Shown: one piece after another, positions 1 to 6,795 of the stretch | How positions within the stretch are numbered: position 1 is the stretch's first letter | Layout of the letters: the number at the start of each line of letters is the position of its first letter | Assembly (NCBI RefSeq): GCF_053078305.1 | Contig: NZ_CP166876.1 | Source of the DNA: a plasmid | Direction: 5' to 3' (one strand) | Length of the DNA: 6,795 bases | Translations under genes and position numbers: made by a program | Notes under the pieces: generated by a model | The model's input: only the letters and a program-made list of their open reading frames with translations | Databases searched by the model: none | Told to the model about the DNA's origin: nothing

Positions 1-915
1 ATGAGCGCCGCGCTTCAATACTTCGAAGAAAATTTACCTCATCGTCCCTATCACACGGATGATCTCGCTTTCGGCCTTCGCATCTCCGGCAAAGGGCGCG
101 CTCTTCTTGCGCGCTACATCCAGCAGAACCAGCCACATGCGCAGTTCTGGCTGGTTTTTGACATTGACCGCGAGGGGGCTGCGATTGACTGGAGCGACCG
201 GAACGCTCCCGCGCCGAACATCACCGTAAAAAATCCTGTGAACGGTCATGCTCACCTGCTCTACGCGCTCAATATCGCCGTGAGAACCGCGCCGGACAGC
301 TCGGTTAAGGCGCTGAAATACGCCGCTGCGATTGAACGTTCGCTGTGTGAGAAACTTTGTGCTGATGTGAACTACAGCGGACTGATTTGCAAAAACCCGT
401 TCCACCTGGAATGGCAGGTGATGGAGTGGCGAGAGGAAGCCTATACCCTCGATGAACTGGCTGATTATCTCGATTTGAGTGCCTCAGCGCGCCGTAGCAT
501 CGATAAACATTACGGGATGGGGCGAAACTGCCACCTGTTCGAAATGACGCGCAAATGGGCTTACAGGGCGATTCGTCAGGGCTGGCCAGCATTCTCACAG
601 TGGCTTGATGCTGTGATTCAGCGTGTCGAAATGTACAACGCATCGCTTCCCGTTCCGCTTTCTCAGGCTGAATGTCGGGCTATTGGCAAGAGTATTGCGA
701 AATACACGCACAGGAACTTCACGCCGGAAACTTTCGCACAGTATGTGGCTGATACGCACACGCCAGAAATTCAGGCTACACGCGGTCGCAAGGGCGGTTC
801 TAAGTCTAAGCGCGGCACAGTAGCTACATCAGCACGCACGCTGAAACCTTGGGAGAAATTAGGGATCAGTCGCGCCTGGTATTACCAACTGAAAAAACGA
901 GGTCTCGTAGAGTAG
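1..915 (+). CDS. rep: ColE2-type plasmid replication initiator Rep (plasmid-specific primase)
   Basis: 304-aa ORF starting at window position 1. The N-terminus (MSAALQYFEENLPHRPY...QQNQPHAQFWLVFDIDREGAA...NITVKNPVNGHAHLLYAL) matches what I remember of ColE2/ColE3 Rep proteins, and its size is typical of them. A ColE2-like origin lies directly 3' of the stop codon, as in that family. Confidence 0.88.
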   Translation: MSAALQYFEENLPHRPYHTDDLAFGLRISGKGRALLARYIQQNQPHAQFWLVFDIDREGAAIDWSDRNAPAPNITVKNPVNGHAHLLYALNIAVRTAPDSSVKALKYAAAIERSLCEKLCADVNYSGLICKNPFHLEWQVMEWREEAYTLDELADYLDLSASARRSIDKHYGMGRNCHLFEMTRKWAYRAIRQGWPAFSQWLDAVIQRVEMYNASLPVPLSQAECRAIGKSIAKYTHRNFTPETFAQYVADTHTPEIQATRGRKGGSKSKRGTVATSARTLKPWEKLGISRAWYYQLKKRGLVE

Positions 916-965
916 ACCAAATAAGCCTATATCAGATAACAGCGCCTTTTTGGCGTCTTTTTGAG
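916..965 (+). other. ColE2-type replication origin (Rep binding and primer synthesis site)
   Basis: The sequence 'accaaataagcctatatcagataacagcgcctttttggcgtctttttgag' begins right after the rep stop codon. It closely resembles the ColE2/ColE3 minimal origin as I recall it (AGATAAGCC..TATCAGATAACAGCGCC), and the position immediately downstream of rep is the family arrangement. Exact boundaries are approximate. Confidence 0.6.
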
Positions 966-1038
966 CAGCTTGGTTTGTTGCTATTTCCCTCGTTGAATCC
1001 CGCAATGGCGCGGCTTTCCGCATGATTGAGGTGGTAGC

Positions 1039-1095
1039 GCTCGCCGCAGTCTCATGACCGAGCGTAGCGAGCGAATGAGCGAGGAAGCGCAAAGG
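1039..1095 (+). other. Putative single-strand initiation / primosome assembly site (ColE1/pMB1-like segment)
   Basis: The segment 'gctcgccgcagtctcatgaccgagcgtagcgagcgaatgagcgaggaagcgcaaagg' is about 75% identical, by eye, to the pMB1/pBR322 segment GCTCGCCGCAGCCGAACGACCGAGCGCAGCGAGTCAGTGAGCGAGGAAGCGGAAGAGCG. In ColE1-type plasmids that segment lies just downstream of ori in the region of the primosome assembly sites. Here it is in the same orientation and about 100 bp downstream of the ColE2-type ori. Function is inferred, not demonstrated. Confidence 0.4.
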
Positions 1096-1139
1096 TGTCG
1101 GTGGTGCATGTGGCACTTACGCGCCGGGGTTTCTCCGTT

Positions 1140-1406
1140 CTACGGTTTCGCAGGTGGTTTGGGTAGCTTCTCCAGCTCGTTAATCAGCGGTTGTATCCGG
1201 TTCACATCGGCCTGTCTTGTGACTTCCTTTCGCAGGAACTGGAGCAGGAACGCACGCAGTTGCGCCTCTTCCGGCCTCCGTACCCTCGCCAGCATGGCAG
1301 CCCCCACAATGACTTTTTGCGCCGTGTCCAGGCTCCGGCTCTTCGCCTTCAGGCGCTGTAATCTGGCCTCAGCTTCGGCAATCTTCTGTTCGAGTGTTCT
1401 GCTCAT
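1140..1406 (-). CDS. Mobilisation accessory protein, MobC-like
   Basis: 88-aa minus-strand ORF (MSRTLEQKIAEAEARLQRLKAKSRSL..KVIVGAAMLARV..) with a GGAG ribosome-binding site about 8 nt upstream of the ATG. It is divergent from the relaxase gene with the candidate oriT between them, which is the RSF1010 mobC-oriT-mobA arrangement. The basic, coiled N-terminus and the KV(I/L)VGA motif resemble RSF1010 MobC as I recall it. Confidence 0.65.
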   Translation of the reverse strand: MSRTLEQKIAEAEARLQRLKAKSRSLDTAQKVIVGAAMLARVRRPEEAQLRAFLLQFLRKEVTRQADVNRIQPLINELEKLPKPPAKP

Positions 1407-1489
1407 TTTGTGACTCCGTGCGCGGTGAAAAATCGCATTTTAGCGCGTCACTGGTAGTTGCAAAACCGAACTGGCATAATGCACGGCAC

Positions 1490-1545
1490 ATCACGAAGTG
1501 CGCACTTATACAATCTCCACTTCGTTTCGATTGTGTGCGCCCTGC
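1490..1545 (+). other. Candidate origin of transfer (oriT) with MOBQ-type nick region
   Basis: It lies in the intergenic region between the divergent mobC-like and mobA genes. It contains a perfect 12-bp palindrome 'aagtgcgcactt' (1496-1507), an inverted repeat 'acgaagtg' (1493-1500) / 'cacttcg' (1518-1524), and 'gtgcgccct' (1535-1543), which matches the RSF1010/R1162 nick region (TAAGTGCG/CCCT). The inferred nick is between 1539 and 1540. Confidence 0.5.
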
Positions 1546-1584
1546 GGGGCTGAAAGAAAACGGCAAAAAGGCATTACGGCAGAA

Positions 1585-3804
1585 ATGGCGATTTATCATC
1601 TCAGCATGAAAATCATTTCGCGAAAAAACGGCTACAGTGCCGTTGCTTCTGCTGCCTACCGTTCCGGCTCTGTCATACCCGATGACCGTACCGGATTAAC
1701 CCACGATTACACCCGTAAACGCGGCGTTGATGATGCGGTCATTCTCACCCCTGCGAATGCACCGTCCTGGTGTGGTGACCGTTCCGTTCTCTGGAATGCG
1801 GTCGAGAAAGCCGAACAGCGCCGGAACTCCCAGCTGGCAAGGGAGATTGAACTCGCCATTCCCCGTGAGATTTCCCGCGAGGCCGCACGGGAGACCGTTC
1901 TCGCTTTTGTCCGGGAAAACTTTGTCAGTCGGGGCATGATTGCCGATGTGGCGTTCCATCACATGGACCGGACCAATCCCCATGCGCACATCATGCTGAC
2001 CACGAGAGCTGTCGGGGAAACGGGATTCGCAGGAAAGGTCAGGGACTGGAACGACCGGGCACTCGCCGAGACGTGGCGCGCATCATGGGCTGACCATGCG
2101 AATAGAGCGCTTGCGAACGCCGGCTACCAGGAAGAGATAGACCATCGTTCATACGAGCGTCAGGGACTGGAGAAAGCGCCGGGCCTTCACCTCGGAAAGG
2201 CTGCCTGTGCGATGGAAAAACGGGGAATGGAAACAGAACGCGGTGAGCAGAACCGTCTGATTAACAGCCTTAACCTGGAAATACAGGTTTCCCGCACGCA
2301 GCTTGCTCTCAGGACGGTTCAGGAAGCGCAGCGTAAGCGGGAACTCAGCGATGCTGCACGTCGTGCAGCGGAAGCCCTTAACCTGACCATTCCCGCTGCG
2401 AATGCCTCAGCGGATACCCTGCGGGAATTCATTGCCACGCTGCCGCAGGAATGCGGGAACGCGTGGGAGATGACCCCGGAGTTCCTGGCGATGAGCGGGA
2501 AGGTGAACGACATCGAACGTGAGGGGAATGCGCTGCTGAAAGAGCAGGCCATTCTCGAAAAGGAGATGACCGGACTCAAAAAAGCACGCCCTGTCGCGTC
2601 CCTTCTGTCAGAGATTCCCCTGATGACATGGGCTGAACCGGAATACCGCAAAAGACAACTCCGTTTCTGGAAACTCGGGAAACAGATTGAATCTCTTCGC
2701 CGCACCTACAGGGCCGTGAAAGAACGGGACATTCCCGCCCGTCGTCAGGCCTTTGAAACGCAGTGGAATACGTGGATTGCGCCGGGAATGGCAGAGCTGA
2801 AAGAAAAACTGTCAGCACGGGAAGCGGAGCGGCGCAGGGAGGAAGCCGAAGCGGAAGCGCGCCGGAAGGAACAGGAGCATGAGGCGCGGCTGAAACGTCA
2901 TGATAACCACCGTCTGAGCCGTGAAACGGCATTAGTCGGGGTTATTACGGAGCTGGGGCGTGCCAGAGAGCCGGGAACGGGCAGGATAACCCGCTACATG
3001 ATGCTGAGTAACAGGGCCGGAGAATTCACGGTATGGGGTGATGAGCTGGCGCATTACCCCCGGAGTGTTCATGACCCGGTGAATGTTTATCTGTCGCCTG
3101 GCGGGGCTGTGATGGTCACGGATATACACGCAGGGCGGCCTGAATCTCATGAGACAATGGCGCGGCCTGAGCGTGTGAGAATGTATTCCGGTGCGACGGT
3201 CCGGCATGTACTGGAACAGATGCGCCAGGGGTGGCCCTCTTACGGTTTTCCGGCGCTGCCGCATCACTGGCCGGATAATTTTTATTTCAGCAACGACCGC
3301 AGGCCCGTAGCCTCTCCGCTACCGTCAGCGCACCGGGTGGATATCACCGCTGATGCGGCACCGGAACAACTCATGCCTGTTGTATTTTCGAGAGAGGGAA
3401 ACAGCAGGACGCTGAATCTGTTGTTGTGCAAAGGGCCGGAGGAAATGCTTGTCGGGTTTGTTCGCCGGGAAGGAGGGTTTTGCCCCGTTCTTGTGCTTCC
3501 GTCGCCGGATTACAGTCATCTGATGGTCAGCACCATCACGGAGAACGGGGTATGCCTGGCAGGTTACGGAGAAGCTATAAACCATGATGAGGATACTCCG
3601 TACCCACCGGAACCGCACCTGATGCAGTTCCGGCTCAAAGGCCATCATGACAGGCTTTTGGCTGCTGTCCACAAACCGGAAGAGATGCCGGATTATCTCT
3701 TCCGTCAACTCGGTTTTAATCAGACCTGGCATGAGTGGAAGCGGGACGAACAGCACAGGCAACAACAACGCCGCCCCGGGCACTTCCGGGGCATGAGTAT
3801 GTGA
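1585..3804 (+). CDS. mobA: Mobilisation relaxase, MobA/MobL family (MOBQ-like), with long C-terminal extension
   Basis: The N-terminus MAIYHLSMKIISRKNGYSAVASAAYRSG is the conserved MobA/MobL start, with a tyrosine at residue 25 (codon 1657-1659), the same position as the catalytic Tyr25 of RSF1010 MobA. A histidine-triad motif HHMDRTNPHAHIM sits around 1957-1995. The start is set at the in-frame ATG at 1585; the six-frame ORF begins at 1498 but that upstream stretch overlaps the oriT and lacks the family N-terminus. About 440 residues follow the relaxase domain. Confidence 0.88.
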   Translation: MAIYHLSMKIISRKNGYSAVASAAYRSGSVIPDDRTGLTHDYTRKRGVDDAVILTPANAPSWCGDRSVLWNAVEKAEQRRNSQLAREIELAIPREISREAARETVLAFVRENFVSRGMIADVAFHHMDRTNPHAHIMLTTRAVGETGFAGKVRDWNDRALAETWRASWADHANRALANAGYQEEIDHRSYERQGLEKAPGLHLGKAACAMEKRGMETERGEQNRLINSLNLEIQVSRTQLALRTVQEAQRKRELSDAARRAAEALNLTIPAANASADTLREFIATLPQECGNAWEMTPEFLAMSGKVNDIEREGNALLKEQAILEKEMTGLKKARPVASLLSEIPLMTWAEPEYRKRQLRFWKLGKQIESLRRTYRAVKERDIPARRQAFETQWNTWIAPGMAELKEKLSAREAERRREEAEAEARRKEQEHEARLKRHDNHRLSRETALVGVITELGRAREPGTGRITRYMMLSNRAGEFTVWGDELAHYPRSVHDPVNVYLSPGGAVMVTDIHAGRPESHETMARPERVRMYSGATVRHVLEQMRQGWPSYGFPALPHHWPDNFYFSNDRRPVASPLPSAHRVDITADAAPEQLMPVVFSREGNSRTLNLLLCKGPEEMLVGFVRREGGFCPVLVLPSPDYSHLMVSTITENGVCLAGYGEAINHDEDTPYPPEPHLMQFRLKGHHDRLLAAVHKPEEMPDYLFRQLGFNQTWHEWKRDEQHRQQQRRPGHFRGMSM

Positions 3805-3842
3805 TATCCGGGGCTGCACCTCGGACCCCGCCAACACATCAC

Positions 3843-3866
3843 GGGCCACAAAATTTTTTGTGGCCC
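3843..3866. terminator. GC-rich hairpin downstream of mobA (possible terminator)
   Basis: Palindrome 'gggccac aaaatttttt gtggccc' has a 7-bp GC-rich stem with an A/T loop, located 39 bp after the mobA stop. There is no clean T-run after the stem, so terminator function is uncertain. Confidence 0.35.
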
Positions 3867-3923
3867 GCTCTGCGTTTTCTAAGTGTTATCCCTCCTGATT
3901 TCTAAAAAATTTTCCACCTGAAC

Positions 3924-3952
3924 TTGACAGAAAAAACGATGACGGGTACTTT
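3924..3952 (+). promoter_or_regulatory. Putative colicin promoter (-35 TTGACA; -10 region uncertain)
   Basis: A perfect -35 hexamer 'ttgaca' at 3924-3929 lies upstream of the LexA boxes and about 110 bp upstream of the colicin ATG. The best -10 candidate about 17 bp downstream ('tacttt', 3947-3952) is weak, so exact promoter elements are uncertain. Confidence 0.5.
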
Positions 3953-3957
3953 TTGAT

Positions 3958-3988
3958 CTGTACATAAAACCAGTGGTTTTATGTACAG
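3958..3988 (+). promoter_or_regulatory. Overlapping dual LexA (SOS) boxes of a colicin operon
   Basis: The sequence 'ctgtacataaaaccagtggttttatgtacag' contains a first box CTGTACATAAAACCAG (3958-3973) and a second box overlapping its last base and ending in ACAG at 3988. This is the characteristic tandem overlapping SOS operator found upstream of colicin genes (CTGT-N8-ACAG type). Confidence 0.9.
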
Positions 3989-4036
3989 TATTAATCATGT
4001 AATTAATTGTTTTAACGCTTAAAAGAGGGAATTTTT

Positions 4037-5707
4037 ATGAGCGGTGGCGATGGACGCGGCCATAACACGGGCGCGCATAGCACAAGTGGTAACATTAATG
4101 GTGGCCCGACCGGGCTTGGTGTAGGTGGTGGTGCTTCTGATGGCTCCGGATGGAGTTCGGAAAATAACCCGTGGGGTGGTGGTTCCGGTAGCGGCATTCA
4201 CTGGGGTGGTGGTTCCGGTCATGGTAATGGCGGGGGGAATGGTAATTCCGGTGGTGGTTCGGGAACAGGCGGTAATCTGTCAGCAGTAGCTGCGCCAGTG
4301 GCATTTGGTTTTCCGGCACTTTCCACTCCAGGAGCTGGCGGTCTGGCGGTCAGTATTTCAGCGGGAGCATTATCGGCAGCTATTGCTGATATTATGGCTG
4401 CCCTGAAAGGACCGTTTAAATTTGGTCTTTGGGGGGTGGCTTTATATGGTGTATTGCCATCACAAATAGCGAAAGATGACCCCAATATGATGTCAAAGAT
4501 TGTGACGTCATTACCCGCAGATGATATTACTGAATCACCTGTCAGTTCATTACCTCTCGATAAGGCAACAGTAAACGTAAATGTTCGTGTTGTTGATGAT
4601 GTAAAAGACGAACGACAGAATATTTCGGTTGTTTCAGGTGTTCCGATGAGTGTTCCGGTGGTTGATGCAAAACCTACCGAACGTCCAGGTGTTTTTACGG
4701 CATCAATTCCAGGTGCACCTGTTCTGAATATTTCAGTTAATAACAGTACGCCAGCAGTACAGACATTAAGCCCAGGTGTTACAAATAATACTGATAAGGA
4801 TGTTCGCCCGGCAGGATTTACTCAGGGGGGTAATACCAGGGATGCAGTTATTCGATTCCCGAAGGACAGCGGTCATAATGCCGTATATGTTTCAGTGAGT
4901 GATGTTCTTAGCCCTGACCAGGTAAAACAACGTCAGGATGAAGAAAATCGCCGTCAGCAGGAATGGGATGCTACGCATCCGGTTGAAGCGGCTGAGCGAA
5001 ATTATGAACGCGCGCGTGCAGAGCTGAATCAGGCAAATGAAGATGTTGCCAGAAATCAGGAGCGACAGGCTAAAGCTGTTCAGGTTTATAATTCGCGTAA
5101 AAGCGAACTTGATGCAGCGAATAAAACTCTTGCTGATGCAATAGCTGAAATAAAACAATTTGAACGATTTGCACATGACCCAATGGCTGGCGGTCACAGA
5201 ATGTGGCAAATGGCCGGGCTTAAAGCTCAGCGGGCGCAGACGGATGTAAATAATAAGCAGGCTGCATTTGATGCTGCTGCAAAAGAGAAGGCAGATGCTG
5301 ATGCTGCATTAAGTACTGCGATGGAAAGCAGGAAGAAGAAAGAGGATAATAAAAGAGATGCTGAAGGCAAACTAAATGATGAGTTAGCAAAAAATAAAGG
5401 AAAGATACCAGGTCTAAAAATAGATCAGAAAATTAGGGGACAAATGCCAGAAAGAGGATGGACAGAGGATGATATCAAAAATACCGTATCTAACGGTGCA
5501 ACTGGTACATCTTTTGATAAGCGTAGTCCGAAGAAAACACCTCCAGACTATTTAGGTCGAAATGATCCAGCAACAGTGTATGGTTCTCCTGGTAAATATG
5601 TTGTTGTCAATGATCGTACTGGTGAGGTTACTCAGATTAGTGATAAGACAGATCCGGGTTGGGTGGACGATTCGAGAATTCAATGGGGAAATAAAAATGA
5701 CCAATAA
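4037..5707 (+). CDS. cea: E-group colicin (BtuB/Tol-dependent); C-terminal cytotoxic domain most consistent with E5-type anticodon tRNase
   Basis: 556-aa ORF with an AGAGGG ribosome-binding site upstream. The glycine-rich N-terminal translocation domain carries the TolB box DGSGW at residues 35-39 (nt 4139-4153), as in colicins E2/E3/E9. The central region is the long coiled-coil receptor-binding domain typical of E colicins. The C-terminal ~105 residues (KIPGLKIDQKIRGQMPERGW...WGNKNDQ) have no HNH motif and no histidine, which argues against the E2/E7/E8/E9 DNases; I do not recognise it as the E3 rRNase either, and it fits my recollection of the histidine-free E5 tRNase domain. It is preceded by the SOS operator and followed by immunity and lysis genes. 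Confidence 0.93.
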   Translation: MSGGDGRGHNTGAHSTSGNINGGPTGLGVGGGASDGSGWSSENNPWGGGSGSGIHWGGGSGHGNGGGNGNSGGGSGTGGNLSAVAAPVAFGFPALSTPGAGGLAVSISAGALSAAIADIMAALKGPFKFGLWGVALYGVLPSQIAKDDPNMMSKIVTSLPADDITESPVSSLPLDKATVNVNVRVVDDVKDERQNISVVSGVPMSVPVVDAKPTERPGVFTASIPGAPVLNISVNNSTPAVQTLSPGVTNNTDKDVRPAGFTQGGNTRDAVIRFPKDSGHNAVYVSVSDVLSPDQVKQRQDEENRRQQEWDATHPVEAAERNYERARAELNQANEDVARNQERQAKAVQVYNSRKSELDAANKTLADAIAEIKQFERFAHDPMAGGHRMWQMAGLKAQRAQTDVNNKQAAFDAAAKEKADADAALSTAMESRKKKEDNKRDAEGKLNDELAKNKGKIPGLKIDQKIRGQMPERGWTEDDIKNTVSNGATGTSFDKRSPKKTPPDYLGRNDPATVYGSPGKYVVVNDRTGEVTQISDKTDPGWVDDSRIQWGNKNDQ

Positions 5708-6026
5708 ATTATTTGAACATACGGTGTTATATGATAGTGGTGATGCCTTTTTTGAATTAAAAGGAAATGCTTCTATGAAGTTATCACCAAAAGCTGCAAT
5801 AGAAGTTTGTAATGAAGCAGCGAAAAAAGGCTTATGGATTTTGGGCATTGATGGTGGGCATTGGCTGAATCCTGGATTCAGGATAGATAGTTCAGCATCA
5901 TGGACATATGATATGCCGGAGGAATACAAATCAAAAATCCCTGAAAATAATAGATTGGCTATTGAAAATATTAAAGATGATATTGAGAATGGATACACTG
6001 CTTTCATTATCACGTTAAAGATGTAA
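5697..6026 (+). CDS. Colicin immunity protein (cognate inhibitor of the C-terminal nuclease domain)
   Basis: 109-aa ORF (MTNKLFEHTVLYDSGDAFFELKGN...) whose ATG at 5697 overlaps the colicin stop codon (5705-5707), the typical translationally coupled position of nuclease-colicin immunity genes. The six-frame ORF begins at 5562, but that extension lies wholly inside the colicin reading frame and is rejected. The gene is AT-rich like the cytotoxic domain. Confidence 0.85.
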   Translation: MTNKLFEHTVLYDSGDAFFELKGNASMKLSPKAAIEVCNEAAKKGLWILGIDGGHWLNPGFRIDSSASWTYDMPEEYKSKIPENNRLAIENIKDDIENGYTAFIITLKM

Positions 6027-6123
6027 ATAGTGTTATAGAATTTTATGTTTCATGGATGATTTCAACCTTTGGATTTCAGGTTTTTATGGATGAATGCCTG
6101 AGTCCATATATACAAGGAACAGT

Positions 6124-6267
6124 ATGAAAAAAATAACATGGATTATTTTATTGCTTCTTGCAGCCATTATTCTTGCTGCATGTCAGGCAAACTATATCCG
6201 CGATGTTCAGGGCGGGACTGTATCCCCGTCATCCTCAGCTGAACTGACCGGATTAGCAACGCAGTAA
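6124..6267 (+). CDS. Colicin lysis / release lipoprotein (bacteriocin release protein)
   Basis: Translation by hand gives the 47-aa protein [47 protein letters not shown], with a lipoprotein signal peptide and lipobox LAAC. It is nearly identical to the E-group colicin lysis proteins as I recall them. It is absent from the ORF track because it is short. A ribosome-binding site 'aaggaa' lies upstream. Confidence 0.9.
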
Positions 6268-6294
6268 CCCGAAATCCTCTTTGACAAGAACAAA

Positions 6295-6327
6295 GCGTGT
6301 CAGGCTGATTCTGACGCGCTTTTTTTT
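6295..6327 (+). terminator. Rho-independent terminator of the colicin operon
   Basis: A 9-bp stem 'gcgtgtcag' (6295-6303) pairs with 'ctgacgcgc' (6311-6319), with one G-U pair and a 7-nt loop, and is followed by a run of 8 T (6320-6327). It lies 28 bp after the lysis gene stop. Confidence 0.8.
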
Positions 6328-6463
6328 GAAGTGTCACAAAAATTCCATGTGGGAGATGGGATCTAAAATCCCCGTGCAGAACTTTCCATCCAGGGGGAGA
6401 AAACTTGTCGTTTTGAGCCGTTCGGTGTTCAGAACGCACGAAACCGATCGTGCATCGCTTTCG

Positions 6464-6477
6464 TGCATAGTTATGCA
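6464..6477. promoter_or_regulatory. ARG-box-like palindrome (candidate ArgR accessory site of the cer-like locus)
   Basis: Palindrome 'tgcatagttatgca' resembles the ARG box half-sites (TGAAT/ATTCA with a symmetric A-to-C change) and is centred about 120 bp upstream of the XerCD core, close to the spacing in ColE1 cer. A direct repeat 'tcgtgcat' (6448-6455 and 6461-6468) flanks it. Confidence 0.35.
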
Positions 6478-6578
6478 ACGCGCTAAAAACGATTCTGACG
6501 CATTTTTTATGTTTACCCTGGTGTTTCCTTGTCTTTTTGTTTTTTTTGCGTCAGAAAGCGATTGAGGGTGTTTTAAGG

Positions 6579-6606
6579 GGTGCGTACAACGGGAGTTATG
6601 GTAAAT
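6579..6606 (+). other. XerC/XerD site-specific recombination core (cer-like multimer resolution site)
   Basis: The sequence 'ggtgcgtacaa cgggag ttatggtaaat' has a XerC arm identical to ColE1 cer (GGTGCGTACAA), a 6-bp central region (cer has 8 bp) and a XerD arm TTATGGTAAAT identical to cer. About 180 bp of upstream accessory sequence (about 6400-6578) includes the ARG-box-like palindrome. Confidence 0.8.
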
Positions 6607-6619
6607 GGATCGGGTTTTG

Positions 6620-6795
6620 GGGAATAATCGACAGGGTTTGCCGTTGGGTGTAGTGTAAGCGACTGAAAAACAAACGCCCCGTAAATCGTGCTCTCACCGC
6701 CAAGATTGATCACGAAATTACAGGGCGCCGGGTTCCGCGTCTCCCGATGGGAAAGCGCGGTTAGTTAAACTGTGTACCGAGAGGAATCGTAACAC
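6620..6795 (+). promoter_or_regulatory. Presumed rep leader / copy-number control region (rep promoter, antisense-RNA target), continuing into rep at position 1 if the molecule is circular
   Basis: A ribosome-binding site 'gagagg' (6778-6783) sits about 12 nt before the window end, positioned for the rep ATG at 1 across the circular junction. An imperfect stem-loop 'ccgcgtctccc gat gggaaagcgcgg' is at about 6757-6780. A candidate sigma70 promoter has -35 'tcgaca' (6628-6633) and -10 'tagtgt' (6651-6656). ColE2-type replicons control Rep translation with an antisense RNA against this leader; the exact RNA ends cannot be set from sequence. Confidence 0.35.

Follow-up and report, generated by a model that had tools for sequence, protein, structure and literature searches.

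Gene content and mosaic structure of a colicin E5 plasmid of the ColE2 replicon family

Results

Overall organization

The window, that is, the whole stretch of 6,795 nucleotides that was analyzed, carries a ColE2-type replication region, a mobilization region, a colicin E5 operon, and a cer-like recombination site (Table 1). The mechanisms of replication, copy control, stability, transfer, and toxin action that we outline for these regions are established for the plasmid family, and for this plasmid they are inferred from sequence identity.

Table 1. Features assigned in the window (positions are those of the window; a dot marks features given without a strand)
Feature	Position	Strand	Basis or detail
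rep, ColE2-type plasmid-specific primase/initiator, 304 aa	1..915 (ATG 1, TAG 915)	+	Pfam Replicase PF03090 7e-44, PriCT_1
ori, ColE2/ColE3-type minimal origin, overlapping the rep stop codon, directly 3'	914..946	+	aligns to ColE2-P9, ColE3-CA38
Probable primosome-assembly/single-strand initiation site	1034..1122	.	79% identity to ColE1 NC_001371 positions 1306-1395
mobC-like relaxase accessory gene, 88 aa	1140..1406	-	ORF, divergent from mobA
oriT, mobC-mobA intergenic region, 178 bp	1407..1584	.	length equals mapped MOBQ4 oriT
mobA, MOBQ4 relaxase, 739 aa	1585..3804	+	Pfam MobA_MobL 2e-70
GC-rich hairpin 3' of mobA with central A4T6 run, probable bidirectional terminator	3843..3866	.	inverted repeat
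Colicin SOS promoter with two overlapping LexA boxes	3924..3988	+	TTGACA 3924-3929, 17 nt, TACTTT 3947-3952
Colicin E5, 556 aa (T domain, BtuB-binding R domain, tRNase domain)	4037..5707	+	Pfam
E5-specific cassette, 695 bp (nuclease domain, immunity gene, part of spacer)	5384..6078	+	segment alignment
immE5, 109 aa; start overlaps last 11 nt of colicin gene	5697..6026	+	PDB, Pfam
Colicin release (lysis) lipoprotein, 47 aa, lipobox LAAC	6124..6267	+	Pfam Lysis_col 1e-22
Intrinsic terminator, colicin operon	6292..6322	+	13-bp stem, then T-run
cer-like multimer resolution site (left edge approximate)	6329..6606	+	accessory region + Xer core
rep leader (~130 nt) with candidate promoter	6628..6795	+	TCGACA 6628-6633, 17 nt, TAGTGT 6651-6656
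Predicted antisense RNAI, ~114-115 nt (RNA ends inferred)	6666..6779	-	two-hairpin fold + U-run terminator

Replication region

The rep product has the domain architecture of ColE2-type (class C theta) initiators, namely a primase (Replicase) domain, a PriCT domain (PriCT_1, PF08708; 6e-5, above the Pfam cut-off), and a C-terminal DNA-binding domain that matches that of ColE2-P9 Rep (PDB 3vw4, 3e-56) with a 9-aa insertion. An origin of ~32 bp lies immediately downstream of rep, which is the arrangement of ColE2-type (class C theta) replicons and has been described, with a 32-bp ori, for the ColE2-like plasmid family (PMC6856555). This origin is identical to that of ColE3-CA38, including an extra A that ColE2-P9 lacks (CCTATATC versus CCT-TATC). 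Rep would act as a plasmid-specific primase that binds the ~32-bp ori just 3' of its own gene and primes the leading strand.

The leader of rep is found at the far end of the window. Its candidate promoter, which scores under the threshold of a consensus scan, is kept in all leader variants. The earlier note had placed a leader stem-loop at the window end and a ribosome-binding site ahead of the rep ATG after joining of the ends, and both were recovered: the stem-loop is real and lies at 6735-6760, and the GAGG core of a purine-rich SD-like element (GAGAGGAA at 6779-6786) ends 11 nt ahead of the joined ATG. This spacing is slightly above optimal, yet it is conserved in all leader variants.

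On the opposite strand we predict an antisense RNAI composed of stem-loop I (complement of 6735-6760), stem-loop II (6728 to 6675), and a U-run terminator. The opposite-strand fold has an energy of -44.1 kcal/mol (z = -2.9), and the terminal hairpin with its U-run was recovered in nine out of nine divergent leader variants; alignment-based covariation over 8 leader variants is weak, and the predicted RNA has no matching family in Rfam. The arrangement of two hairpins and a terminator agrees with the antisense RNAI published for ColE2, whose rep has been reported to be under antisense control (PMC5304414, PMC6856555). The elements of a putative RNAI promoter are TTGAAG (complement of 13-18) and, after 16 nt, TGT-TACGAT (complement of 6786-6791), and therefore this promoter would span the 6795|1 junction. 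Across the rep leader, the ~115-nt RNAI would throttle Rep translation and thereby control the copy number.

Mobilization region

Between ori and the mobilization genes lies a segment that aligns with ColE1 (pairwise E 4e-15), GAGCGAGGAAGCG included. From the PriA sites of ColE1 and pBR322 we take it to be a putative primosome site, which probably serves the lagging strand.

The mobC-like product is the same protein as annotated in sibling plasmids (WP_000091750/55), and searches at E values up to 10 returned no Pfam or NCBIfam family for it, chance-level matches aside. Membership in the Pfam MobC family (PF05713) was considered and rejected, as the profile match is absent; the name reflects position and function, following the protein named MobC in MOBQ4 plasmids, which is non-essential for mobilisation (PMC6856555). 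A small accessory gene that diverges from the relaxase gene, with exactly 178 bp between the two, is the layout of the MOBQ4 module, in which a 178-bp intergenic oriT was mapped experimentally (PMC6856555). Comparison with the same work shows that the catalytic residues of MobA are present (Y25, E87, E89, H125, H133, H135), which are the tyrosine of motif I, the two glutamates of motif II, and the three histidines of motif III in MOBQ relaxases. MobA matches the NCBIfam MobQ equivalog with 262 bits (cut-off 200), while the profile search matched no family in residues 216-739. Within the intergenic region, AAGTGCGCAC at 1496-1505 resembles MOBQ nic regions and is a candidate nic site. MobA would nick the 178-bp oriT together with the divergent MobC-like helper, allowing transfer by helper conjugative plasmids.

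Colicin E5 operon

The operon has the organization of group A nuclease (E-type) colicin operons, in which an SOS promoter with overlapping LexA boxes is followed by the col, imm, and lys genes. The LexA boxes (3958-3973 and 3973-3988) form a perfect 15+15 palindrome, CTGTACATAAAACCA/TGGTTTTATGTACAG. The colicin matches the Pfam families Cloacin (2e-102), E2R135, and Colicin_E5 (4e-33); its T domain has a TolB box (DGSGW) at aa 35, and residues 1-452 match the structures of colicins E3 and E9. The last 115 residues are identical (115/115) to the E5 nuclease domain (PDB 2dfx_E), and the immunity protein is identical (109/109) to the colicin E5 immunity protein (PDB 2fhz_A; Pfam ImmE5, 6e-26); it is via these two proteins that ColE5-099 was compared. 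The parts of an E-type colicin operon of E5 specificity are present, namely E-type T and R domains, the E5 tRNase domain, and the cognate ImmE5. DNA damage would lift the LexA repression of the operon, colicin E5 would be made as an ImmE5-bound complex, and the lysis lipoprotein would release this complex.

Cer-like site

The Xer core at 6579-6606, GGTGCGTACAA-CGGGAG-TTATGGTAAAT, has the order XerC arm, central region, XerD arm, and both 11-nt arms are identical to those of ColE1 cer, whereas the central region has 6 bp instead of 8 bp in ColE1. At 6463-6478, an ARG-box-like palindrome (TGCATAGTTATGCA) occupies a position colinear with that of TTGCATAGGTATTCAT in ColE1 (offset 146 versus 148). 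This accessory-region palindrome matches ColE1 weakly at the local level (E 0.5), and identity over the aligned cer region together with the core is 46%. A cer-like site has been reported for the MOBQ42/ColE2-like plasmid family (PMC6856555), and Xer recombination at this site would resolve plasmid multimers and contribute to stability.

Comparison with known plasmids

The MOBQ42/ColE2-like colicin plasmids, with ColE9-J as the prototype, were defined by Garcillan-Barcia et al. 2019 (PMC6856555). With this family the plasmid shares a ColE2-type Rep (PF03090 and PF08708), an ori 3' of rep, RNAI control (predicted here), and a cer-like site. Also in common are mobC and mobA genes in divergent orientation, with the 178-bp oriT between them, and a colicin operon of the group A nuclease type. 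It belongs to a standard, already-known type of the MOBQ42/ColE2 family and is nothing new in this respect. ColE9-J itself differs in having another, shorter type of rep leader and RNAI and a more divergent ori region, and it carries colicin E9 plus an E5 remnant only.

The closest relatives are three 6795-bp circular plasmids of E. coli O111:H8/H-, namely pO111-110512_4 (NZ_AP019765.1), p2009C_3675-3 (NZ_CP077534.1), and pDEC8E-3 (NZ_CP077468.1), which have the length and gene order of the window and align to it without gaps; they encode the same Rep, colicin E5, and ImmE5 proteins as the window. Position-for-position comparison of the rotated window gave 54 differences from NZ_AP019765.1 and 37 from NZ_CP077534.1. 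Nearly all of the 37-54 nt by which these siblings differ fall in mobA, at 2298-2457 and 3004-3359, and correspond to 10-15 amino acid changes in MobA. In addition, the cer-like core has a difference in its XerC arm, with G at 6582 in the window and A in the O111 siblings. No record in the collections searched was 100% identical to the window, the closest being the one with 37 differences, and judged from these alignments the plasmid appears to be an unrecorded minor recombinant.

The same E5 cassette was found on other replicons, with a ColE2-P9-type Rep in 6774-bp plasmids of S. sonnei and with the 311-aa Col156 Rep in pL4. ColE3-CA38 (NZ_KM287568.1) and ColE2-P9 (NZ_KY348421.1) have a colicin T domain 100% identical to that of the window and share its leader/RNAI type (3-5 mismatches per 100 nt), while nt 1-700 of rep are only ~81% identical. 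Their nuclease and immunity modules are unrelated to those of the window (rRNase in ColE3-CA38, E3; DNase in ColE2-P9, E2). Relative to the window, ColE2-P9 lacks 9 aa in the Rep DNA-binding domain. ColE1 (NC_001371.1), apart from the cer features described above, resembles the window in the primosome-site region (79% identity) and in the colicin SOS promoter and lysis gene (77%), but differs in its unrelated replicon, which works with RNAII/RNAI and has no Rep, in its relaxase (MOBP), and in its colicin, which is pore-forming.

Base composition

The earlier note had set a GC-rich backbone against an AT-rich colicin 3' end, immunity gene, and lysis gene. The contrast holds: raw GC is 0.54-0.58 in the backbone, 0.39 in the colicin nuclease domain, 0.34 in imm, and 0.44 in lys, with a drop from ~0.57 to 0.32-0.40 over 5250-6150. 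A break inside the colicin gene, on the other hand, was not upheld. GC3 is already 0.33 in the T domain, 0.31 in the R domain, and 0.24 in the nuclease domain, compared with 0.58-0.67 in the backbone. Since GC3 is low over the whole colicin gene, the composition boundary is placed at ~3805-3900, at the colicin promoter. Owing to the glycine-rich N-terminus of the colicin, raw GC does not show this. ColE2-P9 and ColE3-CA38 have the same break between backbone and operon. The whole operon is AT-rich, as it also is in these two plasmids, and this AT-richness is an old trait of E-colicin operons and no sign of a recent import here.

Mosaic structure

The nearest relative of the window switches segment by segment, even within rep and mobA, which agrees with the view of a mosaic plasmid taken in the earlier note and shows a mosaicism that is wider than a split between backbone and toxin. 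Relative to ColE3-CA38, rep is chimeric, with 132 mismatches in nt 1-700 and none in nt 701-915, and further recombination joints were found in the rep leader, in mobA (recombinant patches at ~2298-2457 and ~2981-3420), and around cer. The 695-bp E5 cassette has no alignment to ColE2-P9, ColE3-CA38, ColE8, or the ETEC1731 E2 plasmid and is 100% identical in other E5 plasmids; ColE9-J carries its 3' part, from 5558 on, as the known E5 remnant. Judged from these alignments, the actual module swap is this nuclease-immunity cassette, as one joint among many.

The earlier note had suggested that the toxin, immunity, and lysis genes came from a different source. In its strict form, this reading holds that nothing but the 3' end of the colicin gene and the genes for immunity and lysis is foreign, recently acquired from an AT-rich source by a uniformly GC-rich backbone. 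We consider it unlikely. The fall in raw GC and the cassette without homologues in E2, E3, and E8 plasmids speak for it, and the exchange of the E5 nuclease and immunity segment indeed stands; however, the T domain with its low GC3 is the one common to ColE2 and ColE3, these plasmids show the same compositional contrast, and the joints extend to rep, leader, mobA, and cer. The lysis gene with its flanks also speaks against it, being homologous in all E plasmids (93-100%).

In the preferred reading, homologous recombination between E-colicin plasmids that circulate together produced the patchwork, and a make-up of this kind is usual in the family. The leader and the N-terminal portion of rep are of the ColE8 type. 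The DNA-binding domain of Rep and the ori are identical to those of ColE3-CA38, and the colicin T domain is identical to that of ColE2 and ColE3. The nuclease-immunity cassette is the canonical E5 one, and one mobA patch is otherwise found only in a few unrelated plasmids.

The differences from the siblings are tightly clustered. Of the 54 that separate the window from one sibling plasmid, 49 are confined to 20% of the plasmid (binomial P = 3e-29), and 20 of the 37 from NZ_CP077534.1 fall in 3004-3359. Such clustering could also result from an assembly chimera, in which two co-resident MOBQ42 plasmids were merged into one consensus, and a further plasmid of the MOBQ42 group can be present in E. 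coli O111 strains, an example being NC_013367 (8140 bp, pO111_4 type). We regard this as quite improbable: the allele at 2981-3420 differs from that of pO111_4 (96.2%) and is found at 100% identity in only seven plasmid records, which are intact plasmids of unrelated hosts, and at 99.8% in an eighth (~96% in the siblings). Moreover, the same type of patchwork separates many independently assembled records, and therefore natural recombination is the simpler reading.

Within MobA, substitutions are dense at aa 239-289 and 493-575, including 10 changes in 24 nt at 3118-3141. One might speculate, although we give the idea only a small chance, that these patches in the C-terminal two-thirds reflect recurrent gene conversion and diversifying selection on a domain that sets the specificity for the helper plasmid (coupling protein). 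Colicin plasmids would then have, in this region of MobA, another arms-race locus in addition to the toxin-immunity pair.

Closure and completeness

The same-length, gapless colinearity with the circular siblings argues that the window is an entire plasmid opened at the rep start codon. An 80-mer over the 6795|1 junction has exact, internal matches in five circular records, so the window ends join. The complement of a small plasmid with little unassigned DNA, expected by the earlier note, is likewise borne out, as every named element was found and the non-coding share of 18.5% is nearly all assigned to features. The window is almost certainly a complete 6.8-kb circular mobilisable colicin E5 plasmid of the ColE2 replicon family (MOBQ42), linearised at the rep start codon.

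We give hardly any credence to the alternative that the window is no free plasmid but was cut in silico out of a larger replicon, into which a ColE2-type element had integrated or with which it had formed a cointegrate. Remnants of this type were indeed found in large IncF plasmids (window 6640-6690 has matches in ~400 conjugative records, and pEC732_2 has 6352-6690 joined to rep nt 118-761), and E. coli genomes gave seven chromosomal matches. The IncF-type remnants, however, are truncated, without the leader 3' end, RBS, and start codon, whereas the intact window equals the three siblings exactly in length and has ends that abut with no gap or duplication. The start of the record at the rep ATG follows a database convention, and the comparators NZ_CP122820.1 and NZ_CP100536.1 likewise open there.

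Plasmid identity and circularity

Megablast comparison showed that 100% of the window is covered by 6795-bp circular plasmids of E. coli O111:H8/H- (hereafter, the O111 siblings), and near-identical siblings have been deposited from O111 Shiga-toxin-producing E. coli. After rotation, two of these plasmids, NZ_AP019765.1 and NZ_CP077534.1, aligned to the window position for position with 0 gaps and with 54 and 37 substitutions, respectively. In addition, the last 40 and the first 40 bases of the window were joined into an 80-mer spanning the 6795|1 junction (last base to first base), which was found as an exact, internal match in five circular records whose coordinates begin elsewhere. The gap-free rotation match and the internal junction 80-mer together indicate that nothing is absent or doubled at the junction. 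As far as sequence comparison shows, the window is the whole circle opened at the rep ATG, as proposed in the earlier note, which had taken it for an entire plasmid linearised at the rep start codon. Two comparator records also have this ATG as their first base; the start point reflects a record convention and not biology.

Six genes were convincingly identified in the window, along with a series of known cis-acting sites (table below). The non-coding share is 18.5%, and very little of it is left unexplained after the site assignments, in line with the previous impression of little unassigned DNA. The defining features that can be tested in silico were found, with the antisense RNA and the ArgR box of the cer-like site as predicted elements: the window is a standard ColE2-family, MOBQ42 (the literature name for this plasmid group), group A nuclease colicin plasmid with canonical colicin E5 and its immunity protein ImmE5. 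This plasmid type is already known, and the only unrecorded point is how its mobA alleles are combined. The importance of the case is small; it shows that sequence alone suffices for recognising a complete plasmid and the place where it was linearised.

Genes and sites assigned in the 6,795-nt plasmid
Feature	Position	Strand	Characteristics
rep	1-915	+	ATG start; Pfam Replicase (7e-44) and PriCT_1
ori	914-946		Begins within rep stop codon; identical to ColE3-CA38 ori
Probable PriA-type primosome assembly / single-strand initiation site	1034-1122		Between ori and mobC; 79% identity to ColE1 1306-1395
Small mobC-like ORF	1140-1406	-	88 aa; divergent from mobA
mobA	1585-3804	+	Pfam MobA_MobL (2e-70); NCBIfam MobQ equivalog, 262 bits (cut-off 200)
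Two overlapping LexA boxes in the putative colicin promoter region	3958-3988		Perfect 15+15 palindrome
Colicin E5 gene	4037-5707		E-type translocation and receptor part, tRNase domain
Immunity gene (ImmE5)	5697-6026		Overlaps last 11 nt of colicin gene; 109/109 identical to PDB 2fhz_A
Lysis lipoprotein gene (lys)	After immunity gene		47 aa; Pfam Lysis_col (1e-22)
Strong terminator	6292-6322		3' of lys
Xer core	6579-6606		GGTGCGTACAA-CGGGAG-TTATGGTAAAT

Mosaic structure

A comparison of the window with 12 relatives, run both per segment and in bins of 100 nt, showed that the closest relative differed by segment, which supports the earlier description of the plasmid as a mosaic. In rep 1-700, the O111 siblings and the E9 plasmid pLH10 have 0-2 mismatches and ColE8 has six, while ColE9-J, pL4, and ETEC1731 have about 40, and ColE2-P9, ColE3-CA38, and the S. 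sonnei E5 plasmids about 132. For rep 701-915 together with ori, the nearest relative is ColE3-CA38, identical save for a single mismatch that lies immediately 3' of the minimal ori. The last 70 nt of the leader (6726-6795) are of the ColE8 and ColE2/E3 type; ColE9-J, pL4, and ETEC1731 have a shorter leader that is unalignable to this segment. The colicin translocation (T) domain is identical to those of ColE2-P9 and ColE3-CA38 and 94% identical to those of ColE8 and ColE9. Finally, the E5 cassette (5384-6078; the nuclease domain, the immunity gene, and part of the spacer) is found in E5 plasmids only, with the part from 5558 onward also present in the E5 remnant of ColE9-J, and is absent from E2, E3, and E8 plasmids. 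It occurs with three Rep types, of 304, 297, and 311 aa.

Differences from the siblings are concentrated in the mobilisation region: 49 of the 54 substitutions relative to NZ_AP019765.1 fall within 1983-3321, or 20% of the plasmid (binomial P = 3e-29). Roughly 110 plasmids have mobA in common with the window, and borders between modules were placed at 700, 2298-2457, 2981-3420, 5384, 6078, and 6726. All comparators except ETEC1731, including the O111 siblings, have 15-25 mismatches in mobA 2981-3420, and an assembly chimera could in principle have brought such a combination of mobA alleles together. The probability of this explanation is low; ETEC1731 has 0 mismatches in the same segment, six further plasmid records match it at 100%, and an eighth at 99.8%. 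We retain the reading of a mosaic plasmid, in which the mobA segments, the toxin-immunity cassette, the region controlling rep, and the region that sets Rep/ori specificity assort independently. According to PMC5304414, Hiraga et al. 1994 found such patchwork in ColE2-related replicons, and MOBQ42 plasmids have likewise been described as patchwork (PMC6856555). The present plasmid is a clear example of modular exchange of the kind known from earlier descriptions of ColE2-family and E-colicin plasmids.

Base composition

The contrast in base composition seen by eye is real, with raw GC falling from about 0.57 in rep/mob to 0.32-0.40 across the 3' part of the colicin gene and imm. However, this contrast, on which the proposal was based that the AT-rich colicin 3' end, immunity, and lysis genes form a module from a separate source, looks different at third codon positions. 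Third-position GC is 0.58-0.67 in rep, mobC, and mobA, and it is low from the T domain on (T domain 0.33, receptor R domain 0.31, nuclease domain 0.24, imm 0.28, lys 0.38); the T-domain shift is hidden in raw GC because this domain is glycine-rich (GGN codons). The real compositional boundary is thus the colicin promoter, at about 3805-3900, which raw GC conceals. Since ColE2-P9 and ColE3-CA38 have the same contrast between backbone and operon, it is an old trait of E-colicin operons rather than one peculiar to this plasmid.

Colicin operon

Colicin residues 1-452 match the structures of colicins E3 and E9, and the final 115 residues are the E5 tRNase domain of PDB 2dfx (115/115 identical). 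The colicin promoter region is 77% identical to that of ColE1. The product of 5697-6026 matches, residue for residue, the colicin E5 immunity protein whose crystal structure is PDB 2fhz_A, but RefSeq/PGAP gives the gene the name 'colicin transporter' in all of the relatives inspected. The name looks like a propagated annotation error, brought to light here as a by-product. The Pfam model covers 27-107, in agreement with the start at M27 of the older, 83-aa version of ImmE5.

Replication genes and sites

The C-terminal domain of Rep resembles the DNA-binding domain of ColE2-P9 Rep (PDB 3vw4, 3e-56), with a 9-residue insertion. The identity of ori with that of ColE3-CA38 includes an extra A that the ColE2-P9 ori lacks. 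Shinohara and Itoh reportedly found in 1996 that ColE3 versus ColE2 Rep-ori specificity is set by the extra ori nucleotide and the 9-aa Rep insertion; both ColE3 states are present in the window. The segment between ori and mobC, whose match to ColE1 includes GAGCGAGGAAGCG, we take to be probably a PriA-type primosome assembly site.

Rep leader and predicted antisense RNA

Both leader elements expected at the window end are present, a stem-loop at 6735-6760 and a ribosome-binding site, GAGAGGAA, at 6779-6786. The spacing of the latter, previously called correct for the joined ends, is conserved but not ideal: the 11 nt from the end of the GAGG core to the rep ATG across the junction are slightly long for a Shine-Dalgarno sequence, yet are kept in all of the leader variants inspected.

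Between about 6779 and 6666, the minus strand is predicted to fold as a pair of hairpins with UUUGUUUUU after them (-44.1 kcal/mol, z = -2.9). RNAalifold on eight of nine leader variants gave a weak covariation signal, with just two compensatory pairs and a positive covariation term, partly caused by stems misaligned by MAFFT. Weight is placed instead on independent folds of the divergent leader variants, which recovered the terminal hairpin and U-run in 9 of 9. The modelled two-hairpin fold agrees with the control system published for ColE2, where translation is blocked by a small antisense RNA that is complementary to the 5' untranslated region of rep (PMC5304414, PMC6856555). A plausible promoter for the antisense RNA is TTGAAG, 16 nt, TGT-TACGAT; with its -35 in rep codons 5-6 and its -10 at 6786-6791, it would exist only when the ends are joined. 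A consensus promoter scan did not list the putative colicin, rep, and RNAI promoters, each of which scores 8-9/12 or fewer. The whole window gave no Rfam match at E up to 1, thus neither ColE2 RNAI nor any cer transcript has a curated model there.

Comparison of 6726-6795 with relatives L006, L008, and L014-L020 revealed two leader architectures in the family. In the ColE2/E3/E8 type, the conserved hairpin is separated from the ATG by about 70 nt, which include the extra stem-loop at 6735-6760; the Col156/ColE9-J type is shorter (about 36-40 nt). The long type is limited to about 50 of the 1111 plasmid records that match.

About 400 large conjugative plasmids, mostly IncF, also match the rep control region over its first 51 nt. 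In pEC732_2 (NZ_CP015140.1, 2213-3181), the cer-like region and leader (window 6352-6690) are joined directly to rep nt 118-761. This segment is a dead ColE2-type replicon remnant, without the 3' half of the RNAI target, the ribosome-binding site, and the start codon, but is still typed as rep_cluster_2131. Such remnants, present in many IncF plasmids, can confuse replicon typing.

Mobilisation module

MobA contains Y25, E87, E89, H125, H133, and H135, the catalytic set listed for MOBQ4 relaxases (PMC6856555). Exactly 178 bp separate mobC from mobA, and the intergenic oriT that was mapped by experiment in PMC6856555 has this length. No Pfam or NCBIfam family was found for the MobC-like protein; the Pfam MobC family was rejected for lack of a profile match, and the 'mobC' label is valid only by position and function, as used in PMC6856555. 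For MobA residues 216-739, NCBIfam gave no match, nor did Pfam with the E limit relaxed to 10. The recombinant patches are densest in these C-terminal 524 residues (window 2230-3804), at aa 239-289 and aa 493-575, with 10 substitutions in the 24 nt of 3118-3141.

Cer-like site and nearby repeats

Both Xer arms are identical to those of ColE1 cer, whose centre is 8 bp compared to 6 bp here, and a TGCATAGTTATGCA palindrome lies upstream at a distance about equal to that of the cer ArgR box. The XerC arm (position 6582), GGTGCGTACAA, is shared with ColE1 cer and ColE3-CA38, whereas the O111 siblings and most relatives have GGTACGTACAA and ColE2-P9 has GGGGCGTACAA. An 18-nt direct repeat, GATTCTGACGC(G/A)(C/T)TTTTT, occurs at 6307-6324 and 6491-6508, 184 nt apart. 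Of the two copies, the one at 6307-6324 forms the descending arm of the terminator of the colicin operon; the other is part of the cer accessory region and has an inverted partner, TGCGTCAGAA, beside it at 6547-6556.

Follow-up and report, generated by a model that had tools for sequence, protein, structure and literature searches.

Replication of ColE2-P9 begins at an origin of 32 bp that lies downstream of rep, and its Rep protein is a plasmid-specific primase that works with DNA polymerase I, independently of RNA polymerase and of DnaG, to drive unidirectional replication from a 3-nt primer at a fixed site. Origins of this type typically contain a left and a right repeat (L and R) of the sequence 5′-CAGATAA-3′, specificity sites termed alpha and beta, and a primer site; the primer RNA itself has the sequence AGA. 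Sites alpha and beta have been named as specificity determinants and, in the literature, it is a few origin bases together with features of the Rep C-terminus that set specificity. The roles of the control region and of an antisense RNA in ColE2 replicons likewise come from the literature, in which incompatibility in replicons of this type is determined at two places, the control region and the origin. A published minimal form of the origin is the “ColE2 minimal origin” part of the DIAL-strain paper (aaaatgagaccagataagccttatcagataacagcgcc), which replicates when Rep is supplied in trans.

Here we compare these systems with a plasmid locus (NCBI RefSeq assembly GCF_053078305.1, contig NZ_CP166876.1) for which a first-pass annotation had proposed a ColE2-family origin at the rep stop codon. 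The window, by which we mean the whole stretch of 6,795 nucleotides that was analysed, is a complete small colicin-E5 plasmid with the following genes and gene-linked features:

1–915, plus strand: rep gene, 304 amino acids, from the list of open reading frames; its stop codon TAG occupies 913–915.
742–768, plus strand: codons for the 9-residue Rep segment YVADTHTPE, at about residues 248–256, seen as a gap in the alignments with a ColE2-type Rep and with 3VW4.
1140–1406, minus strand: small open reading frame of the mobilisation region.
1585–3804: MobA/MobL relaxase.
4037–5707: colicin E5.
5697–6026, plus strand: ImmE5 (Pfam ImmE5, E=6e-26).
6124–6267: lysis protein.
6596–6795, plus strand: 5′ control region of rep with the antisense-RNA incompatibility determinant, from a 260-nt alignment upstream of rep.

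Outside rep the genes are those for the relaxase, colicin E5, ImmE5 and the lysis protein, and no second replicon was found in the plasmid; a search of the whole window with Rfam at the gathering threshold returned zero families and no RNAI. Rfam has no curated family for the ColE2 antisense RNA. The first 11 nt of the ImmE5 gene coincide with the end of the colicin gene, and the “colicin transporter” of the nearest RefSeq records is, by Pfam, the colicin E5 immunity protein (5697–6026). Over its whole length the window is 99.2% identical to pO111-110512_4 of E. coli O111:H-. The divergence between the two is confined to patches of the relaxase gene at 2100–2500 and 3000–3200 (plus strand), with 86–98% identity per 100 nt; these patches differ from other relatives too, and this part of mobQ may therefore be variable or have undergone recombination.

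The sequence that follows the rep TAG (913–915) reads ACCAAATAAGCCTATATCAGATAACAGCGCCTTTTTGGCGTCTTTTTGAG, and the features that can be assigned to this end of rep and the region beyond it are as follows:

914–946, plus strand: origin proper, 33 bp that match up with the 32 bp of the ColE2-P9 minimal origin in alignment A1 (AGACCAAATAAGCCTATATCAGATAACAGCGCC).
918–924, plus strand: left repeat L, CAAATAA, a 6/7 match to the family sequence CAGATAA.
928–932, plus strand: spacer TATAT between the repeats, one base more than the TTAT of ColE2-P9 (alignment A1).
933–940, plus strand: right repeat with the invariant core, CAGATAAC, of which the window has this one exact copy.
942–962, plus strand: terminator-like hairpin GCGCC-TTTTT-GGCGT (942–956) and then CTTTTT (957–962), from the terminator scan.
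963–1015, plus strand: variable spacer that travels with rep and the origin.
1023–1092, plus strand: sequence resembling a primosome assembly site (ssi/pas), with homologous segments in more than 5000 PLSDB plasmids including ColRNAI types.

In their 2006 work Yagura et al. reportedly numbered the minimal origin 7–38 of the 38-mer. For the present comparison the right end of the minimal origin (GCGCC) was taken from the published ColE2-P9 minimal-origin part, and the left end (the A of the ColE2 TGA) was derived from the stated length of 32 bp and the numbering attributed to Yagura et al. 2006. The reference sequence comes from the supplement of the DIAL-strain paper, and alignment A1 sets this published part beside the window, pColE3-CA38, pColE8 and a ColE2-type plasmid. 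In A1 the part maps onto the window up to 946, with 30/32 positions identical, one inserted base and the core TATCAGATAACAGC exact; both repeats are present, R (933–939) as an exact CAGATAA and L with 6/7 positions. The alignment is unambiguous, and the adjoining rep encodes a protein with Replicase and PriCT_1 domains, so that the proposed family and location are borne out. The placement needs adjusting in its details. The first-pass annotation had the origin start immediately after the TAG; it does adjoin the stop codon, but it begins at 914, with the AG of TAG, and overlaps the last 2 nt of the codon. The range that had been assigned to it, 916–965, does take in the origin, but its limits fall 2 nt late at the start and 19 nt past the minimal origin at the end.

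This likeness is genuine and well outside what chance would produce. A single copy of the 26-mer ATAAGCCTATATCAGATAACAGCGCC is present, at 921–946, with no other site in the window within 3 mismatches, and it gave zero matches in 200 shuffles; the 8-mer CAGATAAC is found exactly only at 933–940 within the window. Furthermore, the core TATCAGATAACAGC is invariant in 24/24 family members compared, which include 16 PLSDB replicons and six distant loci on genome contigs. The latter came from a scan of genome contigs for TATCAGATAACAGC that returned 120 loci, nearly all of them chance 14-mer matches, and are the six that have a Rep homologue or an origin context (L093, L099, L100, L117, L137 and L138). 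The element is a textbook one, already known and common in sequenced enterobacterial plasmids: the segment 880–1010 matches 621 PLSDB plasmids, nearly all of them small, mobilisable and enterobacterial, with “replication initiation protein” annotated beneath the match.

It is informative to examine which specificity type this origin represents. The left repeat CAAATAA is also the state in ColE3-CA38 and ColE8, and the A at 920, where ColE2-P9 has G, is a candidate single-base specificity site; we infer that this base corresponds to site beta. The extra base between the repeats (928–932) is, judging from the alignments, the single-nucleotide indel specificity site. Shinohara and Itoh reportedly showed in 1996, by means of ColE2/ColE3 chimeras, that sites in the origin determine specificity. 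At the specificity sites the window agrees with ColE3 both in the added base of the spacer and in the A of L, and the comparison with the ColE2-P9 and ColE3-CA38 origins that the first-pass annotation had called for places the origin in the ColE3-CA38/ColE8 type and not in that of ColE2-P9, plasmids of which read TGAGACCAGATAAGCCT-TATCAGATAACAGCGCCCTTTTGGCGTC.

The protein encoded by rep points in the same direction. Rep consists of an N-terminal primase (Replicase) domain, PriCT_1 and a C-terminal DNA-binding region, which is the layout of a primase-type initiator (Replicase/AEP, PriCT and a C-terminal DNA-binding region). Specifically, Pfam places Replicase (PF03090) at residues 28–156 (E=7e-44) and PriCT_1 (PF08708) at residues 174–236, and PDB 3VW4, the DNA-binding domain of ColE2-P9 Rep, matches residues 170–297 (E=3e-56); the C-terminal half of the ColE2-P9-type Rep WP_001277133.1 aligns to 3VW4 as the window Rep does, residue by residue. 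Overall identity is 85% to the ColE3-CA38 Rep and 76% to the ColE2-type Rep. Over the N-terminal 180 residues identity to the ColE3-CA38 Rep is only about 75%; over residues 184–304 it is 119/121, the differing residues being Q222 and A223 in the PriCT region, and residues 241–304 are all identical. The Rep of pColE8 differs at 3 residues. The 9-residue segment, whose gap can be placed only to within 1–2 residues, is present in ColE3-type Reps and absent from ColE2-P9 Rep, and in the alignments the C-terminal tail is also unlike that of ColE2-P9 Rep and of the full ColE2-type Rep. The window Rep has the ColE3-type C-terminal determinants, that is, both the 9-residue segment and the ...WYYQLKKRGLVE tail.

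Co-variation between Rep and origin was followed in a sample of 16 ColE2-like replicons from PLSDB. In 16/16 replicons, presence of the 9-residue segment goes with an origin that reads CCTATATCAG and its absence with one that reads CCTTATCAG. Because this association of segment and extra base is found on at least three Rep tail backgrounds, it does not represent one inherited event. Likewise, the type of Rep tail varies in step with the left portion of the origin (GACCAAATAAGCC, GACCAGATAAGCC, GGAAAATAGCC, CACAAATAGCC and GAACAAGCC) across the 16 replicons. The 9-residue segment is the predicted protein partner of the extra origin base, and the co-variation is what one would predict were specificity determined by a handful of bases in the origin and by corresponding features of the Rep C-terminus; that few bases do so had been claimed for this locus, and origin variants that track Rep C-terminal variants across these 16 replicons uphold the claim. 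Taken together with the ColE3-like C-terminus of Rep, the pattern makes both origin and Rep members of the ColE3-CA38/ColE8 type. We consider it very improbable that the origin is instead of the ColE2-P9 specificity type, or promiscuous, such that it would cross-react with ColE2-P9 Rep. There are indeed only two differences within the minimal region, as that reading would have it; however, these are the two that distinguish ColE3-CA38-type from ColE2-type origins, origin sites are reported as specificity determinants, and the cognate Rep carries the 9-residue segment and C-terminal tail of the ColE3 type.

Just downstream of the core, the minimal origin runs into a hairpin. The left arm of this hairpin doubles as the right-hand end of the minimal origin, the loop and right arm (947–956) lie beyond it, and the right arm is outside the minimal-origin part that is known to work. 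The stem has 5 pairs (4 G-C and 1 G-U), the loop 5 nt, and CUUUUU follows; with its G+C-rich stem, short loop and U run, all on the strand of the upstream gene, 942–962 has the attributes of an intrinsic (rho-independent) terminator. The fragment folds as predicted, although not significantly better than shuffles (z=-1.6), and its stability is modest. Hairpin and T run are probably the terminator of the rep mRNA. A rival reading is that the segment serves chiefly to end and terminate the rep mRNA, with an origin likeness that is a relic and replication starting elsewhere. The terminator-like hairpin and T run do fill 942–962, but the core upstream of them is invariant in distant relatives, the variable origin positions co-vary with the DNA-binding region of Rep, no other replicon and no RNAI were found in the plasmid, and the homologous segment of ColE2-P9 is by itself a working origin; we regard the probability of such a relic as close to negligible.

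Folding predicts a hairpin from the AGC of the core onwards in nearly every relative, with arm sequences that differ, for example GCCCCC/GGGGGC in pEI2 of Edwardsiella, GCGCCC/GGGCGT, and CAGCC/GGCTG; a T run follows the hairpin in most of them. This conservation was read from folds of each sequence, as MAFFT set the distant sequences out of register. That the hairpin is a conserved functional extension of the origin, and more than a rep terminator, seems to us unlikely. Were it true, the hairpin could shield the Rep–origin complex from transcription that reads through rep, or it could fold on the displaced strand and so hold the origin open.

Several observations on hairpins in this region can be recorded separately. 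Among the distant relatives, hairpins with differing arms are seen in L012, L019, L099, L100 and L117. Two loci, L019 and L137, have the hairpin without a T run and fit a pure terminator role poorly. In L099 and L100 (minus strand as stored), the left half of the origin, AAGCCATATCAGA, recurs inverted just past the hairpin (TCTGATATGGCTT), so that the hairpin forms the centre of a large palindrome; the window showed no such structure. On the minus strand of the window, an inverted repeat GGTCT…AGACC at 901–918 spans the rep stop codon and the first origin bases and has T6 after it. The corresponding hairpin (918–901, minus strand) was considered as a convergent terminator and rejected, as its T run is made of Lys codons of rep and the repeat is probably due to chance; the equivalent of 901–918 in the ColE2-type sequence has only a weak inverted-repeat counterpart, without a T run.

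Our working model, in which we place high confidence, is that 914–946 is very probably the vegetative origin of a class C (ColE2-type) theta replicon, of the ColE3-CA38/ColE8 specificity type. By analogy with ColE2-P9, the plasmid's own Rep (1–915) would bind this origin through its C-terminal PriCT/helix-turn-helix half, which would read the left repeat region, the spacer with its extra base and the right repeat. Rep would open the duplex, and its N-terminal primase domain would lay the 3-nt primer AGA (934–936) on the minus strand; DNA polymerase I would extend this primer rightwards, unidirectionally and away from rep, and the lagging strand would start at the pas-like site (1023–1092) on the displaced plus strand. 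We infer that AGA at 934–936 marks the template position of the 3-nt primer RNA. Of the two strands of the core, only the plus strand reads AGA, which would put the primer on the minus strand and direct its extension rightwards, and the geometry of the pas-like site supports this direction. Plus-strand GC skew is positive nearly all round the plasmid, but most genes are on the plus strand, so the skew is confounded and a direction is not readable from it.

The pas-like segment (…GCTCGCCGCAG…GACCGAGCGTAGCGAGCGAATGAGCGAGGAAGCG…) is 75–93% identical to sequences in ColRNAI and other plasmids. Two ColRNAI plasmids (L144 and L145), oriented like the window, have RNAI on the minus strand 575–650 nt to the left of the segment, and hence RNA II and the leading strand run rightwards in both; L143 had been a candidate for this test of orientation and was replaced by these two, since it is not of ColE1 type. 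The RNA II of ColE1-type plasmids is usually about 555 nt long, and a primosome assembly site for the lagging strand is located just beyond the ColE1-type origin on the displaced strand. If an RNA II of about 555 nt is assumed, the segment in these two ColRNAI plasmids lies roughly 100–180 nt beyond the origin, on the displaced strand. In the window it lies 89–158 nt to the right of AGA in the orientation that it has in those plasmids, and thus its distance and strand relation to AGA match those to ColE1-type origins. Homology to the site downstream of the ColE1 origin and a position on the displaced (lagging-strand template) strand are the attributes of a PhiX174-type pas, and from these comparisons 1023–1092 is the probable start of the lagging strand. 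An ssi of ColE2 is on record, reportedly described by Nomura et al. 1991. In addition, the DIAL-strain paper describes small colonies with the bare minimal ColE2-P9 origin and normal ones with a 470-bp fragment, a contrast that is consistent with helpful flanking elements. If the hairpin does extend the origin, then hairpin and pas-like site together could account for the poor performance of the bare 32-bp origin beside the 470-bp fragment.

The position of the origin against rep has also been read as a sign of how Rep acts. From adjacency the first-pass annotation concluded that Rep acts in cis, but adjacency is no proof of this, and the ColE2-P9 Rep acts in trans on plasmids that carry only the origin. 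One could still suppose that Rep prefers to act in cis and that the origin abuts rep so that freshly made Rep loads onto the nearest site. Most enterobacterial members of the family have an origin that adjoins the rep stop codon or shares bases with it, and the minimal ColE2-P9 origin with Rep in trans gives small colonies, both of which such a preference would accommodate. Nonetheless, we find it improbable: ColE2-P9 Rep made from the chromosome or from a second plasmid keeps origin-only plasmids stable at 1–60 copies, a larger origin fragment cured the small-colony effect with rep not in cis, and the origins of relatives are found about 57 nt beyond rep (L015), past an intervening open reading frame (L019), inside rep, or about 300 nt downstream. 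An origin at the rep stop codon is the usual arrangement in the family, then, but not a universal one. Linkage offers a better rationale for the position of the origin beside rep, in that the specificity-determining 3′ end of the gene is passed on as a single unit with its target. No more than about 170 nt separate the origin from the codons for the Rep residues that read it, which keeps the pair together through inheritance, and the exchange of a block in the window's own history illustrates this linkage. As a separate observation, pEI2 of Edwardsiella ictaluri (L012) has at 1118–1321 only a frame of 68 codons that matches the Rep C-terminus, upstream of a good ColE2-like origin. The PLSDB gene table lists no rep for L012 1118–1321; the gene may be disrupted or simply unlisted.

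The exchanged block comprises control region, rep and origin and measures about 1.2 kb, from about 6600 through about 1015 across the ends of the window. It is 98–100% identical to pColE8. A ColE5-type plasmid of Shigella sonnei, by comparison, is 99–100% identical to the window over about 1015–6600 but only 56–86% identical over 1–1000, and its own rep and origin are of the ColE2-P9 type. With a block like that of pColE8 set in a backbone like that of the S. sonnei plasmid, it follows that control region, rep and origin were exchanged together; on the alignments, a ColE8-like block appears to have been swapped as one unit into a ColE5-type backbone. The junctions of the module are at 6596–6613 on the left and 1012–1019 on the right, the latter drawn from a base-level alignment with the S. 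sonnei ColE5-type plasmid, pColE8 and pColE3 and from the identity profile. A second ColE2-family plasmid, of another origin type, in the closest host strain was considered as a source for the swap and rejected: the other small plasmid of that strain is a ColE1-type colicin D plasmid, and its 46-kb plasmid is unrelated. Mosaics of this kind were reportedly treated by Hiraga et al. in 1994. The exchange seen here is an instance of the mosaic evolution already described for ColE2-family colicin plasmids, and the later literature cites Hiraga et al. 1994 for exchange of ColE2 replicon segments.

That the block includes the control region bears on what can be predicted from the origin. From about 6596 on, the control region is that of pColE8 and differs from the ColE2 and ColE3 types at a few bases. 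The antisense-RNA incompatibility determinant should lie at 6700–6760, and this interval (plus strand) contains a stem-loop of the rep 5′ untranslated region, CCGCG…CGCGG, which is identical to that of pColE8 and one base off the ColE2 and ColE3 types. Given two incompatibility determinants, the origin predicts Rep/origin specificity only. The first-pass annotation had expected the exact origin sequence to give the incompatibility or specificity group; the expectation stands as far as Rep/origin specificity is concerned and covers only one of the two determinants of incompatibility, the control region being the second. Within this scope, the type assignment predicts which ColE2-family plasmids this one should exclude through competition for Rep, as well as which pairings of Rep and origin should be mutually orthogonal when trans-replication systems are engineered. 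Its value is practical rather than conceptual.

Among the known systems set against the locus, the Pseudomonas PFP (RepA-PFP) and Psychrobacter plasmids have homologous Reps and a conserved origin core that includes AGA, but their origins are inside rep or up to about 300 nt downstream of it; in the PFP plasmids, incompatibility maps to the control module and not to the origin. ColE2-P9 shares the entire layout: rep is followed at its stop codon by the origin, with both repeats, the core TATCAGATAACAGC and the AGA site, and then by the hairpin and the T run, and the Rep of ColE2-P9 has the same domains. Within the minimal region it differs from the window in having G in place of A at 920 and one base fewer between the repeats, and outside that region in having C in place of T at window position 947; its stop codon is TGA, one base further upstream, and its Rep lacks the 9-residue segment and ends in another C-terminal tail. 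In pColE8 (NC_012882.1) the origin is identical through 962, the sole difference in 916–965 being at 963 (G here, A there), and the rep–origin block is 98–100% identical over window positions 1–1400 and the last ~200 nt, with positions 1020–1021 differing; the colicin and immunity genes are those of the E8 DNase there and of the E5 tRNase here. In pColE3-CA38 (NZ_KM287568.1, rep 3344–4258) the stop codon is TAG in the same position, and the sequence is identical over 914–955, with the added spacer base and the A of L among the shared positions. The sole difference in 916–965 is at 956, T here and C there, a position beyond the minimal origin at which the hairpin is closed by G-U here and by G-C there; as cargo, the window carries colicin E5 and pColE3-CA38 colicin E3.

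Follow-up and report, generated by a model that had tools for sequence, protein, structure and literature searches.

Plasmids of the ColE1 type start their lagging strand at ssiA, a primosome assembly site that is exposed when DNA polymerase I extends the leading strand and that recruits PriA, and thence DnaB and DnaG (PMC3167613). In ColE1 and pBR322 (pMB1), the site, which also goes by the names rriA, n'-pas, and H-strand factor Y site, lies ~110 to 200 nt downstream of the switch from RNA II to DNA. Single-strand initiation (ssi) signals, including phiX174 pas, the G4-type sites, and ssiA and ssiB of RSF1010, work as folded single-stranded DNA (PMC5778457, PMC4538821). The enzymes that prime at them differ, however. 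The phiX174 pas is the prototype of a PriA-dependent site, whereas G4-type sites are primed directly by DnaG and the two RSF1010 sites by the RepB' primase.

Plasmids of the ColE2 type begin replication with a Rep protein that is an origin-specific primase, and initiation requires Pol I and SSB (PMC4980987, PMC4538821). The primer is the short RNA AGA (PMC5304414), and ColE2-like initiators are defined by the combination of the domains PF03090 and PriCT_1 PF08708 (PMC6856555). In ColE1 as in ColE2, a short RNA primer is extended by Pol I to begin the leading strand, yet their initiation machineries are unrelated, consisting of RNA II and RNase H in the one and the Rep primase with a 32-bp origin in the other. 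Our analysis of a small colicin plasmid indicates that positions 1034 to 1122 (+), just downstream of a ColE2-type origin, are very probably a ColE2-family copy of ssiA (n'-pas), a phiX174-type, PriA-dependent primosome assembly site that would start the lagging strand.

The plasmid and its ColE2-type origin

The window, by which we mean the whole stretch of 6,795 nt that was analyzed, is a complete circular plasmid. It matches pO111-110512_4 (NZ_AP019765.1) from E. coli O111:H- at 100%, rotated to begin at rep. The plasmid is a ColE2-type, MOBQ4-mobilizable colicin plasmid that corresponds to the 'MOBQ42 / ColE2-like' type of PMC6856555, and it is a ColE5-like relative with a tRNase colicin, not ColE2-P9 itself. 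The rep gene (1-915, +) was recognized as an open reading frame, through Pfam, and from the source record, which labels it 'replication initiation protein'. It encodes a ColE2-type initiator and primase that contains both the Replicase domain (PF03090, 1e-43) and PriCT_1 (PF08708, 2e-4), the combination that characterizes Rep proteins of ColE2-type (class C theta) replicons. A short origin with an AGA primer site lies directly 3' of rep, as in other plasmids of this type. Its conserved core, GACCAAATAAGCCTATATCAGATAACAGCGCC, occupies 915-947 (+) and includes the stretch CCTATATCAGATAACAGCGCC (925-946, +), which is kept in all ColE2-type loci that we examined; ATCAGATAAC directly follows rep in all 12 of them. 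Within the origin core, AGA occurs on the + strand only, at 934-936. With these two Rep domains and CCTATATCAGATAACAGCGCC placed right after rep, the ColE2-type replicon that had been proposed in an earlier note on this DNA is borne out. A consensus scan also returned a terminator-like hairpin, GCGCC-TTTTT-GGCGT followed by a T run (942-965, +), that is conserved in ColE2-type loci. It overlaps the origin at its right end and probably terminates rep.

A spacer (966-1033) that is variable in sequence and nearly constant in length separates the origin from the element. On the other side of the element is mobC (1140-1406, -), a MOBQ4 relaxase accessory gene identified as an open reading frame and from a homolog that bears the name mobC in plasmids of the MOBQ41 type (PMC6856555). 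This gene belongs to a neighboring module and is outside the ssi. The mobC-mobA intergenic region that follows (1407-1584) represents the MOBQ4 oriT, and its length of 178 bp is exactly that of the oriT fragment used in PMC6856555. An RSF1010-like motif, AAGTGCGC, can be found inside it at ~1495-1502 (+). The MobQ relaxase (1585-3804) was the sole NCBIfam match among the proteins of the window, and the tRNase-type colicin operon comes downstream of it, last in the order of features.

Several other observations concern the remainder of the plasmid. A palindromic pair of overlapping LexA (SOS) box-like sequences, CTGTACATAAAACCAGTGGTTTTATGTACAG, is located at 3958-3988, ~50 nt 5' of the colicin start codon, which is the usual arrangement of colicin promoters. 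At 6579-6606 there is a cer-like XerC/XerD recombination site, GGTGCGTACAA-cgggag-TTATGGTAAAT, with a 6-nt central region, in keeping with the cer-like multimer resolution site that MOBQ42 (ColE2-type) plasmids carry (PMC6856555). In a close relative (L001, NZ_CP075657.1), the backbone of rep, ori, ssi, and mob is identical to that of the window, while colicin E2 and its immunity gene replace the tRNase colicin (window 4037-6267), which suggests that the toxin and immunity end of the operon was exchanged while the backbone stayed constant. An Rfam scan of the whole window matched no family, including at ~6650-6795, where an antisense RNA I would be expected.

The ssiA-type element and its conservation

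When the whole window was compared by pairwise blastn with positions 560-1900 of ColE1 (NC_001371), and viewed alongside a MAFFT alignment, one significant match emerged. It joins window 1034-1122 to ColE1 1306-1395 in plus/plus orientation, with 71 of 90 positions identical, one gap, and E = 7e-16. In ColE1, this copy falls in the region of the lagging-strand primosome assembly site, ssiA (n'-pas). The earlier note had singled out 1039-1095 as closely resembling the pMB1 sequence just downstream of the origin, had placed it in the same orientation relative to the origin, and had proposed a BLASTN comparison with pBR322/ColE1. In our comparison, which used ColE1 and reached pMB1 through natural copies, both the resemblance and the shared polarity were confirmed. 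Over those 57 nt, 48 positions are identical to ColE1 (84%), and identity is ~80% (45-46 of 54 aligned positions) to natural pMB1-like copies and one pUC-like copy (L013, L050, L110), on which the pMB1 similarity was measured. The proposed extent was too short, however. While 1039-1095 falls in the homologous core, the conserved unit reaches from ~1034 to 1122, or ~90 nt. ColE1 contains a single GACCGAGCGNAGCGAG motif, where 0.01 would be expected by chance, and ColE1-type copies were recovered with E values down to 1e-13 in a search of 7.3 Gb. With an nhmmer profile of the family, the top match (102 bits) was L001, a near-identical twin of the window that is 100% identical over the stretch with the element. 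A further similarity, between window 1165-1184 and the ColE1 rop region (19/21, E = 0.09), was judged to be a chance match.

The element has three parts. Its core (1034-1090, +), homologous to ColE1 1306-1362 and holding most of 1039-1095, contains three GAGCG repeats and GAGGAAGCGC, and it is near-invariant over 27 copies from different replicon types. A variable linker (1091-1113, +) occurs in two versions and leads to the distal conserved island CACTTACGC (1114-1122, +), which forms the 3' end of the element. The sequence CTTACGC from this island is present in copies from ColE1, IncFIA, IncX1, and Klebsiella ColRNAI plasmids as well, such that ColE1 and the window share both core and island. 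There are also substitutions that set the window apart from ColE1, namely TCTCATGA in place of TCGAACGA in the loop, GCGAGCGAA in place of GCGAGTCAG, and AAGCGC in place of AAGCGG. The last of these affects the hexamer at 1084-1089, which reads AAGCAC in other ColE2-type copies and AAGCGG in copies borne by ColE1, IncX1, and Rep_3 plasmids. In comparisons made in the 1980s, AAGCGG was the hexanucleotide common to n' sites, a noted commonality and not a proven requirement. The AAGCGC of the window departs from that hexamer, a point against the ssiA reading. By homology to ColE1, its element belongs to the ssiA (n'-pas) family. Another difference concerns the sequence before the element. ColE1 has TGTGGATAA just upstream of ssiA, but no ColE1-style DnaA box (TTATCCACA / TGTGGATAA) is readable between the origin and the ssi of the window.

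The location of the element relative to the origin is rigidly kept. We compared 12 ColE2-type loci, comprising the window and eleven others with diverged Rep C-termini, origin left halves, and downstream mobilization genes, the latter being of three different kinds. In all 12 loci the element starts 104 to 105 nt after the AGA and lies on the same strand; in ColE1, the corresponding copy begins ~116 nt 3' of the RNA/DNA switch motif GGAAAAACGCC, again on the same strand with respect to the direction in which the leading strand is made. No other ssiA-like sequence lies beside the ColE2-type origin, every ColE2-type replicon that we examined has kept the element, and origin and element occur together in 615 PLSDB records. 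Since AGA is found only on the + strand of the origin, the primer has + sense and synthesis should proceed rightward, toward the element, a direction that we derived from the literature together with the primer sequence. Extension of such a primer by Pol I would displace the + strand, and the element would thus sit downstream of the origin on the displaced strand, that is, on the template of the lagging strand. A similar arrangement was observed in an unusual setting: the 54-kb IncF/IncX1 plasmid pMO17_54 (L012, NC_019254.1) carries a ColE2-type origin and ssi at the normal 105-nt spacing (2513-2714), with no rep annotated alongside and an IS5-family element nearby, which is probably the remnant of a cointegrated small plasmid.

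Conservation is concentrated in the origin core and in two islands of the element. In an alignment of ten ColE2-type loci, scored by mean pairwise identity and invariant columns per region, the origin core showed 90% identity (18/22 invariant columns), the core of the ssi 92% (43/59), and CACTTACGC 94% (7/9). The regions between and beyond them were far less constant, with 72% identity and 20/68 invariant columns in the spacer, which had no indels in the alignment, 63% and 5/25 in the linker, and 48% and 0/18 in the 3' flank. Conservation of the ssi core and of the distal island matches that of the origin core, as would be expected for a cis element that is part of the replicon and under selection, and it is of the strong purifying kind. 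That the islands of the element were kept while spacer, linker, and flank drifted would point to selection rather than drift.

The earlier note had proposed folding the single strand in search of the characteristic hairpin. A 7-bp stem, CGCTCGC (1037-1043) with GCGAGCG (1066-1072), can form on the + strand in both the minimum free energy and consensus folds, but neither energy statistics nor covariation gave it support. The folding energy of the + strand was ordinary for its composition (z = -0.2 to -0.7 versus shuffles), and the value for the - strand (z = -2.0) reflects the same palindrome. Across 27 copies, compensatory substitutions were observed in none of 12 candidate pairs, no better than in shuffles, and RNAalifold returned the CGCTCGC/GCGAGCG hairpin without a covariation term. 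In addition, the three GAGCG repeats permit alternative stem registers. We also considered a long-range pairing of GCGTA with TACGC, from the core to the distal island. Although 86% of cells were compatible with it, there were no compensatory changes and the pairing is broken by a T-to-C change in pMB1-type copies, so it was not adopted. Because the energy is ordinary and compensatory changes are absent, we regard the element as conserved at the level of primary sequence, with the hairpin being plausible.

Proposed initiation on the displaced strand and competing readings

Our results are most consistent with a role for the element in starting the lagging strand. This had been suggested in the earlier note, and it is the best explanation when the homology to ColE1 ssiA is considered along with the apparent placement on the displaced strand. 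Here, ssi activity, PriA dependence, and the lagging-strand role are inferred by analogy with ColE1 and from the literature, in which later papers citing Nomura et al. (1991) concur that ColE2 has an ssi. Replication would begin when Rep binds the origin (915-947) and synthesizes the primer AGA, which Pol I would then elongate rightward. After ~105 to 190 nt of synthesis, the element would be exposed as single-stranded DNA on the displaced + strand, where PriA would recognize it and, with PriB, DnaT, and DnaC, load DnaB. DnaG could then prime the first lagging-strand fragment, running back to the origin, and the Pol III replisome would take over. The minimal ColE2 replicon consists of rep and ori, and for that reason the element is probably dispensable for autonomous replication. 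In the unrelated pHW126-like plasmids, deletion of an ssi is nonlethal.

An argument can be made that the element instead serves conjugation, or does so in addition to any lagging-strand role, by priming the complementary strand on transferred single-stranded DNA in the recipient. Only 18 nt separate its end from the stop codon of mobC, the 178-bp oriT is ~300 nt away, and most carriers of the family are mobilizable (3815 of the best 5000 PLSDB records). Yet the phase of the element is fixed to the replication origin, at 104 to 105 nt, whatever mobilization module follows. Furthermore, the family also occurs in nonmobilizable plasmids (426 among the same best 5000 records) and in pUC-like vector sequence. 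The MOBQ41 plasmids are informative in this regard. Their mob/oriT module is collinear with that of the window, with ~86% identity across the matched mobC-oriT-mobA stretch, but it is joined to an unrelated Rep_3 iteron replicon. In one such plasmid (L139), the element lies beside mobC on the strand opposite to that in the window. If both modules transfer the same strand, as we presume, the element can lie on that strand in at most one of the two plasmid types. The constant partner of the element would thus be the origin and not oriT, and a conjugative function is unlikely. Such a function may still apply in one of the two types (MOBQ41 or that of the window), given that the nicked strand of the MOBQ4 oriT is not defined in PMC6856555.

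Two further explanations would deny the element any function in replication. It could be a functionless relic that ColE2-type plasmids captured by recombination, from a ColE1-type plasmid or some other, and now carry passively. The family is common to many unrelated replicons, similarity between copies ends abruptly at the borders of the element, there is a mosaic breakpoint within it at ~1088, and it is probably not needed for autonomous replication, if the minimal replicon is a guide. A passive passenger would not be expected to match the origin core in conservation among diverged ColE2-type lineages while the spacer, linker, and flank around it drifted, nor to hold its position and strand in 12 of 12 loci, and we consider this reading very unlikely. 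The similarity could also reflect chance or GAGCG-rich composition, or the sequence could belong to a coding feature or to a terminator, such as that of mobC. In line with this, there are three GAGCG repeats in the core, mechanical open reading frames overlap the element (1054-1413, +, and 859-1116, -), and some records contain a 'hypothetical protein' there. However, the E values of 7e-16 in the pairwise comparison and down to 1e-13 against 7.3 Gb are not those of a chance match, and the element is noncoding in ColE1 and in many other settings, its copies differing by 1-nt indels. Neither strand of 1034-1139 contains a terminator-like site, nor was there an Rfam match. Alignment statistics effectively refute this last set of explanations, which we regard as next to impossible.

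The mosaic breakpoint deserves attention of its own. Three loci (L009, L010, and L011) are 95 to 97% identical to the window up to position 1088 and then diverge. The two versions of the linker, GCAAAGG... and ACCAGGG..., follow the type of the downstream mob gene, while CTTACGC is kept in both (window versus L003 and L007-L011). The element sits exactly at the junction of replicon and mobilization modules, its proximal half traveling with the replicon and its distal half with the mob type. It is conceivable, though rather unlikely, that the ~90-nt ssiA-type element doubles as a portable patch of homology at which unrelated plasmid modules recombine. A weaker reading of the sequence differences is that the ColE2 subtype, with AAGCRC and a rigid 105-nt phase, is tuned to initiation by Rep and Pol I and is recognized differently from the ColE1 subtype.

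Distribution, annotation, and significance

The element was not confined to ColE1- and ColE2-type plasmids. Using a 141-nt query, we found the family in at least 5000 PLSDB records, the majority of which are Col plasmids, small and mobilizable, from Escherichia, Klebsiella, Salmonella, and Shigella. Carriers include ColRNAI, Col156/ColE2-type, Rep_3/MOBQ41, and IncX1 replicons and IncFIA plasmids, in which the element is next to repE, along with a 2.7-kb MOBV mini-plasmid and a Pantoea plasmid. The earlier note had suggested an exchange of modules between ColE1- and ColE2-type plasmids; the element is indeed common to both, but that view is too narrow, as many enterobacterial replicon types carry it. 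Of 5426 complete E. coli genomes, 2586 contain the element, in 5290 plasmid and 65 chromosomal places; genomes that have it carry a median of 2. It is thus present without annotation in about half of these genomes, usually on several co-resident plasmids.

The orientation of the element in iteron plasmids is different. Mini-F/IncFIA, IncX1, and Rep_3 iteron plasmids carry the same ~90-nt family, with 48 of 57 identities over the core in the IncFIA copy, but their element faces outward from the origin, opposite to ColE1 and ColE2, and a primer made there would extend away from the origin. In the pIGWZ12-like Rep_3 plasmid (L139), the ssi at 328-420 (minus strand) faces outward from four 22-bp iterons (4068-85), an AT-rich stretch, and a DnaA box. 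In an IncFIA plasmid (L015), two copies flank repE on opposite strands, at 2501-2590 (+) and 3982-4087 (-). Primosome assembly sites reportedly flank ori2/repE of mini-F, a finding ascribed to Imber, Low, and Ray in 1983. An element that faces away from the origin suggests a start of the leading strand, and the geometry of iteron plasmids would fit that function, unlike the lagging-strand geometry of ColE1 and ColE2.

Outside this family, we detected no sequence similarity to phiX174 pas, G4-type ssi, or RSF1010 ssiA and ssiB. An apparent phiX174 match, Z35638.1, was not counted as phiX174 DNA, being a 3164-bp record with a match level the same as that of presumed vector contamination. Matches in the phage collection were limited to records whose size and level of match led us to regard them as vector or plasmid DNA. 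A pattern scan of 298 Gb of genome contigs with GCCGCAGN{7,11}CGANCGN{1,2}AGNGAG proved too permissive; nearly all of its 120 loci were chance matches in GC-rich Actinobacteria and similar genomes, and the nhmmer family profile kept ~10 real copies. Some ColE1/pMB1-type copies were on short nonenterobacterial contigs, including those of Pseudovibrio stylochi (L050, 3.5 kb), Cutibacterium porci (L084, 2 kb), and Streptomyces chilikensis (L036, a 3.9-kb scaffold), and on L110, which has pUC-like lac-junction sequence. These copies look like vector or plasmid contamination of assemblies.

In the RefSeq, PLSDB, and GenBank records that we examined, the element was either without annotation or under a 'hypothetical protein' call. 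The mechanical open reading frames 859-1116 (-) and 1054-1413 (+) cross the origin and ssi of the window, and in at least one public record (L006, 1187-1412) a 'hypothetical protein' is annotated there. These frames are probably spurious calls over a noncoding replication element.

The identification is correct, but both the element and its location were known before. Nomura et al. (1991, Gene 108:15-22) report, by their title, eleven ssi in F, R6K, R100, and ColE2 plasmids, and the element described here is almost certainly the same as their ColE2 ssi, judging from its sequence and location. The copies beside IncFIA repE and in IncX1 plasmids, which are R6K-related IncX, also fit that title. 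With the ColE1 signal worked out in the 1980s and the ColE2 ssi reported in 1991, no open question is resolved by our study. The practical value lies in annotation, since the element is among the commonest noncoding features of plasmids in E. coli. More generally, its presence would explain how a replicon whose own primase serves the leading strand only can recruit the DnaB, DnaG, and Pol III of its host for the lagging strand. In doing so, a ColE2-type plasmid would borrow the same PriA-dependent signal that is used by ColE1.

Follow-up and report, generated by a model that had tools for sequence, protein, structure and literature searches.

Between the divergent mobC-like and mobA genes of a small E. 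coli plasmid, a perfect palindrome and an inverted repeat stand close to a sequence that resembles the nick site of RSF1010. An earlier note, made from the letters alone, read these elements as an origin of transfer (oriT) of the RSF1010/MOBQ type, with the inverted repeat as the recognition hairpin and the nick at GTGCGCCCT on the plus strand. The locus raises two questions: is it an oriT, and, if so, which strand is cut, at which base and beside which hairpin? The window, by which we mean the whole stretch of DNA analysed, is a plasmid of 6,795 bp that matches the E. coli O111:H- plasmid pO111-110512_4 (NZ_AP019765) at 100%. It encodes a ColE2-type replication protein (Pfam Replicase and PriCT_1, PF03090 and PF08708), a mobC-like gene, a MobA/MobL relaxase and a colicin E5-type operon; with its ColE2-type replicon, colicin E5 operon and divergent mobC/mobA, the plasmid is placed in the MOBQ42 group. 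The location between the two divergent genes was as the earlier note described it, and the features discussed below are collected in Table 1.

Table 1. Features of the mobC-mobA region, in window coordinates (a slash in the text marks a cut site).
Feature	Position	Strand	Basis or remark
mobC-like accessory gene, 88 aa	1140-1406	-	divergent from mobA; annotation of relatives
mobC-mobA intergenic region, 178 bp	1407-1584	.	experimentally delimited oriT region of MOBQ4 plasmids
promoter-like site toward mobC: TTTGCA, 16-nt spacer, TAAAAT	1437-1464	-	match to consensus only
possible extended -10 TGgCATAAT for mobA	1472-1480	+	putative, from sequence only
conserved oriT core	1490-1560	-	sole part common to relaxase-less small plasmids
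minus strand, 1539 to 1490: CGCACACAATCGAAACGAAGTGGAGATTGTATAAGTGCGCACTTCGTGAT	1490-1539	-	
inverted repeat of the earlier note, ACGAAGTG and CACTTCGT	1493-1525	.	right arm within hairpin 1 loop
palindrome AAGTGCGCACTT	1496-1507	.	nick core and its 3' flank
predicted nick core 5'-ATAAGTGCG-3'	1501-1509	-	homology; followed by CACTT (1500-1496)
hairpin 1, nick-proximal arm ACAATC	1510-1515	.	pairs with 1529-1534 in 13/13 family sequences
hairpin 1, mobA-side arm GATTGT	1529-1534	.	13-nt loop, 1516-1528
mirror of nick core: GTGCG on plus strand, CGCAC on transferred strand	1535-1539	.	first part of GTGCGCCCT
hairpin 2, CCC-TGC-GGG	1540-1548	.	GTC-TGC-GAC in pO111_4 and relaxase-less copies
mobA, MOBQ4 relaxase, 739 aa	1585-3804	+	ATG at 1585; Pfam MobA_MobL

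The relaxase encoded beside the locus is of the MOBQ class. MobA matched Pfam MobA_MobL (PF03389, E = 2e-70), and its closest solved relaxases in the PDB were NES of pLW1043 (4HT4, E = 1.7e-30) and MobA of R1162 (2NS6, E = 3.5e-11). Residues Y25, E87, E89, H125, H133 and H135 are present at the positions named in PMC6856555, and the window protein thereby carries the catalytic tyrosine and three-histidine motif, with the MobA_MobL fold, by which MOBQ relaxases are recognized. A Pfam search with the 88-aa mobC-like protein returned no match, and its relatives carry the annotation "relaxase accessory protein MobC."

The function of this region is already known from close relatives. The MOBQ4 family, which includes ColE9-J and pO111_4 (MOBQ42) and pE2022_4 and pIGWZ12 (MOBQ41), was described by Garcillan-Barcia et al. 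in 2019 (PMC6856555). According to the accessible text of that study, the 178-bp gaps of a MOBQ41 plasmid and of a ColE9-J-like MOBQ42 plasmid, which differ from each other at 10 of 178 positions, were cloned into a non-mobilisable vector (pRC7/pRC8), and, with MobA and an IncI helper present, the cloned oriT was mobilised at an efficiency 500 to 1,000 times below that in cis. The same text reports a cis preference of MOBQ4 relaxases, a mobC that stimulates transfer and is dispensable, IncI-type helpers as the best in mobilisation tests, and two oriT fragments, 1-70 and 71-178, that are each inactive (PMC6856555). The window has the arrangement that marks an oriT of this family, namely a mobC product shorter than 100 aa divergent from mobA and a gap of exactly 178 bp, and it shares with the published plasmids the relaxase residues, the ColE2-type Rep and a colicin operon, the toxin being of the E5 type in the window versus E9 in ColE9-J. 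Compared with ColE9-J (NC_011977), the reference for the tested plasmid pRC2, which here stands in for the tested isolate HUMV 04/979, the gap differs at 13 of 178 positions, and just one of these, loop base 1517, lies inside the core at 1490-1560. We counted 13 differences from a MOBQ41 plasmid and six to seven from pRHB13-C14_5 and pO111_4. This is high identity to the tested oriTs, and no functional difference from them is visible in the sequence. The proposal of an RSF1010/MOBQ-type oriT is supported, and the cloning of the 178-bp gap that the earlier note suggested as a check had already worked for family relatives; the oriT call appears correct, being established in near-identical plasmids and extended by homology to pO111-110512_4 itself. 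It adds nothing new in its own right, given that the family oriT was cloned and tested in 2019 and the core is essentially the same sequence. The accessible text of PMC6856555 delimits the oriT region and gives no nick or hairpin anatomy, and we found no nick mapping for the MOBQ4 family in the accessible literature.

What, then, marks the site of the cut? We considered how often the noted elements would arise by chance in a first-order Markov simulation of the window. The 12-bp palindrome is perfect, as noted earlier; 1.8 such palindromes would be expected from the length and composition of the window, which has two. The inverted repeat is also real, and its right arm, given as seven bases, is longer than described: a loop of 17 nt separates ACGAAGTG (1493-1500) from CACTTCGT (1518-1525), and the two pair perfectly over 8 bp. 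A total of 3.4 inverted repeats of 8 bp with a 3- to 30-nt loop are expected in the window by chance. On these expectations, neither the palindrome nor the repeat is significant alone. The nonamer GTGCGCCCT is present at 1535-1543, 9 nt past the repeat, as its only copy in the window (0.08 expected, both strands), and AAGTGCGC (0.29 expected) occurs solely within the palindrome. The repeats are therefore not the signal at this locus; the signal lies in the sequence of the MOBQ nick core and in where it stands. For the locus as a whole, chance is ruled out by the uniqueness, placement and conservation of that core.

Two sites in the core resemble a MOBQ nick site, and they lie on opposite strands. 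The nick consensus of Francia (2004), as quoted in PMC3832669, is NWACCNNTAAGTGCGCCCTYNN, of the TAAGTGCG/CCCT type. On the minus strand, ATAAGTGCG/CACTT agrees with TAAGTGCGCCCT at 11 of 12 positions; the second base after the nick is A versus C in the consensus, which is a point against this site. The plus-strand GTGCGCCCT fits only the 3' nine bases of the same consensus. Conservation also centers on the minus-strand site. The block GCGCACTTA at 1500-1509, which reads TAAGTGCGC on the minus strand, is invariant across six mobA-bearing plasmids. We further aligned the regions upstream of the relaxase gene, with that gene on the top strand, from the window, two MOBQ41 plasmids, pSC101, an IncQ1 plasmid, and Enterobacter, Klebsiella, Sphingobium and Bacillus plasmids. 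In this alignment GC(G/C)CACTTA (1500-1509; TAAGTG(C/G)GC on the other strand) was the sole block kept throughout, from E. coli to Sphingobium and Bacillus.

The orientation of this block relative to the relaxase gene speaks to the strand. We scanned 100,044 species-representative genomes for GCGCACTTAYRCAAWCT and obtained at least 120 loci. Among the matches listed, 82 had a MobA-like open reading frame, which lay directly downstream of GCGCACTTA and in the same orientation in 72 of the 82. In all of eight further plasmids a nick-like motif was found on the strand antisense to the relaxase gene. Together with RSF1010, pSC101 and pSK41, these loci argue for an orientation rule by which the consensus nick TAAGTGCG/C is antisense to the relaxase gene. 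The minus-strand site has this orientation toward mobA and the plus-strand site does not. The cut is thus most likely on the minus strand at 5'-ATAAGTGCG/CACTT-3', between 1501 and 1500, and inside the palindrome of the earlier note. An A as the second base after the nick makes the palindrome perfect in the window and in B. mycoides p78; most relatives have the flank CCCTT, with which the symmetry falls to 10 of 12. A plus-strand cut within the palindrome (GAAGTGCG/CACTTA, between 1502 and 1503) was rejected, being on the wrong strand and having no hairpin 5' of the cut.

MOBQ oriTs carry a hairpin 8 to 9 nt from the nick, and hairpin 1 of the window ends 9 nt before the predicted cut. We evaluated pairing in a family alignment of 13 sequences, consisting of six mobA-bearing plasmids and seven relaxase-less plasmids. 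Three helices were counted: hairpin 1, its GTGCG/CGCAC extension, and CCC-TGC-GGG (1540-1542 with 1546-1548). All 182 of 182 cells were paired and three pairs were changed on both sides, a result reached by none of 500 shuffles. One of these changes is in hairpin 1, where T1514/A1530 becomes A/T in 5 of the 13 sequences, and the other two are in hairpin 2 of pO111_4 and the relaxase-less copies. Among mobA-bearing relatives, the core changes only in the hairpin 1 loop, at compensated pairs, or at 1552. Covariation of the hairpin 1 arms was also seen in 114 to 115 distinct sequences from diverse bacteria among the matches listed, although these sequences are related to one another and represent few independent events. 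The exact 6-nt right arm was present in 69 of 115 related sequences, compared to 1.6% by chance; the arm ACAAAC was accompanied by GTTTGT in 11 cases and GTTTGC in 3, GCAAAC by GTTTGC in 56 and GTTTGT in none, and ACAATC by GATTGT in 2 (all among the matches listed). Because the nick core and the left arm were both set in the scan pattern, the scan is no test of those parts. Among the matches listed, 67% of related oriTs had a second hairpin, perfectly paired over 5 bp or more, after the first, versus 17% of shuffles. Folded as single-stranded DNA, the minus strand is predicted to form a single long stem interrupted by an ATAA bulge (-12.7 kcal/mol, z = -2.06). The hairpin 1 stem of just 6 bp, with its long, 13-nt loop, is a point against the minus-strand reading.

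The plus-strand reading of the earlier note, with a nick at GTGCG/CCCT (between 1539 and 1540) and ACGAAGTG and CACTTCGT as the recognition hairpin, has real points in its favor. The exact match of GTGCGCCCT to the RSF1010 nick core is unique in the window, its first five bases (1535-1539) are invariant in the 13 relatives, and pSC101 and a Malikia locus have the same string in the same place. Against it, RSF1010 and pSK41 have their mapped or assayed sites on the other strand, 72 of the 82 related loci listed have the opposite orientation, and the site lacks TAA and lies 5 nt, not 8 to 9 nt, from the conserved hairpin. The bases that would follow the cut vary. pO111_4, which bears mobA, and all seven aligned relaxase-less copies read GTGCGGTCTGCGAC, and the changes from CCCT to GTCT are exactly those that keep hairpin 2 paired, indicating selection for pairing over a cut site. 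The proposed hairpin fares no better: over the 13 relatives 88.5% of its cells were paired, there were zero compensatory changes, 5 of its 8 pairs were broken in some relative, and it is absent from pSC101. The repeat is probably not a selected structure, and we regard the plus-strand reading as very unlikely. The earlier note was partly supported, being right on the kind of element and wrong, as we read the locus, on nick, strand and hairpin. We read GTGCGCCCT as the mirror arm of the nick core joined to the first arm of hairpin 2 and not as a cut site.

Comparison with characterized MOBQ oriTs is consistent with the minus-strand assignment. In RSF1010, the oligonucleotide CAGTTTCTCGAAGAGAAACCGGTAAGTGCG/CCCTCCC (TAAGTGCG/CCCT) is cleaved in vitro by the MobA relaxase domain (PMC4814116, Table 1). 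On an IncQ1 plasmid with an identical oriT, which we used in place of RSF1010, the cleaved strand has the sense of mobC and is antisense to both mobA and mobB. The window shares with RSF1010/R1162 the nick core TAAGTGCG/C, the divergent mobC/mobA, the nick strand antisense to mobA, and a hairpin upstream of the nick, which is 8 nt away in RSF1010/R1162. RSF1010/R1162 differs in its 10-bp hairpin arms, a MobA fused to primase, a relaxase that is efficient in trans, and a mirror-like GTGCGCTCT that lies about 40 nt beyond the hairpin, whereas the mirror adjoins the hairpin in the window. The mobA-antisense strand of pSC101 reads GTCTAAGTGCGCCCT, ...AGAAAGTCTAAGTGCGCCCTGAT. On its mobA-sense strand the order is the same as in the window: (A/G)GGCGCACTTA, a hairpin with CACTTCGTT in its loop, GTGCGCCCT, a short G+C-rich hairpin, and mobA. 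pSC101 differs by its arms CTTTCT/AGAAAC, CCCT after the nick, a more distant relaxase, and other accessory genes (MobX).

The oriT strand CACGCGAACGGAACGTTCGCATAAGTGCGCCCTTAC of pSK41 is antisense to nes. NES is said to cut exactly after GTGCG in the 2013 work of Edwards et al. In pSK41/pLW1043, whose NES is the closest solved relaxase to the window MobA, the hairpin is followed by ATAAGTGCG and then C, a 10-nt stretch identical to the window; in both, GCAC stands immediately 5' of the hairpin and the nick strand is antisense to the relaxase gene. pSK41 is a Gram-positive conjugative plasmid and differs in its hairpin, GCGAACG-GAA-CGTTCGC (7 bp, 3-nt loop), and in CCCTTA after the nick; NES works well in trans (as cited in the accessible text of PMC6856555).

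Collectively, we consider it very likely that 1490-1560 is the oriT core of a mobilisable MOBQ42 (ColE2-type, colicin E5) plasmid and that the minus strand is nicked between 1501 and 1500 and transferred. Read 5' to 3' from the mobA side, the transferred strand would present the GGG/CCC hairpin (1548-1540), CGCAC (1539-1535), the main hairpin (1534-1510; ACAATC, a 13-nt loop and GATTGT), and ATAAGTGCG/CACTT. MobA, with Tyr25 and its three-histidine metal site, would bind the main hairpin at its base, together with the single-stranded ATAAGTGCG; Tyr25 would cut between G1501 and C1500 and remain attached to the 5' end at C1500. The secretion system of a helper plasmid would then export the minus strand, 5' end first, such that mobC would enter the recipient first and mobA last, and the hairpin and nick core would be recognized again as the circle is closed. 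Autoregulation of the mobA promoter and a role for hairpin 2 in this process may also be envisaged. The published fragments can be compared with this model in two ways. If they were numbered from mobA, the split falls between 1514 and 1515, inside hairpin 1, which fits the minus-strand model. If they were numbered from mobC, the split falls between 1476 and 1477, and the inactive 71-178 fragment would hold the entire core; in that case either 1407-1476 would also be required, or the trans assay, already weak, would have been at its detection limit.

We considered that, instead of being recognized by the relaxase, the hairpins could serve mainly as a promoter or operator of mobA, as a 5' untranslated leader, or as a signal for priming of the lagging strand. 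The string CATAAT noted earlier is present at 1475-1480, the TG and CATAAT are kept in all six mobA-bearing plasmids, and a -10 for mobA at 1472-1480 is plausible, if putative; it would place the whole core in the mobA leader. Many relatives have hairpin 2 placed between the nick hairpin and mobA, and rolling-circle plasmids that bear a relaxase-less copy need a single-strand origin, a role that the core may have in such plasmids. The consensus promoter scan called no -10 in the mobA direction, where the -35 was poor, and found one site, directed toward mobC, versus 0.2 expected. A scan of the whole window against Rfam at the gathering threshold returned no family. The relaxase-less copies keep both compensated hairpins with no mobA to regulate, and the core accompanies replicons of four or more unrelated types (ColE2, Rep_3, ColpVC and Col(MP18)). 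Moreover, these roles could coexist with that of an oriT and are mostly additions to it, not replacements. As the main function of the hairpins, such roles seem to us highly improbable. A double-strand origin of rolling-circle plasmids was rejected, given that the core occurs with unrelated replicon types, theta included.

All 13 family sequences have the mirror of the nick core unchanged. As CGCAC it lies directly 5' of hairpin 1 on the transferred strand, where it can pair with 1501-1505 around the ATAA bulge. Among the matches listed, GTGC was found 0 to 3 nt after the hairpin in 82 of 105 related oriTs. Among individual plasmids, pSC101, pYAN-1 and a second ColE2-type Salmonella plasmid carry the mirror, and pSK41 carries it as GCAC; neither B. 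mycoides p78 nor L. plantarum p9 has one. Where the nick core varies, the mirror tracks it, as in Enterobacter (GTGGG/CCCAT), Klebsiella (CGGG/CCCG) and Psychrobacter (CCGCG/CGTGG). This pattern would be expected if both mirror sites were cut, with inverted nicks flanking one hairpin so that either strand could be transferred, but recognition by one enzyme would also yield it. Such a two-way oriT also draws on the fact that both strands read a hairpin and then GTGCG/C, and on Ruminococcus loci with a near-complete mirror, GTTTGT-AAGTGCGCC. However, in most relatives, as in the window, the mirror has no (A)TAA spacer, while the spacer is in every assayed substrate; the two plasmids without the mirror also stand against this idea, the bases 3' of the mirror are free to vary if pairing is kept, and we came across no MOBQ oriT reported to be nicked on both strands. 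We judge cutting at both sites to be most improbable. Under the preferred model of a single minus-strand nick, the mirror might act through base pairing or as a second protein contact.

The core is also found apart from the relaxase. An 80-bp core search returned 672 plasmid records, eight of them typed as conjugative, and MobA at 60% identity or higher was found in about 535. The difference, about 135, consists mostly of plasmids of 1.5 to 2.7 kb that carry a rolling-circle rep gene alone, with no relaxase; their replicons are of the ColpVC and Col(MP18) types or belong to an untyped group. Their match to the window is confined to 1490-1560, with 81 to 94% identity. The nick core, both hairpins (compensated) and the mirror are retained, which argues that the relaxase-less copies are functional. 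In the one strain checked, E. coli RHB13-C14, a MOBQ42 plasmid and a relaxase-less copy occur together. Functional relaxase-less copies sit uneasily with the reported cis preference of MOBQ4 relaxases.

The plasmid pBuzz illustrates this arrangement. It has a core homologue at 738-806 of its sequence (L005), between two perfect 84-bp inverted arms. According to the accessible literature, its two published oriTs are these 84-bp inverted copies of the B/O (IncI-complex) type (Moran and Hall 2019, cited in PMC9282650 and PMC7448864). The published oriTs have the nick ACATCCTG/T, and the MOBQ4-like core lies between them; the arms, at L005 489-572 and 827-910, are separate from the window-like segment. 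pBuzz-type plasmids resemble the carriers of the window core in being tiny and Rep-only, with oriT copies used by a relaxase supplied in trans. Given that pBuzz is mobilised by a B/O plasmid, an oriT of the IncI/B/O (MOBP) type was considered for the window and rejected: in such an oriT ACATCCTG/T follows a NikA-binding repeat, ATCCTG is absent from both strands of 1407-1584, the pBuzz arms are distinct from the shared segment, and conjugative plasmids make up only the eight noted above among the 672 records with the core.

In summary, relying on an exact GTGCGCCCT match leads to the wrong strand at this locus, and the orientation rule and covariation together identify the likely cut site and recognition hairpin. 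This correction of the strand matters for the design of nicking substrates and for automatic oriT annotation. The leads that remain, the conserved mirror arm and the relaxase-less copies, are modest. The mirror may be a general, undescribed part of the MOBQ class of oriTs, and pBuzz-type plasmids may carry a third oriT of the MOBQ4 type; both readings are tentative, and we think them rather unlikely. If the first is true, the mirror would pair with GTGCG around the bulged (A)TAA and place the cut site at the foot of an interrupted 11-bp stem or cruciform base, where it could gate access of the relaxase. If the second is true, pBuzz-type plasmids would be movable by the relaxase of a helper or by that of a co-resident colicin plasmid, despite the cis preference. 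The presence of the core on about 135 relaxase-less plasmids bears on what share of the small plasmids of E. coli and Salmonella now regarded as "non-mobilisable" may in fact be mobilisable.

The plus strand of the plasmid has only three copies of the GTGCGC motif, all of them within the 178-bp gap between mobC and mobA. The first copy adjoins the start of mobC.

An oriT of the same type is found in Ruminococcus and related contigs (L029, L031, L049, L052, L053, L073, L082 and L083), where, instead of preceding the relaxase gene, it follows the gene's 3' end at a distance of about 110 nt. In these contigs, the nick region has a near-complete mirror copy, GTTTGT-AAGTGCGCC. A second small ColE2-type plasmid, Salmonella p1618-3 (L141; Col156 replicon), has the same oriT layout as the window, in the order GCGCAC, ATGTTTCT, loop, AGAAACAT, ATAA and GTGCG|CTTCC, although its MobA/MobL is distant (29% identity).

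Beyond mobA, a strong hairpin (GGGCCACAAAA/TTTTTTGTGGCCC) lies 40 nt past the stop codon and has A and T runs on both sides, an arrangement that looks like a two-way terminator. We take CTGTACATAAAACCAGTGGTTTTATGTACAG to resemble the paired LexA (SOS) boxes of a colicin promoter, and TTGACA is present about 30 nt upstream. Such paired boxes are typical of colicin promoters and ordinary for a colicin operon. The G+C content then drops to 36 to 39%, compared to 50 to 60% in the rest of the window, over a stretch that takes in the nuclease domain of colicin E5, the next open reading frame downstream (annotated as "colicin transporter") and the lysis gene, suggesting from composition that this module was acquired separately.

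Coordinates of the features discussed
Feature	Replicon	Position	Strand
GTGCGC, first copy (CCGTGCGCGG)	window	1418-1423	plus
GTGCGC, second copy	window	1498-1503	plus
GTGCGC, third copy	window	1535-1540	plus
oriT core (70 bp)	window	1490-1560	
Hairpin 2	window	1540-1548	
Hairpin past mobA	window	3843-3867	
TTGACA	window	3925-3930	
LexA-box-like CTGTACATAAAACCAGTGGTTTTATGTACAG	window	3958-3988	
Low-G+C region	window	5250-6250	
oriT core homologue	pBuzz	738-806	
B/O-type oriT arms	pBuzz	489-572, 827-910	

The homologue of the 70-bp oriT core is all that Rep-only plasmids of 1.5 to 2.7 kb share with the window, and about 135 relaxase-less records in PLSDB carry it (for example, L002, L003, L004, L006, L007, L137 and pBuzz [L005, NZ_MF156267]). 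The one strain examined for co-residence, E. coli RHB13-C14, holds a MOBQ42 plasmid with mobA (L138, CP055728) together with a relaxase-less bearer of the core (L137, CP055735; 2275 bp). In pBuzz, the core homologue is flanked by two 84-bp inverted B/O-type oriT arms. The mobA-bearing sister plasmid pO111_4 (L145, NC_013367), from a different O111:H- strain, reads GTC-TGC-GAC at hairpin 2 compared to CCC-TGC-GGG in the window. Given that this variant is also present in relaxase-less core copies, the shared sequence suggests that oriT segments have been exchanged between mobA-bearing and relaxase-less plasmid types.

Follow-up and report, generated by a model that had tools for sequence, protein, structure and literature searches.

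The segment at positions 3924–3988 of the analysed DNA was identified, with high confidence, as an SOS-controlled promoter with its operator, belonging to a colicin E5 operon (genes for colicin, immunity and lysis) that is carried by a plasmid of the ColE2/E5 type. The window, that is, the whole stretch of 6795 bp that was analysed, represents a complete small colicin plasmid of this type. It is 99.2% identical over its full length, with a rotation of 1060 bp, to the E. coli O111:H- plasmid pO111-110512_4 (NZ_AP019765.1), which is also 6795 bp long. An earlier inspection of the letters alone (hereafter, the sequence-only reading) had described a TTGACA −35 hexamer followed by two overlapping LexA boxes, and both were found to be present in this segment. 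The same reading had regarded the element as diagnostic for the operon but not novel, and rightly so, as the results presented here support a textbook colicin-type tandem SOS operator, which is already known and ordinary. The value of the assignment lies in annotation: it shows where the colicin E5 operon begins, and it predicts that the toxin would be released from this plasmid upon DNA damage, including that caused by SOS-inducing antibiotics.

Based on Pfam, a gene for a ColE2-type replication initiator occupies positions 1–915 of the plasmid, and a MobQ relaxase gene is found at 1498–3804, with its stop at 3804; both are on the strand that also carries the colicin operon. The colicin E5 gene (4037–5707, plus strand) encodes a tRNase toxin of 556 aa and was recognised from its open reading frame, PDB matches and the Pfam domains Cloacin and Colicin_E5. 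The PDB search revealed that the N-terminal two-thirds of this protein, comprising the N-terminal and receptor domains, resemble the structures of colicins E3 and E9, and that the last 115 residues match the tRNase domain of colicin E5 (PDB 3ao9 and 2dfx; E-value, about 1e-73). The gene for the colicin E5 immunity protein, ImmE5 (5697/5775–6026, plus strand), was identified by PDB and Pfam (ImmE5) searches and from the annotation of the near-identical plasmid, and its product matches PDB entries 2fhz_A and 2dfx_I ('Colicin-E5 immunity protein') with an E-value of 3e-54. Two candidate starts were noted for this gene: the annotated one at 5697, which gives a protein of 109 aa and lies 11 nt before the colicin stop, so that the two genes overlap, and another at 5775, which gives an 83-aa core. 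The longer form (106–109 aa) is the one used in the PDB entries. In E-type colicins, the immunity gene has a constitutive promoter as well, and control by DNA damage would thus account for only some of its expression. The third gene of the operon (6124–6267, plus strand) encodes a colicin release (lysis) lipoprotein of 47 aa, as indicated by its annotation and a match to the Pfam family Lysis_col (E-value, 1.3e-22). It is followed by a strong operon terminator at 6292–6322 (plus strand; 6292–6330 with the T-run behind it), which was detected by the terminator scan and is visible in the sequence as a 13-bp stem and then a T-run. Thus, the colicin E5, ImmE5 and lysis genes are all found on one strand downstream of the operator, with a terminator at the end, and by analogy with ColE2 the three genes are probably co-transcribed. 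In ColE2 itself, two mRNAs are produced: the short one covers colicin and immunity, and the longer one extends to the lysis gene as well (PMC5916893).

The operator is the 31-mer ctgtacataaaaccagtggttttatgtacag (= CTGTACATAAAACCAGTGGTTTTATGTACAG), which sits at 3958–3988. It forms a perfect 15+1+15 palindrome, the arms of which (3958–3972 and 3974–3988) are 100% complementary and flank a central G at 3973; about 6e-6 palindromes of this kind are expected by chance per window. The sequence-only reading had called the 31-bp element nearly palindromic, and while the palindrome is confirmed, the word nearly is to be dropped. Two 16-bp SOS boxes make up the element. Box 1, the promoter-proximal one (CTGTACATAAAACCAG; 3958–3973, or 3956–3975 as a 20-mer; plus strand), is an exact match to CTGT-N9-CAG, and box 2, which reads CTGTACATAAAACCAC on the minus strand (3973–3988, or 3971–3990 as a 20-mer), has one mismatch to the same pattern. 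The boxes are outward-facing mirror images of each other, with base 3973 common to both and the centres 15 bp apart. In each of them the outer half-site is consensus (CTGTAC), and the inner half-site is degenerate (CCAG/CCAC). When compared with the single-box dyad CTGT-N8-ACAG, one half of each box is CTGT/ACAG, and the other is CCAG in box 1 and GTGG in box 2; the former is common among real LexA sites, and the latter retains only the central TG. Of the features that characterise a colicin-type tandem operator, those of sequence and gene content were found here, namely boxes that overlap by 1 base, their placement between a sigma-70 −10 hexamer and a colicin gene, homology to experimentally studied operators, and a colicin-immunity-lysis operon that ends in a terminator.

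The −35 hexamer of the promoter, TTGACA (3924–3929, plus strand), is evident by direct reading as a perfect consensus, and it is invariant in nine out of nine aligned bacteriocin promoters. A generic consensus promoter scan of the window did not call the colicin promoter at 3924–3952, because its weak −10 hexamer, TACTTT (3947–3952, plus strand), has in common with TATAAT only three of six positions, namely the two at its beginning (T and A) and the T at its end. The −10 hexamer was therefore assigned by its 17-bp spacing from the −35 and by conservation, and this assignment agrees with the LexA sites of the colicin E8 gene, cea8, which are placed just downstream of the −10 (PMC4482635). Five base pairs (TTGAT) separate the −10 from the operator, which thus begins 6 bp past the −10, and the distance from the operator end to the ATG of the colicin E5 gene is 48 bp. 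Judged by promoter geometry, transcription is predicted to start at about 3959–3960 (plus strand), 7–8 nt past the −10 and within the CTG of box 1. The boxes had previously been located downstream of the −35, which is correct but imprecise, since they start 6 bp past the −10 and cover the predicted +1. The operator is followed by an AT-rich 5′ leader (3989–4036, plus strand) with a Shine-Dalgarno sequence, AAGAGGG, at 4023–4029. The motif TTGTTTT at 4007–4013 of this leader is kept in all nine aligned bacteriocin promoters, while the adjoining bases differ. The G–C content of the leader is 31–32% and that of the promoter region is 31–39%, compared with 54–65% in the flanks; the low G–C content of the promoter region would fit binding of the AsnC nucleoprotein type.

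Scoring against a LexA position weight matrix, which the sequence-only reading had proposed as a check, clearly singled out the two boxes. The matrix used was a symmetrised log-odds matrix for which 28 chromosomal E. coli sites, after Lewis et al. 1994 and Fernandez de Henestrosa et al. 2000, served as the training set; colicin sites were left out of it in order to avoid circularity. The set does not stem from a curated file; some assurance about it is provided by three of its genes, recA, lexA and umuDC, the heterology indices of which match those in a published table (PMC2994835). The 20-mers of box 1 and box 2 scored 15.29 and 13.71 bits, respectively, and were the top two sites of the window on both strands, with the third-best site reaching 6.79 bits. 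For random 20-mers of the window's composition, the corresponding probabilities per position are 1.8e-6 (box 1) and 5.5e-6 (box 2), and about 1e-7 LexA pairs at the fixed 15-bp offset are expected by chance, or about 3e-6 with a background of 31% G–C. Both boxes fall within the range of the training sites (12.55–27.0 bits; median, 19.5), albeit at its weak end, as box 1 outscores only two of the 28 training sites and box 2 only one. Such weak-end scores are in agreement with the high heterology indices published for the boxes of colicin E7 (12.44 and 12.98), as compared with 4.31 for recA and 2.77 for umuDC (PMC2994835).

The resemblance to the tandem LexA operators of colicin promoters, which had been claimed before any comparison was made, turned out to be identity in the case of ColE2. 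Over positions 3707–4240 of the window, a single mismatch in 534 bp was found to pColE2-P9 (NZ_KY348421.1), and as it is located at 3821, outside the promoter, the promoter and operator of the colicin E2 operon (cea-cei-cel) on that plasmid are identical to those of the window. Likewise, the sequence given in the literature as the 'LexA binding site' of pMO3, a ColE2 reporter, corresponds exactly to window positions 3953–3994 (PMC5916893). Downstream, the toxin domain and immunity gene of pColE2-P9 are of the E2 type (DNase), whereas those of the window are of the E5 type (tRNase). The part that was compared, made up of the promoter and ~200 bp from the beginning of the colicin gene, is near-identical in the two plasmids, and it is in the C-terminal toxin domain and the immunity gene that they diverge. 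The comparison of E2 with E5 illustrates the swapping of toxin/immunity cassettes behind a fixed, unchanged promoter module.

A wider comparison was based on an alignment of nine bacteriocin promoters, those of colicin E5, another tRNase colicin, colicin B, cloacin DF13, pesticin, colicin 10, ColE1, colicin R and colicin S4. Although the flanks have diverged to roughly 75–80% identity (mean column identity, 76%), the −35 and the 17-bp spacing are common to all nine, the −10 reads TAnnTT throughout, and no variation is seen in 26 of the 31 columns of the operator. The genome scan also revealed a promoter of the colicin D type, in which the flanks differ considerably and the −10 is TAACTT, but the 31-mer is identical to that of the window. 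The operators of ColE1 cea and of the genes for other pore-forming colicins (K, A, N) have the −35, the frame CTGTA-N8-CAGTGG-N7-TACAG and the position relative to the −10 in common with the window. They differ from it in the arms, which are imperfect in the ColE1 type (13/15 identical, with one G.U and one A.A in RNA) but perfect in the window, and in the −10, which is TAGCTT in the ColE1 type and TACTTT here. Chromosomal SOS boxes of E. coli (recA, lexA, recN, umuDC) follow the same CTGT-N8-ACAG logic and the same repression by a LexA dimer. In chromosomal promoters with more than one box, such as those of lexA and recN, the boxes are separate. The boxes of the window, in contrast to the chromosomal ones, share a base, have one degenerate half-site each and are of weak-end strength.

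Since the predicted start lies at 3959–3960, the operator would itself be transcribed and the mRNA would begin with a hairpin of 12–13 bp. The palindrome might therefore act mainly or additionally as RNA, in the form of a 5′-terminal hairpin that stabilises the long colicin mRNA or tunes its translation, with LexA binding as one of two functions of the element, and this reading, although rather unlikely, deserves consideration. For the RNA of positions 3959–3988, a folding energy of −15.4 kcal/mol was obtained (z = −5.8), and when the whole leader is folded (−24.2 kcal/mol, z = −4.9), this hairpin is the dominant element. The operator versions of ColE1 and pesticin fold as well (−11.6 and −9.6 kcal/mol, respectively). 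Stem-loops at the 5′ terminus are known to stabilise E. coli mRNAs, according to Emory et al. 1992 as cited in PMC2896534. Furthermore, when CTG was changed to CCC in the identical ColE2 operator (positions 3958–3960 of the window, at the base of the hairpin), a change that was meant to weaken LexA binding, expression was unexpectedly lowered and delayed instead of raised (PMC5916893). The latter result indicates that the operator bases have a role besides LexA binding, for which the start site is the simplest candidate, and damage to the start site explains the effect as well as loss of a hairpin does; moreover, the start has been predicted by geometry only. Two outward-facing boxes that obey one LexA consensus give rise to a global palindrome automatically. 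For such mirror-oriented boxes, symmetric substitutions are expected from selection for LexA binding alone, and so the variants cannot discriminate in favour of an RNA role; neither the conservation nor the sole two-sided change that was observed, in L015, where T-A takes the place of A-T at operator positions 10/22, separates the two readings. Mismatches in the stem are tolerated, as seen from the A.A of the ColE1 type and from the pesticin operator, in which a C-G pair is broken. The full-text literature search yielded no paper describing a hairpin role for the colicin operator, and an Rfam scan of the whole window gave no family at threshold, the leader thus being without a described RNA element. 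If the hairpin did play a role, it would amount to a modest refinement rather than to a new kind of system, and it could explain the outcome of the CTG to CCC change.

The reading as a LexA operator, on the other hand, meets with no substantial counter-argument and is in line with what has been published on closely related promoters. In the promoter of cea8 (Kamensek et al. 2015), LexA footprints two overlapping sites, LexA1 and LexA2, just past the −10, and EMSA showed that RNA polymerase is blocked by LexA (PMC4482635). Promoter fusions of colicins E2, E5, E6, E7, E8 and D showed no expression in undamaged cells and responded to nalidixic acid only with a delay, the E5 promoter::lac fusion among them (PMC4482635). 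According to the same study, the promoters of E2, E5, E6 and E8 align closely, and cea8 is likened here to the window on the grounds of that description and not of a base comparison (PMC4482635). For the promoter of the window, LexA binding, exclusion of the polymerase, SOS induction and the effect of AsnC are accordingly taken over, as probable, from the literature on these relatives.

AsnC has been described as a co-repressor of the nuclease colicin promoters, including that of E5; it modulates E2, E5, E6 and E8, and in a delta-asnC background colicins E2, E5 and E6 are produced earlier (PMC4482635). Together with LexA, it contacts the whole 179-bp promoter fragment of cea8, the positions of the LexA sites included (PMC4482635). 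Given this coverage, and the AT-richness of the corresponding region in the window, the palindrome could be thought to be primarily a site for another regulator (AsnC, IscR or a different dimeric protein), with an incidental likeness to LexA sites. Such a reading is very improbable, as in cea8 LexA footprints exactly the two boxes and occupies the DNA jointly with AsnC rather than in its place (PMC4482635), IscR neither binds cea8 nor affects the nuclease colicins (PMC4482635), and both the CTG/CAG trinucleotides and the matrix scores point specifically to LexA. Those pore-forming colicins that have been tested, such as colicin K, differ in this respect, as their co-repressor is IscR and not AsnC (PMC4482635). 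That the palindrome is a functionless product of chance in an AT-rich intergenic region, for which nothing but the low regional G–C content speaks, can for practical purposes be dismissed in view of the chance expectations (6e-6 palindromes and 1e-7 to 3e-6 LexA-scoring pairs) and the invariance of 26 out of 31 columns between flanks that have diverged to about 75% identity. Both of these readings were thus rejected on the basis of statistics, conservation and published footprints.

Taken as a tandem SOS operator, the element suggests the following course of regulation. In undamaged cells, two LexA dimers would fill the 31-bp operator, from about +1 to +30, and keep RNA polymerase off: with the operator starting 6 bp past the −10 and extending over the start site, the polymerase would be unable to bind while LexA is in place. 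LexA binding to overlapping colicin boxes is cooperative. Each box of the window is weak alone, and tight repression would hence depend on both being occupied. A nucleoprotein complex of AsnC would coat the AT-rich promoter region, adding to the repression and delaying induction. Upon DNA damage, activated RecA would promote the self-cleavage of LexA, whereby the promoter would be freed and the operon transcribed. The expected outcome is a very low basal expression and a late induction, which would suit an operon that is fatal for the producer.

The sequence-only reading had placed the toxin, immunity and lysis genes under DNA-damage control, and in outline this holds, as the three genes are found on the same strand behind the operator. 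LexA, however, is not likely to be the sole control: apart from the contribution of AsnC, a T1 stem-loop and CsrA place an additional limit on lysis gene expression in ColE2 and ColE7 (PMC5916893, PMC2896534). Similar elements can be seen in the window. In the spacer between the immunity and lysis genes, a stem formed by GGAUUUCAGG and CCUGAGUCC is located at 6071–6105, with an apical GGA at 6088–6090, and an ACAAGGA at 6112–6118 overlaps the Shine-Dalgarno sequence of the lysis gene. The stem, together with the GGA and ACAAGGA motifs, is reminiscent of ColE7 and ColE2 with their T1 stem-loop and CsrA sites, but this T1-like stem has an ordinary folding energy (z = −1.1). Another repeat was observed upstream of the promoter. 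It is an imperfect inverted repeat with 21-nt arms (3833–3876; core, GGGCCACAAAA / TTTTGTGGCCC), located between the mobQ stop at 3804 and the colicin −35. No T-run was found at either side of it, and it may serve as an insulator, a terminator-like hairpin or a protein site.

Overlapping dual boxes were also searched for in a genome collection, using the frame CTGTA-N8-CAGTGG-N7-TACAG. The scan produced 60 matches, about 45 of which look like chance, and the real ones are too few to tell whether it is the LexA boxes or a palindrome or hairpin that has been selected for. The same dual LexA frame was observed in enterobacterial chromosomes, e.g., at positions 10146–10176 of L056 (also in L042, L019, L029, L040 and L064). 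There it is located upstream of a 62-aa ORF (MQDYFLE..., no Pfam match), which is followed by a DinI-like gene, and a phage portal gene is found ~2 kb away. The locus looks like an SOS-controlled prophage module, and we presume that the frame could belong to the promoter of a tum antirepressor gene of the 186/P2 type. AT-rich dual boxes with 15-bp phasing were found in Salinicola and a related gammaproteobacterium (L012, L032 and L045) as well as in Paucibacter/Roseateles (L011 and L033), and their occurrence in these non-enteric Proteobacteria indicates that the overlapping-box architecture is not confined to colicin plasmids. A further group of matches came from small contigs assigned to Acinetobacter idrijaensis MII (L052 and L053), Amphibacillus jilinensis (L070), Streptococcus parasanguinis (L015) and Pseudomonas sp. 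A-RE-19 (L069). These contigs carry colicin, pesticin or ColE1-type promoters that are identical or nearly identical to those of enterobacterial plasmids, and they probably represent assembly contamination.

What the first reader, a model, noticed from the sequence alone, without database searches (positions are those of the whole stretch)
5380..6026. Histidine-free C-terminal cytotoxic domain plus a 109-aa immunity protein: probable E5-type anticodon tRNase pair
The T and R domains are classic E-group, but the last ~105 residues have no HNH motif and no histidine at all, and are followed by an immunity gene larger than the ~85-aa DNase/rRNase immunity proteins I remember. This matches my recollection of the colicin E5 tRNase, which cleaves the anticodon of Tyr/His/Asn/Asp tRNAs and lacks catalytic histidines. 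If instead it is a divergent domain, it would be a new killing module on a standard E-colicin chassis.
Basis: partly seen in the sequence, partly recalled or inferred. Interest (0 to 1): 0.55.

Follow-up and report, generated by a model that had tools for sequence, protein, structure and literature searches.

The report
Colicin E5 tRNase and immunity gene
This stretch encodes the killing domain of colicin E5, a well-studied bacterial toxin that cuts the anticodons of four tRNAs, and its 109-residue immunity protein, both identical to crystallised proteins, so it is correctly identified but ordinary.

Summary
The observation and the interpretation are both right, and the object is already known. 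Window 4037-5707 (+) encodes a 556-aa colicin. Its last 109 residues are 100% identical to the crystallised colicin E5 C-terminal ribonuclease domain (PDB 2dfx, 2djh, 3ao9). The ORF at 5697-6026 is 100% identical over all 109 residues to the crystallised ImmE5 (2fhz_A). Pfam gives Colicin_E5 at residues 460-547 and ImmE5 at 27-107. There is no histidine after residue 387 and no HNH pattern. The published catalytic residues K25, R33 and K60 are present as K465, R473 and K500 (PMC1669751). Residues 1-426 are identical to colicin E2. DNA identity to a ColE2 plasmid stops at 5314 and resumes at 6079, bracketing a low-GC cassette (36% against 53%) that holds the toxin domain and the immunity gene. 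The window is a complete 6795-bp mobilizable ColE2-type plasmid, 99.2-99.5% identical to plasmids of E. coli O111. Novelty: none. Interest: low.

The parts
3924..3952 (+). Putative sigma-70 promoter of the colicin operon: TTGACA at 3924-3929, 17-nt spacer, TACTTT at 3947-3952
   Evidence: Read directly. The -10 hexamer is too weak for the consensus scan to list it. Its position just upstream of the LexA operator fits SOS-regulated colicin promoters (own knowledge). Inferred, not shown.
3958..3988 (.). 31-nt near-perfect palindrome CTGTACATAAAACCAGTGGTTTTATGTACAG, read as two overlapping LexA (SOS) boxes
   Evidence: CTGT-N8-CCAG match at 3958, sequence. The dual overlapping SOS boxes of E-group colicin operons are own knowledge.
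4037..5707 (+). Colicin E5 structural gene, 556 aa plus stop. GAGGG Shine-Dalgarno at 4024-4028.
   Evidence: ORF. Pfam Cloacin 30-311, Pyocin_S 175-285, E2R135 314-447, Colicin_E5 460-547. PMC1669751 states that colicin E5 is taken to be 556 aa.
4037..5314 (+). Shared E-group chassis: translocation domain and receptor-binding coiled coil (residues 1-426), identical in protein to colicin E2
   Evidence: Protein alignment 426/426 identical. DNA 98.8% identical to the ColE2 plasmid NZ_CP122820.1 over window 1-5314.
5315..6078 (+). E5-specific swapped cassette (end of the R domain, CRD, immE5 and its 3' flank). GC is 36% against 53% for the rest of the plasmid.
   Evidence: blastn identity to the ColE2 plasmid ends at 5314 and resumes at 6079. 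GC values.
5360..5704 (+). E5-CRD, the 115-aa C-terminal ribonuclease domain (residues 442-556), histidine-free. Catalytic K465 (5429-5431), R473 (5453-5455), K500 (5534-5536). Base-recognition W542 and D545-R547.
   Evidence: 100% identity to 2dfx_E, 2djh, 3ao9_A and 2a8k_A over the part queried. Residue mapping. Residue roles from PMC1669751 and PMC9990079.
5697..6026 (+). immE5, 109 aa plus stop, overlapping the colicin stop by 11 nt
   Evidence: 100% identity over 1-109 to 2fhz_A. Pfam ImmE5 27-107. The phosphate- and base-mimicking residues D51, F60 and D94 (paper numbering, which is the 109-aa position minus 1) are present.
6124..6267 (+). Colicin release (lysis) lipoprotein gene, 47 aa, [20 protein letters not shown]... 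with a lipobox
   Evidence: ORF. The equivalent CDS is annotated 'colicin release lysis protein' in NZ_AP019765.1.
6292..6322 (+). Intrinsic-terminator-like hairpin (13 pairs) followed by a T run, at the end of the operon

Best explanation
The region is the 3' part of the colicin E5 operon on a small mobilizable ColE2-type plasmid.

The 556-aa colicin has the standard E-group translocation and BtuB-binding coiled-coil domains. Its 115-residue C-terminal domain is the colicin E5 tRNase. After import into a sensitive E. coli cell, this domain cleaves tRNA-Tyr, -His, -Asn and -Asp between queuosine-34 and U35 of the anticodon. Cleavage leaves a 2',3'-cyclic phosphate and a 5'-OH and stops translation. 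The reaction needs no metal and no histidine: Arg33 and Lys25 (here R473 and K465), with Lys60 (K500), do the catalysis. W102 and D105-R107 read the G/Q-U dinucleotide in a codon-like way.

The overlapping downstream gene makes ImmE5 (109 aa). ImmE5 binds the domain in the producer cell and blocks the active site by mimicking the anticodon loop: Asp51 and Asp94 stand in for the phosphates and Phe60 for the guanine base.

Expression is presumably SOS-induced from a LexA-controlled promoter at 3924-3988. Release depends on the lysis lipoprotein encoded at 6124-6267.

Shown here: sequence identity, domain architecture, presence of the functional residues, operon layout and module boundaries. Taken from the literature on identical proteins: the enzymology and the inhibition mechanism. 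Inferred: SOS control and the use of this promoter.
For: - E5-CRD: 109/109 identical to PDB chains 2dfx_E, 2djh and 3ao9_A, E = 1.5e-71.
- ImmE5: 109/109 identical to 2fhz_A, E = 9.3e-73.
- Pfam: Colicin_E5 4.3e-33, ImmE5 7.2e-26, Cloacin 2.9e-102, E2R135 1.2e-06.
- Functional residues K465, R473, K500, W542, D545-R547 are present. ImmE5 D51, F60, D94 are present.
- There is no His after residue 387.
- Residues 1-426 are identical to colicin E2. The cassette boundaries lie at 5314 and 6079.
- The same 647 bp occurs at 99% identity or more in 30 PLSDB plasmids of E. coli and Shigella.
- The window is 99.2-99.5% identical over its full length to 6795-bp E. coli O111 plasmids.
- Mechanism: PMC1635277 (Q34-U35 cleavage, cyclic phosphate), PMC1669751 (structures, K25/R33/K60, ImmE5 mimicry, EDTA-resistant), PMC9990079 citing Inoue-Ito 2012 (R33 and K25 as acid-base pair).
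- LexA box and terminator.
Against: - Nothing found argues against the identification.
- No activity was measured for this plasmid.
- The promoter's -10 hexamer is weak and was not picked up by the consensus scan.
- NCBIfam has no model matching the colicin, the immunity protein or the lysis protein. RefSeq names them generically or wrongly. That reflects the annotation resources, not the biology.
Confidence: 0.98

Rival explanations
1. A divergent, previously undescribed killing module grafted onto an E-colicin chassis.
For: Only the absence of HNH and His, and the unusually long immunity protein.
Against: 100% identity to crystallised E5-CRD and ImmE5. Pfam Colicin_E5 and ImmE5 hits.
Confidence: 0
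2. A DNase (HNH, E2/E7/E8/E9 type) or 16S rRNase (E3/E4/E6 type) colicin with a degenerate C-terminus.
For: The chassis (residues 1-426) is identical to colicin E2, and the plasmid backbone is shared with ColE2, ColE9 and ColE3-like plasmids.
Against: The alignment to colicin E2 collapses after residue 426, with 3-6 identities per 30 columns. There is no HNH pattern. Pfam reported no DNase or rRNase domain.
Confidence: 0
3. An inactive remnant: a truncated E5 toxin fragment kept only because the linked immE5 gives immunity, as on ColE9-type plasmids and large conjugative plasmids.
For: Such remnants exist. In NZ_CP075654.1 an 86-aa ORF keeps only the last 72 residues of colicin E5 (S485 to Q556 by my count from the sequence), next to an immE5 with the same RefSeq protein accession as in NZ_AP019765.1, and a lysis gene. 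ColE9-type records also list a 'colicin E5-related ribonuclease' (H11).
Against: Here the colicin ORF is full length (556 aa) and uninterrupted. It has T, R and complete CRD domains and all catalytic residues. It also has its own promoter and LexA operator region.
Confidence: 0.01

Closest known systems
Colicin E5 / ImmE5 of pColE5-099 (PDB 2dfx, 2fhz, 2djh, 2a8k, 3ao9, 3vj7; Pfam PF12106 and PF11480)
   Same: Identical sequence for CRD residues 448-556 and for all 109 residues of ImmE5. Same assumed total length of 556 aa. Same operon order: colicin, immunity, lysis.
   Different: No difference was detected in the toxin or immunity module. The plasmid backbone could not be compared with the prototype pColE5-099 sequence, which was not retrieved as such. 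The nearest records are E. coli O111 and Shigella sonnei plasmids.
Colicin E2 (HNH DNase) on ColE2-type plasmids, e.g. NZ_CP122820.1
   Same: Residues 1-426 (T and R domains) are identical. The plasmid backbone is 98.8% identical over window 1-5314 and 92.6% over 6079-6725. The rep, mobQ and lysis genes are shared.
   Different: The C-terminal domain and the immunity gene are unrelated: an HNH DNase with an 86-aa Im2-type protein, against a His-free tRNase with the 109-aa ImmE5.
Colicin D tRNase (Pfam PF11429; same Pfam clan CL0640, BECR fold)
   Same: Both are metal-independent anticodon-loop tRNases delivered as colicin C-terminal domains and neutralised by a cognate immunity protein (PMC9990079).
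   Different: Colicin D cleaves tRNA-Arg between positions 38 and 39 and uses a catalytic His (His611). Pfam gave no Colicin_D hit here. Its chassis is also different (FepA/TonB-dependent; own knowledge).
E5-like toxin domains elsewhere: pyocin S4, CdiA-CT of Burkholderia pseudomallei K96243 and E478
   Same: [quoted passage not shown]
   Different: They use different delivery systems (pyocin chassis, type V CDI) and have divergent sequences. The window's domain is the E. coli prototype itself.

Membership tests
Colicin E5 tRNase domain (Pfam PF12106) | Significant sequence match to E5-CRD | tested here: met
   109/109 identity to 2dfx_E and 3ao9_A. Pfam Colicin_E5, E = 4.3e-33, model positions 3-88 of 88.
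Colicin E5 tRNase domain (Pfam PF12106) | Catalytic basic residues Lys25 and Arg33 (plus Lys60) and no histidine | tested here: met
   K465, R473 and K500 are present. There is no His after residue 387. Residue roles from PMC1669751 and PMC9990079.
Colicin E5 tRNase domain (Pfam PF12106) | G/Q-U recognition residues Trp102 and Asp105-Arg107 | tested here: met
   W542, D545, S546 and R547 are present. Roles from PMC1669751.
Colicin E5 tRNase domain (Pfam PF12106) | Cleavage of tRNA-Tyr/His/Asn/Asp between Q34 and U35, giving a 2',3'-cyclic phosphate | not testable with these tools
   Shown experimentally for the identical domain (PMC1635277). Not measured for this plasmid.
ImmE5 (Pfam PF11480) | Sequence match to ImmE5, encoded immediately downstream of the toxin gene | tested here: met
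   109/109 identity to 2fhz_A. Pfam ImmE5, E = 7.2e-26. The gene overlaps the colicin 3' end by 11 nt.
ImmE5 (Pfam PF11480) | Anticodon-mimicking residues Asp51, Phe60 and Asp94 | tested here: met
   Present at positions 52, 61 and 95 of the 109-aa ORF, which is the paper numbering plus 1. Roles from PMC1669751.
E-group (BtuB/Tol-dependent) nuclease colicin operon | E-type translocation domain and coiled-coil receptor-binding domain | tested here: met
   Pfam Cloacin 30-311 and E2R135 314-447. Residues 1-426 are identical to colicin E2.
E-group (BtuB/Tol-dependent) nuclease colicin operon | SOS (LexA) operator upstream, and a lysis gene downstream of the immunity gene | tested here: met
   CTGT-N8-CCAG box within a 31-nt palindrome at 3958-3988. 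47-aa lysis lipoprotein ORF at 6124-6267. LexA binding itself was not tested.
HNH DNase colicins (E2/E7/E8/E9) | HNH (His-Me finger) motif in the C-terminal domain, with an Im-type immunity protein of about 85 aa | tested here: not met
   No His after residue 387 and no H..N..H pattern. No DNase Pfam hit. The immunity protein is 109 aa and ImmE5 family.
rRNase colicins (E3/E4/E6, cloacin DF13) | Colicin E3-type cytotoxic ribonuclease domain | tested here: not met
   The only Pfam hit in the C-terminal region is Colicin_E5. The 'Cloacin' hit covers residues 30-311, which is the T domain and not the nuclease.
Colicin D tRNase (PF11429) | Colicin_D domain with a catalytic histidine | tested here: not met
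   No Colicin_D hit and no His in the domain. PMC9990079 places it in the same Pfam clan (CL0640) as Colicin_E5.

The most novel reading that the evidence does not exclude
The toxin and immunity module is identical to the textbook proteins, so novelty can only lie outside it. This particular 6795-bp plasmid is not identical to any record in the collections searched (best 99.5%). It carries short clustered patches of divergence in mobQ, which may record recombination between ColE-type backbones. Nothing suggests a new function.
Probability: 0.03. Interest if true: 0.1.

Novelty: already known. Interest (0 to 1): 0.04.

Why it matters
It matters little as a discovery. Colicin E5 was shown to be an anticodon nuclease in 1999. 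The structures of its catalytic domain with substrate analogue and with ImmE5 were published in 2005-2006 and deposited in the PDB, and the catalytic residues were assigned in 2012. The result is useful as a calibration: a reader working from raw sequence recognised the module correctly from the lack of His and HNH and from the length of the immunity protein. It also flags that current RefSeq product names for this operon ('colicin transporter' for ImmE5, 'colicin-like bacteriocin tRNase domain-containing protein' for the colicin) would not lead an annotator to the right answer.

Tried and rejected
- An Rfam scan of the whole window at gathering thresholds gave no match. No curated RNA family was detected, including any antisense RNA for rep.
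- NCBIfam gave no family for the colicin, ImmE5, the lysis protein, Rep or the 87-aa ORF. Only MobQ matched. The first attempt failed on a one-base coordinate error for the lysis gene.
- The consensus promoter scan did not list the promoter upstream of the colicin gene, and its promoter count was not above the shuffle expectation (8 found, 6.1 expected). The promoter call therefore rests on direct reading and on the LexA palindrome.
- Structure prediction, fold search and the large protein database searches were deliberately not run. 100% identity to solved structures made them uninformative.
- I considered the 154-aa mechanical ORF (5562-6026) as an alternative immunity start, and the 153-aa antisense ORF (5552-6013). 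Both were rejected: the 109-aa form equals the crystallised protein, and the antisense ORF lies in 34-39% GC DNA with no family support.
- I considered that the toxin might be a dead remnant like those on large plasmids. This was rejected because the ORF is full length and has all catalytic residues.

Full report
**Observation**

The window holds a 556-aa ORF at 4037-5707 (+).
- Its histidines are at residues 9, 14, 55, 62, 280, 314, 380 and 387, so the last 169 residues are His-free.
- No H..N..H pattern occurs after residue 420.
- An ATG at 5697, preceded by GGGG, opens a 109-aa ORF that ends at 6026 and overlaps the colicin's 3' end by 11 nt.

Two qualifications apply.
- The absence of His is not improbable in itself. 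P is about 0.19 for 115 residues at this protein's own His content and about 0.07 at 2.3% His.
- The stated start (5380, residue 448) lies 7 residues inside the experimentally defined 115-aa domain (residues 442-556).

**Identity**

Residues 448-556 are 109/109 identical to the PDB colicin E5 chains 2dfx_E, 2djh and 3ao9_A (E = 1.5e-71). Chains 3vj7_A and 2a8k_A match almost as strongly. The 109-aa ORF is 109/109 identical to ImmE5 chain 2fhz_A (E = 9.3e-73), and residues 4-109 match 2dfx_I.

Pfam hits on the colicin:

| Family | Accession | Residues |
|---|---|---|
| Cloacin | PF03515 | 30-311 |
| Pyocin_S | PF06958 | 175-285 |
| E2R135 | PF11570 | 314-447 |
| Colicin_E5 | PF12106 | 460-547 |

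On the immunity protein, Pfam gives ImmE5 (PF11480) at 27-107. No DNase, rRNase or colicin D family was reported.

**Module boundaries**

I aligned the colicin with colicin E2 from plasmid NZ_CP122820.1.
- It is identical over residues 1-426 and then unrelated.
- At the DNA level, identity is 98.8% over window 1-5314, is lost from 5315 to 6078, and resumes at 92.6% over 6079-6725.
- The swapped cassette has 36% GC against 53% for the rest of the plasmid.

This is the familiar modular exchange of cytotoxic domain plus immunity gene on a constant E-group chassis.

**Context**

The window is a complete circular plasmid that starts at the rep ATG.
- It has the same length (6795 bp) as pO111-110512_4 (NZ_AP019765.1) and differs from it at 54 positions. 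Most of them are clustered in mobQ, and none lies in 5315-6078.
- The best record in the E. coli genome set is NZ_CP077534.1 (O111:H8), at 99.5%.
- Genes: rep (1-915), an 88-aa ORF on the minus strand (1140-1406), mobQ (1585-3804), colicin E5, immE5 and the lysis gene (6124-6267).
- Upstream of the colicin gene are TTGACA (3924-3929), TACTTT (3947-3952) and a 31-nt palindrome at 3958-3988 that contains a CTGT-N8-CCAG LexA-type box.
- A 13-pair hairpin with a T run follows the lysis gene at 6292-6322.

**Mechanism (from work on identical proteins)**

- Colicin E5 cleaves tRNA-Tyr, -His, -Asn and -Asp between Q34 and U35, giving a 2',3'-cyclic phosphate and a 5'-OH. GpUp is the minimal substrate (PMC1635277).
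- The activity lies entirely in the 115-aa CRD. The reaction is EDTA-resistant and involves no histidine.
- Lys25, Arg33 and Lys60 are essential. Trp102 and Asp105-Arg107 read the bases in a codon-like way.
- ImmE5 blocks the site by mimicking the anticodon loop, with Asp51 and Asp94 as the phosphates and Phe60 as the guanine (PMC1669751).
- A later study assigned Arg33 and Lys25 as the acid-base pair (Inoue-Ito 2012, as cited in PMC9990079).
- All these residues are present here: K465, R473, K500, W542, D545-R547, and ImmE5 positions 52, 61 and 95 of the 109-aa ORF.
- PMC1669751 also states that colicin E5 is taken to be 556 aa, which matches this ORF.

**Verdict**

The alternative, a new killing module, is excluded. 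This is colicin E5 with ImmE5: already known and of low interest.

**Side observations**

- RefSeq calls ImmE5 a 'colicin transporter'. It names the colicin after the Pfam Cloacin family, whose 'tRNase' description actually sits on the translocation domain.
- NCBIfam has no model for these proteins.
- The Pfam ImmE5 model begins at residue 27, at the internal Met, although the crystallised protein includes residues 1-26.
- Of the 33 PLSDB records that match the 647-bp region, 18 are conjugative plasmids. In every large record listed there, the match begins only at query position 105-108.
- In the one large plasmid examined, an 86-aa ORF keeps only the last 72 residues of colicin E5 (S485 to Q556 by my count). 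It therefore lacks K465 and R473. It sits beside an intact immE5 and a lysis gene, so it is probably an immunity-only remnant.

Noticed in passing
window 5697-6026 and 4037-5707; NZ_AP019765.1 (L001) 4637-4966 and 2977-4647: RefSeq product names are misleading. ImmE5 (WP_000182536.1) is called 'colicin transporter'. Colicin E5 is called 'colicin-like bacteriocin tRNase domain-containing protein', a name taken from Pfam Cloacin (PF03515), which here covers residues 30-311 (the translocation domain, not the nuclease). NCBIfam has no model that matches the colicin, ImmE5, the lysis protein or Rep.
   Followed up: partly
L002 (NZ_CP075654.1) 5961-6778; other large plasmids (H36-H55): Large conjugative plasmids (IncK2/Z and others) match the finding only from window position ~5484-5487 onward. 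In L002 an 86-aa ORF keeps only the last 72 residues of colicin E5 (S485 to Q556 by my count), so it lacks the catalytic K465 and R473. It is followed by an immE5 with the same protein accession and a lysis gene. This is probably an immunity-conferring remnant. The upstream junction sequence is unrelated to colicin.
   Followed up: partly
window 2298-2337, 2440-2457, 3118-3141 (within mobQ 1585-3804): The 54 differences from the nearest same-length plasmid (NZ_AP019765.1) are not spread evenly. Most fall in three short dense patches inside mobQ and give 15 amino-acid changes. This looks like small recombination or gene-conversion tracts between ColE-type backbones rather than point mutation.
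   Followed up: partly
window 5315-6078: The E5-specific cassette has 36% GC (immE5 34%) against 53% for the rest of the plasmid. This suggests the toxin and immunity module came from a lower-GC source than the chassis.
   Followed up: partly
window 5697-5774 (ImmE5 residues 1-26): The Pfam ImmE5 model (82 positions) starts at residue 27, the internal Met at nt 5775, which also has an upstream AAGGAAA. The crystallised protein 2fhz_A includes residues 1-26. The family model seems to reflect a shorter gene call. Which start is used in vivo was not examined.
   Followed up: no
window 5552-6013 (-): A 153-aa antisense ORF spans almost the whole immE5 gene. I did not submit it to any family search and take it as a by-product of the AT-rich sequence, not a gene.
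   Followed up: no
window 6307-6317, 6491-6501 and 6548-6556: GATTCTGACGC followed by a T run occurs twice (6307 and 6491). The second copy's TTCTGACGC pairs with GCGTCAGAA at 6548-6556 (9-bp inverted repeat, 46-nt spacer). These lie in the non-coding stretch between the lysis gene and rep. They may be terminators or replication-control elements. Rfam found nothing.
   Followed up: no
window 1140-1406 (-): An 88-aa ORF upstream of mobQ and divergent from it is annotated 'hypothetical protein' in RefSeq (WP_000091750.1). In GenBank records CP057532.1 and CP057552.1 the matched region includes a CDS called 'mobilization protein', which may be this ORF. It had no NCBIfam hit. It is probably a relaxosome accessory protein.
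   Followed up: no

What the first reader, a model, noticed from the sequence alone, without database searches (positions are those of the whole stretch)
4139..4153. TolB box DGSGW at residues 35-39 in the glycine-rich translocation domain
The pentapeptide position and sequence are exactly those of the E-group colicin TolB-binding epitope. This implies Tol-dependent import and, with the coiled-coil R domain, BtuB as receptor. Resistance and cross-immunity predictions follow from this.
Basis: partly seen in the sequence, partly recalled or inferred. Interest (0 to 1): 0.25.

Follow-up and report, generated by a model that had tools for sequence, protein, structure and literature searches.

The report
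Colicin E5 TolB-binding box, textbook case

Summary
Nt 4139-4153 encode DGSGW, residues 35-39 of a 556-aa ORF (4037..5707, + strand).

The window is a complete 6795-bp ColE2-type plasmid, 99.2% identical to E. coli O111 pO111-110512_4. It carries rep, mob, an SOS-regulated colicin gene, ImmE5 and a lysis gene.

How the colicin compares with solved structures:
- Residues 1-103 are 100% identical to crystallised colicin E3.
- 80 of the first 83 residues match colicin E9.
- The whole 16-residue TolB-binding epitope (32-47) matches E3 and E9 16/16.
- The flanking OmpF-binding sites match 17/17 and 9/10.
- The coiled-coil R domain matches the E3 R135 fragment crystallised with BtuB, apart from 7 substitutions.
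- The last 115 residues are 100% colicin E5 tRNase.

The epitope is under purifying selection. Lineages with a T domain only about 67% identical keep it 16/16, with synonymous changes only.

Two corrections apply:
- Cross-immunity follows from the tRNase/ImmE5 pair, not from the TolB box.
- The receptor follows from the R domain. Relatives combine the same TolB box and E5 tRNase with a colicin Ia-like receptor domain.

Verdict: already known, low interest.

The parts
4139..4153 (+). DGSGW, residues 35-39: core 'TolB box' pentapeptide
   Evidence: Direct reading and translation. Identical to the ColE9 TolB box as defined in PMC2821528.
4130..4177 (+). Full TolB-binding epitope, residues 32-47 (GASDGSGWSSENNPWG), including Trp46
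   Evidence: 16/16 identical to E3- and E9-type proteins. Epitope limits come from PMC7391070 and PMC8561637. Divergent lineages show synonymous changes only.
4040..4090 (+). OmpF-binding site 1 (OBS1), residues 2-18
   Evidence: 17/17 identical to ColE9 and E3. Limits from PMC8561637.
4196..4225 (+). OmpF-binding site 2 (OBS2), residues 54-63 (IHWGGGSGHG)
   Evidence: 9/10 identical to ColE9; His62 replaces Arg62, as in crystallised E3. Limits from PMC8561637.
4037..4285 (+). Intrinsically unstructured translocation domain (IUTD), residues 1-83, Gly/Ser/Asn-rich
   Evidence: Composition. 80/83 identical to an E9-type protein and 82/83 to an E3-type protein. The 83-residue IUTD is defined in PMC8561637.
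4286..4972 (+). Folded T domain, residues 84-312
   Evidence: Pfam PF03515 (Cloacin), residues 30-311, E=2.2e-102. 229/229 identical to an E3-type protein.
4973..5377 (+). [quoted passage not shown]
   Evidence: PDB 1UJW_B (colicin E3 R135) E=6.5e-74 and 2YSU_B (colicin E2 R domain) E=2.5e-70. Pfam E2R135 scores 30.2 bits against a cutoff of 21.4. The hairpin tip 360-400 is 40/41 identical to E3/E9, with the single change N376E.
5360..5704 (+). Colicin E5 anticodon tRNase domain, residues 442-556
   Evidence: Identical over all 115 aligned residues to PDB 2DFX_E and 3AO9_A. Pfam Colicin_E5 E=4.3e-33.
4037..5707 (+). Colicin E5 structural gene (556 aa plus stop)
5775..6026 (+). ImmE5 immunity gene, 83-aa form. 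RefSeq annotates a 109-aa form from 5697 and names it 'colicin transporter'.
   Evidence: Pfam ImmE5 E=5.4e-26. An 83-aa cluster member is named IMM5_ECOLX. Annotation; sequence.
6124..6267 (+). Colicin release (lysis) lipoprotein gene, 47 aa
   Evidence: Pfam Lysis_col E=1.3e-22. Annotated in the near-identical plasmid.
3958..3988 (+). Two overlapping LexA (SOS) boxes upstream of col: CTGTACATAAAACCAG and GTGGTTTTATGTACAG
   Evidence: The first box was found with 1 mismatch to CTGT-N8-ACAG. The second is my own reading. SOS control of col operons is stated in PMC1669751.
3924..3952 (+). Probable col promoter: -35 TTGACA (3924-3929), 17-nt spacer, weak -10 TACTTT (3947-3952)
   Evidence: My own reading. 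The consensus scan did not call it, because the -10 matches only 3 of 6. This is an inference.
6292..6322 (+). Intrinsic terminator after the lysis gene (13-bp stem followed by a T run)

Best explanation
The pentapeptide is the core of the TolB-binding epitope (residues 32-47) of a colicin E5 encoded on a small ColE2-type colicin plasmid.

Expected mechanism, by homology with ColE9 and ColE3:
1. [quoted passage not shown]
2. The disordered, glycine-rich N-terminal 83 residues thread through a neighbouring OmpF trimer. OBS2 lodges in one pore and OBS1 goes back up a second pore.
3. This presents the epitope to the periplasm. There it occupies the Pal-binding site on the TolB beta-propeller and leaves TolB's N-terminus free to engage TolA.
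4. The proton-motive force, acting through TolQ-TolR-TolA, then drives import.
5. The C-terminal tRNase reaches the cytoplasm (FtsH-dependent for nuclease colicins). It cleaves the QUN anticodons of tRNA-Tyr, -His, -Asn and -Asp.
6. The producer is protected by ImmE5. Expression is SOS-induced, and release depends on the lysis lipoprotein.

Shown here: sequence identity of every import epitope and domain to the characterised proteins, purifying selection on the epitope, and an intact operon.

Inferred: the binding events and the genetic dependence on btuB, ompF and tolB for this particular protein.
For: - Motif and frame.
- Residues 1-103 are identical to crystallised colicin E3. Residues 1-459 align to ColE9 of the cryo-EM translocon structure 7NSU at E=8e-269.
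- TBE 16/16, OBS1 17/17, OBS2 9/10, IUTD 80-82/83.
- The R domain matches the BtuB co-crystal fragments 1UJW_B and 2YSU_B.
- The C-terminal 115 residues are identical to the E5 tRNase of 2DFX/3AO9, and ImmE5 lies downstream.
- Purifying selection: four E. coli/Shigella lineages with a folded T domain only 151-159/229 identical keep the epitope 16/16, with 3-5 synonymous and 0 non-synonymous codon changes. A Yersinia homologue has 8 synonymous and 1 non-synonymous change in the epitope, against 17 and 35 in the rest of the IUTD (Fisher p=0.002).
- Cloacin DF13-type relatives with a homologous T domain have a different sequence at this spot, NSGPGWGTTHTPNG. The epitope therefore marks the E-group specifically.
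- Literature: DGSGW 35-39 is the ColE9 TolB box, extended to include Trp46 (PMC2821528). Colicins E2-E9 target TolB through residues 32-47 (PMC7391070). The translocon mechanism is described in PMC8561637. E3 and E5 are homologous in their translocation and receptor domains (PMC1669751). The E5 tRNase targets come from the abstracts. FtsH dependence of nuclease colicins is from PMC6455109.
- Intact operon with LexA boxes, lysis gene and terminator. The exact protein is on at least 1000 contigs.
Against: - Nothing functional was measured here.
- TolB binding, OmpF threading and BtuB binding were demonstrated for ColE9, E3 and E2, not, in anything I could read, for E5 itself.
- Two small differences from the structurally characterised proteins lie in interaction regions. 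His62 replaces Arg62 of ColE9 in OBS2, although crystallised E3 also has His. Glu376 replaces Asn376 at the R-domain hairpin tip, where every solved E2, E3 and E9 structure has Asn. Glu is, however, the commonest natural form: 66 of 70 representatives.
Confidence: 0.94

Rival explanations
1. DGSGW is a chance product of a Gly/Ser-rich low-complexity stretch and has no specific function.
For: The region is 42% glycine. Short G/S motifs are therefore relatively easy to obtain by chance.
Against: Only 0.22% of composition-preserving shuffles contain the motif anywhere. The whole 16-residue epitope is identical to E3 and E9. It is kept through synonymous-only change in lineages whose flanks diverge.
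Confidence: 0.01
2. The TolB box is functional, but this colicin uses a receptor other than BtuB or has altered receptor or porin affinity. The causes would be the Glu376 substitution at the R-domain tip and His62 in OBS2.
For: All solved BtuB-bound or full-length E2, E3 and E9 structures have Asn at this position, and the window has Glu. Relatives show that receptor domains are swapped independently of the TolB box.
Against: The tip region 360-400 is otherwise 40/41 identical to E3/E9. Glu376 is the majority natural allele, and it also occurs in a protein named colicin E2 by its source (P0001). His62 is the state in crystallised E3. By classical definition, the E group, E5 included, is the set of colicins to which btuB mutants are resistant; this is established knowledge and was not re-read here.
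Confidence: 0.04
3. The gene is a silent or decaying copy, so the motif has no current biological role in this plasmid.
For: None was found.
Against: The 556-codon ORF is uninterrupted. LexA boxes, a ribosome-binding site, immunity and lysis genes and a terminator are all intact. The exact protein sequence recurs on at least 1000 contigs, and the operon is at least 99.6% identical in 12 complete E. coli genomes.
Confidence: 0.01

Closest known systems
Colicin E9 TolB-binding epitope (TolB box DGSGW 35-39; epitope 32-47; PDB 2IVZ, 7NSU/7NST)
   Same: The epitope is 16/16 identical and at the same residue numbers. OBS1 is 17/17 and the IUTD 80/83. The T and R domains are homologous throughout.
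   Different: The IUTD differs at L27I, G30S and H62R. Part of the folded T domain (about residues 105-145) differs. The cytotoxic domain is an E5 tRNase, not an HNH DNase, and the immunity protein is ImmE5, not Im9.
Colicin E3 (PDB 1JCH, 2B5U; R135-BtuB complex 1UJW)
   Same: The import chassis is essentially the same. Residues 1-103 are identical, the folded T domain is 229/229 and the R domain 127/135 identical to an E3-type protein.
   Different: The C-terminal domain is an anticodon tRNase instead of a 16S rRNase. Substitutions are N376E at the hairpin tip and several near the R-C junction.
Colicin E5 of ColE5-099 (C-terminal RNase domain and ImmE5; PDB 2DFX, 2DJH, 3AO9, 2FHZ)
   Same: The C-terminal 115 residues are identical. 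ImmE5 lies downstream, and its 83-aa form is in the cluster named IMM5_ECOLX.
   Different: No difference was detected in the parts that have been solved. I could not retrieve the full-length ColE5-099 reference N-terminus for comparison.
Colicin A TolB box (DGTGW, residues 11-15; 12-residue hairpin in the TolB complex)
   Same: The core motif is the same, D-G-[ST]-G-W, in a disordered N-terminal T domain. It recruits TolB (PMC2821528).
   Different: The position, the flanking sequence and the bound conformation all differ. ColA also binds TolA directly and is a pore-former (PMC2821528; PMC7391070).
Cloacin DF13 / klebicin-type relatives
   Same: The folded T domain (PF03515) is homologous and the N-terminus is glycine-rich, starting MSGGDG.
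   Different: NSGPGWGTTHTPNG replaces DGSGWSSENNPW (7/16 identity in the epitope), and the R domain differs. From memory only, and not verified here: cloacin DF13 uses IutA and is reported not to need TolB.

Membership tests
E-group colicin TolB-binding epitope (TBE / TolB box) | Pentapeptide DGSGW at residues 35-39 | tested here: met
   Nt 4139-4153 translate to DGSGW at residues 35-39. The definition is in PMC2821528.
E-group colicin TolB-binding epitope (TBE / TolB box) | Extended 16-residue epitope 32-47, including the anchoring Trp46 | tested here: met
   GASDGSGWSSENNPWG is 16/16 identical to E3- and E9-type proteins.
E-group colicin TolB-binding epitope (TBE / TolB box) | Lies in a disordered, glycine-rich N-terminal region of about 83 residues, flanked by OmpF-binding sites OBS1 (2-18) and OBS2 (54-63) | tested here: met
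   35 of 83 residues are Gly. OBS1 is 17/17 and OBS2 9/10. The architecture is described in PMC8561637. Disorder itself was not predicted here.
E-group colicin TolB-binding epitope (TBE / TolB box) | Selective constraint on the epitope relative to its flanks | tested here: met
   In four divergent E. coli/Shigella loci the epitope has 0 non-synonymous and 3-5 synonymous changes. In Yersinia it has 1 and 8, against 35 and 17 in the rest of the IUTD (p=0.002). The E. coli comparison alone is not significant (p=0.13).
E-group colicin TolB-binding epitope (TBE / TolB box) | Physical binding to the TolB beta-propeller; killing requires tolB, tolA, tolQ and tolR | not testable with these tools
   This needs ITC or pull-down assays and tol mutant spot tests.
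BtuB-dependent (E-group) colicins | Coiled-coil hairpin R domain homologous to the E3/E2 R135 fragment that binds BtuB | tested here: met
   1UJW_B E=6.5e-74 and 2YSU_B E=2.5e-70. The tip 360-400 is 40/41 identical. Pfam E2R135 scores above its cutoff.
BtuB-dependent (E-group) colicins | btuB mutants are resistant, and vitamin B12 competes for binding | not testable with these tools
   This is a genetic and biochemical test. N376E at the tip is the only difference from the crystallised complexes in the contact region.
Colicin E5 (anticodon tRNase colicin) | C-terminal E5-type ribonuclease domain | tested here: met
   Residues 442-556 are identical to 2DFX_E and 3AO9_A. Pfam PF12106 E=4.3e-33.
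Colicin E5 (anticodon tRNase colicin) | Cognate ImmE5 gene immediately downstream, followed by a lysis gene, under an SOS promoter | tested here: met
   Pfam ImmE5 and Lysis_col. A cluster member is named IMM5_ECOLX. LexA box.
ColE2-type colicin plasmid | Small mobilizable plasmid with a Rep primase-type initiator and a MobA/MobQ relaxase | tested here: met
   Pfam Replicase plus PriCT_1, and MobA_MobL. The window is 99.2% identical over its full length to the 6795-bp circular plasmid NZ_AP019765.1.

The most novel reading that the evidence does not exclude
The most novel reading not excluded is that this common natural E5 chassis differs functionally from the laboratory ColE9/E3 models. Glu376 at the BtuB-contacting hairpin tip and His62 in OBS2 might change receptor or porin affinity, or host range. 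The identical TolB epitope would then be only part of the import specificity.
Probability: 0.04. Interest if true: 0.2.

Novelty: already known. Interest (0 to 1): 0.06.

Why it matters
It matters little beyond correct annotation. The motif lets one predict that btuB, ompF and tol mutants will be resistant or tolerant to this colicin, as they are to all E colicins.

Two things are useful in practice. First, the reasoning needs correcting: immunity is predicted by the tRNase/ImmE5 module and the receptor by the R domain, not by the TolB box. Second, RefSeq labels the colicin only as a 'tRNase domain-containing protein' and ImmE5 as a 'colicin transporter'. Automated annotation therefore hides a textbook colicin E5 operon that is common in E. 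coli O111 and Shigella sonnei plasmids.

Tried and rejected
- **Chance origin of the motif.** Rejected on the shuffle frequency of 0.22% and on full homology.
- **Antisense and out-of-frame ORFs over the motif** (4012..4197 -, 4019..4222 -, 4095..4319 -, 4125..4289 +). These are by-products of the GGN-rich coding strand. The + frame from 4037 is the one with overwhelming homology.
- **Rfam scan of the whole window.** No RNA family reached its gathering score.
- **Consensus promoter scan.** It did not call the col promoter, so the promoter assignment rests on my own reading and is marked as inference.
- **Selection test within E. coli lineages alone.** There are too few changes to reach significance (p=0.13). 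The Yersinia comparison carries the statistic.
- **Papers that could not be read.** I tried Cascales et al. 2007 (Colicin Biology), Thomas & Valvano 1993 (tol genes and cloacin DF13) and Loftus et al. 2006 (TolB-ColE9 structure). None is held. Statements about cloacin DF13's TolB independence and the classical btuB definition of the E group therefore rest on my own knowledge.
- **Glu376 as a sign of an altered receptor.** Judged unlikely, because it is the majority natural allele.

Full report
**1. Observation.** Window 4139-4153 reads GAT GGC TCC GGA TGG. It lies in frame with the ATG at 4037 of a 556-codon ORF, 4037..5707 on the + strand. Translation places DGSGW at residues 35-39. The first 83 residues contain 35 Gly, 13 Ser and 9 Asn. 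Coordinates, residue numbers and the 'glycine-rich' description are therefore all correct. In 200,000 composition-preserving shuffles of residues 2-83 the pentapeptide appeared anywhere in 0.22%. Chance is beside the point, however, because the region is homologous to characterised colicins.

**2. What the window is.** The window is an entire small circular plasmid. After rotation by 1060 bases it aligns end to end with the 6795-bp plasmid pO111-110512_4 of E. coli O111:H- (NZ_AP019765.1), with 54 mismatches. Its genes, by Pfam, are:
- a ColE2-type Rep initiator (1..915; Replicase plus PriCT_1);
- a MobA/MobQ relaxase (PGAP start equivalent to 1585; ends 3804);
- the colicin (4037..5707);
- ImmE5;
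- a 47-aa lysis lipoprotein (6124..6267).

Upstream of the colicin gene lie a TTGACA -35 hexamer (3924-3929) and two overlapping LexA boxes (3958-3988). A strong intrinsic terminator follows the lysis gene (6292-6322). This is the canonical SOS-controlled col-imm-lys operon (PMC1669751). The exact 556-aa protein is present on at least 1000 contigs of the public collection, in E. coli and Shigella sonnei. In the E. coli complete-genome collection, 18 genomes hold at least 80% of the operon, and the 12 best are at least 99.6% identical.

**3. Identity of the protein, domain by domain.** Against solved structures:
- Residues 1-452 align to colicin E3 (1JCH, 2B5U; E about 1e-290), and residues 1-103 are identical.
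- Residues 1-459 align to colicin E9 (7NSU, 5EW5).
- Residues 313-447 align to the E3 R135 fragment solved in complex with BtuB (1UJW_B, E=6.5e-74) and to the E2 R domain (2YSU_B).
- Residues 442-556 are identical over all 115 positions to the colicin E5 C-terminal ribonuclease domain (2DFX_E, 3AO9_A).

Pfam agrees: Cloacin/T domain 30-311, E2R135 314-447, Colicin_E5 460-547. The protein is therefore colicin E5, built on the shared E-colicin import chassis. This matches the published statement that E3 and E5 are homologous in their translocation and receptor domains but not in their catalytic domains (PMC1669751).

**4. The import epitopes.** The literature gives the following definitions:
- DGSGW 35-39 is the ColE9 TolB box, later extended to contiguous residues including Trp46 (PMC2821528).
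- Residues 32-47 are the TolB epitope of colicins E2-E9, crystallised with TolB in 2IVZ (PMC7391070).
- The epitope is flanked by OBS1 (2-18) and OBS2 (54-63) within an 83-residue intrinsically unstructured domain (PMC8561637).

In the window protein the epitope is 16/16 identical to E3- and E9-type proteins. OBS1 is 17/17. OBS2 is 9/10, with His62 in place of ColE9 Arg62, as in crystallised E3. The whole IUTD is 82/83 and 80/83 identical.

**5. Independent evidence of function: conservation.** A search with the T domain returned 146 relatives.
- *E. coli, Shigella and Salmonella lineages.* These have a folded T domain only 151-159/229 identical to the window protein. One of them, P0035, is listed in 1741 index blocks. 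They still carry the epitope 16/16, mostly at position 35.
- *Codon level, E. coli/Shigella.* Four such loci (L003-L006) differ from the window in the 16 epitope codons by 3-5 synonymous and 0 non-synonymous changes, while the flanks accumulate replacements.
- *Codon level, Yersinia.* A Yersinia homologue (L007) shows 8 synonymous and 1 non-synonymous change (G36H, giving DHSGW) in the epitope, against 17 and 35 in the rest of the IUTD (Fisher p=0.002).
- *Cloacin DF13-type relatives.* Those from Klebsiella and Serratia have NSGPGWGTTHTPNG at the equivalent place.

The epitope is thus a selectively maintained, lineage-specific feature and not a by-product of low complexity.

**6. Mechanism.** I infer the ColE9 pathway (PMC8561637; PMC7391070):
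1. The R-domain tip binds BtuB.
2. The IUTD threads through OmpF subunit 2, and OBS1 re-enters subunit 1.
3. The epitope captures TolB at the Pal site while leaving the TolB N-terminus free for TolA.
4. TolQ-TolR-TolA couple the proton-motive force to import.
5. Nuclease colicins then need FtsH to cross the inner membrane (PMC6455109).
6. The E5 domain cleaves the QUN anticodons of tRNA-Tyr, -His, -Asn and -Asp (abstracts).

The sequence identities and the selection pattern are shown here. The binding and genetic dependencies for this protein are inferred.

**7.
- *Cross-immunity does not follow from the TolB box.* Immunity specificity resides in the cytotoxic domain and its immunity protein. 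This colicin shares its TolB box with E3 and E9 but carries the E5 tRNase and ImmE5. Only cross-resistance (btuB) and cross-tolerance (tol, ompF) follow from the T and R domains.
- *The receptor follows from the R domain, not from the TolB box.* Among the relatives, P0007, P0006, P0067, P0071 and P0107 combine the identical epitope with an E5 tRNase. Their central domain is unrelated to the BtuB-binding tip (6/41). It matches the colicin Ia receptor-binding domain instead (1CII_A 256-371, E=1.9e-10; 2HDI_B, E=2.7e-9).

For the window protein itself the R domain is the BtuB type. Its only tip difference is N376E. That residue is absent from all solved structures but is the commonest natural allele, in 66 of 70 representatives.

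**8. Novelty and verdict.** Everything here is textbook: a colicin E5 operon on a ColE2-type plasmid, with the canonical E-group TolB box. Novelty: already known. Interest is low.

The residual uncertainty is only that no experiment was, or could be, run on this protein. Three key references were also not readable. Two background statements therefore rest on my own knowledge: the btuB-based definition of the E group, and cloacin DF13 being TolB-independent.

Noticed in passing
Locus L004 301-1956 (protein P0007; also P0006, P0067, P0071, P0107): These E. coli colicins have the identical TolB epitope, an E-type T domain and an E5-type tRNase. Their central receptor domain matches the colicin Ia (Cir-binding) R domain (PDB 1CII_A E=1.9e-10, 2HDI_B E=2.7e-9) rather than the BtuB-binding coiled-coil tip (6/41 identity). 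The combination is a Tol-type translocation module with an Ia-like receptor module. I did not check whether it has been described.
   Followed up: partly
window 5697-6026 (and 5775-6026): RefSeq/PGAP annotates the ImmE5 immunity gene as 'colicin transporter'. It uses a 109-aa N-extended form that overlaps the colicin stop by 11 nt. The 83-aa form starting at 5775, preceded by AAAGGA, is the one named IMM5_ECOLX. The colicin itself is named only 'colicin-like bacteriocin tRNase domain-containing protein'.
   Followed up: partly
window 5162-5164 (residue 376): Glu376 (FERF) lies at the R-domain hairpin tip, where all solved colicin E2, E3 and E9 structures have Asn (FNRF). Glu is the majority natural allele, in 66 of 70 cluster representatives carrying the KQFxRF motif.
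   Followed up: partly
Loci L003, L005, L006 (proteins P0035, P0011, P0048): A very abundant second E-colicin lineage in E. coli and Shigella sonnei; P0035 is listed in 1741 index blocks. Its folded T domain is only about 67% identical to the window's and its IUTD has a 5-6 residue deletion. The TolB epitope is invariant and the R domain is near-identical. The lineage carries rRNase or DNase killing domains.
   Followed up: partly
Locus L007 301-1398 (P0115, Yersinia enterocolitica); P0072 (Salmonella): A variant TolB box DHSGWSSENNPW (G36H) sits in otherwise strongly diverged N-termini. Cloacin DF13-type proteins have NSGPGWGTTHTPNG at the same place.
   Followed up: no
window 1983-3321 (mob gene), especially 2298-2337, 2440-2485, 3015-3156 and 3292-3321: 49 of the 54 differences from pO111-110512_4 fall in tight patches inside the relaxase gene, while the rest of the plasmid is nearly identical. 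This looks like short recombination (mosaic) tracts, not point mutation.
   Followed up: no
window 3843-3866: A perfect 7-bp GC-rich hairpin (GGGCCAC ... GTGGCCC) with an A4T6 loop lies between the end of the mob gene and the colicin promoter. The terminator scan did not call it because the loop exceeds 8 nt. It may be a mob terminator or an insulator.
   Followed up: no
protein cluster of ImmE5 (P0145): ImmE5 fragments are deposited under Bifidobacterium dentium. This is most likely contamination of those assemblies by an E. coli colicin plasmid.
   Followed up: no

Follow-up and report, generated by a model that had tools for sequence, protein, structure and literature searches.

A motif shared by the colicin operon terminator and the cer-type Xer site of a ColE2-type plasmid, and a predicted hairpin at the probable position of Rcd

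The lys-rep interval and its repeats

The stretch of DNA analysed, called hereafter the window, is 6,795 bp long and corresponds to a complete small colicin plasmid of the ColE2 type, which is circular and encodes a MobQ relaxase. Because of this circularity, the repeats described below fall in the interval between lys and rep (Table 1). The colicin operon is read on the + strand, towards cer, and rep lies directly downstream of the cer site on this ColE2-type (Rep protein) replicon. Across the lys-rep interval, the window shares 99.8% identity with plasmid pO111-110512_4 of E. coli O111 (NZ_AP019765.1, also 6,795 bp). The - strand of the rep leader (6607-6795) forms a long hairpin, after which comes UUUGUUUUU, with its end near 6665; this probably corresponds to antisense RNA I, the regulator of rep in ColE2-type plasmids. 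A likely rep promoter is predicted at TCGACA (6628-6633), 17 bp, TAGTGT (6651-6656), about 20 bp past the XerD arm.

Table 1. Position of the genes and sequence elements in the window
Feature	Position	Strand	Description or basis
ColE2-type rep gene	1-915		
tRNase-type colicin gene	4037-5707		
Colicin release (lysis) lipoprotein gene, last gene of the operon	6124-6267	+	NZ_AP019765.1 5064-5207, annotated 'colicin release lysis protein'
Intrinsic (rho-independent) terminator of the colicin-immunity-lysis operon	6292-6327	+	13-pair stem, 5-nt loop, T8; terminator scan
cer-type Xer multimer-resolution site, accessory and core	6400-6606	+	similarity to ColE1 cer; 51 other sites aligned
ArgR (ARG) box, CGTGCATAGTTATGCAAC	6462-6479	+	11/16 specified consensus positions
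Positional equivalent of Pcer	6463-6489	+	GTGCAT 6463-6468, 15 bp, TAAAAA 6484-6489; columns of ColE1 TTGCAT-15-TAAAAT
Left (5') arm, TTCTGACGCA	6493-6502	+	overlaps copy 2 of the direct repeat (6491-6501); pair table from 64 in-register family variants
T-rich loop or spacer, 44 nt	6503-6546	+	T-tracts 6503-6508, 6512-6514, 6524-6526, 6534-6538, 6540-6547
Right (3') arm, TGCGTCAGAA	6547-6556	+	same pair table, 64 variants
Xer core	6579-6606	+	XerC arm GGTGCGTACAA 6579-6589, central CGGGAG 6590-6595, XerD arm TTATGGTAAAT 6596-6606; pattern match

A preliminary description of this DNA had pointed out an 11-nt motif, GATTCTGACGC, occurring at 6307-6317 and again at 6491-6501, each time followed by a T-run. 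Both copies were found as described, and the direct repeat was seen to widen to 16/18 identity (6307-6324 versus 6491-6508). Copy 1 had been assigned to the loop and 3' arm of the lys terminator, and both the terminator scan and the fold agree with this: the stem (6292-6322) with its T8 reached -22.4 kcal/mol (z = -5.3), and none of 200 shuffles was equally stable. The element combines a GC-rich stem, a short loop and a U-run immediately after the stem. It is kept in 26 related loci, and has its own internal compensation, GCGTGTCAG/CTGACGCGC becoming GCGTATCAG/CTGATGCGC. A promoter-like sequence, GTGACA-18-CAGAAT (9/12), overlaps this terminator on the - strand (6337-6308); it is the sole consensus promoter match in 6000-6795, and shuffles give as many.

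Around copy 2 no left arm of the terminator is present nearby, also as first described, and the T-run that follows it is the first T-tract of cer. The left arm that overlaps this copy is the exact inverted complement of a right arm situated beyond a 44-nt spacer, at the coordinates first given. Neither the direct nor the inverted repeat is statistically exceptional alone. When the 528 nt from lys to rep were submitted to dinucleotide shuffling, 3.7% of the shuffles contained an 11-mer direct repeat without mismatch, and 29% an inverted repeat of 10 nt. A further 24 pairs of 11-mer direct repeats are present in the whole window, and the 9-mer TTCTGACGC has three occurrences in it, against 1.8 expected with at most one mismatch, a number reached by 53 of 200 shuffles. 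The meaning of the inverted repeat comes from the comparison with other plasmids, rather than from its improbability.

Intrinsic terminators consist of a GC-rich stem, a loop of 3-8 nt and a U-run right after the stem. The preliminary description had suggested that the second copy, with its distant partner, could be a second, long-range terminator. Such an element could back up the lys terminator on the + strand and protect cer and rep from read-through of the colicin operon, which does read towards cer, or it could act on the - strand as a stop for transcripts coming from the rep side. For the - strand, the fold of 6480-6570 was rather stable (z = -2.7, with 3/200 shuffles as stable), and the stem is followed after 3 nt by U5, UCGUUUUU. 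However, the 44-nt loop of 6493-6556 is far beyond the geometry of intrinsic terminators, the + strand 3' flank of the right arm, AAGCGAUUGAGGG, has no U-run, and the scan called no terminator there on either strand. On the - strand, the U-run is the mere complement of the Pcer -10 position, and the antisense RNA of the rep leader owns a strong hairpin and U-run near 6665. The bias in mismatches reported below moreover favours the + over the - strand. A terminator or insulator role is thus highly improbable, and a second terminator is not supported.

Another proposal was a remnant of a duplicated terminator, in which the left arm and T-run of cer derive from the 3' half of the lys terminator by duplication or recombination, or the reverse. 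The 16/18 identity, T-run included, and the rarity of an exact 11-mer repeat in interval shuffles speak for it, and some relatives match even better, with GATTCTGACGCG in both elements. Several results go against this derivation. Among the 142 same-type cer sites having enough upstream sequence, only 26 are preceded by a lys-type terminator; in the remaining 116, the cer arm is present with no such terminator before it. Terminator variants (GATCCTGACGCGC, GATTCTGATGCGC) co-occur with any cer-arm variant, so that the two do not track each other. Related arms, GATCCTGACGCA, also belong to cer sites situated on ColE1-type replicons and on others that are unrelated, and there are the 24 further 11-mer pairs of the window. 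A colinear duplication was looked for by way of a flanking repeat, D2 (GCAACGCAGTAA/GCAACGCGCTAA), and rejected: its spacing is 219, versus 184 for the 11-nt repeat (D1), and its first copy coincides with the 3' end of the lys coding region, which is under constraint. In ColE1, the kil terminator was compared with the cer arms of the same plasmid, as a resemblance would have hinted at a functional link of the terminator with Rcd, and none was found.

Common descent of the two copies is consequently very doubtful. With few terminators upstream of the arm, variants that do not track, arms present on other replicons and a T-run that belongs to the cer T-tracts, the shared 11-mer is, from sequence comparison, best read as incidental, reflecting neither a duplication remnant nor a functional pairing. 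Of the three options offered by the preliminary description, only the last one is supported, namely that the repeat is part of the cer accessory architecture, possibly with a small transcript: the arms are flanked by the ArgR box on one side and by the XerC/XerD core on the other, and they overlap the columns of the Rcd stem.

The cer-type site and its subfamily

On sequence grounds, 6400-6606 is a cer-type Xer dimer-resolution site. Column identity to ColE1 cer is 70% (6380-6720 aligned), the alignment with 51 other cer-like sites is nearly gapless, with about 180 bp of homologous accessory sequence, and 6400-6640 is matched by 1,553 plasmid records. An ArgR box is located about 100 bp upstream of the core, and the best ARG-box match of ColE1 cer (12/16) occupies the same alignment columns. 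A cer core is made of an 11-bp XerC arm, a central region of 6-8 bp and an 11-bp XerD arm; in the window both arms have exactly the ColE1 cer sequence. Between them lie 6 bp, versus 8 bp in ColE1 cer and 7 bp in many other sampled sites, and the length of this central region is known to affect the outcome of the Xer reaction. At position 6582, in the XerC arm, the window (GGTGCGTACAA) differs from the otherwise near-identical NZ_AP019765.1 (GGTACGTACAA). The GGTGCG, GGTACG and GGGGCG alleles of this arm are all common in the subfamily of the window.

The DNA of cer is bent by A-T tracts phased at about 10.5 bp (PMC2831885). The window has five T-tracts, whose starts are about 10 bp apart, and conserved T columns are spaced by 23 and 35.5 columns; the periodicity signal is modest, with a weak Fourier peak at period 10. 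Resolution sites of the XerCD type are reported to be frequent in ColE2-like plasmids, and the binding site of PepA to be less clearly defined (PMC2831885). At the DNA level, the T-tract spacer would be the bent part of the accessory sequence, placed after the ArgR box and before the XerC/XerD core. Its role, by analogy with ColE1 cer, would be to wrap around ArgR and PepA, letting XerCD resolve dimers to monomers.

Two other elements were noticed in the site. A second inverted repeat, GCACGAAACCGAT [CGTGC] ATCGCTTTCGTGC (6436-6466, 12/13 pairs), lies against the ArgR box and reaches into its left end. At the same place, L041 has a differently spelled repeat of 11 pairs, GTGCGAAACTGA [TCGTCAT] TCAGTTTCGCGC, which looks compensated, and ColE1 has none. 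On the + strand at 6562-6590, a promoter-like TTGAGG-17-TACAAC (8/12) has its -10 within the XerC arm and is oriented towards rep. It is a candidate only, and binding of XerC could occlude it. Its ColE1 counterpart is TGAACG-15-TACAAT.

The subfamily of the window comprises 154 sites, of which 76 are unique and 64 are in register. Its members are carried mostly by ColE2/Col156-type MOBQ plasmids or inserted in large IncF plasmids. Stem cells of the subfamily pair in 96.9% of cases when read on the + strand and 92.0% on the - strand, versus 30-56% in slid controls, and G-C compensated variants (TTCTGGCGCG/TGCGCCAGAA) are present. Within the window family, the 10-bp stem was not significant against shuffles (p about 0.1-0.2), the arms were no more conserved than the loop (minor-allele fraction 0.059 vs 0.066), and an association at position 6 failed to reach significance (Fisher p = 0.10). 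In about 30% of its unique variants, the middle of the stem contains an A·C mismatch.

At the equivalent of 6491-6515, many members of the family (L004, L010, L063 and relatives) carry two tandem TTCTG(A/G) motifs, GATTCTGACGCGTTTTTCTGGTTT, which let the right arm GCCAGAAAG pair in a second register, with 9 bp and a 37-nt loop. The class with the A·C mismatch is also the class with this second-register alternative, which suggests that the helix is evolving by slippage.

A long-range helix in diverse cer-like sites

Loci were gathered from PLSDB (16), from genome contigs (58) and from metagenomes (more than 120), and 52 unique and diverse cer-like sites were compared. Their arm sequences are almost wholly different between subfamilies. 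The pair is TTCTGACGCA and TGCGTCAGAA (5' and 3' arm) in the window, GGTGCGATCGCGGCAGT and GCTGCCGTGATCGCACC in the ColE1-like L039, CGCGTTTCTGGTGT and ATGCCAGAAACGCG in L020, GTGTTTCTGGTGGAT and ATCCGTCAGAAACGC in L024, and GGGGCGATTCTGG and TCAGGATCGCTCT in L026. In spite of this turnover a helix recurs at this place: the best + strand helix encloses a T-rich loop of 31-46 nt, and for 23 of the 52 sites it was significant relative to dinucleotide shuffles (p <= 0.015). In the L013-type subfamily, the best uninterrupted stem is just 5-8 pairs long (p 0.2-1.0).

The helix depends on G·U pairs. For all 52 sites, the longest uninterrupted stem has on average 10.9 pairs on the + strand versus 8.9 on the - strand, and the mean minimal free energy is -28.4 versus -21.7 kcal/mol, a difference to which the G+T-rich + strand contributes by composition alone. 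In an unbiased strand test, helices were defined by Watson-Crick pairs only, all other pairs being penalised equally. Interior non-Watson-Crick pairs were G·T in 24 cases, A·C in 10 and other in 5. When shared ancestry was collapsed, by eye rather than by phylogenetic analysis, about 15 independent G·T events remained versus 4 A·C events (binomial p = 0.0096). This bias favours a constraint on the + strand RNA, as an inverted repeat of duplex DNA predicts 50:50.

RNAalifold, applied to the 52-site sequence alignment, returned 0 consensus pairs. The register of the helix differs among subfamilies, so that column-wise covariation does not arise, and for this reason helices were tested sequence by sequence rather than by consensus.

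These results bear on a reading at the DNA level only, in which the bent accessory DNA is what is conserved, the arms are kept as protein contacts or by descent, the RNA hairpin is irrelevant here and the Rcd function has been lost. The weakness of the hairpin in the window family, which fails the shuffle test, has arms no better conserved than its loop and carries the A·C mismatch in about 30% of its variants, is in line with it, as are the missing consensus structure and the -10 of the Pcer equivalent, which lacks its final T. Moreover, the starts of the two arms are 54 bp apart, about five helical turns, which places them on one face of the helix. Against it, complementarity between segments some 40 nt apart recurs in several subfamilies despite nearly complete arm turnover, and a bias of interior mismatches towards G·T is meaningless for duplex DNA. 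With a PepA site that is less clearly defined (PMC2831885), there is also no known sequence-specific contact that would account for the symmetry of the arms. We therefore regard a purely DNA-level explanation as rather unlikely, and retain that of a hairpin at the Rcd position. The presence in several lineages of a helix flanking the cer T-tracts, with complete arm turnover and the G·T bias, lends independent support, of a computational kind, to selection acting on an Rcd-like fold of the RNA.

Two observations concern the sampled loci. Cer-like sites of enterobacterial type are present on short contigs in assemblies that bear the names of Streptococcus, Bacillus, Streptomyces, Pseudomonas, Bacteroidales and other taxa (L019, L025, L030, L031, L038-L042, L050-L052, L064-L066, L070, L073-L076). 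Most likely they represent contamination by small ColE1/ColE2-type plasmids or vectors, not true hosts. Besides, several metagenome contigs contain 2-4 copies of one cer core (L137, with 4, L144, with 3, L088, L077, L100, L103 and others), only about 430 bp apart in L088 and L137. Assembled multimers, cointegrates or tandem cer sites could explain them.

Correspondence with Rcd and with known systems

Rcd is a dimer-induced checkpoint RNA that binds tryptophanase and raises indole. According to its published descriptors, it is encoded within cer, is about 70 nt long and is predicted to form a single stem-loop. Its promoter, Pcer, has a spacer of 15 bp (PMC5935869), and transcription inside cer runs from the ArgR side to the XerCD side (PMC2831885). 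A conserved block of 15 nt was proposed as the site of interaction with the target (Sharpe 1999, as cited in PMC5935869).

We located Rcd in ColE1 cer starting from two promoter candidates with a 15-bp spacer, tied at 8/12. The first, TTGCAT-15-TAAAAT, overlaps the ArgR box, and a 70-nt RNA begun 7 nt beyond it folds into one hairpin (-36.6 kcal/mol, z -5.7). The second, with its -10 (TACAAT) in the XerC arm, was rejected: its 70-nt RNA is unstructured (-11.9 kcal/mol, z -0.13) and leaves the site. In related sites, identity to ColE1 is 0.50-0.60 for the RNA of the XerC-arm candidate, versus 0.52-0.93 for that of the TTGCAT candidate. As only TTGCAT-15-TAAAAT fits the spacer, the length of about 70 nt and the single stem-loop, we infer that ColE1 Rcd lies at about L002 3828-3897.

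With these coordinates, the outer stem of ColE1 Rcd overlaps the columns of the two window arms, with an offset of about five columns; the register of the helix, given as column sum, is about 139 in the window versus about 148 in ColE1. The helix of the window follows the ArgR box and precedes the XerC site, and on the + strand it is read towards the core, as expected for Rcd. This positional correspondence of the window helix to the Rcd stem is well supported by the alignment. The hairpin itself, a 10-bp stem of -14.6 kcal/mol on the + strand, has a z of -3.15 when 70 nt are folded and -1.1 for 85 nt. It retains the single-hairpin topology, of which the closing stem alone is left, the loop being unstructured. 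The best-conserved apical block of ColE1-like sites, GGGTGGTTTGTTGCC (A2 columns about 63-77), is replaced by CCTGGTGTTTCCTTG in the window, where its conservation is poor.

Where Pcer would be expected, the -10 reads TAAAAA or TGAAAA, without the conserved final T. Among the 52 cer-like sites, TTGCAT is present in 4 and TAAAAT in 11. No Rfam family was matched anywhere in the window at E <= 1. This result is uninformative, since a scan of ColE1's own cer returned a chance MIR478 match alone (E = 4.1), indicating that Rfam holds no Rcd model. Inspection by eye of 6480-6580 for a strict FIS core (G-N13-C with an A/T-rich centre) gave nothing convincing.

Read as a + strand RNA towards the core, the two 10-nt arms would form the closing stem of a hairpin, and this stem would overlap the columns of the outer stem of ColE1 Rcd. 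In the ColE2-type lineage the hairpin would be reduced to a stem of 10 bp, an unstructured U-rich loop of 44 nt and an off-consensus equivalent of the promoter. The explanation that we favour, and think probable, is that of two unrelated and ordinary elements that share an 11-nt string, the lys terminator and a cer site with a hairpin at the Rcd position. By analogy with ColE1, an RNA may be made from this plasmid and act like Rcd.

A more speculative variant would be a stripped-down relative of Rcd made by SOS-induced read-through of the colicin operon past the lys terminator, the site having no consensus Pcer. The U-rich loop might be its means of action, for example through Hfq or another protein that binds it, and colicin induction or the dimer state would so be linked to growth arrest of the host or to expression of rep, which lies immediately downstream. 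We hold this to be very improbable. If true, it would be a relative of Rcd with a 10-bp stem and a 44-nt U-rich loop that has no dimer-sensing promoter.

The proper annotation of the interval is that of a colicin operon terminator and a cer-type Xer site with an Rcd-position hairpin. A label of second terminator or of duplication should not be used, and beyond correct annotation the significance is small, the feature being an ordinary member of a well-known system. What is mildly new is that, of the Rcd hairpin, ColE2/Col156-type cer sites keep only a minimal version, whose promoter equivalent departs from the consensus. It may be asked whether small plasmids as common as these have a working Rcd checkpoint.

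Compared with known systems, the element at 6292-6327 is exactly a terminator of an E-group colicin operon, whereas the element at 6493-6556 shares 11 nt with its 3' arm and has no partner arm nearby. Relative to the cer-like sites of other small enterobacterial plasmids, the window has the common set of ArgR box, T-tracts and XerC/XerD core found in all of them, and the helix around the T-tracts found in many, with lineage-specific arms. Its subfamily is distinct by the 6-bp central region and by arms of the form TTCTGACGCR/TGCGYCAGAA. With ColE1 cer, Pcer and Rcd, it shares the order of the parts, namely ArgR box, overlapping promoter position, T-tract bend, XerC arm, central region and XerD arm. 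In both, a long-range helix of the + strand encloses the T-tracts, with loops of 43 nt in ColE1 and 44 nt in the window. The window differs from ColE1 by a hairpin devoid of inner helices, with the 10-bp outer stem alone (-14.6 vs -36.6 kcal/mol), by its promoter hexamers (GTGCAT/TAAAAA vs TTGCAT/TAAAAT) and by its central region (6 bp, CGGGAG, vs 8 bp).

Follow-up and report, generated by a model that had tools for sequence, protein, structure and literature searches.

A probable cer-family XerCD multimer-resolution site with a 6-bp central region on a ColE2-type colicin plasmid

The stretch of DNA analysed here (the window, 6,795 nucleotides) is a complete circular ColE2-type colicin plasmid, in a rotated copy that starts exactly at the rep ATG. 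The E. coli plasmid pO111-110512_4 (NZ_AP019765.1, 6795 bp) matches the window over its full length (99.2% identity), and many colicin plasmids of the ColE2/E3/E5/E9 type match it at 94-98%. When the RefSeq annotation of NZ_AP019765.1 is shifted into window numbering, the gene set consists of a ColE2-type replication initiator (Rep, 1-915), a MobQ relaxase (within 1498-3804; NCBIfam NF041496, scoring 262 bits where the cutoff is 200), a tRNase-domain colicin (4037-5707), a small gene downstream of the colicin (5697-6026), a lysis gene (6124-6267) and one hypothetical protein. There is no recombinase gene among the annotated genes of this 6795-bp plasmid, i.e., the carrier is a small multicopy ColE2-type plasmid without a recombinase of its own. 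The lysis gene is followed by a strong terminator-like hairpin (6292-6322), as located by a promoter and terminator scan.

A candidate Xer recombination site lies in the non-coding stretch that has the terminator of the lysis gene on one side and rep on the other, in a region where the RefSeq annotation places no gene. Two open reading frames that reach into this stretch (6281-6565 on the plus strand and 6167-6478 on the minus strand) were rejected as genes, being unannotated in RefSeq and, in the left part, unconserved between plasmids. Because the window begins at the rep ATG of a circular plasmid, the sequence that follows the XerD arm (6607-6795) is the leader of rep and the antisense-RNA control region of the ColE2 replicon, and it is conserved across the family of sites described below. 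The stretch also contains a direct repeat with 16/18 identity (6307-6324, GATTCTGACGCGCTTTTT; 6491-6508, GATTCTGACGCATTTTTT), the first copy of which is formed by the descending arm of the lysis-gene terminator together with its T-run and the second of which lies inside the accessory sequence; this repeat could be due to chance or to a small duplication.

The core of the site occupies 28 bp of the plus strand (6579-6606) and divides into an XerC-binding arm, GGTGCGTACAA (6579-6589), a central, strand-exchange region of 6 bp, CGGGAG (6590-6595), and an XerD-binding arm, TTATGGTAAAT (6596-6606). It thus has the expected layout of an 11-bp XerC arm, a centre of 6-8 bp and an 11-bp XerD arm, the inner ends of the arms being palindromic. 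The XerC arm is identical to those of ColE1 cer and pColE3-CA38, and the XerD arm to those of cer, parB, ColA and NTP16. No other position in the window matched the core even with three mismatches allowed, nor did any of 200 shuffled sequences (0/200). The central region was delimited by sequence comparison with cer and by the literature parse of ColE3: In ColE1 cer (NC_001371, 3909-3938), the same two arms flank an 8-bp centre, TTAAGGGA, and the identical ColE3 site has been parsed with a 6-bp centre (PMC11724359 Suppl. 1). The comparison with NC_001371 and the core scan bear out the initial annotation of this DNA, which had described arms identical to those of ColE1 cer around a centre of 6 rather than 8 bp. 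An 8-bp parse, obtained by shifting the XerC arm, was rejected, in that the arm must end in ...ACAA to mirror the TTAT... of its partner and the literature parse is 6 bp. The CGGGAG centre is common to pColE3-CA38, pUTI89, pRS218 and plasmids of the Col156 type.

Adjoining the XerC arm is an accessory sequence of ~181 bp (6398-6578, plus strand), the presumed binding region of ArgR and PepA. Its limits come from an alignment of 12 ColE2-type sites on varied backbones, which include colicin plasmids, Col156-type plasmids of 3.7-5.2 kb, IncF plasmids of 114-128 kb and contigs recovered in a genome scan. Across these 12 sites, homology sets in abruptly at ~6398 (GAGAAAACTTG...), 181 bp upstream of the XerC arm, and the flanks further left are unrelated; a left edge previously placed at 6400 agrees with this conservation boundary, and the complete unit comprises 6398-6606. 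Although identity within the 181 bp drops to about 85%, the 12 sites do not differ by a single indel. The sharp left boundary and the lack of indels, in 12 members residing on different backbones, indicate that selection acts on the 181-bp unit as a whole. In the same family, no variation occurs in the XerD arm, variation in the XerC arm is confined to its outer positions 3-4 (GGTG, GGTA or GGGG), and the central region reads CGGGAG, CAGGAG or GAGGAG. The accessory block further aligns with those of ColE1 cer, CloDF13 parB and ColE3, and the homologous sequence found beside the XerC arm (181 bp) has the length described for the accessory sequences of cer and mwr (~180 bp; PMC2699498).

Inside the accessory sequence is a single putative ArgR-binding palindrome, the ARG box TGCATAGTTATGCA (6464-6477, without assigned strand), which is the only match in the window to the pattern TGMATNNNNATKCA, as compared to an average of 0.06 in shuffled sequences. 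Its columns align one-for-one with the boxes of ColE1 (TGCATAGGTATTCA) and CloDF13 (TGCATAGGCATGCA), and when scored against WNTGAATWWWWATTCANW, which we take to be the ARG-box consensus, it attains 11/16 versus 12/16 for ColE1. The box is unchanged in 11 of the 12 members of the ColE2-type family (ColE3 reads TGAAT in place of the TGCAT present here), and the homologous ColE3 element has been marked as a potential ArgR site (PMC11724359 Suppl. 1). The uniqueness of the match and its alignment with known boxes uphold the initial assignment of an ARG-box-like palindrome to these positions, and what had been called roughly the expected distance from the core turns out to be exact: Measured from the centre of the box, the XerC arm is 108 bp away and the XerD arm 125 bp, values that are also those of pColE3-CA38, ColA and CloDF13. 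This single box stands at a fixed distance from the core, the corresponding distances being 107/125 in NTP16, 106/125 in ColE1 and 107/126 in ColK. A 13-bp imperfect palindrome (6436-6466; GCACGAAACCGAT ... ATCGCTTTCGTGC) adjoins the ARG box on the left and extends into its edge; the family shows hardly any variation in the right arm of this palindrome, and the left arm varies without compensation.

To place the 6-bp centre among related sites, we scanned species-representative genomes for the ARG-box pattern at 103-133 bp from TTATGGTAAAT, which returned at least 120 loci. Among the matches listed, there were 74 unique credible sites, 47 having a centre of 6 bp, 19 of 7 bp and 8 of 8 bp. Much the same picture emerges from a published list of unique enterobacterial xrs, in which 13 entries are 30 bp and 27 are 29 bp, the other entries shown being 28 bp. 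Six base pairs is the commonest central-region length of plasmid Xer sites, and the 8 bp of ColE1 are the minority form. The implication that a 6-bp centre is something unusual, which accompanied the first description of this locus, is therefore contradicted both by these 47 of 74 unique sites (among the matches listed) and by most entries of the published list.

The same survey bears on the placement of the ARG box. Among the matches listed, 59 of the 74 unique sites have their box 125 bp from the XerD arm, which makes this the modal distance. Considering both the listed matches and the named plasmids, the distance from the centre of the box to the XerD arm holds at ~125 bp across central-region lengths: Among the matches listed, sites with 6-bp centres are distributed as 40 at 125, 6 at 124 and 1 at 123 bp, those with 7-bp centres are all at 125 bp (19/19), and those with 8-bp centres are all at 126 bp (8/8), ColE1 itself being at 125 bp. 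The distance to the XerC arm compensates by shrinking, from 108 to 107 to 106-107 bp for centres of 6, 7 and 8 bp, respectively. Because the ARG-XerD distance is constant while the length of the centre varies, these patterns suggest that the accessory complex may be phased to the XerD side or to the point of exchange; each size class may, however, represent one clade and hence few independent events.

Sites of this kind are abundant. A 40-nt core segment matched 941 plasmid records at ≥95%, and the 241-bp site was matched in 854 of the 5,426 complete E. coli genomes, where 1058 of the 1060 places were on plasmids. Sites that are cer-like and have arms of the enterobacterial type also occur on short contigs of assemblies labelled Streptomyces, Cutibacterium, Streptococcus, Microbacterium, Corynebacterium and Arthrobacter and on those of various MAGs; these most likely represent contaminating small enterobacterial plasmids or vector DNA and not true residents.

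Taken as a whole, the feature is very probably a cer-family XerCD multimer-resolution site of a ColE2/ColE3-type colicin plasmid, equipped with an ArgR-type accessory sequence. The cer-like identity originally proposed is sustained by alignment with cer, ckr (of ColK), parB, ColA and NTP16 and by the literature entry for ColE3. The site is in fact already known and catalogued, and a near-identical sister site has already been assayed in mutant hosts. In Supplement 1 of Fournes et al. (Nucleic Acids Res 2025; PMC11724359 Suppl. 1), the identical 28-bp core appears as ColE3 under the heading 'xrs previously characterized', and the accessory sequence of ColE3, its ArgR site included, is printed among the previously characterized accessory sequences. 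For the cer-like site in this plasmid group, Garcillan-Barcia et al. cite Hiraga et al. 1994 (PMC6856555), and ColE2-like plasmids frequently carry resolution sites of the XerCD type (PMC2831885).

Could the conserved block instead be a decayed relic, or be maintained as part of the rep control region and not as a recombination site? It does sit immediately upstream of the rep leader, with conservation that runs on rightward, and there are ArgR-type accessory sequences beside inactive xrs, e.g., in the Yersinia pPCP family. But both arms are perfect matches to those of functional cer, the unit is homologous to sites of ColE1-type plasmids whose replication systems are unrelated, and the sister site on pRS218 is active, all of which leaves this explanation with next to no probability. 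Judging from the sequence and from its assayed relatives, the site almost certainly functions in dimer resolution.

A second function that the region might have is suggested by ColE1, in which cer encodes the checkpoint RNA Rcd from the promoter Pcer, with 15 bp between its hexamers (PMC5935869). We infer that ColE1 Pcer is TTGCAT-15 bp-TAAAAT and overlaps the ARG box, an assignment that fits the stated spacer and the direction of transcription given in PMC2831885. A similar RNA, transcribed from a Pcer-like promoter in the interval between the ARG box and the XerC arm, could be encoded here, since the region is homologous to the Rcd-encoding segment of cer. It also contains a perfect 10-bp inverted repeat within the accessory sequence, whose arms, TTCTGACGCA (6493-6502) and TGCGTCAGAA (6547-6556), neither with an assigned strand, pair with each other across 44 bp; an analogous long-range repeat forms the stem of the Rcd hairpin in ColE1. 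This repeat is conserved in the 12-site family and includes one co-varying pair (6498/6551), which is A-T in 6 sites, G-C in 3 and A-C in 3; on the bottom strand, the A-C combination would be a G.U pair.

The promoter and the fold, however, both argue against an Rcd-type RNA. At the positions inferred for Pcer, the hexamers are degenerate: The window has GTGCAT-15 bp-TAAAAA, in which TAAAAA (6484-6489, plus strand) is, by alignment, homologous to the inferred ColE1 -10 hexamer TAAAAT, and pColE3-CA38 has TGAAAA at -10, such that neither retains the final T. The top strand of the segment folds weakly (-14.8 kcal/mol, z = -0.3) into a 10-bp stem that closes a U-rich loop of 44 nt, whereas the ColE1 segment forms a long hairpin (-38 kcal/mol, z = -4.4); for the bottom strand of the window segment, z is -3.3 as against -0.3 for the top strand. 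A consensus promoter scan found no promoter in 6400-6606, but it is not discriminating, since it misses ColE1 Pcer as well. Across 87 diverse sites, RNAalifold returned no consensus structure for either strand, and the pairing of 6493-6502 with 6547-6556 is not conserved column by column outside the ColE2 subfamily, for which reason a family-wide RNA stem was dropped, with pairing at fixed columns limited to that subfamily. An Rfam scan of the window gave nothing at E≤1, but because Rfam has no Rcd model (as established by a control scan of ColE1 cer), its silence is uninformative on this point. With degenerate hexamers at the presumed Pcer positions and a fold that is weak relative to that of ColE1, the site lacks the combination of Pcer and a structured RNA of ~70 nt that marks a strict cer, and it probably does not encode an Rcd RNA like that of ColE1.

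Direct information on behaviour is available for a sister site. Fournes et al. (PMC11724359) cloned the xrs of pRS218 (CP007150, position 19971, ArgR-type, core GGTACGTACAACGGGAGTTATGGTAAAT) in two directly repeated copies and scored recombination between them. Along with ColE1 cer, pIGRW12 and pSC101 psi, the pRS218 site recombined in wild-type (+) and ftsK (+) hosts and failed to do so in xerC hosts (-); in the pepA host, cer and pIGRW12 were inactive (-), whereas pRS218 and psi were intermediate (+/-) (PMC11724359). The pRS218 region is colinear with 6398-6606 and gapless, with 181/209 identical positions (87%), the differences amounting to one base of the XerC arm and 27 of the 181 accessory positions. 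Because the two are this similar, Xer dependence and independence of FtsK can reasonably be extended, by analogy, to the site in the window. The residual activity that the pRS218 site retains without PepA likewise suggests that accessory dependence here may be weaker than at cer. And because Fournes et al. tested the sister site, the reporter assay in mutant hosts that the initial annotation had urged has essentially been done already. In the literature examined, we found no report on ArgR dependence for any site of the CGGGAG family.

The likely sequence of events can be laid out along the known anatomy of ArgR/PepA-assisted XerCD resolution, as summarised in PMC11724359, PMC5357621 and PMC2699498. 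XerC and XerD of the host would bind the two 11-bp arms at 6579-6606, while ArgR, on the single ARG box (6464-6477), and PepA, around it, would occupy the ~181-bp accessory sequence (6398-6578). In a dimer, the two directly repeated accessory sequences would interwrap, and this synapse would license exchange with XerC acting first, the first strands being exchanged by XerC within the 6-bp central region without a contribution from FtsK. Binding of ArgR, the interwrapped synapse and XerC-first exchange are all inferred for this plasmid. The arrangement would act as a topological filter that admits only intramolecular exchange, such that dimers are resolved to monomers; many segregating plasmid units would result, and with them the stable inheritance of a multicopy plasmid that has no partition system. 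As to the spacing itself, Blakely and Sherratt, in 1996, reportedly found 6 bp to improve XerCD binding, an idea with which the residual activity of the pRS218 site without PepA agrees.

Since the core joins the XerC arm of cer to a 6-bp spacing, one might ask whether it needs a filter at all. Summers, in 1989, and Blakely and Sherratt, in 1996, reportedly relieved the need for accessory factors with just this combination, in the cer/parB 'type II hybrid'. If the natural site were similarly unconstrained, the core would recombine without accessory factors, both inter- and intramolecularly and possibly with activation by FtsK, as in dif or the hybrid. The intermediate activity of the pRS218 site without PepA, the restriction of the known FtsK pathway to 28-bp xrs (PMC11724359), and the presence of the same site in large IncF plasmids, embedded there next to a ColE2-type rep remnant, all speak for such behaviour. 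Yet from backbone to backbone, the 181-bp block and its ARG box show strict conservation in both sequence and length, which is not expected if the block were dispensable. Moreover, recombination at the pRS218 site is normal when FtsK is missing and reduced in the pepA host, and other ArgR-type sites with 6-bp centres are either fully dependent on PepA (pIGRW12) or cer-like in mechanism (mwr). Because both flanks of the core are of the ColE2 type in pUTI89 and pRS218, the core is not a cointegrate junction in either. We therefore view an unconstrained site as improbable.

In a related reading, the site would depend only loosely on ArgR and PepA and recombine between molecules at a low level, which would make it the equivalent in nature of the laboratory-made 'type II hybrid'. 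Because an XerC arm of consensus, cer-like quality (GGTG...) is paired with 6-bp spacing, the site may behave in this way, although we consider it unlikely. If true, loose dependence could help to explain the spread of the module of ColE2-type rep and cer among small plasmids and into IncF plasmids.

A different question is how far the exchange proceeds once it has begun. At psi, both recombinases cleave, and at the 8-bp cer the reaction halts at the junction (PMC5357621). With a 6-bp spacer, as at psi and dif, XerC and then XerD could exchange both strand pairs to give complete products with no stall at a Holliday junction, and the pRS218 site further resembles psi in being intermediate (+/-) in the pepA host. 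However, mwr has a 6-bp centre and an ArgR-type accessory sequence and nevertheless stops at the Holliday junction as cer does (PMC2699498), indicating that spacer length alone is not decisive for exchange of the psi or dif kind. Psi-like chemistry is thus possible but somewhat doubtful. The original suggestion that this site may differ from classical cer is supported in part: A difference in accessory dependence gains some backing from the published intermediate activity of the sister site on pRS218 in the pepA host, where cer has none, and a difference in strand exchange expected from the 6-bp spacing by itself is undercut by the cer-like stop of mwr.

For a cer-family site with an ArgR-type accessory sequence, which we prefer, the biological role is textbook plasmid biology: By converting dimers to monomers, the site secures the stable inheritance of a multicopy colicin plasmid that lacks a partition system. 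The interest that remains is quantitative, i.e., how far a 6-bp spacer and a strong XerC arm relax the dependence on accessory factors. The +/- phenotype of pRS218 in the pepA host hints at such relaxed dependence, which could bear on the shuffling of plasmid modules by Xer recombination. One natural mosaic has been recorded: As printed, p1303_5 combines a ColE3/NTP16-like accessory sequence with an 8-bp core of the ColE1 type (PMC11724359 Suppl. 1), which is consistent with accessory sequences and cores having been shuffled by exchange between cer-like sites. Also, large IncF virulence plasmids, among them pUTI89 (18464-21503) and pRS218, have this cer-like site immediately upstream of a rep gene of the ColE2 type or its remnant (PLSDB rep_cluster_2131), and it appears that a small ColE2-type module was captured by these plasmids.

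Among the named Xer sites, that of pColE3-CA38 has an identical core, and the whole site aligns without indels at 189 of 209 bp, with the ARG box in the same position and the site likewise situated between the lysis gene and rep; it differs by 20 accessory substitutions, its ARG box having TGAAT for the TGCAT of the window. The sites of pRS218 and pUTI89 share the XerD arm, the CGGGAG centre and a colinear accessory sequence of the ArgR type, and differ in the XerC arm, GGTACGTACAA, which is one base off (GGTA instead of GGTG); the pRS218 site is also located on an IncF plasmid of 114 kb, next to the remnant of a ColE2-type rep, and not on a small colicin plasmid as here.

Relative to ColE1 cer, both arms are identical, the accessory sequences are homologues with an identity of about 50%, and a single ARG box stands 125 bp from the XerD arm. 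However, the 6-bp centre sets the site apart from a strict ColE1-type cer, which has the 8-bp centre TTAAGGGA, and the ARG box is 108 bp and not 106 bp from the XerC arm. In addition, ColE1 cer produces Rcd from Pcer, with a strong hairpin (z = -4.4) of a kind not present in the window site, and is fully dependent on PepA.

CloDF13 parB, ColA and pJHCMW1 mwr have 6-bp centres too, and parB and ColA share the XerD arm and the placement of the ARG box (108/125 bp). For mwr, both the core and the dependence on ArgR and PepA are taken from the literature (PMC11724359 Suppl. 1; PMC2699498), a core scan of NC_003486 1-700 having returned no match to the mwr core. These three sites differ from that of the window in their diverged XerC arms (GGTACCGATAA, GGTGCCGACAA and GGTGCACGCAA, respectively) and their centres (GGGATG, CGGATG and CAGATG), and their accessory sequences belong to another subfamily.

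Finally, pSC101 psi and chromosomal dif have 28-bp cores with 6-bp spacing, as here, but psi is served by an accessory sequence of the ArcA type, and dif has none and requires FtsK. The site in the window departs from dif in having an ArgR-type block and a sister that is active in an ftsK mutant, and it departs from psi in that its accessory sequence aligns with those of ArgR-type sites and bears an ARG box at the relevant position.

Follow-up and report, generated by a model that had tools for sequence, protein, structure and literature searches.

The window analysed here, a stretch of 6,795 nucleotides, ends in the leader of a rep gene whose coding sequence begins at position 1. The question raised by this locus is whether an antisense RNA against the rep mRNA is transcribed from the leader, starting at a promoter whose two halves lie at opposite ends of the stretch.

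Plasmid and circular context

The 6795-bp window is a complete small circular colicin E5 plasmid with a ColE2-family replicon, and it is near-identical or related to pColE8, pColE3-CA38 and ColE9-J. The assignment to the ColE2 family follows from the domain matches of Rep listed below and from a leader close to that of pColE3-CA38. The rep coding sequence of this colicin E5 plasmid is of the ColE8/ColE9-like type and not of the ColE2/E3 type. The genes considered were:

1-915, plus strand: rep, 304 aa, ColE2-family primase-type initiator and target of the control; matches PF03090 Replicase (7e-44) and PriCT_1
1585-3804: MobA/MobL relaxase
4037-5707: colicin with a Colicin_E5 tRNase domain
5697-6026: ImmE5 (Pfam PF11480, 6e-26)
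6124-6267: lysis protein

The ImmE5 gene (5697-6026) is labelled 'colicin transporter' in NZ_AP019765.1, which looks like a mis-annotation.

The window was linearised exactly at the rep ATG, and the leader (6620-6795) and rep (1-915) are contiguous in vivo. A query composed of positions 6501-6795 followed by 1-300 gave one unbroken match, at 99.8% identity, within the circular 6795-bp plasmid NZ_AP019765.1 (pO111-110512_4). The same junction query was covered to at least 80% by 392 plasmid records whose numbering begins elsewhere. The circular context on which the earlier note had made its promoter depend is therefore present, the sequence across the junction being continuous in NZ_AP019765.1 and in these 392 records.

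Leaders compared

The comparison included 20 leaders, namely the window and 19 more, and three types were distinguished. The leaders of pColE8, pColE3-CA38, pO26-S4, pSSE and pEc631_4 share the type of the window. The second type is shorter and about 85% identical, and it is found in ColE9-J and Col156-type plasmids. The third, distant type belongs to small plasmids of Citrobacter, Enterobacter, Salmonella, Serratia and E. coli, including pMUT2 and H10407 p58, and in this type BLAST aligns the rep coding sequence only. The small plasmids of the distant branch are mostly NadS- or toxin-antitoxin-linked. Near relatives are too alike to count as independent evidence of conservation, and independence comes from the three leader types only.

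Antisense promoter across the junction

The earlier note had proposed that a minus-strand promoter is formed when the ends of the window are joined. Its elements were found exactly as it had described them, with a 16-bp spacer made up of 6792-6795 and 1-12:

13-18, minus strand: -35 element TTGAAG of the RNA I promoter, within rep codons 5-6 (Leu-Gln)
6792-6795, minus strand: left part of the promoter spacer, with the extended -10 TG (complement of 6793-6794); the remainder of the spacer, 1-12, includes the rep ATG
6786-6791, minus strand: -10 element TACGAT of the RNA I promoter, between the rep Shine-Dalgarno (SD) sequence and the ATG

The circular scan also detected a TGn preceding the -10 element, which makes it an extended -10 (TGtTACGAT); this had been missed before. 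Every leader has cATGTGn directly before the -10 element. The hexamers themselves match the consensus at 8 of 12 positions (four in each), which is not above chance, and 56 minus-strand sites in the plasmid reach at least 8/12 with spacers of 15-19 bp. A built-in consensus scan of 6300-6795, which has a 9/12 threshold, accepts loops of up to 8 nt and is blind across the junction, reported neither promoter nor terminator. Our own circular promoter scan and folding were used in its place. When both strands of the circularised plasmid were searched, as had been suggested, the junction site was found, and the composite motif TTGnnn-N13-TGn-TAnnAT occurred once, against 0.05 occurrences expected from shuffles, the motif having been chosen post hoc.

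Because the hexamer match by itself is weak and common, the support for the promoter is comparative. A minus-strand promoter-like site was present at the same aligned position relative to the ATG in all 20 leaders of the three diverged types, and it was the sole such site within -220 to +120 in 18 of them. The layout was constant in all leaders (TTGnnn, 16 bp, TGn, TAnnAT) and the letters of the hexamers varied. At the same position, the -35 element was TTGTCT, TTGTTT or TTGTGT in the distant leaders, and the -10 element was TAGGAT in the ColE9-J type and TAATAT or TAGTAT in the distant type. The 5' coding sequence of rep is heavily diverged from that of pColE3-CA38, and the -35 element forms a conserved island amid the diverged codons: bases 13-18 are unchanged in pColE3-CA38 and in ColE2-type rep genes, though positions 11, 12, 19 and 20 differ. 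This conservation may come partly from protein constraint, as the element is coding sequence and its Leu-Gln is kept in ColE3 Rep.

These results indicate with high confidence that the promoter across the junction is genuine and that the antisense RNA I is transcribed from it. If the junction hexamers were instead a chance match, RNA I would still exist but its true promoter would lie elsewhere, for example deeper in rep, and its 5' end would be different. The 8/12 hexamers, the 56 comparable minus-strand sites and a score under the 9/12 threshold of the tool agree with such a chance match. However, no other minus-strand promoter-like site was detected in +1 to +120 or in the leader of any of the 20 plasmids, one TTG/16/TGn/TAnnAT layout is kept at one position in three leader types with differing hexamers, and the 114-nt transcript predicted from this site matches the reported size of RNA I. 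A promoter elsewhere is therefore unlikely.

Predicted transcript and terminator

Transcription from the junction promoter would give an RNA with the following parts:

6666-6779, minus strand: RNA I, predicted, about 114 nt, with the start taken from the -10 position and the 3' end in the U-tract
6761-6779, minus strand: 5' tail of RNA I, 19 nt, CGGUACACAGUUUAACUAA, predicted to be single-stranded (unpaired in the MFE and centroid structures)
6735-6760, minus strand: stem-loop I, CCGCG-CUUUCCCAUCGGGAGA-CGCGG, predicted by folding
6675-6727, minus strand: stem-loop II, a 53-nt imperfect hairpin that doubles as the terminator stem, from folding and compensatory changes
6698-6703, minus strand: loop motif 5'-UUGGCG-3' within AUCUUGGCGGU, from sequence and fold
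6666-6674, minus strand: U-tract UUUGUUUUU of the intrinsic terminator (AAAAACAAA on the plus strand), directly 3' of the hairpin

Folding of the minus strand between 6780 and 6662 gave four parts, which are the 5' tail, stem-loop I, the 53-nt hairpin and the U-tract. The MFE of the RNA I fold was -44.1 kcal/mol (z = -2.78). Judging from the -10 position, the 5' end would be at 6777-6779, and the 3' end would fall within the U-tract at 6666-6670. The terminator lies about 113 nt downstream of the antisense promoter.

The earlier note had found no convincing terminator for the antisense transcript, but the hairpin at 6675-6727 followed by the U-tract at 6666-6674 is a good one. The built-in scan overlooked it because loops longer than 8 nt are not accepted. 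For the small minus-strand RNA of about 100 nt that had been placed at about 6680-6780, the span predicted here is instead about 6666-6779, with a length of about 114 nt. A leader stem-loop had also been placed at about 6757-6780. No minus-strand hairpin was found at those coordinates and this candidate was rejected; the stem-loop crossed by the transcript is the one at 6735-6760 (CCGCG...CGCGG). A possible SD-containing hairpin of the mRNA lies at about 6771-6795. For pColE3-CA38 and pColE8 the predicted RNA I is likewise 114 nt long; the ColE9-J type gives 79-82 nt, and most leaders of the distant type give 74-76 nt.

The long hairpin followed by a minus-strand U-tract is kept in all three leader types, and an A-run just upstream of the hairpin on the plus strand is likewise present in all of them. 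Five of the 10 RNAalifold pairs in the terminator hairpin were compensatory and both helices were recovered, the underlying MAFFT alignment being imperfect. In this alignment the hairpin slipped register between leader types, and per-sequence folds and strand comparison were used. The per-sequence folds gave UCGUG/CACGA, UCAUGUU/GACAUGA, AAUUACG/CGUGAUU and UUCAUAUU/GAUAUGAA as variants of the upper helix, and the hairpin base pair varied (C-G, A-U or G-U). In 16 of 16 distinct variants the hairpin was more stable on the minus strand than on the plus strand (mean, -24.8 versus -20.3 kcal/mol), because of G.U pairs.

A hairpin and an A-run could also serve the plus strand only, as a stabilising or translational element at the 5' end of the rep mRNA, with no functional antisense RNA. 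A DNA palindrome folds on both strands, the plus strand forms the hairpin too, and covariation by itself assigns no strand. Three features nevertheless point to the minus strand, namely the U-tract, which is found on this strand only, the G.U pairs, which favour its hairpin in every variant, and the conserved promoter at the right distance. In addition, an antisense RNA is established for this family (PMC6856555; PMC5304414), and a target stem-loop in the mRNA belongs to the antisense mechanism and is no alternative to it. A purely plus-strand function is thus highly improbable. There is next to no chance that the promoter halves are joined only by an artefact of assembly or linearisation and that the window is no true circle, since this reading has nothing more than the linear presentation of the window in its favour and is refuted by the unbroken junction query in many independently assembled circular plasmids with other start positions.

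The rep mRNA as the probable target

The preferred reading, an antisense RNA I ending at the hairpin, was related to two features of the rep mRNA:

6628-6656, plus strand: candidate rep mRNA promoter TCGACA-17-TAGTGT, predicted start at about 6662-6664
6781-6785, plus strand: rep Shine-Dalgarno sequence GAGGA, 2 nt past the predicted end of RNA I complementarity

All 20 leaders have a site of the form nnGACA-16/18-TAnnnT, placed 18-23 nt upstream of the base of the hairpin. From the position of the sense promoter in the window, the rep mRNA would therefore start at about 6663 and RNA I would be complementary to nearly the whole 5' untranslated region (UTR). The predicted convergent promoters, both conserved in position, bracket 6663-6779, and the strand-biased, covarying terminator hairpin lies between them. 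The predicted arrangement on opposite strands, with a minus-strand promoter and terminator and an upstream sense promoter, is likewise conserved in position.

In the proposed mechanism, antisense transcription would start at about 6779, run leftward and end at the hairpin (6675-6727) and UUUGUUUUU. The product, with its free 5' tail and stem-loops I and II, would be fully complementary to nearly the entire rep 5' UTR and stop 2 nt short of the SD. The UUGGCG loop at 6698-6703 is, by analogy, the probable site of first contact (kissing), at which it would meet its complementary loop in the rep mRNA; extension of the duplex would be aided by the unpaired 5' tail. Loop-loop contact would lead to duplex extension and this to a block of Rep translation. 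Inhibition could be steric, because the duplex would end 2 nt from the SD, within the ribosome footprint, or it could act through a structural change of the leader. Because the dose of RNA I would follow copy number, Rep synthesis and initiation would be under negative feedback, more copies giving more RNA I, less Rep primase and fewer initiations.

In the predicted fold of the rep mRNA, the 3' arm of stem-loop I (6753-6761, AGCGCGGUU) pairs with rep codons 2-4 (positions 4-12, AGCGCCGCGCU). This pairing encloses the SD and the AUG and would form in place of stem-loop I. The fold with this pairing was barely better than shuffles (z = -1.9). Occlusion of the ribosome binding site by this pairing is not claimed, given that z value and the lack of comparative support.

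Probable identity with RNA I of ColE2-type plasmids

The minus strand at 6666-6779 is very probably the gene of RNA I, the antisense RNA in the IncA copy-number control of a ColE2/ColE3-type replicon. The proposal in the earlier note that the rep leader is under ColE2-type antisense copy control was borne out by the ColE2-family Rep, the promoter conserved in 20 of 20 leaders, the covarying terminator and the literature. RNA I, the incA product, is said to have been characterised by the Itoh laboratory on ColE3-CA38 and ColE2-P9 (reportedly by Yasueda in 1989 and 1994 and by Hiraga in 1994). Its size was reportedly put at about 115 nt by Takechi et al. in 1994 and by Sugiyama and Itoh in 1993, and the predicted 114 nt fits this value. 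A nine-nucleotide loop sequence common to most IncA types was reportedly described by Hiraga in 1994. The long hairpin of the window, ColE3, ColE8, ColE9-J and related leaders has UCUUGGCGG in its loop; two leaders of the ColE9-J/Col156 type (L002 and L006) have UCUUGCCGG at this place.

The comparison with a known RNA I sequence that had been proposed was made against the leader of pColE3-CA38 (NZ_KM287568.1), which was the homology reference instead of ColE2-P9. Positions 6637-6795 differ from it at three positions (6741, 6784 and 6792) and are identical in pColE8. Only 6741 lies within the predicted RNA, where a U.G pair in stem-loop I becomes a U-A pair. Both pO26-S4 and pSSE, which have a ColE3-type Rep N-terminus and a 297-aa rep product, show the same three differences across 6637-6795. 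The predicted RNA resembles RNA I of ColE2-P9 and ColE3-CA38: it would have the same orientation, lie antisense to the rep 5' UTR, form two stem-loops, carry the UCUUGGCGG loop and be about 114 nt long. The host here differs in being a colicin E5 plasmid with a ColE8/ColE9-like rep, a mosaic of a kind that Hiraga et al. reportedly described in 1994; to judge from the sequence, the RNA would be functionally no different. The feature is already known, having been published in 1989-1994, and its detection here is a correct rediscovery with nothing new.

In ColE2-like plasmids, rep is controlled post-transcriptionally, as RNAI binds the 5' UTR of the rep mRNA and prevents its translation (PMC6856555; PMC5304414). 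RNase E degrades ColE2 RNAI, according to the title of Nishio & Itoh 2009 as cited in PMC10939160. A cmscan of the whole window on both strands with the 4227 models of Rfam 15 gave nothing at E<=1.

Comparison with other antisense systems

The RNA I of ColE9-J/Col156-type plasmids has the same promoter, U-tract and long hairpin with a UUGGCG (or UUGCCG) loop. In contrast to that of the window, it is without the segment of about 33 nt that carries stem-loop I, is predicted to be 79-82 nt long and would have a different small 5' stem-loop.

CopA of R1 and the Inc RNA of IncI-alpha and IncB plasmids are constitutive, short, cis-encoded antisense RNAs against the rep leader, which inhibit initiator synthesis post-transcriptionally. 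UUGGCG/YUNR recognition loops are known in the antisense RNAs of IncI, IncB and R1 plasmids. The predicted RNA I shares with CopA and the IncI-alpha and IncB RNAs a stem-loop with a 5'-UUGGCG-3'/YUNR loop and the rep leader as target. However, its sequence is unrelated (the Rfam CopA model gave no match at E<=1), the leader of the window shows no sign of leader-peptide coupling, and Rep is a primase here, not an iteron- or oriR-binding initiator.

The RNA I of ColE1 has the name in common, is also an antisense copy-control RNA of about 110 nt, and likewise involves RNase E in its turnover (PMC10939160). Unlike the present RNA, it targets the RNA II primer precursor and not an mRNA. The two are homologous neither in sequence nor in structure, and a match to the Rfam RNAI model was not obtained.

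Variation of the control region within the family

The segment of about 33 nt with stem-loop I (6737-6769; columns ~201-233 of alignment A1) was present in the window, ColE3, ColE8 and the ColE2 type, and it was absent from the ColE9-J/Col156-type leaders (L002-L007). Outside this segment the leaders are near-identical, upstream in the promoter, the A-run and the hairpin base and downstream in the SD, the ATG and the antisense promoter. This pattern suggests modular exchange of the IncA region.

In the distant leaders (L009-L016, e.g. 310-330 of L010, L015 of pMUT2 and L013 of H10407 p58), the loop reads CUUGGCGG in the rep sense and CCGCCAAG in the antisense. This is the reverse of positions 6697-6705 of the window, where UCUUGGCGG is on the antisense strand. 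The A-run, the polarity of the terminator and the position of the antisense promoter are unchanged in the distant type. By sequence, the UUGGCG loop motif has apparently swapped strands in this leader type.

The distant leader L010 has an ATG, aligned with the rep ATG of the window, that opens an ORF of 16 codons (MNRARQQPAISAGHIA*; e.g. 400-450 of L010). All of L009-L016 have an ATG at the aligned position, which is 43 nt ahead of the TTG annotated as the start of rep. The stop of the 16-codon ORF in L010 overlaps the annotated rep TTG start in another frame, and the window is without such an ORF. By analogy with R1 or IncI replicons, the ORF could encode a leader peptide with translational coupling.

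Put together, these observations would make the control region a set of swappable modules, in which a cassette of about 33 nt takes the RNA from about 80 to about 114 nt, the distant branch carries UUGGCG on the rep mRNA, and a leader ORF ends at the rep TTG. This combined reading is tentative and rather doubtful. If the loop swap and the leader ORF are true and unreported, one replicon family would have seen both a U-turn loop change strands and its control change over to leader-peptide coupling.

A remnant of the replicon is found in a 133-kb IncF plasmid (NZ_LR130565.1, positions 1501-1876), in two pieces that are 90% and 97% identical to the window. Many large IncF plasmids have this remnant, in a region that also has a colicin E1/microcin immunity gene. 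The stretch from window position 6691 through 117 is deleted from it, and half of the hairpin, stem-loop I, the SD, the ATG and the antisense promoter are gone. The remnant is the relic of a dead replicon, and MOB-suite still types it as rep_cluster_2131.

Distribution, annotation and meaning

Of the 5426 complete E. coli genomes, 50 carry the RNA I region, in every case on a plasmid. Among the RefSeq E. coli plasmid records listed, there was no annotated feature under this region, and records linearised at the rep ATG split the RNA I promoter across their ends. An experimentally established RNA gene is thus without an Rfam 15 model, a gap in annotation that would be filled by a covariance model of the three leader types. 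The finding of RNA I raises no new biological question. It would explain how the copy number of the colicin E5 plasmid is set, and IncA incompatibility is expected with plasmids that have ColE2-, ColE3- and ColE8-type leaders.
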